The position numbers were made by a program, and so were the translations under genes. From a virus (taxonomy: Duplodnaviria; Caudoviricetes): 30,061 nucleotides of DNA. Shown here piece by piece: positions 1 to 30,061 of the stretch (position 1 is its first letter; each line of letters opens with the position of its first letter). The notes beneath the pieces are model-generated. The model saw nothing but the letters and a program-made list of their open reading frames with translations, made no database searches and had not been told where the DNA came from. The stretch covers positions 1-30,061 of the IMG/VR virus record IMGVR_UViG_3300032226_000290. One strand, given 5' to 3'.

Positions 1-2
1 TA

Positions 3-830
3 GTCAGCAGGGTAGGAACACTAGATGAAGATCTTAGAATGGTACGACTCTCAAGTGATATACTTCCTGTATACACTGAGCCTAGTTGGAAGTGGTTTTG
101 GCGGCAGCCCGATGTTAGAGCCTTTGCAGAAAGAGGATTTGCCCGTGTGGGTGATGTGGCTCGCAAGAATAATGTTAGGCTCAGCTTTCATCCTGGCCAG
201 TTTTGCGTGTTGGCATCTGTTAACCCGGGCATAGTAGAACGCTCAATAGAAGAGTTTGAGTATCATGTGGACATGGCTCGTTGGATGGGCTATGGTCAAA
301 CATTCCAAGACTTCAAGATCAATGTGCATATTTCCGGCAAGCTGGGTCCACAAGGTGTTCGTGATGCCCTAAGCAAAATGACTCTCGAGGCCCGCAACTG
401 TCTTACTATTGAGAACGATGAAATGACCTGGGGCATTGACTCCAGCATTGAATTGGTCAAAGACTGTGCTCTAGTATTAGACATACATCATCATTGGATA
501 CACACAGGAGAATATATTGAAGCATCTGACGACCGTGTTAAAAGGATTATTGATAGCTGGCGCGGTGTGCGTCCTGTTATACATTATAGTGTTTCACGGG
601 AAGACTGTCTTATTGACCATCCCGGACACATCCGTCCCAATCTTCCGACCCTCCTAGAGCAGGGCTACAAAAAACAAAAACTCAGAGCACATTCAGAATT
701 TTACTGGAATACAGCAGTAAATGAATGGGCTCTGAGCTTCCGTGATCACTTTGACATCATGTGCGAAAGCAAAGCTAAAAATCTATCCAGCTTTGCACTT
801 TACGAACAAAGTTTTAAGCAGCTGGCTTAG
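3..830 (+). CDS. uvsE: UV damage endonuclease (UvsE/UVDE), 5'-truncated by the window
   Basis: Motifs RLSSDILP, RLSFHPGQF, NVHISG, LTIENDE, LVLDIHHHW, HYS, RAHSEF, DIMCESKAKNL match the UVDE family. The frame is open from base 3 (VSRVGTLDEDLR precedes the ATG at 39), so the real start is probably upstream. Confidence 0.92.
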   Translation, partial: VSRVGTLDEDLRMVRLSSDILPVYTEPSWKWFWRQPDVRAFAERGFARVGDVARKNNVRLSFHPGQFCVLASVNPGIVERSIEEFEYHVDMARWMGYGQTFQDFKINVHISGKLGPQGVRDALSKMTLEARNCLTIENDEMTWGIDSSIELVKDCALVLDIHHHWIHTGEYIEASDDRVKRIIDSWRGVRPVIHYSVSREDCLIDHPGHIRPNLPTLLEQGYKKQKLRAHSEFYWNTAVNEWALSFRDHFDIMCESKAKNLSSFALYEQSFKQLA

Positions 831-1095
831 CTTTTGGCTTGCGGGTACCTGTAGACTTGGTAGGAGCTGCTTTTGGGGCAGACGCCTTCTTAGGAGCAGC
901 AGGCTTTTGGGCCGCAGGCTTCTTAGCTGGCTTTGCAGCCGGTGCTGGTTCTACAGGAGCAGGCTGTGCCTCTACTACAGGAGCAGGGGCAGCTTCAACA
1001 GCAGGCGTTTCAACTTTATATGGAACTGGTGCAGCTTCTACTGGTGTAGGTGCAGCATCTTTGGCTCCAAATAGTTTCTTAATTAATCCTAGCAT
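814..1095 (-). CDS. Ala/Pro/Lys-rich low-complexity protein with amphipathic N-terminus
   Basis: 93 aa: MLGLIKKLFG, then EAAP-rich and PAAK/KKPAA-rich tracts. AAGGAG SD and TAAATA motif upstream. Confidence 0.8.
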   Translation of the reverse strand: MLGLIKKLFGAKDAAPTPVEAAPVPYKVETPAVEAAPAPVVEAQPAPVEPAPAAKPAKKPAAQKPAAPKKASAPKAAPTKSTGTRKPKAKPAA

Positions 1096-1117
1096 ATTAA
1101 AAGTCTCCTTAGGTTTT

Positions 1118-1123
1118 TATTTA
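1118..1123 (-). promoter_or_regulatory. Late-promoter-like TAAATA motif
   Basis: TAAATA on the minus strand, overlapping the stop of the 95-aa gene, 22 nt before the ATG at 1095. Confidence 0.55.
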
Positions 1124-1408
1124 GTATTTGCCTACAGGTAATGTACTGCTTGCTGGCATGTCCCAAATTTTCTTCTTTTCAACTCCTTTTCTCTGAGCAA
1201 AGCGTTTACTATCACAGGTTGAACAACAATGAAAATAGTTGTTGTTCAACCTTTTTCTGTCTATATGTTTTAGATCTCGACGAAACAGTTCGTCACAATT
1301 GTCACAACGAAATACCGCTAGAGTCTTGCTACGGGTATAGTTGTGTTCTTCCCCTAGCTTACTGTGTCTAACGTATTGAGTTTCAACAAGTTCTGTTGTT
1401 AGGAACAT
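1121..1408 (-). CDS. Hypothetical protein, putative Zn-binding (CxxC...CCxxC)
   Basis: 95 aa with FRCDNC and HCCSTC, basic C-terminus. No SD; TAAATA lies 4 nt before the ATG. Confidence 0.75.
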   Translation of the reverse strand: MFLTTELVETQYVRHSKLGEEHNYTRSKTLAVFRCDNCDELFRRDLKHIDRKRLNNNYFHCCSTCDSKRFAQRKGVEKKKIWDMPASSTLPVGKY

Positions 1409-1412
1409 GCTT

Positions 1413-1449
1413 TATTTACATTCGGCTTATAGAATTTTCAAACTAAATA
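1413..1449. promoter_or_regulatory. Divergent pair of late-promoter-like TAAATA motifs
   Basis: TAAATA on minus (1413-1418) facing the 95-aa gene and on plus (1444-1449) facing the 3233-aa gene, inside a 73-bp intergenic gap. Confidence 0.6.
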
Positions 1450-1481
1450 GTAGAGTAAGCATTAAATCTTAGGATTCTACT

Positions 1482-4400
1482 ATGTCAAGAAAAGTAATTG
1501 ATACAGGTATTGTGGGCAATGACGGTACCGGTGATAGCATACGCGACTCGTTTCGCAAGGTAAATGAAAACTTTAGAGAACTTTACGGAGCATTAGGTCT
1601 CGGCAGTAGGTTGAAGTTTTCTACTCTAGAAGACGCTCCGGTGGGCGGCGAAGGCGAAGATTATTATCGAGGGTACGAAAATTCCGTAGTTGCGGTCAAT
1701 CCTAGTGAATCTGGATTAATTTTTAAACAGTTGACTGCGGGAACCGGCGTCAGTTTAAATTTTAGCAATGAAAATCAAATAGTAATTACTAACACTCGAT
1801 CTTCGGTAGCAAACGATCCTGCTCCTAGTTTAGGAGGCAATCTCCAAGCACAATCGGGTAGTACGCAATATCGTATACAATCGTTAACTACTCCTATTAC
1901 TGCAAATGAAGCTGCAAACAAAGGTTATACTGATACAAAAATTGCATTAGGAGGTGTTGATGCACTAGATCCAGCCGCAGGCAATGTGCCCAATAGTGCA
2001 TTTGGAACTATGACCGGTCCGTTGATTTTAGCTAGGAATCCGGAACCAGAAGACGATATTACCTTTGGCGGCTTAATTGCTGCTACAAAAAATTATGTTG
2101 ACAATGCAGGTTTTGCTTCTGTAGCTAACTTGTATGTTGCTACTTCGGGATCAGACGAGCGTGTTGGAGTTGGTTCTAACACTCAAGGTCGTGCGCTATC
2201 ATTTGCCTATAGAACTCTTGAAGCAGCATTGAAAAAAGCAGAAGAGATTATCAAATCGTCTCCACCGGAAATTGGACCCTACCGTAAAGTATTAACTTGG
2301 ACTAACCCCGACAACGGTGTTATCAGCAACTGTTCATTAACTGACATTGCAGTGTCTCCAGATAACGGCGCGGGTTTTGCAGGACGAGTTACTTTAACCA
2401 TAGACACTATTAGACTAGTAACTGGTGGTTACAACTTTAAAGTTGGTGAAATTTTAAGAATCAATAAGGTAGGAGGGGCCGCTGTTGACGCCGCCACTGT
2501 TAGAATTCTCACAGTAAACAGCGAACCTGGCACTCCAAACGGGCCTATCCTTACATTTCAATTGTTAACTGGTGGTAAATTTGACCTGGCCCTGCCAGAA
2601 ACAAATTTTGCGGACCGCGTTGTTGTTGGTGTTGCTAACGGAAGTCAATTTGGAACCAGCGCAGAATTTGCTGTTACCTACAAGGTCAGCACAGCTATTA
2701 TCAGTTCTCCCGGCGCAGGTTACAGTTTGGTATCTGTTCGTGTAACTCCTGCTATAACTGATGTTAATGCAGTTGCGGGTTTTGGTTTTGCTGATGTTGT
2801 TGGCGGATCTATTGCCGGCATCACTATAACAGACCAGGGTAGTAGATTTACAGAATTTCCAGATCTTGTGGTTACATTACCTAGATTTGAAATCTATACC
2901 GGAGGGCAACGAACTGACTTCACTGGTGATGTAACTACTGACAGTGCTGTGGCTCGTAGAGGTCGAGACATTCGAGAAGGTCTTTACTTATTAGGTGAAA
3001 CTTCCGGAGCACTGGCACAGATTCTTTCACACCAAGGCGAATTAGATACCAACGGAAACGAATTATTCGATGTTGATATCAAATATGGTACATTCGTTAA
3101 CGGGGAAGCAATTTCGTATGGTGATGTAGCCAATACACGACAGGTTGCTGTTTTTGTTGAGTCCGGCATATACTATGAAAACTTACCTCTAAAGGTTTCA
3201 CAAAACGTAGCCGTTATCGGTGATGAATTCCGTAGAACAATTATTCGCCCAAAGAAAGGCATGAGTTCTAGTCCTTGGGCGTTTCAATATTTCAAACGAG
3301 ACCGAGTCATTGATGGCCTAAATACTTCACGAAACGACCTTAATGCCGCTAGAGAAGACACCTTTGGTTATCATTATCTAGGCAATGCAGGCGAACCAAT
3401 CTATCCCGAAGCAAGTATCAATAATAAAGGTTTCTATAGATCAGCAGCTGACCTACTAGCTTTAAACAAGCAATTTATACAAGAAGAAGTTATTGCCTGG
3501 ATCAACAAACAGATTGCTGAAGAAACTGCGCCATTTGTTGATTTTGAATATAACAGCGACATATGTAAACGAGATGTCGGTCTATTGATCGACGCTATGG
3601 TATTTGACCTTAGGTACGGCAGTGCTCCTCGAACTATTTCGGCAGCACTAAAATATAAAGATGCAACTAATGCCAGCGCAACTTTGGCAGTTACTACTCA
3701 ATTAACACAGACTATTGCAGCTATCCGTAGATTGGAAACAGTGGCGCAGGCTGTTATACGAAATCTTGAAATTGTAAACTCGGAATACCTTGCTCCGATT
3801 ACAGGAACACTGATTACATATACTGAACCACAGGTTATCGACACTGCCTACACGGCAGAAACAGGTGCTGGTGGAACTCCGGTTACTGTGTCGGCAGTAA
3901 CTAGAGGAAATCAAACCACAATCACAACATCTCCTGCTCACGGGCTCGACAGCGGAGAGATTGTGACTTTCCGCAACATGACTGGACTAACTCAGCTGAA
4001 CGGAAACAGTTATTGGATCACTGTGGCTAGCCCTACACAGTTTAACATTTTTACCAACTCTGCAAGAACTGCAAACGTTGTTAGCACAACATTTGATGAA
4101 TATACAGCTAGCTCAGGCGACTGTGTGCCCAACGGTGGTGTTATTGGAAGACTAACTGATGTCATTGTTGACATTATCGATACTTCTAGCGAGTCATTTA
4201 ATACTCCTTTAGACAACGATCAAATGGATGTGTTCTTGATGAACGATGCCACTATTCTCCGAGCTGCAACAGTTCAAGGTTCAGGTGGTTTTGCTCTAGT
4301 ACTTGATCCCGAAGGACAGATTCTTGCCAAGTCACCATATGCTCAAGAAGGTGCAGTGTTTTCAAAGAGCACAGGAAGACACACATTTAGCGGCGGTATG

Positions 4401-7400
4401 TTTGTTGACGGATTTGCAGGTAACATTAAGTTTAAAATTACTAATAAGATTAGCAACACAAGACTGGAAGTTAGTCAACTAAAACGATTTCCGCAACTGC
4501 CTGCTTCATTCATTGTTCAAGATCAAGTTTATCGTATTAACTATGTTAGAGACTTTACTTACGGAACTAGTGGTAGTACAGCTATATTTGTGCTAGATGA
4601 AGTTACTCCGTGGCCTTTCGATGTGTTTAACTATGATGAAAATATCTGTAGTAGAGATGTTGATTTAATTATCACCGGCCTAGGATATGATGTTGTACTC
4701 AATACTAACTATCATAGTAGACGAGCAGGTCAAACATATAGAGATGCTAATGCCGAAGTGGTCATTCAAGACCAACTAGATTTAACTATTAGAGCCATTG
4801 ATCGAGCGCACGATCTTGCAACTGCAACATTACAAGCTATCGCAGTATCATCCGAATTTAATCCTAGTCTTGCTGTAGTAGATCAAAGCAAACTAAACTT
4901 AAGAAATATTATTAGACGAGGTAATACAGCAGCCCCAGTACTGAGCATTACAAATCCAACAGGGTTAACTTCAGTCTTTGCCAATGCCAAAACTATATTA
5001 CTTGCCAATACAGATTTCTTAAAGCAGTTAAGTTCTGGTTATATTACCACAACATATCCCGCTCTAACATCATTCTCTGTACCAGACGGTCAAAAAATAT
5101 TTGAAAGAATAATAGAAAGCGTAGTCTACGATGTAGTCTACGGTGGAGACAGCGAAACTCGTAAAGTAGCTTTTGGTTTTTTCAACGGGGTAGGTGGTCC
5201 ACCTGAACTAGCTGCTGTACTTGCTTTACAAATATTAGATGAACAGGCATTGGCCTATGAAGATGCAATTGGCACACTAAAAAATGCAGCCAAACAGGTT
5301 ATTGTGAATACCACAGTGTCTCCTTTCTATGGAGCAACTGCTGGACAAAACTTATTCCCAGGTTCCCCAAGTGACGGGACAGTTGTGGCTGTTTTAGAAA
5401 CATTGTTTTCTATTGTAACTAATGCACTACTGCAATATAGAACCAACGGCGGAGTTGGTAGCCCTACTACTGCAACTAAACTTGCAGCCGGTGTTGCAGC
5501 GGCAAATCTCGCAGCTTCTACATATCCAACTATAGTTTCCGGCGGTGCAGGCAGACGCTATGATACTACTAGAATTAGTGCTCGAACTGCACTTGAATCT
5601 GCTAAGGCAACTATTCAAACCAATGTGATACAGTTTGTTAATGACAATGCCAATGTCTACGAAGTGTTGATGCCTGGTAATAGAAGTATGTTGTCAAACG
5701 ACTTCACACAGATCAACGACATGGGCTACGGGCTAATTGCAGCCAACGGCGGATTGACAGAATGCGTGAGTATGTTTACATACTATTGCTATACTTCTTA
5801 TTATTCTGTAACAGGTGGACAAATTCGTGGTGTGGGTGGATCTTCAGCTCATGGTGTGTATGCGTTGGCTGCGGAAGGATCAGATCCATTAGAGGTGCCT
5901 ACTGCTGTTGATCTATACTATGAACTTGCACAAGGTGCTGTTGTGTATAATGACTCTGGAGCCTACGACAATGAGGTTGGTGGCTTTATTATCTATGTCA
6001 CTGATTATACCTATCCTCCAAGAGACCAAAGTGAAATTGAAATTGATCACGGCGGGGTTACTGGCCTTGTAAGGTATCCTGTTGTTAGTGCAGTAACTGA
6101 AAGTGATTTTCCTAGTGACTCCACTGGACAAAAACTATATCGACTAAACTTGAATAGTGACACTGACGGCTTTGTTGCTGTAGTGCCAAACGGTACTAGA
6201 GTCACACTAAGAACCAATAATGAAATTGTTCTTACAGGCGGTGTTGTTGGCGTTGCAGTTCGACCATCCACTGCGTTGAAACTCAACGAATTATTCGACA
6301 GTCAATTGTATCGTGTTTTAGAATTTGCAGATTACTTCCCCCCAATCAACGAAGCAGTGGTATGTACATTTATAACCGGCACAGAAACACTTGTTCAAAC
6401 TTCAGTTGCTCACGGACAACAGCCAGGGTATGCAATTAGATTTGCAACTAGTGGTAGTTTGCCAACAGGAATTTCCGCTGGAGATACTTATTATCTATTA
6501 GACGACGGATTTACTGCAACTACATTTAGATTTTCGTCTAGTAAAAATGGTCAGCCGTTAGAAACCACTAGTGCAGGTGCTGGTAGTCATTACTTTGAAG
6601 CTACAAAACTTGCAGCCACTTCACTGAAAGATGGCTATAACTATGCCGAACTTACATTGTGGCCAAGACAAGAGTTTGTGCCTGTGGCGGCACCAAGTAA
6701 TCCAGGCGGTCCAAGATTAATAGTATCTGCCTTAGAAATAATTAGCGGATATAGCTATTATATTGTGGCCTTAGGGACCACAACTTGGATGGATCTAGGT
6801 GCAGGTGCAGAGACTGTCGGCACTGTGTTTACTGCAAGTGGACCTGCAACTAATACAACAGGTACCGCAGTTGTTAACAGTGCTCGTTGTACATTTGATC
6901 ATACCACTGACAAGATTAATAAAACAACACATGGATTTAACAACGGTGATGTTATCAGATTTGAAACTAGTGGCATTATGCCAGCAGGTGTGTTTAGTTC
7001 AAGACAATATATTGTTCGAGATGCTGCTGCCAGTCCCGATGAATTTAAACTTGCTAGCTATCCTGGTGGACCTGCTATTGAGTTTAGTGATAATGGCACA
7101 GGAATTTTTGCTGTAGGCAAAGTTCTAGGTAGAGTTGGAGACTCTGTACTGTCTGTTGTAGAATTAGGACCTATTGATGCTGCTCGAATTGTTGGAAGCA
7201 AGTTAACATTTAAGGGTCGAGATTACAGCATTACACAATATAACGATGCCGATATAACTGGCGAACCATATGGAGAGATTTATCTTAATACTCCGTTAGA
7301 GGATAGTGCTATTGTCTACGACAGTCCAATTACTCTGTTTGCAGGAGTTGCGGCTAGAACTGAGGACAGCCAAGGTACACTGACAATTCGTATTTCGTTA

Positions 7401-10400
7401 ACTCGTGTTACTGGTCATGATCTATTAGAAATTGGTACTGGTAGCTATGCTGATACAAACTATCCAAACGAAATTTACGGTAGCCCGGTTCGTATTGCTA
7501 CAGAAACACTGTTAGATACCACCGGCGAAGTAGAATACAGCCAGGTCGTAGAACGAGGCGAAGGCCGCTGCTTCTTTGTGACCACTGACCAATTTGGTAA
7601 CTTCTCCGTTGGTCCGTTCTTTAGAGTTGACCAAGGTACTGGTACTGTTACATTCTCAGCCAGCTTGGCATTGAGTAACTTGAGTGGTCTAGGATTCAAG
7701 CGTGGTGTTCCAGTCAGTGAATTTTCAACAGACACAACATTTAGTGACAATGCCACCGACACTGTGCCAACTGAAAATGCAACTCGCGGTTATATAGATC
7801 GTAGACTAGGCGTAGACCACGGCGGCAATAATATTGATGTTGCAAGGATGATTCCTCCAACCACTGGTGGCTTTATGGCCCTAAGTGGTCAACTAGCTAT
7901 GAAGGGCTCGTTGAACATGGACAGCTACAGAATTAGGAATGTGGCCGATCCAGTAGATCAAACTGATGCTGTAAATCGACGTAGTATTAGCTTTGATGCT
8001 ATTATTGCCAACAGCTTCCCGGGTCAACAAGTATCTGCAGGTATGAGCATTGCGTTTACAGGTACTGGCAACGAAGGTCGTGCTGTTACCGTTGGTGGAG
8101 ATTTAAGTGTACCAGGTGATAATGCTATCACTACAGGTATCGATTCAACACAAAACGAATGGAATATTTTCATTAAAGACAACATTATTGACAATGCTAA
8201 TATCAACAGTGCTGCGGCCATTGCACAGAGTAAATTGTCAATGGTTACTGCTTCAACTAGAGCAAGTGCGGCAGGCATCACTCAAGCTGACAGAGGACTT
8301 GCAAGTTTTAACTCAGCAGAATTTACAGTAACCAACGGTTGGGCAGAATTAAAAACCAACGGTATTGAACTAGGTAAGTTCGCACAGATTGCCACTGACA
8401 CGGTGCTCGGACGAAGTGCGGCCGGAACCGGAGATGTTAGTGCTGTAGCATTTAGCACCATAATAGATGAAGGCCTTGCTATCAAGAAAAGCCAATACAG
8501 CAGTCTAGGTTTCTTGCGTAGAACTGGTGCAACTACCAGCAGTCAAGACAGCGATTATGGAATTGTTGAAGCTGTTAGTGCATATGCTGGATTTACTGAT
8601 GTAAACGCTAATAACCGATTGGTTATTAGAGACAGTAACGGTGACATCGGTGTTAGAGACTTGTATGCAACAAGAGCATTCTATGTAGGAACCAGTGCCA
8701 GTGCTAATAAGAAACTTGCTGATACTTCAGTAACTGCTACCGGCGGAAGTATTAACTTGTACGGCTTTAATGGTGTACTAGGTGTCAGTATTGGAGATGG
8801 AAGTTTAACTAGTGACAAGGTTTCTAGTTATAGAAATAACAGTCACAGATTCCGTCTAAATGATGACAGTGCATTTGCACCAATTCAAGTTAGTTCAATT
8901 ATTACTCCAGACATAACCACAGGTGGTGTAGGTACAGCAGGTACATTGACTGGTAACTGGTCAATGGCAACTACCAGTAACCTAACATTGGGCACAGGTA
9001 CTATCAACGCCAGCGCAGGTACCTTGCAGTCTATTACACTAACTACAGGTGCAGTAGGCACAGCTGGTACCATAACTGGTGCTTGGAGTTTGAATACCAC
9101 AAGTAAAATCGTCGGTCAGACTGGTAGTGAAATTGATTTTTCAACGGGTACTATTAAATCAAGAACATTTACCACAGGCTCAAATATTACCACAGGTAAT
9201 CTAACTGGTAACTGGACTTTAACTTCGGGCAGTAAAATTGATTTTACCAACGGTACATTACAGACAACCACACTGACCACAGGTGCCACAGCCACAGCTG
9301 GTACTATAACTGGTAATTGGACTGTTGCACCCGGAAGTAAACTTGATCTAGGTACTACCACTCTAGTCACTGCTGGTATTTCAACTGGTGCTCCTGGAAC
9401 CAACGGTACCTTAGAAGGCAACTGGAGCATGTTAACAACCAGCAACCTAACACTAGGTACTGGTTATATAGATGCAAGAACAGGTACACTATATACCGAT
9501 ACACTAACAACAGGTACTGCAGGAACAGCTGGTGTTATTACAGGTAACTGGAGTATGGACTCTACCAGTAACATTACTTGGGGTACTGGTTACTTAGATG
9601 TACGCACAGGTACGCTATATGCTGATACACTAACTACTGGTCTTGCTGCTACCGCTGGTTTAGTAACTGGTGCATGGACTGTTGACACTGGCAGTACATT
9701 TGTTGCTTCTTCGATTCAAAGTCAGGCAAACTCTGCAACAACTACTGCTACTAGTGCTAACACAGGCAGTACAATTGTTCTAAGAGATGCTAGTGGCAAC
9801 TTCTCAGCTGGTGCCGTAACAGTTACAGGACTTACTATTGGGTCAACTTCAATAGCCGAATACATTTCTGACACTCTCGGCGCTATGGTGACCGGCAATA
9901 CCGAATCCGGAATTACTGTTACCTACGACGACTCAGATAATACAATAGATTTTGATGTTGGTGATTTTACTATCACGCTAACTGGAGATGTAACAGGAAC
10001 AGGTACAGTTACAAACTTAGGTAATGTTTCATTCGTTACAACTATATCAGCAGATGCTACAGTACTTGGTACCGACACAACTGGTCAATATGCAGCCACT
10101 GTGGCAGTAAGCGGAACTGGATTAAGTTGCACTGCACCGAATGCCGCAGACGGCACAGCCTATACTATCACAAGCAATGCTACAAGCCTTAACACATTAA
10201 GTGCTGTTGTTGCTCGTGATGGCAGCGGTAACTTTAGTGCTGGAACAATTACTGCTACATTAAGCGGTAATGCTAGTACAGCTAGTGCTTGGGCTACTGG
10301 TAGAACTATTACCTTAACAGGCGATGTAACTGGAACTTCAGCAGCATTTGACGGCAGTGGTAATCTTAGCTTTGCTACAACCATTGCCGCTAACTCAGTA

Positions 10401-11183
10401 GCATTAGGTACAGACACAACAGGTGACTATGTTGCTTCAATGACAGCAGGTACAGGCATCACTGTAGGAACAGCGACCGGTGAAGGATCAACTCCTGTTA
10501 TTACTAACACAGGTGTTACTTCTGCTGTAGGCGGTACAGGTATTAGCGTATCTGCTGGCACAGGTGCTGTTACATTCACTAACACAGGTGTTACCTCTGC
10601 TGCCGCTGGCACAGGTGTTAGTGTATCTGCTGGTACAGGTGCTGTTACATTTAGTATTGGACAGGCAATTGGTACAGGTAACAGTCCAACATTTGCTGGT
10701 ATTACAGTACCAAGCATTACCAAGAATGGCAGCAACGGAGTAGGCGATATTGGTCAAACTGGCAACAGATTTGGCACAATGTATGGTACAGCAAGTTCAG
10801 CGTTATATGCTGACTTAGCAGAAAAGTACTTGCCGGATGCAGCATATGCTGTAGGCACCGTAGTTGTATTTGGTGGTGAAAAAGAAATCACAGTCAGCAA
10901 CCTCAAAATGGATACAAGAGTAGCAGGTGTTATTTCTGAGAATCCTGCGTTCAAAATGAATGACGAACTAGAAGGCGGCGTTCATGTTGCTCTAGTAGGC
11001 CGTGTTCCATGTCGAGTTGCAGGCAAGATCAAGAAAGGCGACATGCTGATTACTAGCGGAATTCCAGGAGTAGCGGTTGCTGCTGTTGGCGACATTAAGG
11101 TAGGATCTATGATAGGAAAAGCACTTGAGGACTATGACTCAGATCACATAGGCACAATTGAAGTAGCTGTAGGGAGAGCATAA
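1482..11183 (+). CDS. Giant multidomain tail fiber / virion structural protein with C-terminal intramolecular chaperone
   Basis: 3233 aa. N-terminus IDTGIVGNDGTGDSIRDSFRKVNENFRELY resembles T4 gp9/gp10; beta-helix-like segments; G/T/A-rich fiber repeats; C-terminal ADLAEKY...VAGVISENP...VALVGRVPCRV...GKALE resembles the Peptidase_G2-type autocleaving chaperone. Confidence 0.85.
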   Translation: MSRKVIDTGIVGNDGTGDSIRDSFRKVNENFRELYGALGLGSRLKFSTLEDAPVGGEGEDYYRGYENSVVAVNPSESGLIFKQLTAGTGVSLNFSNENQIVITNTRSSVANDPAPSLGGNLQAQSGSTQYRIQSLTTPITANEAANKGYTDTKIALGGVDALDPAAGNVPNSAFGTMTGPLILARNPEPEDDITFGGLIAATKNYVDNAGFASVANLYVATSGSDERVGVGSNTQGRALSFAYRTLEAALKKAEEIIKSSPPEIGPYRKVLTWTNPDNGVISNCSLTDIAVSPDNGAGFAGRVTLTIDTIRLVTGGYNFKVGEILRINKVGGAAVDAATVRILTVNSEPGTPNGPILTFQLLTGGKFDLALPETNFADRVVVGVANGSQFGTSAEFAVTYKVSTAIISSPGAGYSLVSVRVTPAITDVNAVAGFGFADVVGGSIAGITITDQGSRFTEFPDLVVTLPRFEIYTGGQRTDFTGDVTTDSAVARRGRDIREGLYLLGETSGALAQILSHQGELDTNGNELFDVDIKYGTFVNGEAISYGDVANTRQVAVFVESGIYYENLPLKVSQNVAVIGDEFRRTIIRPKKGMSSSPWAFQYFKRDRVIDGLNTSRNDLNAAREDTFGYHYLGNAGEPIYPEASINNKGFYRSAADLLALNKQFIQEEVIAWINKQIAEETAPFVDFEYNSDICKRDVGLLIDAMVFDLRYGSAPRTISAALKYKDATNASATLAVTTQLTQTIAAIRRLETVAQAVIRNLEIVNSEYLAPITGTLITYTEPQVIDTAYTAETGAGGTPVTVSAVTRGNQTTITTSPAHGLDSGEIVTFRNMTGLTQLNGNSYWITVASPTQFNIFTNSARTANVVSTTFDEYTASSGDCVPNGGVIGRLTDVIVDIIDTSSESFNTPLDNDQMDVFLMNDATILRAATVQGSGGFALVLDPEGQILAKSPYAQEGAVFSKSTGRHTFSGGMFVDGFAGNIKFKITNKISNTRLEVSQLKRFPQLPASFIVQDQVYRINYVRDFTYGTSGSTAIFVLDEVTPWPFDVFNYDENICSRDVDLIITGLGYDVVLNTNYHSRRAGQTYRDANAEVVIQDQLDLTIRAIDRAHDLATATLQAIAVSSEFNPSLAVVDQSKLNLRNIIRRGNTAAPVLSITNPTGLTSVFANAKTILLANTDFLKQLSSGYITTTYPALTSFSVPDGQKIFERIIESVVYDVVYGGDSETRKVAFGFFNGVGGPPELAAVLALQILDEQALAYEDAIGTLKNAAKQVIVNTTVSPFYGATAGQNLFPGSPSDGTVVAVLETLFSIVTNALLQYRTNGGVGSPTTATKLAAGVAAANLAASTYPTIVSGGAGRRYDTTRISARTALESAKATIQTNVIQFVNDNANVYEVLMPGNRSMLSNDFTQINDMGYGLIAANGGLTECVSMFTYYCYTSYYSVTGGQIRGVGGSSAHGVYALAAEGSDPLEVPTAVDLYYELAQGAVVYNDSGAYDNEVGGFIIYVTDYTYPPRDQSEIEIDHGGVTGLVRYPVVSAVTESDFPSDSTGQKLYRLNLNSDTDGFVAVVPNGTRVTLRTNNEIVLTGGVVGVAVRPSTALKLNELFDSQLYRVLEFADYFPPINEAVVCTFITGTETLVQTSVAHGQQPGYAIRFATSGSLPTGISAGDTYYLLDDGFTATTFRFSSSKNGQPLETTSAGAGSHYFEATKLAATSLKDGYNYAELTLWPRQEFVPVAAPSNPGGPRLIVSALEIISGYSYYIVALGTTTWMDLGAGAETVGTVFTASGPATNTTGTAVVNSARCTFDHTTDKINKTTHGFNNGDVIRFETSGIMPAGVFSSRQYIVRDAAASPDEFKLASYPGGPAIEFSDNGTGIFAVGKVLGRVGDSVLSVVELGPIDAARIVGSKLTFKGRDYSITQYNDADITGEPYGEIYLNTPLEDSAIVYDSPITLFAGVAARTEDSQGTLTIRISLTRVTGHDLLEIGTGSYADTNYPNEIYGSPVRIATETLLDTTGEVEYSQVVERGEGRCFFVTTDQFGNFSVGPFFRVDQGTGTVTFSASLALSNLSGLGFKRGVPVSEFSTDTTFSDNATDTVPTENATRGYIDRRLGVDHGGNNIDVARMIPPTTGGFMALSGQLAMKGSLNMDSYRIRNVADPVDQTDAVNRRSISFDAIIANSFPGQQVSAGMSIAFTGTGNEGRAVTVGGDLSVPGDNAITTGIDSTQNEWNIFIKDNIIDNANINSAAAIAQSKLSMVTASTRASAAGITQADRGLASFNSAEFTVTNGWAELKTNGIELGKFAQIATDTVLGRSAAGTGDVSAVAFSTIIDEGLAIKKSQYSSLGFLRRTGATTSSQDSDYGIVEAVSAYAGFTDVNANNRLVIRDSNGDIGVRDLYATRAFYVGTSASANKKLADTSVTATGGSINLYGFNGVLGVSIGDGSLTSDKVSSYRNNSHRFRLNDDSAFAPIQVSSIITPDITTGGVGTAGTLTGNWSMATTSNLTLGTGTINASAGTLQSITLTTGAVGTAGTITGAWSLNTTSKIVGQTGSEIDFSTGTIKSRTFTTGSNITTGNLTGNWTLTSGSKIDFTNGTLQTTTLTTGATATAGTITGNWTVAPGSKLDLGTTTLVTAGISTGAPGTNGTLEGNWSMLTTSNLTLGTGYIDARTGTLYTDTLTTGTAGTAGVITGNWSMDSTSNITWGTGYLDVRTGTLYADTLTTGLAATAGLVTGAWTVDTGSTFVASSIQSQANSATTTATSANTGSTIVLRDASGNFSAGAVTVTGLTIGSTSIAEYISDTLGAMVTGNTESGITVTYDDSDNTIDFDVGDFTITLTGDVTGTGTVTNLGNVSFVTTISADATVLGTDTTGQYAATVAVSGTGLSCTAPNAADGTAYTITSNATSLNTLSAVVARDGSGNFSAGTITATLSGNASTASAWATGRTITLTGDVTGTSAAFDGSGNLSFATTIAANSVALGTDTTGDYVASMTAGTGITVGTATGEGSTPVITNTGVTSAVGGTGISVSAGTGAVTFTNTGVTSAAAGTGVSVSAGTGAVTFSIGQAIGTGNSPTFAGITVPSITKNGSNGVGDIGQTGNRFGTMYGTASSALYADLAEKYLPDAAYAVGTVVVFGGEKEITVSNLKMDTRVAGVISENPAFKMNDELEGGVHVALVGRVPCRVAGKIKKGDMLITSGIPGVAVAAVGDIKVGSMIGKALEDYDSDHIGTIEVAVGRA
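8913..9701 (+). repeat. Seven tandem 35-43 aa repeats (TTG-x3-TAGTITGNW) in the fiber shaft
   Basis: ITTGGVGTAGTLTGNWS, LTTGAVGTAGTITGAWS, FTTGSNITTGNLTGNWT, LTTGATATAGTITGNWT, ISTGAPGTNGTLEGNWS, LTTGTAGTAGVITGNWS, LTTGLAATAGLVTGAWT. Confidence 0.9.
10503..10652 (+). repeat. 75-bp in-frame tandem duplication (2 copies)
   Basis: ACTAACACAGGTGTTAC... starts at 10503 and 10578; encodes TNTGVTSAVGGTGISVSAGTGAVTF and TNTGVTSAAAGTGVSVSAGTGAVTF. Confidence 0.9.
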
Positions 11184-12580
11184 TGTCTAGACAATCAATT
11201 ACACCCGGAAAGGCTCCTATTGTATGGAGCACAGTGGAAGATGCGTTTACTAAAATTAACGCAAACTTCACAGAGCTGTATGCCAGCATAGGAGATACAG
11301 GTAGTATAGTGTTTGATGCACTAGAAAGCGATCTTGTACCATTTGGTAATGATGTATACAGTTTAGGAGCTCCACAGAAAAGATGGGCCAATTTGTATCT
11401 TAGCGACACCTTAATGATTGGCGGTGCTGCCATTACCAACCAAGGATTAACTGTTAATTTGCCCAGTGGCACCACAGTTGACGGCAATTTAATCATTGAT
11501 CCTAATAAAACATTTTTTAAAGAAGTCACGGTAAACAACGAAACTTCTATTGTTGCCAATGACTTTAACGATAACATAAATCTTCAAAGCGGAACTGGCA
11601 TTAGGATTACAGCCAACTCTAGTGCAGACACAGTTATTTTTGACAACATTGGTGTTACCAGTCTTGTTGCAGGAACAGCAATGGCAGTTAGCGCAGCCAC
11701 TGGTGCAGTTACTATTAACAACACAGGTGTTACTGCAATCACTGCTGGGCTGGGAATGAGTAGAAATACTGCCACAGGCACCGTGACTATTGTCAACGAA
11801 GGCATTATTGATGTTGATGCAGGGGTCGGAATCAGTGTTGGCGCTAGGGATGCAATCACTGGAAAGGTAATTGTTACAAATACTGCTCCTGCAGGTAACA
11901 GTTATCGTATATTTGCCACAGCAGGTGAACCTAATTTAACTGCTCGAAGTACAGCTGATACTATAACACTAATCGAAGGTGCCGGTATAAACATTACTAA
12001 CACAGTAGCTTCAGGCGCACTTACAAATAGAATAACATTAGACAATACCGGAGTACTGAGTTTGATAGCAGGTAACGGTGTAACTCTAAGCGGTAGTACA
12101 GGCAATGTCACTATCAGTGTAGGCAGTGGAGATCTCCGAGGCAGTTTGTTTGCTGACGATTCTACAATGTTGGTTGACGGCACTAGTGGTAGGATTGTTG
12201 GGCCAGTGTTTGCCAATGTTACTGGTGATGTAACTGGCAATGTTACAGGTACACTAACGGGTAACAGCGCAGGAACACATACCGGAGCAGTGGTAGGTAA
12301 TGTCACAGGTAATGTAAACGGTAATCTAAATGGAGATATAACTGGCAGCGTGTTTTCGGACAATTCAACAAGGCTGATAGACGGTACCGAGGGAAAAATA
12401 GTTGGACCAGTTGATTCGGCCACTGTTGCAGCCAGCAGCTATATTCAAACTGCTGTGTATGTAGATCTTACAGCCATTGCCGCAGCATTGCCGACGCCTT
12501 CAAAAGGCATGATAGTATTTGACGATGGAACAAATCAATTTAGAGGCTACGATGGCTCTAGTTGGGTAGCATTAAATTAA
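11183..12580 (+). CDS. Tail fiber-like structural protein
   Basis: 465 aa. N-terminal AFTKINANFTELY; NTGVTxxxAGxG and GNVTG repeats; TAATG coupling to the upstream gene. Confidence 0.8.
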   Translation: MSRQSITPGKAPIVWSTVEDAFTKINANFTELYASIGDTGSIVFDALESDLVPFGNDVYSLGAPQKRWANLYLSDTLMIGGAAITNQGLTVNLPSGTTVDGNLIIDPNKTFFKEVTVNNETSIVANDFNDNINLQSGTGIRITANSSADTVIFDNIGVTSLVAGTAMAVSAATGAVTINNTGVTAITAGLGMSRNTATGTVTIVNEGIIDVDAGVGISVGARDAITGKVIVTNTAPAGNSYRIFATAGEPNLTARSTADTITLIEGAGINITNTVASGALTNRITLDNTGVLSLIAGNGVTLSGSTGNVTISVGSGDLRGSLFADDSTMLVDGTSGRIVGPVFANVTGDVTGNVTGTLTGNSAGTHTGAVVGNVTGNVNGNLNGDITGSVFSDNSTRLIDGTEGKIVGPVDSATVAASSYIQTAVYVDLTAIAAALPTPSKGMIVFDDGTNQFRGYDGSSWVALN

Positions 12581-12591
12581 TGGAGCGATAG

Positions 12592-15500
12592 ATGGCTAAA
12601 AGAATAATTAGAACTGGCACAACTGCTGACCCAACCGGTGACAGCCTTAAGAATGCCTTTACCAAGGTAAACGACAACTTCACCGAACTGTATAATGCTC
12701 TAGGCCTAGATGCTGACACATTAAATCTAGGTGCGTTTGAATTTTCGGGTAGTGTAATGACTACTACAGACAGTTCAGCTATTGTGATTGATCAAGCTGC
12801 TACCATAACCAGCAACTTGTCAGTGGGTGGAGACATTCTTCCGCAGACTGCCAACGGTGGCGATCTAGGTTCAAGCACACTGCCTTGGCGTAGCCTGTAT
12901 GTCAGCAACAACACAATTTATATTGGTGGCACAGCGGTAGGAGTAGATGCTAATGGTAGTTTAACCACAGGGGGCACCGTGGTTGGCAGCACTCCGGCTT
13001 GGAACAGCATCACAGGCAAGCCTACATTATTCAGCGGCAGTTATAATGACTTAACCGACAAGCCCGACCTTGCTGGTACTTATCAGTTTTTTGTAGCAGC
13101 AGATGATTCCACACAGAGATTAGTATCAACAGATGAAGTCATTAAGTTTGTAGGTGCTGGTGGTATTACTACATCTAGTGATGCAGAAGGCAACATTACT
13201 ATTACCGGATCAGGCGGTGGTGGTGGTTCAACTTTGGTCAACGGTGCTTACACAGTTAGTTTAGGATCAGATGGTACGCTAACTGCTCCAGGAAATATAA
13301 CTTCAAAAACGCTAACAGTATCTAATGGTAGTGCGGGATATGAAAGTCAGTTATTTGTAAATGACAATGCAAACAATAGAATATTATTTAGAAACTACAA
13401 TAACAGACAAGGTGTTGCCGGATACGATTATTCGTCATATAACAGTGGTATAGTTGTTGATGCAGGCTCTGATGGATATACCGTGGTTAGTGGAGGACAC
13501 AGTGGAAGTAGTAATAGTACCTCGTTTACTTTTGATTTTAGAACCCTAGCTAATGGTACTTCAGCTCAAAGGATGGGAGTATTGAGATTTGATAGTGGAA
13601 TAGATAACGGTCCAAGTTTATCAAATGCAGTATCAATGAAATATTTTCCTACCACTGATTCTGAATCAAATGGAACATATTATGAGTTTGCAACTACGGG
13701 ATTAAGATTCCTAGATGCTACAGTGCAGACAACAGCCTATACTGGTCCACAGACATTCTTAGATGGCGATGTAACCGGTTCAGTGTTTGCCGACGATTCA
13801 ACTCTGTTAGTAGATGGTGTTAGTGGTATTGTTCCTAATTCTGAACTTGCTAAATCTATCACACAGGTCATAGATAGTAATGCCACTGTTAATACCAGTG
13901 CAACTGTAACTACTAACAATAGCTATACTAATACCGTAGACTTTTCAACAGATGTAGATCCAGGAGTAGGATATGCTATAGCAGGTTGGTATCAACGCAA
14001 TTCCACTCAGATTGAATTTGCTCTGTTTGGTCCATCAGCATTTCAGACATATCTACTTGGATTAGCATTAGGTAGAACTGTAATTGTAACATATTCTACT
14101 GGCAGCGGCAATCAAACATTAACTAGAACACTGACCCAAACATTTTCAGCAACTGGTCAAGCAGATCCTGCTAACCCAACTTGGGGCAGAGTCAGTGGTA
14201 GAATTGATGCAACATTGCCAGCTGATCAAACAGGCATTGTCAGCATCAACTTCCCAGTATATTCGACCAGCACTAAAACTTGGACATTTGGTACTGGCGG
14301 TCTGCTATCATTAGGTGCCAGCCGTGGCGGAATATACGCCAATCAAACCACAGGTATGATTACCATTGGTGACAATATAGCCCCTGACGGTACTCCGTCG
14401 GCACCAAGCACTGTGATACAGATCGGTGGGGCTACCAACGCATTTGTAATCTCTGCTTATGGACCTCCAGCAGCGAATTGGACATTTGGTATGGATGGTG
14501 CATTGACCGTCCCCGGCGATATCAAGAGCAGTGGCAATATTAATATCGACATCAATCTCACAGACTCAACTCTAAGACGCTGGAGTTTTGGTGAAGATGG
14601 AAAACTTACATTCCCAGACGGTGCCAACTACGCTGGACAGACTGTTACAATGCCAACTACTAATAATGGTACTCCTAATAGTTTTGTTTGGGAATTCAGC
14701 GACAATAGTCTAGGCAGCGATAGAATAACACTAAACTGGAATCTTTTAGCATCAGACACCGCAGGTTTCTACATTGGTACTACACACAGTACTACCGGCA
14801 AGTATCTATTCCTCGATGGCACTGACCAGAGCCTGAGCTATACCGCCGGTGGTGGTATTTTCGGTGGTGGTAAACTAATATTTGGCTCATCTGCAGGCAA
14901 CAATGCCGGAGATTACAACGCCATAGAAATCAAAGCTACTAACGGTGATGTCTATCTAACTTCTACAGAAAGCGTGAAAATCACTGTTGATGCTGCAGAT
15001 AGTTCTGCGAGAATCTGGACATTTGATCCTACTGGTGAGTTAACAGTACCAGGACCAATTAGTGGATTAGGAAATAATAAACTAGAATTTACTGCTAATT
15101 CGGGGGCTGTGTTCTCGGGATCCAACGGCAATACTATTAGCATTTATGCCAACGACGGTGACATTGGTAGTAGTGCTGATATCAACATTTACACCAACAC
15201 TGCCGGCAGCTTGAACAGCTGGACCTTTGACACAGATGGTAGAACTAGATTTCCAACTGCCACAGCACCTGCTCACAGTTATGGAGCAGCCGGAGATGTT
15301 CCCGGTACGGTGGCGTTTGACGATTCGTACATTTATTATTGTACAACCAACTACAGTGGTTTAATGACTATTTTAAATGTATCAACCCAATCCGGCGGTG
15401 CTGCAAACGGTTATTTTTTCAACATTGCTAATGATGCCCTATCAGCAGTTAGAGTAGGTTGGACTATAACAGGGCCAAACATTTCGGGATCAGCAAATAT

Positions 15501-15645
15501 AACACAGATAACCTCCTCGGCTGCAGATGTATGGGAGTTCCAGACCGATGCCGGAGCAGTTAACTTACGAGGCCAATTTGGATACATATTACGCGGATAT
15601 CCCGATATTTGGAAGCGTGTGGCATTAGATGCTACAAGTTGGTAA
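12592..15645 (+). CDS. Mosaic tail fiber / putative receptor-binding protein
   Basis: 1017 aa. N-terminal GDSLKNAFTKVNDNFTELY; recurring WTFxxDGxLTxP linkers; C-terminal GDVPGTVAFDDSYIYYC...WKRVAL. Confidence 0.8.
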   Translation: MAKRIIRTGTTADPTGDSLKNAFTKVNDNFTELYNALGLDADTLNLGAFEFSGSVMTTTDSSAIVIDQAATITSNLSVGGDILPQTANGGDLGSSTLPWRSLYVSNNTIYIGGTAVGVDANGSLTTGGTVVGSTPAWNSITGKPTLFSGSYNDLTDKPDLAGTYQFFVAADDSTQRLVSTDEVIKFVGAGGITTSSDAEGNITITGSGGGGGSTLVNGAYTVSLGSDGTLTAPGNITSKTLTVSNGSAGYESQLFVNDNANNRILFRNYNNRQGVAGYDYSSYNSGIVVDAGSDGYTVVSGGHSGSSNSTSFTFDFRTLANGTSAQRMGVLRFDSGIDNGPSLSNAVSMKYFPTTDSESNGTYYEFATTGLRFLDATVQTTAYTGPQTFLDGDVTGSVFADDSTLLVDGVSGIVPNSELAKSITQVIDSNATVNTSATVTTNNSYTNTVDFSTDVDPGVGYAIAGWYQRNSTQIEFALFGPSAFQTYLLGLALGRTVIVTYSTGSGNQTLTRTLTQTFSATGQADPANPTWGRVSGRIDATLPADQTGIVSINFPVYSTSTKTWTFGTGGLLSLGASRGGIYANQTTGMITIGDNIAPDGTPSAPSTVIQIGGATNAFVISAYGPPAANWTFGMDGALTVPGDIKSSGNINIDINLTDSTLRRWSFGEDGKLTFPDGANYAGQTVTMPTTNNGTPNSFVWEFSDNSLGSDRITLNWNLLASDTAGFYIGTTHSTTGKYLFLDGTDQSLSYTAGGGIFGGGKLIFGSSAGNNAGDYNAIEIKATNGDVYLTSTESVKITVDAADSSARIWTFDPTGELTVPGPISGLGNNKLEFTANSGAVFSGSNGNTISIYANDGDIGSSADINIYTNTAGSLNSWTFDTDGRTRFPTATAPAHSYGAAGDVPGTVAFDDSYIYYCTTNYSGLMTILNVSTQSGGAANGYFFNIANDALSAVRVGWTITGPNISGSANITQITSSAADVWEFQTDAGAVNLRGQFGYILRGYPDIWKRVALDATSW

Positions 15646-15648
15646 CGG

Positions 15649-15654
15649 TAAATA
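15649..15654 (+). promoter_or_regulatory. Late-promoter-like TAAATA motif
   Basis: In the 27-bp gap before the ATG at 15673. Confidence 0.55.
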
Positions 15655-15672
15655 CTTAAAAGAGAGCGGAAC

Positions 15673-16251
15673 ATGGCAACTATACAAACAATCAACATTG
15701 GTAACATTGTAAACGACGGACAAGGCGACGATTTACGCACCGCGTTTCAAAAGGTAAATGCTAACTTTGCCACGCTAAACAACGATCTAACAATTACTGC
15801 CAGTAACTTGGGCACAGTTGGTGAAACTGTTTTCAAACAGAAAAGCGGTACAAATTTAGAATTCAGGAAACTAGTTGCTGGTAATAAGATCACAATTACA
15901 TCAAGTCCAGACAGTTTATTAATTTCTAGTACTGTTGGAAACACTTTTCAACGCATTACTACACAAAACGGTTTTGTTGATGCTAACACCAGTCAGTTTG
16001 TTACAATCCAAGGTGACCCCGATATTCAGGTCACGGCGGCAGCAGATGTTATCACAATTACCACTGTACAGGATCTAAATCAAATATTACAGGTTTTAGA
16101 TTTTGGTCCCCTAAACGGAGCATACACTAGTATCGTGCAAATGAATACTGCCGCATCAAACATAGACTTTGGCACATTTACCAATCCGGGATCTATTAAT
16201 TTCGATTCGGGCATCTTATCTCCCTTTGATGGCGGCTCACCTGTTCCGTAA
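15673..16251 (+). CDS. Baseplate/fiber-associated protein with gp10-like N-terminus
   Basis: 192 aa. QTINIGNIVNDGQGDDLRTAFQKVNANF resembles the T4 gp10 N-terminus as recalled (NINIGNVVDDGTGDYLR..KINENF). Confidence 0.75.
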   Translation: MATIQTINIGNIVNDGQGDDLRTAFQKVNANFATLNNDLTITASNLGTVGETVFKQKSGTNLEFRKLVAGNKITITSSPDSLLISSTVGNTFQRITTQNGFVDANTSQFVTIQGDPDIQVTAAADVITITTVQDLNQILQVLDFGPLNGAYTSIVQMNTAASNIDFGTFTNPGSINFDSGILSPFDGGSPVP

Positions 16252-16257
16252 TCACAT

Positions 16258-19038
16258 ATGACTATTTCTTGGATCACACCCGCAGGAAGTCTAGGCACAG
16301 TTGTTGAACGAGTAACTCTAGATATTCCAATAGAAGCCAGCTCAAATGTTGGGCCTATTACTTTCACTTTGTTATCTGGAAGATTGCCTCGAGGTCTACG
16401 ACTTAGTCAAACAATTACCAGCGACAGCACTGTCTACAGTTCTGCTATCAAAGGTTCGCCTACAGAAGTAAGAAAGTTTACCACCAATAGATTTGTGATC
16501 CGTGCCAGCGATGGAGTTGACATTGAAGATCGAACCTTTGGCATTAGCATAGACGGCGACGATGCTCCACAATGGGTAACACAAGAAGGATTTTTGAATG
16601 TTGGCCTAAACAATGCCTACTATGTGTTAGACAACAGTTATGTTAACTTTCAATTGGAAATACGAGATCCCGATATAATTGCCGGTGACACAATAGAATA
16701 CTATCTTATACCCAACGGTGGTGAGATGCCTCCGGGGCTGGCATTAACAAAAGATGGCAGGATTAATGGTTATACCGATCCGGTGTTCGCTCTAGAATAC
16801 AATGATTCACGAACAGGTGCTTATGATAGCGGCACCTTCGATACCATGCCCTTAGACCTAGCAGCCGCAGAAACTACAGGATTTGACAGTTTCATTTATG
16901 ACCTTGAAGGATTTGATTATAAACTAGATACCAAAGCTCCAAGGCGATTGAGTAGATTTTACACTTTTATTGTTGCAGCCTCTGATGGTGTTCACGAAGT
17001 TAGAAGACTGTTTCGCATATGGGTAGTTACTGAAGAATTTTTAAAAGCAGATAACAATGTTATCCAAGTTGACACCAACTTATTTCAAGCAGACGGAGAT
17101 GGTACTCGTAAACCTATCTGGATTACCGAAAGCAATCTTGGTCGTATAAGAGCCAACAATTATGTAACTATATTTTTAGATGTCTACGATCCGCCAAGTC
17201 TTGAAGGCACAATGACCTACTTTAAGATGGCAACTAACCCAGGTACCTATCAATTAAAGTCAACTGGAGAAACTATTACTGACGGCTACTACGAACTCAG
17301 TGAAACATTACCAGAATTTAAATATACTCTAAAAGACGAATGGAATTCGTCTGTAAATTATACTGTTGGGGATGCAGTGATATACGGTGACCAAACTTGG
17401 GTCTGTCAAACTGCCAATATTAATAGAGCTCCAAGCCTAACAGCGGTTTATTGGAATAGAGATATTGCCACAACCGCCTTGACTTTTAAAGCAGCTTATC
17501 CCGCAGCTTGGACAGTTATAGAACCAGAAACAGTTAGTGAATTTCCTCCAGGTACAACCATTGACACACTAACTGGTGAAGTTGCAGGTCGTGTACCTTA
17601 TCAAGCCGCAGTTACTAAAAATTATAAATTTACTCTAGAAGCGGTTAGTTTCCCCCCTGTTCTATTTGAACAAAACTATACCTTGCGAGGGGACTGGAAT
17701 TCTAGTGCAGACTATGTTATAGGTGATGCTGTTAGATATAACAGCTACATCTGGGTCTGCATTTCAGCCAATAGATTTAAAGCACCACAAGATGGTATCT
17801 ATTGGGATCGAGGTGTATCTACCACCAAGAAAACATTCAGCGTAAACATCATTGGTGAAATTGAAAGCGCCATTGAATGGATTACCGACAGTGACTTAGG
17901 TTATATTCCTCCTAACATTGCTAGTGACAAAGTACTTGTGGCTGAAACAAAACTCTACGGGGGAAGAACTGTCTACGAATTGGTCAATGGCAGATTACCG
18001 CCAGGGCTAGAATTAATCTCCAACGGCCTAATACAAGGCAAGGTAAAACAGTTTGCCGATACAAATGGTCTGGGACTAACTCGTTTTTACGAACGTACAG
18101 ACTCAGCGGACGACAGCTCAACTAGATCTAGACTGTTTAGTGAAAGTTGGGATGTCGGAGCCACTAGCTTTGATAGAACTTTTGCTTTTGATGTAAAAGC
18201 TAGAGATGCCAATAATGTTGCAGAAAATATCAAATCGTTTACTTTAACAGTTGCTACTAAAACAAATGTAACATTCTCAAATCTTTATGCCAAAGCATTC
18301 CAAAGCAAAGAAAAAAGGCTTACTTGGTATGATTTTATCACCGACAACAATGTGTTTAGAGAAAACGAAGTCTATAGATACGGTGATCCTAATTTTGGAA
18401 TCCAGCCAGAATTAAAAATGCTCATGTACGCAGGTATTGAAAGTCGTGATGCTGAATATTTTATTCAAGCAATGGGTCGAAATCACTACAACAAGCAGGT
18501 AAGATTTGGAGATGTTAAAAGTGCTGTGGCCAAAGATCCAATCACACAGATTCCTGTATACGAAATTGTCTATGTGGAAATTGTAGACGAATTAGAAAAA
18601 GACGGCAAAAGCATCAGTCAAACTGTACAACTAAGCGATCGAATTAATAGTAAGGTTTTAGTTAGCTATGATGCTATCAAGATTGATAGCGATATTCCAT
18701 TGGTCAGCGACAGTGACCATCAGAGAATATTTCCAAATAGCTACAAAAATATGCGTAAACGCATCAAGGGTATAGGTGAAAGAGATCGTGAATTTCTACC
18801 ACTTTGGATGCGCAGTATACAACCCGATACTTATGTAGAGCCAGGTTGGGTCAAGAGCGTGGTGCTCTGCTACCTAAAACCTGGATATTCAACCAATGTT
18901 CTTACTCGAATCAAGAACAAGGGCTTTGATTTCAAAACCATGGACTTCACTATAGATCGCTACCTAATAGATGTCATAGGCGGTGAGTTCCAGGATAAAT
19001 ACCTAGCGTTCGCACAACGTGGAGAAAAACTACCGTGA
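16258..19038 (+). CDS. Ig-like repeat structural (baseplate-associated) protein with two CBM5/12-like modules
   Basis: 926 aa. Repeated SGRLPRGLRL, GEMPPGLAL, FPPGTTI, NGRLPPGLEL (He_PIG-like) motifs; two WNSSxxYxxGDAVxY...WVC modules. Confidence 0.75.
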   Translation: MTISWITPAGSLGTVVERVTLDIPIEASSNVGPITFTLLSGRLPRGLRLSQTITSDSTVYSSAIKGSPTEVRKFTTNRFVIRASDGVDIEDRTFGISIDGDDAPQWVTQEGFLNVGLNNAYYVLDNSYVNFQLEIRDPDIIAGDTIEYYLIPNGGEMPPGLALTKDGRINGYTDPVFALEYNDSRTGAYDSGTFDTMPLDLAAAETTGFDSFIYDLEGFDYKLDTKAPRRLSRFYTFIVAASDGVHEVRRLFRIWVVTEEFLKADNNVIQVDTNLFQADGDGTRKPIWITESNLGRIRANNYVTIFLDVYDPPSLEGTMTYFKMATNPGTYQLKSTGETITDGYYELSETLPEFKYTLKDEWNSSVNYTVGDAVIYGDQTWVCQTANINRAPSLTAVYWNRDIATTALTFKAAYPAAWTVIEPETVSEFPPGTTIDTLTGEVAGRVPYQAAVTKNYKFTLEAVSFPPVLFEQNYTLRGDWNSSADYVIGDAVRYNSYIWVCISANRFKAPQDGIYWDRGVSTTKKTFSVNIIGEIESAIEWITDSDLGYIPPNIASDKVLVAETKLYGGRTVYELVNGRLPPGLELISNGLIQGKVKQFADTNGLGLTRFYERTDSADDSSTRSRLFSESWDVGATSFDRTFAFDVKARDANNVAENIKSFTLTVATKTNVTFSNLYAKAFQSKEKRLTWYDFITDNNVFRENEVYRYGDPNFGIQPELKMLMYAGIESRDAEYFIQAMGRNHYNKQVRFGDVKSAVAKDPITQIPVYEIVYVEIVDELEKDGKSISQTVQLSDRINSKVLVSYDAIKIDSDIPLVSDSDHQRIFPNSYKNMRKRIKGIGERDREFLPLWMRSIQPDTYVEPGWVKSVVLCYLKPGYSTNVLTRIKNKGFDFKTMDFTIDRYLIDVIGGEFQDKYLAFAQRGEKLP

Positions 19039-19622
19039 CCAGCAATATTAACTATTTGAGCATTAACGAAAACTTTCCTGTAGCAGGAGAGGACAATGAT
19101 ACGCAGACCTTTAGAGATAACTTCGATACTATCAAAACCAGCTTGCGAGCAGGTCAAGAAGAAATCACTGCTCTACAGGCCAATACTGCCAAGACCAACC
19201 AAGACAACGACTTTGAAGATAATCAAATCAGTCGAGTGGTATTTAGAGATGTAATGGATCAACGATTTGACGGAGGCATTATTACTCTTCCAACAACTAT
19301 GCTAACCGTTGACTACGAAAACGGCGGTTATCAAGTTTTTCGATTTAGTGCAAACATGAATATCGATTTTCAAAACTTTCCAGAAAATTCTTCGGCCAGC
19401 GGCCCAATTGGCTGCGGAAGAATGACCCTAGAGTTATATGGTGACGGTAGTGCAAGAACATTAACATTTATCACCAGCGCCGGCACAAATCTTAGACGCA
19501 ACAGTGGATTTCCGCAAGGCGGAACAGTTGTGGTCACTTCAACAACTGCACCGATCATTATAGAAATTTGGCGCCATAACGCTACCAATATTTTTATGAA
19601 TTACCTAGGTCAATTCAGCTAA
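19035..19622 (+). CDS. Hypothetical virion structural protein
   Basis: 195 aa, GTG start overlapping the upstream stop (GTGA); N-terminal INENFPVAGEDNDTQTFRDNF then a predicted coiled coil; TAAATA at 18996-19001. Confidence 0.7.
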   Translation: MTSNINYLSINENFPVAGEDNDTQTFRDNFDTIKTSLRAGQEEITALQANTAKTNQDNDFEDNQISRVVFRDVMDQRFDGGIITLPTTMLTVDYENGGYQVFRFSANMNIDFQNFPENSSASGPIGCGRMTLELYGDGSARTLTFITSAGTNLRRNSGFPQGGTVVVTSTTAPIIIEIWRHNATNIFMNYLGQFS

Positions 19623-19855
19623 TGTTCCACCCATTGCAACAAGACCTTAGAAGTTTTACTGATTCCGAAATCGAAAACAAGTTGCAGGAATTGAGTAAAA
19701 AATACTTTGCTGCACAGCGTATGGGCAGCTACGAACTCTTGACACAAGTATCAACCTTTGTTACAATATATAGACAGGAACTATCTCGTAGATATATGGA
19801 AAAAAGCAGAGGCGCTCTAGATCCCGATCTAGATCAATTGATAAATGTTGACTGA
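19622..19855 (+). CDS. Hypothetical small helical protein
   Basis: 77 aa, TAATG coupling to the upstream gene. Confidence 0.7.
   Translation: MFHPLQQDLRSFTDSEIENKLQELSKKYFAAQRMGSYELLTQVSTFVTIYRQELSRRYMEKSRGALDPDLDQLINVD
19739..19767 (+). promoter_or_regulatory. Near-consensus sigma70 promoter upstream of the dnaE fragment
   Basis: TTGACA (19739-19744), 17 nt, TACAAT (19762-19767), with TGn extended -10. Confidence 0.75.
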
Positions 19856-20324
19856 ACATACAGTAGAAAATCTCATTAAAGGTGTAATGCGGCACGGTCC
19901 AGACATACTGGAAAATTGTGTTGCCAATCCCAACGACATTGTTGATTATCTACAACGAATAGATCAAGAGCGTCTAGACTATCCTGTTACCAAATTACAA
20001 GTAGACAAGAGCAATTGGTTCATACCGGAAGAGTACAGAACCATGGATATATTAGATTGGCTATATTGCCGATGTTCTAGTCCTGAAATTAAACAACGAG
20101 TAGTTGAGGAACTTAGATTATTTTCCAAACATGACATGATTCCTGTACTCAAAACTATGAAGTATGTGGTAGATACACTTCGTAAGAATAACATAGTTTG
20201 GGGTGTAGGTCGAGGCAGTTCCGTTTCTAGCTATGTGCTGTTCCTTATAGGGATACATAAGATAGACAGCGTTAAATACGATTTACCAATCGACGAATTC
20301 TTTAAAGGAGAACAAAATGGGTAA
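19845..20324 (+). CDS. dnaE: DNA polymerase III alpha (DnaE)-like stand-alone fragment
   Basis: 159 aa. RVVEELRLF...VVDTLRKNNIVWGVGRGSSVSSYVLFLIGIHKIDSVKYDLPIDEFFK aligns by eye to DnaE RLxxEL...GPGRGSxAGSLVAYxLxITxxDPLxxDLLFERFL. Ends before PDxD. Confidence 0.85.
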   Translation: MLTEHTVENLIKGVMRHGPDILENCVANPNDIVDYLQRIDQERLDYPVTKLQVDKSNWFIPEEYRTMDILDWLYCRCSSPEIKQRVVEELRLFSKHDMIPVLKTMKYVVDTLRKNNIVWGVGRGSSVSSYVLFLIGIHKIDSVKYDLPIDEFFKGEQNG

Positions 20325-20541
20325 AATGCACACAAGTATGCGTGGAAGAGAAGTTGATCTAGAAAAACTCAACATGATTCACGAAAATGTTCCAGCAGTT
20401 GGCAATGCCAAAGTAAATGCTCGCGGCGACGAATTAGGCCCAGGTGGCGCGATTAAAAGAACTCGCGAACAGGTTCTAGCAGATTACTACGCTAAGAATC
20501 CTGGTGCCATGCAAGAAGAAATTGCAGCTCGTAGACGATAA
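20317..20541 (+). CDS. Hypothetical protein
   Basis: 74 aa; AAGGAG SD; TAAATA at 20273-20278. Confidence 0.75.
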   Translation: MGKMHTSMRGREVDLEKLNMIHENVPAVGNAKVNARGDELGPGGAIKRTREQVLADYYAKNPGAMQEEIAARRR

Positions 20542-20550
20542 GAGGTATAA

Positions 20551-20949
20551 ATGTTTGCATTTGCACCTAAACAGATCAAGGTACGGGCACTGCCTAACGA
20601 TATCCTAGTTGTAGACATGGATATGGGCGAGATGAAAACTGCGGGCGGTATTGTTATTCAAAGCGATGACGGCAAAGCACATGGTGTTAAACCTAGATGG
20701 GCCAAGGTCTACAAAGTTGGTAGCAATGTTACTGATATCCAAGAAGGTCAGTGGATTCTTATTGAACACGGACGATGGACTCGTAAAATCACAATCGATG
20801 ACGGAGAAAGTGTTAAAGACTTTCAAAAGGTAGAAACTAAATCTATCCTAGCCGTAACCGACGAAAGACCTAACGATTTTTATATTGGAACAGAATACGG
20901 ACACGGCGACACTGCCACTATTCGACCTGAAGACTTTGGCGCACGATAA
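20551..20949 (+). CDS. groES: Co-chaperonin GroES (Cpn10)-like protein
   Basis: VRALPNDILV, KTAGGIVI mobile loop, AKVYKVG, IQEGQWILI, SILAV; GAGGT SD. Confidence 0.85.
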   Translation: MFAFAPKQIKVRALPNDILVVDMDMGEMKTAGGIVIQSDDGKAHGVKPRWAKVYKVGSNVTDIQEGQWILIEHGRWTRKITIDDGESVKDFQKVETKSILAVTDERPNDFYIGTEYGHGDTATIRPEDFGAR

Positions 20950-21188
20950 TGGGTTTCAAGAAGTCTTGGGACGCTGCCGATATTATGTCTCAGATACAAT
21001 CATTATCTAGAGAATGTCGGAGCCCACACAACGATGGGTTTACCGGCTGGAATTGTAAACAAGATTTATTGATAATACAAGAACTGATTAACGAAGCATT
21101 GAAAGATTCCCCAACTTTTGGAGATCTGGAAATGGACTGGTTGAAAAATCGAGAACAACAGCGTATAATTAAAATACTTAAACAATAG
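20949..21188 (+). CDS. Hypothetical protein
   Basis: 79 aa, TAATG coupling to groES. Confidence 0.7.
   Translation: MGFKKSWDAADIMSQIQSLSRECRSPHNDGFTGWNCKQDLLIIQELINEALKDSPTFGDLEMDWLKNREQQRIIKILKQ
21141..21169 (+). promoter_or_regulatory. Sigma70-like promoter upstream of the MazG-like gene
   Basis: TTGAAA (21141-21146), 17 nt, TATAAT (21164-21169). Confidence 0.65.
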
Positions 21189-21197
21189 GTAAATTAA

Positions 21198-21563
21198 ATG
21201 AATCCATTTCGTGATCAAGAAAAGTTTATGAGGGCCTGTGATCAAACAGTGGGCGAAGTAAATGAACAGCAATTTGATCTTTATAAAAATCTCATAGAAG
21301 AAGAGTTCAACGAATTAACCACAGCCGAAATGGCCAACGATCGTGTAGAGCAACTAGATGCACTCATTGACATCCTAGTAGTCACCATTGGTGCTATTCA
21401 TTCAATGGGAGCAGATGCCGAAGGTGCTTGGAAAGAAGTTATGCAAACCAACTTTGCCAAAATTGATAAAGACACTGGCAAGGTGCGTAAGCGTGAAGAT
21501 GGCAAGGTTTTAAAACCTGTAGGCTGGACTGCTCCCAATCTTAAACCATTTATAAAATCTTAA
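21198..21563 (+). CDS. MazG-like / PRA-PH-family NTP pyrophosphohydrolase (DR2231-like)
   Basis: LIEEEFNEL...EQLDALIDILVV acidic metal motif, WKEVMQTNFAK, REDGKVLKP. Confidence 0.85.
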   Translation: MNPFRDQEKFMRACDQTVGEVNEQQFDLYKNLIEEEFNELTTAEMANDRVEQLDALIDILVVTIGAIHSMGADAEGAWKEVMQTNFAKIDKDTGKVRKREDGKVLKPVGWTAPNLKPFIKS

Positions 21564-21575
21564 TCGAGATCAACG

Positions 21576-22121
21576 ATGCTAAAGGTCGTAGATAATTGGT
21601 TAGGTGATGAAGATCTTGTAAGATTTTTAGATAGACAATTTACTTATAAAACTCCACATCATTATATAGAATACGCAGATTCTACTAATGCGCCTCCTAG
21701 TATATTTGGTAAAAAACATAATCAAGAAACTAAAAGTCAAATTTTTTACAGTTATGACTTTAATCCGCAAGAACCATTGATTAAATTTTTAGTCATCAAA
21801 GCCATAGAGACAGTAGAAGATCAACTAGGTATTGCAGATTTAGATTGTGTTCGATGTCACTTGTCTATACAACACCCTAGACAAGATGTAGAATGGCATT
21901 CAGACGGTTCAGAGATTACCTGTGTTTACACAGCATCTACACCAGGAGGCGGAACTTTTGATTTTATTACTCTCGACGGTATTCAAAAAGTTGAGTTTGT
22001 AAAAAATAAACTTGTAATCTTTGACGGTGTTCAGAAGCATATGGCCAAGGCTCCGGAAGCCAATCGACCGAGAATTTTACTAGTAATGAAACTAGCAAAA
22101 TCTAAATCTTTAAAAATATGA
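21576..22121 (+). CDS. 2OG-Fe(II) oxygenase
   Basis: HxD (WHSDG), GGGTF, NKLVIFDG, distal His (KHMA) and Arg (RPRIL). Confidence 0.75.
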   Translation: MLKVVDNWLGDEDLVRFLDRQFTYKTPHHYIEYADSTNAPPSIFGKKHNQETKSQIFYSYDFNPQEPLIKFLVIKAIETVEDQLGIADLDCVRCHLSIQHPRQDVEWHSDGSEITCVYTASTPGGGTFDFITLDGIQKVEFVKNKLVIFDGVQKHMAKAPEANRPRILLVMKLAKSKSLKI

Positions 22122-22378
22122 CAAAAAGATCTAATGTCTTAAACATGACTGCGGAGGAGGCCCAAGAATTCATACGCAAGATTATGGGTCCTCCTAAACG
22201 ACCTATAGAAGGCAAGGAGTATGAGTATGTTTGGACAATTTTAAAAATGACTGAACCTACTAGGACCAGCAACAATCAACATAGTTTGACTGAAGAATAT
22301 TATGTAGGTGACAAATATTATGATGTACACTATTTTCCAAACGAAGAACCAATCATCGAAGAAGTATTACCTGAATGA
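22118..22378 (+). CDS. Hypothetical protein
   Basis: 86 aa, ATGA overlaps at both ends. Confidence 0.7.
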   Translation: MTKRSNVLNMTAEEAQEFIRKIMGPPKRPIEGKEYEYVWTILKMTEPTRTSNNQHSLTEEYYVGDKYYDVHYFPNEEPIIEEVLPE

Positions 22379-22566
22379 GAAATTTAGAATTAGTAGATGC
22401 AGTTATTGCACTACACGAGATTGCAAAAACAGTTGCTGAAGAAATTGGCATTGGACAACTACACGATGATATCCGTAATTGTGCAGATCGGTTACATGAG
22501 TTCTCGCTTATTGACAGTAAAAATAGTATAATAACACAAGACATTATCACAAAGGCAAAAGAATGA
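22375..22566 (+). CDS. Hypothetical protein
   Basis: 63 aa, ATGA overlaps at both ends. Confidence 0.65.
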   Translation: MRNLELVDAVIALHEIAKTVAEEIGIGQLHDDIRNCADRLHEFSLIDSKNSIITQDIITKAKE

Positions 22567-23477
22567 AAGAATTATGGGTAGAAAAGTATCGTCCTAAGAC
22601 TGTAGATGGTTATGTGTTTAGAGACGATCATCAACGCAAACAGATCAACACATGGATTAAAGACAAGAGCATTCCTCACTTGTTGCTAAGTGGTGCTGCT
22701 GGAATTGGTAAGACAACTCTTGCCAAAATTCTCATTAACGAAATCGGTATCGAAGATTACGATGTGTTAGAGATCAATGCAAGTCGTACTAACTCAGTCG
22801 AAGATGTTCGTGATAAGATCACTAACTTTGTACAGATGATTCCGTTTGGTCCGTTCAAGGTAGTACTGCTTGATGAGGCTGATTATCTAAGCCCTAACGC
22901 ACAGGCAGCACTTCGCGGTGTTATGGAAGAGTATCACTCAACTAGTAGATTTATTCTAACCTGTAACTATCCTAATAGAATTATTCCTGCAATACATAGT
23001 CGCTGTCAAGGTTTTCATGTAGAACGCACAGACCAAACAGAGTTTACAGCTCGTGTTGCTACCATTCTTGTAGAAGAGAATGTAGAGTTTGATCTTGATA
23101 CCTTAGACATGTATGTCAAAGTAGCCTATCCAGATCTTCGCAAGTGTATTCAACTGGTGCAACAAAATTCAACCGAGGGCAATCTAGAAGCTCCTAACAA
23201 AGGCGATGCCGGAGAAGCAGAATGGAAGTTTGACATGGTTGCTTTATTCAAGGCTGGTAAAATCAACGAAGCAAGAAAGTTGCTCTGCGGTAAACTTCGT
23301 GCAGAGGAAATGGTAGAAGTTTACACTTGGCTGTACACTAACATTGAAGTGTTCGGCGATGAAGAAAAACAAAATAAAGCTATCCTAATTATCAAAGACG
23401 GTCTCAAAGACAACACACTAGTTATTGATGCTGAGATTAATCTTGCGGCAACATTGGTAAAACTAGCTAGACTTTAA
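22563..23477 (+). CDS. Sliding-clamp loader ATPase subunit (RFC small subunit / T4 gp44-like)
   Basis: LWVEKYRP, Walker A GAAGIGKT, EINAS, Walker B LLDEAD, AQAALR, FILTCN, SRC. Confidence 0.93.
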   Translation: MKELWVEKYRPKTVDGYVFRDDHQRKQINTWIKDKSIPHLLLSGAAGIGKTTLAKILINEIGIEDYDVLEINASRTNSVEDVRDKITNFVQMIPFGPFKVVLLDEADYLSPNAQAALRGVMEEYHSTSRFILTCNYPNRIIPAIHSRCQGFHVERTDQTEFTARVATILVEENVEFDLDTLDMYVKVAYPDLRKCIQLVQQNSTEGNLEAPNKGDAGEAEWKFDMVALFKAGKINEARKLLCGKLRAEEMVEVYTWLYTNIEVFGDEEKQNKAILIIKDGLKDNTLVIDAEINLAATLVKLARL

Positions 23478-23956
23478 TGTCCGATGAAAAGAAATCAAAC
23501 TTAGCCAAAGGCAGAAATAGTTTTGATGCTGACATAGGCGGGACTCTAATACCGTTCTTTAACAGGAATGTATCAGAGTATCCTACAGAAGCGGGCGGAG
23601 TTAAGTTTGATCTAGTTCCTGTAACCAAACAAAAAGATCTCATGATCAATCATGCTAGGATGTATGCCCAGCAAGAATACGATCGCATAATGGAATTGGT
23701 CAATGTTTTAGAAAAGCAGGCACAGGCTATTAAGCGTAGATTAGATATCACAGATGCTGTACATGCCGCAGTGTATCAGTTTCAACCAGTGATGGGCAAT
23801 GTCTATTGGTTAGTCTGGGACAAGAGAAAACAACATACACTGCTAACACAGAACGGTCCCAACGATTGGTCTAGCAGTGCTCCAGAAGACTACGACTATC
23901 AAGCGCAGGTAAAATATATGGGCGATCATACTTGGATGGAAATCAATGAAGAATAA
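23477..23956 (+). CDS. DUF2452-like protein
   Basis: Coiled coil QQEYDRIMELVNVLEKQAQAIKRR followed by YQFQPVMGNVYWL...PNDW...DHTW, as recalled for DUF2452. Confidence 0.6.
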   Translation: MSDEKKSNLAKGRNSFDADIGGTLIPFFNRNVSEYPTEAGGVKFDLVPVTKQKDLMINHARMYAQQEYDRIMELVNVLEKQAQAIKRRLDITDAVHAAVYQFQPVMGNVYWLVWDKRKQHTLLTQNGPNDWSSSAPEDYDYQAQVKYMGDHTWMEINEE

Positions 23957-24464
23957 ATTTATTAACCTTTACATGGACTGGGCAAAACGCTGTGCCGAAC
24001 TCAGTCATGCAAAGCGTCTGCATGTAGGTGCTGTGATTGTCAAAGACGACACTGTTATCAGCTATGGCTATAACGGTATGCCCGCAGGTTGGGATAACGA
24101 TTGTGAAGACCAAGTATGGGATAGTGGTGCAGGCGGCTGGTTAGATCCAGAAGAGATTAAGGCACAGTATCCTTACGAAGATTGGAACGAAAGTGCTCAG
24201 CGTAATGTGCGCTATGGATTAAAAACTAAACCCGAGGTATTACATGCAGAATCAAATGCTATTGCAAAACTGGCGAAGTCTAACAACTCTGGTAATGGGG
24301 CTGATTTATTTGTTACTCACATGCCTTGTCTCGACTGTGCCAAGCTCATTTATCAGTCTGGCATTAGTCGTGTATGGTATGGTGCTAACTATAGAGATGA
24401 TTCGGGAATCCGGTTCCTTAAAAAGTCCGGAGTCGAAGTAAAACAAATAGAGGAAGAAGAATGA
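23946..24464 (+). CDS. dCMP deaminase (ComEB/T4 cd family)
   Basis: VGAVIVKD, GYNGMP, HAESNAI and PCLDC Zn-binding motifs. Confidence 0.93.
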   Translation: MKNKFINLYMDWAKRCAELSHAKRLHVGAVIVKDDTVISYGYNGMPAGWDNDCEDQVWDSGAGGWLDPEEIKAQYPYEDWNESAQRNVRYGLKTKPEVLHAESNAIAKLAKSNNSGNGADLFVTHMPCLDCAKLIYQSGISRVWYGANYRDDSGIRFLKKSGVEVKQIEEEE

Positions 24465-24727
24465 GCATACCAACTGGCCGATACATGATTGTCACTTACC
24501 TTCAGAAACCCACAGGTAAGTGGGACGAGGTCACCGAATTTAAAAACAGCATTAGACCTAAACATCTACAGAACGCCAAAGTCATTTTAGATTTTAGATA
24601 TAAGAAAGTCGTCAAAAACACCCTCAACAAAGAAGCTGGATTTGACGACATGGTTGAGTTTTATAAGAGGCTACTAGGGGATCAGTTAAATCCTCATTTG
24701 CCTCCTGAGTTTCAAGAGTCTCCGTAA
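24461..24727 (+). CDS. Hypothetical protein
   Basis: 88 aa, ATGA overlap and GAGG SD; converges on and overlaps the 3' end of phoH by 16 bp. Confidence 0.7.
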   Translation: MSIPTGRYMIVTYLQKPTGKWDEVTEFKNSIRPKHLQNAKVILDFRYKKVVKNTLNKEAGFDDMVEFYKRLLGDQLNPHLPPEFQESP

Positions 24728-25449
24728 ATCGCTAGTATCTCCTTTACAGCTTCATGTCTTTCAACGTCACCCACAGTGAATTGACAGATGTCTACATACC
24801 TATGGTCTTCAAAGTTATTATATAACTTCAGGAATTCAAGCAACCCATTATTGCTAGGGCGGTCGGCCTGCTGTAGATCTCCAGTGACAACCATTTTAGA
24901 TCCCTGTCCTAGTCGTGTTAGCAGCATTTTCATCTGACTAGGCGTTGTATTTTGCATTTCGTCGGCTATGACTATAGCATTCTTGAATGTTCTACCGCGC
25001 ATATATGCTAGTGGACTGGTTTCAATGATTCCCTCTGCAACCATGTGTTCAATCTCTTTGGCATTGTAATTTTCGGCAATTACATCAAATATCGGTCTTG
25101 TCCACGGAGCCATCTTTTCATTTAGATCGCCTGGTAGGAAACCGTGCTCTTCGTCTACTGAAACGGCTGGTCTAGTGACTATAATTTTATCAGCATCACC
25201 ATATTTTAACTGATCAATTGCCCATTGTACCGCTAGCATAGTTTTGCCCGTGCCTGCTGGACCTGTAGCAAATACGATCATTTTTTTAGGATCGTTTAGC
25301 TTTAACAGATAGTTTTCTTGGCTTAGGTTTTTAGGGTATATTTGGATTCTTGGACGCTTTTTGTAGGGTGTATTATCTACTAATTTGATTACATTAGACG
25401 CTTCTTGATAGGTGTTAGCCTTCAGTACTGCTGCTCTTTTTCTTTTCAT
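24712..25449 (-). CDS. phoH: PhoH-family ATPase
   Basis: GPAGTGKT, TRPAV, GFLPGDL, PLAYMRGRTF, DEMQN, LTRLG, GDLQQAD, RH; AAGGAGG SD at 25461-25467. Confidence 0.96.
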   Translation of the reverse strand: MKRKRAAVLKANTYQEASNVIKLVDNTPYKKRPRIQIYPKNLSQENYLLKLNDPKKMIVFATGPAGTGKTMLAVQWAIDQLKYGDADKIIVTRPAVSVDEEHGFLPGDLNEKMAPWTRPIFDVIAENYNAKEIEHMVAEGIIETSPLAYMRGRTFKNAIVIADEMQNTTPSQMKMLLTRLGQGSKMVVTGDLQQADRPSNNGLLEFLKLYNNFEDHRYVDICQFTVGDVERHEAVKEILAIYGDS

Positions 25450-25471
25450 ATAAGGTTAGCCCTCCTTGTTA

Positions 25472-25528
25472 TGCGTTAGGCACGGACCTTGGAACCGTAG
25501 TGTCCGTAGCCGAACACAAAAGTATTTA
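25472..25528 (-). promoter_or_regulatory. TAAATA motif plus long 5'-UTR hairpin of phoH
   Basis: Minus strand: TAAATA (25528-25523), then TGTGTT-C-GGC-T-ACGGAC [14-nt loop] GTCCGT-GCC-T-AACGCA, then SD. Confidence 0.6.
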
Positions 25529-25593
25529 ACAGATTGGAAAGAAAGTTAAATGATATGTTTAAGTTTTGACTGATAAATACATTGGGAGATATT

Positions 25594-26121
25594 ATGGCCG
25601 ACATTAAAGACATTATCAGCAATATAGAGAACATTTACGGTTCTAATAACAGCCTGAGCCTACTCAAAGACTTTGAACGTGTAATCGACGAATTAGATGT
25701 TTATGTTTATGAAAACTGGTTAGACGGAGAACTTGTAGAAGGTCCTAAAGAAACACGCTACTTTGTAGAGTGTACATTTATGTGGCCCGAAAATAAAATG
25801 CCAGAGCCCAGGGGTGGTCAGCGGCTGTTAGATTACGGGTGCCGTGTACAGGTTGGTCAAGATCAATTTGCAAAAGTACGCAAAATTAAAACTCCAGACG
25901 ACATTCGTCCAGGCACACGCAAAGGCAAAATTGACACACAAGAGGTATGGTTGGTACGAATCACCATGCCAAAGAAATTAATGGCCGACATTAATCGTGG
26001 CTATCGTAATTTAGATGTGAACAAAGTTGACGACATTCTAACAATGAATGGCGGAGTGAATGCACAGGTTGAGCCTGTCGAAGAACAAGGAGCAGCAGAT
26101 GCAGCACAGCCAGCAGCTTAA
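25594..26121 (+). CDS. Hypothetical phage protein
   Basis: 175 aa. ATG at 25594 with GGGAG SD is preferred over the TTG at 25582; TAAATA at 25574-25579. Confidence 0.75.
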   Translation: MADIKDIISNIENIYGSNNSLSLLKDFERVIDELDVYVYENWLDGELVEGPKETRYFVECTFMWPENKMPEPRGGQRLLDYGCRVQVGQDQFAKVRKIKTPDDIRPGTRKGKIDTQEVWLVRITMPKKLMADINRGYRNLDVNKVDDILTMNGGVNAQVEPVEEQGAADAAQPAA

Positions 26122-26845
26122 TGAAGGATTGAGAAGTAACGACTTAAAGGACATGGTCCACAGCGTTCTTACTATCGACACACATCGTAGTAAGATGGGC
26201 GAAGATCGTGATGTCTGCGTCCTTAGCTTTAAAGTAAACGACCGCAATCCTGCAAAGGACCTGATGGAGTTTATTGAAAAAGGCTACAACTTTGTACTAG
26301 ATGCAGATGTTAGTGCAGGAGAGAACGAAGACGGCGAATATTTTGTATTCGTTGAATTGAGCCGTACACCAAAATTAGCAGAACAGATTAAAGAATTAGA
26401 ATATGGTGTTCGCAAACTGACTAGCATCGATGATTGGAAGTTTAAGTATTTTAAAGAAGACAATCTTCATGAGCTCAGCGAAGAAACTTTAAACACGGTT
26501 GTTCCGTCAACTCCTCAAAAGTACGATGGACTAATGAGTAAAGTTCGCACTGAAGGAGTCAAGCGTTTCTTTAGCAAGACCCTAATGGACGATCTAACTC
26601 TAGACGGTGATGTGATTACTATTCACAAACCATTCAATCAACAGATTAAATTGCGTATGGTTAAAGAAGCAGCCACTGATGCAATCTTAGAAGGCAGCGA
26701 AGATACTATCACTATGGATCAAGCATCTACTAGTGAAGTATTTTGGCTAACTAAAGTTTTAGGCGACTACAATATCAACAAGGTTGGTAATAATTTTATG
26801 TTTGACAATAAAGGTCAAGCAATGCTTTTACAAAGGATAGAATAA
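26099..26845 (+). CDS. Hypothetical phage protein
   Basis: 248 aa. ATG at 26099 follows AAGGAG and is preferred over 26060; TAATG coupling to the endolysin. Confidence 0.7.
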   Translation: MQHSQQLNEGLRSNDLKDMVHSVLTIDTHRSKMGEDRDVCVLSFKVNDRNPAKDLMEFIEKGYNFVLDADVSAGENEDGEYFVFVELSRTPKLAEQIKELEYGVRKLTSIDDWKFKYFKEDNLHELSEETLNTVVPSTPQKYDGLMSKVRTEGVKRFFSKTLMDDLTLDGDVITIHKPFNQQIKLRMVKEAATDAILEGSEDTITMDQASTSEVFWLTKVLGDYNINKVGNNFMFDNKGQAMLLQRIE

Positions 26846-27471
26846 TGAGCTTTACATTCAACTTTACAAAACAACAATTAAAAGAAATGATTCCAAAGAA
26901 TCCCTATGTGGATCAATGGTTCGAGGCAATTTACGAAATACTTCCCGAGTATGAAATTACAACTCCTCAGCGAGTGGCTGCTTTCCTAGCACAATGCGCT
27001 CACGAAAGCGGTGGCTTTGTTTTCCTAAAAGAAAACCTAAACTACAAGGCAGCTAGCCTACGCAGAGTGTTTCCTAAATATTTTCCGGATGATGCCATTG
27101 CTGCTCAGTATGCAGGCAAAGGTGAAATGATTGCCAACCGAGTGTATGCTAACCGCATGGGCAACGGTGATGAGGCAAGTGGTGATGGTTTCCGTTATTG
27201 TGGTCGTGGTCTTATTCAATTGACTGGCAAAAACAACTACACATTCTTTGCGGGCTCATTAGATATCCCTGTAGAAGAAGCCAGCGAATATCTACAGACA
27301 TTTGAAGGCGCTGTTCAATCAGCCTGTTTCTTTTGGGAACAAAACAAACTAAACCAGTGGGCAGATGCAGGTGACATACTGACATTGACCAAACGCATCA
27401 ATGGCGGAACTATCGGCCTAGAAGATCGCATCAAACATTACCAACACGCACTACACATATTCGGAGCTTGA
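26845..27471 (+). CDS. Endolysin, glycoside hydrolase family 19
   Basis: AAFLAQCAHESGGF, ENLNY, VYANRMGNG, GRGLIQLTGKNNY, TKRINGG. Confidence 0.93.
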   Translation: MSFTFNFTKQQLKEMIPKNPYVDQWFEAIYEILPEYEITTPQRVAAFLAQCAHESGGFVFLKENLNYKAASLRRVFPKYFPDDAIAAQYAGKGEMIANRVYANRMGNGDEASGDGFRYCGRGLIQLTGKNNYTFFAGSLDIPVEEASEYLQTFEGAVQSACFFWEQNKLNQWADAGDILTLTKRINGGTIGLEDRIKHYQHALHIFGA

Positions 27472-27472
27472 T

Positions 27473-27961
27473 ATGAGCCAGATATCGTGGATGATCAATC
27501 TAATACCTGATGCAATGCTAAACTGGATTTATTGGCTTATCATTGCTGCGGGCATTACTGGAGTACTTGCCGGATGGTTAGGCAAGTGGATTCCATTCTA
27601 CGGCAACTATGTAAAAATACTGCAACCTGTAGGCATTGTGTTGTTGGTGCTAGGTGTTTGGCTGCGTGGCGGTTATGATACAGAAATAGCTTGGCGAGCC
27701 AAGGTTGCTGAAGCTGAAGCAAGGGTCGCGGCTGCTGAACAAAAATCACAAGAAACTAATACAGTCATAGAACAAAAAGTAGTTGAAAAAACTAAGGTGA
27801 TCAAAGGCAAAACTGAATACATCACGCAGTATCTTGATAGAGAAGTTGTAAAGAAAGAAGAGATTATCAAGTACATAGAACAATGTCCTGTACCTAAAGA
27901 GATCATTGATATACACAATCAGGCTGCAGAAATCAACAAGGCAGCGGAGAGTAAGAAATGA
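27473..27961 (+). CDS. Putative inner-membrane spanin (Rz-like)
   Basis: Two hydrophobic N-terminal segments, Ala/Glu/Lys coiled coil, single C-terminal Cys; follows the endolysin. Confidence 0.7.
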   Translation: MSQISWMINLIPDAMLNWIYWLIIAAGITGVLAGWLGKWIPFYGNYVKILQPVGIVLLVLGVWLRGGYDTEIAWRAKVAEAEARVAAAEQKSQETNTVIEQKVVEKTKVIKGKTEYITQYLDREVVKKEEIIKYIEQCPVPKEIIDIHNQAAEINKAAESKK

Positions 27962-28224
27962 AATATATTATTTTAAGTCTTGCTCTAGTACTAACTGCTT
28001 GTTCTACACCTGTTCCAGTTAGTCAAAAATTCCCCAATGTTCCTACAGCATTAGTTGAACGATGCGAAAGCCTCAAAAAGATCGAAGGCGACAAGGTTGC
28101 AATTACTGAAATGCTTAAGGTAGTTGTACAAAACTATGGCATGTATTACGAGTGTGCAGCAAAAGTTGACGGATGGAACGACTGGTATCTCGAGCAGAAG
28201 CGCATTTACGAGAGCGTAAAATGA
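27958..28224 (+). CDS. Putative outer-membrane spanin lipoprotein (Rz1-like)
   Basis: MKYIILSLALVLTAC lipobox, Pro-rich linker, two further Cys (ERCESL, YECAAK); ATGA overlap with the i-spanin. Confidence 0.75.
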   Translation: MKYIILSLALVLTACSTPVPVSQKFPNVPTALVERCESLKKIEGDKVAITEMLKVVVQNYGMYYECAAKVDGWNDWYLEQKRIYESVK

Positions 28225-28448
28225 AAATCTTAGTAGCCCTTGCCCTAGTATTCTTGTCTGGATGTGCATCGATGTCTAATGCAGATGTCGAAAAATCACT
28301 GTCAAGGGATAAGACTATGGAGCAAATGGCTAAGGCAGCACTGATCAACGACATGTTAAACAGTCCAGATCCTCATATACGAGCTAAAGGTGCTGCTATT
28401 GCAGAGAAGTTTCTAACAGAACCAAAACGTAATATATTTGGATTTTGA
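28221..28448 (+). CDS. Small lipoprotein
   Basis: Start at 28221 (ATGA overlap): MKILVALALVFLSGC lipobox; 75 aa. Confidence 0.75.
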   Translation: MKILVALALVFLSGCASMSNADVEKSLSRDKTMEQMAKAALINDMLNSPDPHIRAKGAAIAEKFLTEPKRNIFGF

Positions 28449-28480
28449 TTAAATAGTAGTATATTAAGCAGGAGCGAGAA

Positions 28481-29044
28481 ATGGCATTAATAGATTCAGT
28501 ATTAAATTTAGTAAACAAACAACCAAAAGATCCGGACGCACCTAAGCCTCCTGTAGGATCACGATCAGAGCGTGAAGCAAAATTAAAAGACAAAGCAGGT
28601 ATGGTAATCAGTATCTTTGCTTTGTTACTGGCAGTCAACGCATGGTACGGCGGTAAGTTGTCTAGCACAGTATTAAACAATACACTAGGTGCTAACAACA
28701 CTTGGGCACAGTACCAAGCTAAGGCAGGGCGTGGCGTTAGTTACGAAATTGCGGCAAAGACAACTAACGATCCAAAAGTCAAAGCAGAGTTCATGGCTGA
28801 GAAAGAACGCATGGATAGCGACAAGAAAGAAATTGCTGAACGAGCAAGAGCAATGGAAGCAGTTCGTGAAGAAGCCAAAAAGTCTAGTCCATGGATTGGT
28901 TACGCAAGTACAGCATACCAGTTAGCTATTGTTGTATTATCTGCTTCTATTCTAGCAGTTAGTATGGCCATGTTCTGGGGAAGTTTTGCAGTAGCAGGGG
29001 TTGGAATACTATTAAGCCTAAACGGATTATTCCTTTGGTTTTAA
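28481..29044 (+). CDS. DUF4337-like membrane protein
   Basis: TM, coiled coil, TM-TM layout with NNTWAQYQAK and YQLAIVVLSASIL; TAAATA at 28450-28455 and AGGAG SD. Confidence 0.7.
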   Translation: MALIDSVLNLVNKQPKDPDAPKPPVGSRSEREAKLKDKAGMVISIFALLLAVNAWYGGKLSSTVLNNTLGANNTWAQYQAKAGRGVSYEIAAKTTNDPKVKAEFMAEKERMDSDKKEIAERARAMEAVREEAKKSSPWIGYASTAYQLAIVVLSASILAVSMAMFWGSFAVAGVGILLSLNGLFLWF

Positions 29045-29071
29045 AATAATAGACAAATAGGAGCGAAAACT

Positions 29072-29566
29072 ATGTCAGAAGCAGTAAAAAGCGCAAGCGA
29101 ACAAAAGAAAGAAGATTGGATGAATTCAAAATGGCGTCCAATGATGGGTTGGATGTACATGCTGGTGTGTATGTTTGATATGATTTTATTTCCGGTGTTA
29201 TGGAGTCTATTACAGACTTTCACCCATACACCAATCACTCAATGGAATCCATTAACACTGCAAGGTGCCGGACTATTCCATATTGCAATGGGTGCAGTCT
29301 TAGGTATTGCGGCATTTGGTCGTACACAGGAAAAACTAAATGGAGCAAACAATGGCGGACTTGCACCGGTATCTCAAAGCGTCACTACAACATTTAGCGC
29401 ACCTTCAACAGGAGGCTTCAGCGCACCAAGTAGTTTTAGTTCGCCAGCACCGAGCACAAGTTTTACAGCAGCACCAAGCTGGGGAACAACTCCAGTTTCA
29501 GCACCAGTAGTAGCAGGGTTCGGTGGTAAGCCAGCACCCATGCAACCAGAGCAACCACAAATCTAA
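29072..29566 (+). CDS. Holin (GTA holin 3TM-like)
   Basis: SKWRPMMGWMYMLVCMFD and GAVLGIAAFGRTQEK; Ser/Pro/Thr-rich tail; lysis context. Confidence 0.75.
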   Translation: MSEAVKSASEQKKEDWMNSKWRPMMGWMYMLVCMFDMILFPVLWSLLQTFTHTPITQWNPLTLQGAGLFHIAMGAVLGIAAFGRTQEKLNGANNGGLAPVSQSVTTTFSAPSTGGFSAPSSFSSPAPSTSFTAAPSWGTTPVSAPVVAGFGGKPAPMQPEQPQI

Positions 29567-29578
29567 AAGGAGCGAGTC

Positions 29579-29701
29579 ATGTTAGATACATTATTTTGGG
29601 TAGCATTAGGAGCATTTGTAGGATGGAATTTTCCACAGCCTTTCTGGGCAAAGATTATTCAAGAAAAAATTCAAGCTATGTTGGCTAAAAAAGGAGCATG
29701 A
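29579..29701 (+). CDS. Small membrane protein (40 aa; below the ORF-track cutoff)
   Basis: MLDTLFWVALGAFVGWNFPQPFWAKIIQEKIQAMLAKKGA; AAAGGAG SD; fills the gap between flanking genes. Confidence 0.75.
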   Translation: MLDTLFWVALGAFVGWNFPQPFWAKIIQEKIQAMLAKKGA

Positions 29702-29702
29702 T

Positions 29703-29921
29703 ATGAAAAATTTACTAGCATTATTATTGGTTTCAGCATTTGCAATGGCGCCAGCAGTCGCTGAAGAAAAGAAACTAGAAACCAAAAAAATCTGTGTTGA
29801 CTTACAGGGCAAAGACGGCAAGCCCGTTATTGATCCAAAAACCAAAAAACCTAAGCAAGAGTGTAAAGAAGTTAAAAAGCACAAAAAACATGAGGCTACA
29901 GAAGTACCAGTTAAGAAATAA
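29703..29921 (+). CDS. Small secreted Lys-rich protein
   Basis: Sec-type signal MKNLLALLLVSAFAMAPAVA; two Cys; AAGGAG SD. Confidence 0.75.
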   Translation: MKNLLALLLVSAFAMAPAVAEEKKLETKKICVDLQGKDGKPVIDPKTKKPKQECKEVKKHKKHEATEVPVKK

Positions 29922-29950
29922 TATTTCTCCTAACACTCGGTATTAAATAC

Positions 29951-29980
29951 AAGGCTGCTATAGACGCAGCCTTTCTTTTC
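29951..29980 (+). terminator. Intrinsic terminator after the lysis cassette
   Basis: AAGGCTGC-TATAGAC-GCAGCCTT (8-bp stem) followed by TCTTTTC. Confidence 0.65.
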
Positions 29981-29989
29981 ATGTATAAT
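29961..29989 (+). promoter_or_regulatory. Sigma70-like promoter for the DnaJ gene
   Basis: TAGACG (29961-29966), 17 nt, TATAAT (29984-29989), 5 nt before the ATG. Confidence 0.55.
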
Positions 29990-29994
29990 AAACT

Positions 29995-30061
29995 ATGGAC
30001 TATTACTCTACACTAGGCGTTGGAAAAAACGCCACAGACGACGATATTAAAAAAGCCTACA
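29995..30061 (+). CDS. dnaJ: DnaJ (J-domain) protein, 3'-truncated by the window
   Basis: MDYYSTLGVGKNATDDDIKKAY is a canonical J-domain start. The HPD motif lies beyond the window. Confidence 0.85.
   Translation, partial: MDYYSTLGVGKNATDDDIKKAY

Follow-up and report, generated by a model that had tools for sequence, protein, structure and literature searches.

The ORF at positions 19845 to 20324 of the DNA analyzed here is, we are confident, the N-terminal half of a split, minimal Pol III alpha, whose catalytic partner is encoded by a separate gene in related phages. As an explanation of the whole, we lean towards the two halves assembling into a helper polymerase that extends primers for the main polymerase. 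The window, by which we mean the entire 30,061-base virus record (completeness estimate, 8%), has the annotated gene content of a large tailed phage, including genes for tail fibre, baseplate, GroES and MazG, together with an RFC clamp loader, dCMP deaminase, PhoH and a GH19 endolysin. The features that concern us are the following.

19845..20324, plus strand: very probable N-terminal (nucleotide-binding) half of a split minimal Pol III alpha (N-half); 159 aa, PHROG 11127
19845..19997, plus strand: residues 1 to 51 of the N-half, helical and variable, unmatched to DnaE by the structural aligner
20211..20219, plus strand: R123-G124-S125, equivalent to R362-G363-S364 of E. coli alpha (GS motif); invariant in 60/60 aligned sequences
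20295..20306, plus strand: end motif E151-F-F-K154, with E151 at the position of E. coli R390
19739..19767, plus strand: sigma70-type promoter-like site TTGACA-17-TG-TACAAT, matching at 11/12 positions; predicted start near 19774
19622..19855, plus strand: upstream 77-aa ORF, PHROG 15348 (weak); contains the promoter-like site and overlaps the start of the N-half
20317..20541, plus strand: downstream 74-aa ORF, PHROG 14844, with no DnaE continuation; present in 26/27 full-flank loci
20551..20949, plus strand: GroES-like co-chaperonin (Pfam/PHROG); 27/27 full-flank loci
22563..23477, plus strand: RFC/gp44-type clamp loader large subunit (Pfam/PHROG); 26/27 full-flank loci

Elsewhere, the window encodes a UvdE UV endonuclease (39-830), a tail-fibre-like ORF of 3,233 aa (1482-11183; the likeness is one of appearance), a protein weakly resembling 2OG-Fe oxygenases (21576-22121) and the GH19-type endolysin (26845-27471). 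Rfam gave no match anywhere in it.

Several lines of evidence identify the ORF as a piece of DnaE. Residues 77 to 156 match positions 18 to 97 of the 260 in PF07733 (E = 9e-13), and the PHROG 11127 profile (171 positions) covers most of the ORF (E = 1.8e-41). A profile of 60 family members aligns without gaps to residues 320 to 392 of E. coli DnaE (numbered here by the K-12 gene) and ends at the sequence ...LFERFL. Family C polymerases were the only structural matches to an AlphaFold model of the N-half (pLDDT 83.5); modelled residues 52 to 159 superpose on residues 272 to 398 of E. coli alpha with Z scores of 9.2 to 10.4, and the match to M. tuberculosis DnaE1 reaches Z 12.2 (rmsd 2.5 Å over 102 residues). 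Profiles were required for this assignment, as a search of solved structures with a single N-half sequence returned no match. The original prediction of an intact, stand-alone 159-aa ORF with a GRGS motif that stops at FERFL is thus correct, and the stop falls at DnaE residue 393. Pfam detects neither PHP nor intein domains in the ORF, in agreement with the predicted absence of a PHP domain and of an intein-like terminus. Nor does anything in the six frames of the window continue the ORF, again as claimed; the PDxDxD motif and any match to a profile of the catalytic half are absent from all of them. Residues 1 to 51 are under purifying selection despite their variability, and an ESM Atlas search with residues 1 to 60 gave no score of 0.9 or above.

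The N-half is not peculiar to this window. Among 50,697 records of cultured phages, tblastn detected it in 92, and the 60 matches listed come from RaK2-, GAP32-, 121Q-, PA5oct-, Phosso-, RsoM2USA- and SCTP-2-like phages; a protein search returned 6,291 relatives of 87 to 279 aa. The GRGS motif and a stop within 0 to 5 residues after the end motif are common to all 204 N-half sequences compared, a set that comprises the window, 83 sequences from loci and the 120 top proteins and includes duplicates and many close relatives. The break point is therefore conserved, and the dN/dS of 0.06 to 0.14 in six pairs among four close copies shows purifying selection. Could the ORF nevertheless be a decayed dnaE remnant or an assembly artefact? 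The sole point in favor is that it corresponds to a fragment of a protein that normally has 1,100 aa, and we give this reading practically no credence. The thousands of relatives of similar length, the fixed end point and a dN/dS of about 0.1 rule out a pseudogene and speak, as the original prediction did, against simple decay; in addition, cultured phages keep the identical local gene order (small ORF, N-half, small ORF, GroES, clamp loader), and the region around the stop is covered continuously by contigs assembled from independent runs. Seven longer proteins are fusions of the N-half with neighbours or probable chimeras, and none of the seven is a natural fusion of the two halves, in what is a weak search for such a form. 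Among three of them (P0242, P0243 and P0245), the N-half apparently runs into the downstream small gene and an acidic tail in two, and the third carries an N-terminal extension that may resemble a homing endonuclease.

The original prediction also expected a separate ORF starting near M-x-D-I-D-I-D, and such an ORF exists in relatives, where it is conserved and begins with M-P-D-I-D-I-D. We reached it through a weak Pfam match in a 270-kb relative (G001) with an N-half of 57% identity, in which a 192-aa ORF (PHROG 11778) starting with MPDIDIDF lies about 186 kb from the N-half. The model of this C-half (pLDDT 89.6) aligns end to end with residues 401 to 784 of E. coli alpha and so directly continues the window ORF. 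Its best match was to PolC (Z 9.4, rmsd 3.5 Å, 185 aligned residues), followed by DnaE structures (Z 6.1 to 8.7), with the next unrelated match at 4.3. The C-half starts at DxDxD in 201 of 202 sequences, duplicates and many close relatives included. Residues D3, D5, D7, K66, D68, R135, P136, Y162 and H168 are invariant in 54/54 C-halves, and divergent C-halves keep the catalytic residues listed here in 11/11 cases, with the exception of Y162 (9/11). The PF07733 search missed the C-half in four of four cultured genomes; a weak PF07733 match in GAP32 (L009), considered as a C-half, was a chance match. At least three contigs of metagenome-assembled genomes also carry a C-half (L207, L208 and L209, from the 12 of 64 parts of the genome-contig collection that were scanned); they are assigned to a Polynucleobacter, a haloarchaeon and a marine gammaproteobacterium and are probably mis-binned phage DNA.

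A 2026 cryo-EM preprint (10.64898/2026.06.29.735100) describes the residues surrounding the dNTP in E. coli Pol III. Of these, D401, D403, K553, D555, R639, P640, Y754 and H760 correspond to D3, D5, K66, D68, R135, P136, Y162 and H168 of the C-half, K66 and D68 being assigned through an alignment to the KMDFL motif of M. tuberculosis. Measured against the family C core, the N-half keeps the R-G-S motif in every one of the 60 aligned sequences, and D401, D403, D555 and Y754/H760 are found in all 54 C-halves and are absent from the window ORF; the palm arginines R390 and R396 are not kept. The preprint reports that H760 is a gate against ribonucleotides, and its retention in the C-half makes DNA synthesis the likely chemistry. 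At the R390 position, N-halves have an acidic residue (E or D at position 151 in 60/60 of the family alignment), and the R396 position falls between the two halves; the same source gives a 27-fold loss of efficiency for R390A in the E. coli enzyme. The region of R709/R710 is shortened from about 110 to 22 residues in the C-half. The always-basic K154 of the N-half (K or R in 60/60) and, in the C-half, K138/R139 may compensate for the altered arginines. Judged by motif spacing, the roughly 105 residues that hold the thumb are reduced to about 26; little of the thumb and index finger is left, and the Y754/H760 motif of the fingers is retained. The original prediction had expected a finger ORF of its own, and the fingers sit instead in the C-half. 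According to the preprint, palm residues 271 to 393 of the E. coli enzyme are rigid and the catalytic part that follows is mobile. The phage break coincides exactly with this boundary, and an enzyme assembled from two chains is for that reason plausible.

The two halves are similarly distributed. The C-half is present in 96 cultured-phage records and the N-half in 92, with host-genus counts that agree within one, and all five complete cultured genomes searched (GAP32, PA5oct, Phosso, RsoM2USA and Slicko01) contain both at a spacing of 4 to 224 kb. The closest spacing seen is in RsoM2USA (L004, MG752970.1), in which a single strand carries the halves at 7962-8483 and 12672-13253, with a distance of about 4 kb between them. 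Alishewanella phage Slicko01 (L184, OQ508956.1) has a genome of 141 kb, well below jumbo size, with halves at 611-1123 and 11962-12573, a distance of 11 kb. The end motif of its N-half is divergent, and an N-half is also present in Slickus01. Eight IMG/VR contigs, G001 among them, bear both halves. The C-half was found on 6 of 25 IMG/VR contigs picked for the N-half, and the N-half on 4 of 25 picked for the C-half, but these counts are mostly uninformative because most of the misses are small fragments: N-half contigs lacking the C-half are 11 to 41% complete, apart from G004, and those with the reverse pattern are 17 to 79% complete (G007, at 79%, has only the C-half). In G004 (543 kb, CheckV 100%), the N-half is present and the C-half was not found; the zinc-finger gene that normally adjoins the partner is missing from it as well, as is the primase typical of the group, and a block of the genome is likely absent from this record. 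For the phage in the window we infer the pairing from its relatives, since the C-half is absent from this 8%-complete contig.

The N-half was predicted to have its own near-perfect sigma70 promoter. A promoter scan of the window is by itself not significant (15 sites versus 12.8 expected). Among relatives, 39/48 have a site matching at 10/12 or better within 200 bases upstream, compared to 79/960 random windows. The near clade consists of the window and 27 loci and was chosen after a survey of upstream sites in relatives. In this clade the synonymous codons that spell the promoter are invariant (28/28, 28/28, 23/23 and 26/26), as is the synonymous position at the predicted start (20/20), whereas 13 other conserved degenerate codons of the upstream ORF agree in only 33 to 70%. 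The promoter is likely real and of the host type. Hence the site itself stands, conserved and with 11/12 matches, but its dedication to the N-half does not: it lies within the upstream ORF in the near clade (and 35 bases upstream in another clade) and precedes a same-strand gene run that reaches the clamp loader. It likely drives this whole run and not the N-half alone. The upstream ORF is present in 18/27 full-flank loci. In one RNA run, 7% of the words were present, and its contigs came from relatives only.

The surroundings of the C-half are conserved. Genes for a DnaG-type primase and a DnaB helicase flank it in 51/51 full-flank loci, GAP32 and Slicko01 have the same two genes beside it, and a UvsW-like helicase is near it in 40/51 loci. 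Four genes of unassigned role flank the C-half in 51/51 loci (L096:194-667, 651-1334 and 2125-2499, the last on the minus strand; L097:6986-7444); they comprise PHROG 11758, PHROG 11058 (C2H2-like zinc finger), PHROG 11637, which runs in the opposite direction, and an ORF of 153 aa, and are candidate subunits or loaders. Separate ORFs for two other Pol III domains, PHP and HhH, were not detected: the relatives' genomes have neither a PHP ORF (0/9), which the original prediction had expected, nor an HhH ORF (0/9), and the positive controls matched in both searches. A family B polymerase is present in all eight of the relatives' genomes examined. The proposal of a split C-family polymerase therefore holds with respect to the complementary ORF and fails with respect to a sole replicase, which the complete family B polymerase in 8/8 relatives rules out; the split Pol III is accordingly an accessory enzyme. 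In three genomes the family B polymerase occupies two reading frames (PA5oct 217618-221395, G004 381447-390099, Slicko01 3529-5033), which may reflect introns, inteins or a second split.

The split enzyme is already known as a prediction from sequence. Section 3.4.1 of Iyer et al. (2021, Viruses 13:63, PMC7824862) describes, for the jumbo phages of group 2.2, a minimal Pol III alpha that is split in two. The N unit described there is a standalone protein with just the N-terminal, NTP-binding part of the palm, as is the window ORF. We consider the two to be the same, an identification that rests on the paper's description and its phage set; in that section we see no essential difference, the window member coming from an uncultured phage. 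The section likewise describes distant genes for an N-terminal nucleotide-binding and a C-terminal Mg- and template-binding part, no other Pol III domains and a family B polymerase alongside, matching the relatives studied here. Of the group 2 jumbo-phage traits named in the same work, the RFC clamp loader is encoded in the window, and a UvsW-type helicase gene lies next to that of the C-half in relatives; in contrast to the jumbo-phage setting of that section, the pair is also present in a phage of 141 kb. What our work adds is the break at the hinge, the linkage to primase and helicase in 51/51 loci, the DNA-level constraint on the promoter and the pair in the 141-kb genome, though the supplement of Iyer et al. 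may already contain the accessions, neighbourhoods and alignments that we give.

The single-chain enzymes share more with the phage pair than the palm fold and the R-G-S motif, which are common to DnaE from E. coli (2HNH, 5FKU), M. tuberculosis (5LEW) and T. aquaticus (3E0D) and to PolC (3F2B); the C-half has their three aspartates, K553, R639-P640, Y754 and H760. The differences are large: the phage enzyme has about 350 aa in two chains versus about 1,160 in one chain in bacteria, lacks PHP and HhH, has a reduced thumb and index finger, and has an acidic residue in place of R390 and no R396. Cyanobacteria also encode DnaE in two distant genes, as halves that are spliced by a split intein into one full-length chain. 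In contrast, the phage halves end and start at the junction without intein sequence; the N-halves stop there, the C-halves start there, and no intein domain is matched in Pfam, which rules out intein splicing.

How could the pair work? The N-half would contribute the palm (about 272 to 393) with its R-G-S triphosphate-binding motif and the C-half the region from about 399 to 784, with the three aspartates, K553, R639-P640 and the Y754/H760 motif. Judging by this sequence complementarity, the two halves probably form an active heterodimeric DNA polymerase. With the H760 gate retained, the heterodimer would make DNA and not RNA, and without the thumb and the C-terminal domains its processivity would be low. 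A core that lacks a thumb and proofreading, and that is accompanied by a complete family B replicase, would suit synthesis in short runs. Because primase and helicase genes constantly adjoin the partner gene, and on the model of DnaE in B. subtilis, we hypothesize a role in the primosome, in which primers would be extended and then handed to the family B replicase. The functional model is the primer hand-off of DnaE, DnaG and DnaC on the B. subtilis lagging strand, for which Rannou et al. (2013, PMC3664799) describe a second polymerase, of the DnaE type, that accompanies the main replicase and is tied to primase and helicase; there the enzyme is full-length and the hand-off shown biochemically, whereas the link in the phages is one of gene neighbourhood and the main replicase is of family B. 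That primer extension is the main job of the heterodimer is a fair proposal, which we stop short of calling likely. The position of the C-half beside the primase may reflect no more than a general replication cluster. Family B polymerases of the T4 type need no help to extend RNA primers, and hence a primer extender is not obviously required. The literature searched, which covers a minority of the subscription journals, contained no activity or binding data for the split enzyme.

The main rival to primer extension, which we consider unlikely, is that the heterodimer serves in repair, gap filling, lesion bypass or recombination restart and is dispensable for normal replication. Repair is among the options named by Iyer et al. 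(2021, PMC7824862), and roles of this kind would suit a polymerase with neither a proofreading PHP domain nor HhH and with most of its thumb deleted, a UvsW-like helicase near the C-half in 40/51 loci and a UV endonuclease encoded in the window. Yet the Y754/H760 selection pocket is retained, primase and helicase accompany the C-half more constantly (51/51), and the near-universal presence of the halves across the group is better explained by a core function than by a dispensable one. Improbable in our estimate is a nonreplicative nucleotidyltransferase, acting in template-independent or short-patch addition, end processing or the modification of DNA or nucleotides. It would explain why the thumb and most domains that grip DNA are missing, why the charge at the R390 position is reversed in all 60 sequences and why neither the structural aligner nor the ESM Atlas gives an assignment to the 51 N-terminal residues, but not why R639/P640 and K553, which contact template and primer, and the base-stacking Y754 are conserved.

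A reading that dispenses with the C-half altogether would make the N-half a noncatalytic decoy or inhibitor of the host Pol III. The conserved host-type promoter suggests early expression, the halves can be 224 kb apart, and G004 shows an N-half by itself; however, an invariant nucleotide-binding motif is useless without the aspartates, and the halves have exactly complementary sequences and a matched distribution, so we regard a decoy as very improbable. In its most far-reaching form, the helper polymerase that we favor would be part of a two-polymerase fork, in which a thumb-less, two-chain Pol III core of about 350 residues, cut at the hinge, works with primase and helicase as a Pol-alpha-like extender for the family B replicase. 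This we offer tentatively, as a possibility to which the balance of the evidence does not yet incline. If true, no working polymerase of the C family would be smaller; its triphosphate pocket would be rewired, with an acidic residue at the R390 position, and its active site would be turned on when the products of separately regulated genes assemble.

In summary, the copy in the window adds little by itself, and it is the residue inventory, the position of the hinge and the primase linkage that sharpen the experiment. With dozens of cultured phages, which can be propagated on laboratory strains, and thousands of metagenomic relatives, the split enzyme lends itself readily to experiment. A heterodimer with confirmed activity would define the minimum parts of a bacterial replicative polymerase, and it would establish a mixed replisome of families B and C that bears on the origins of the replicase families.
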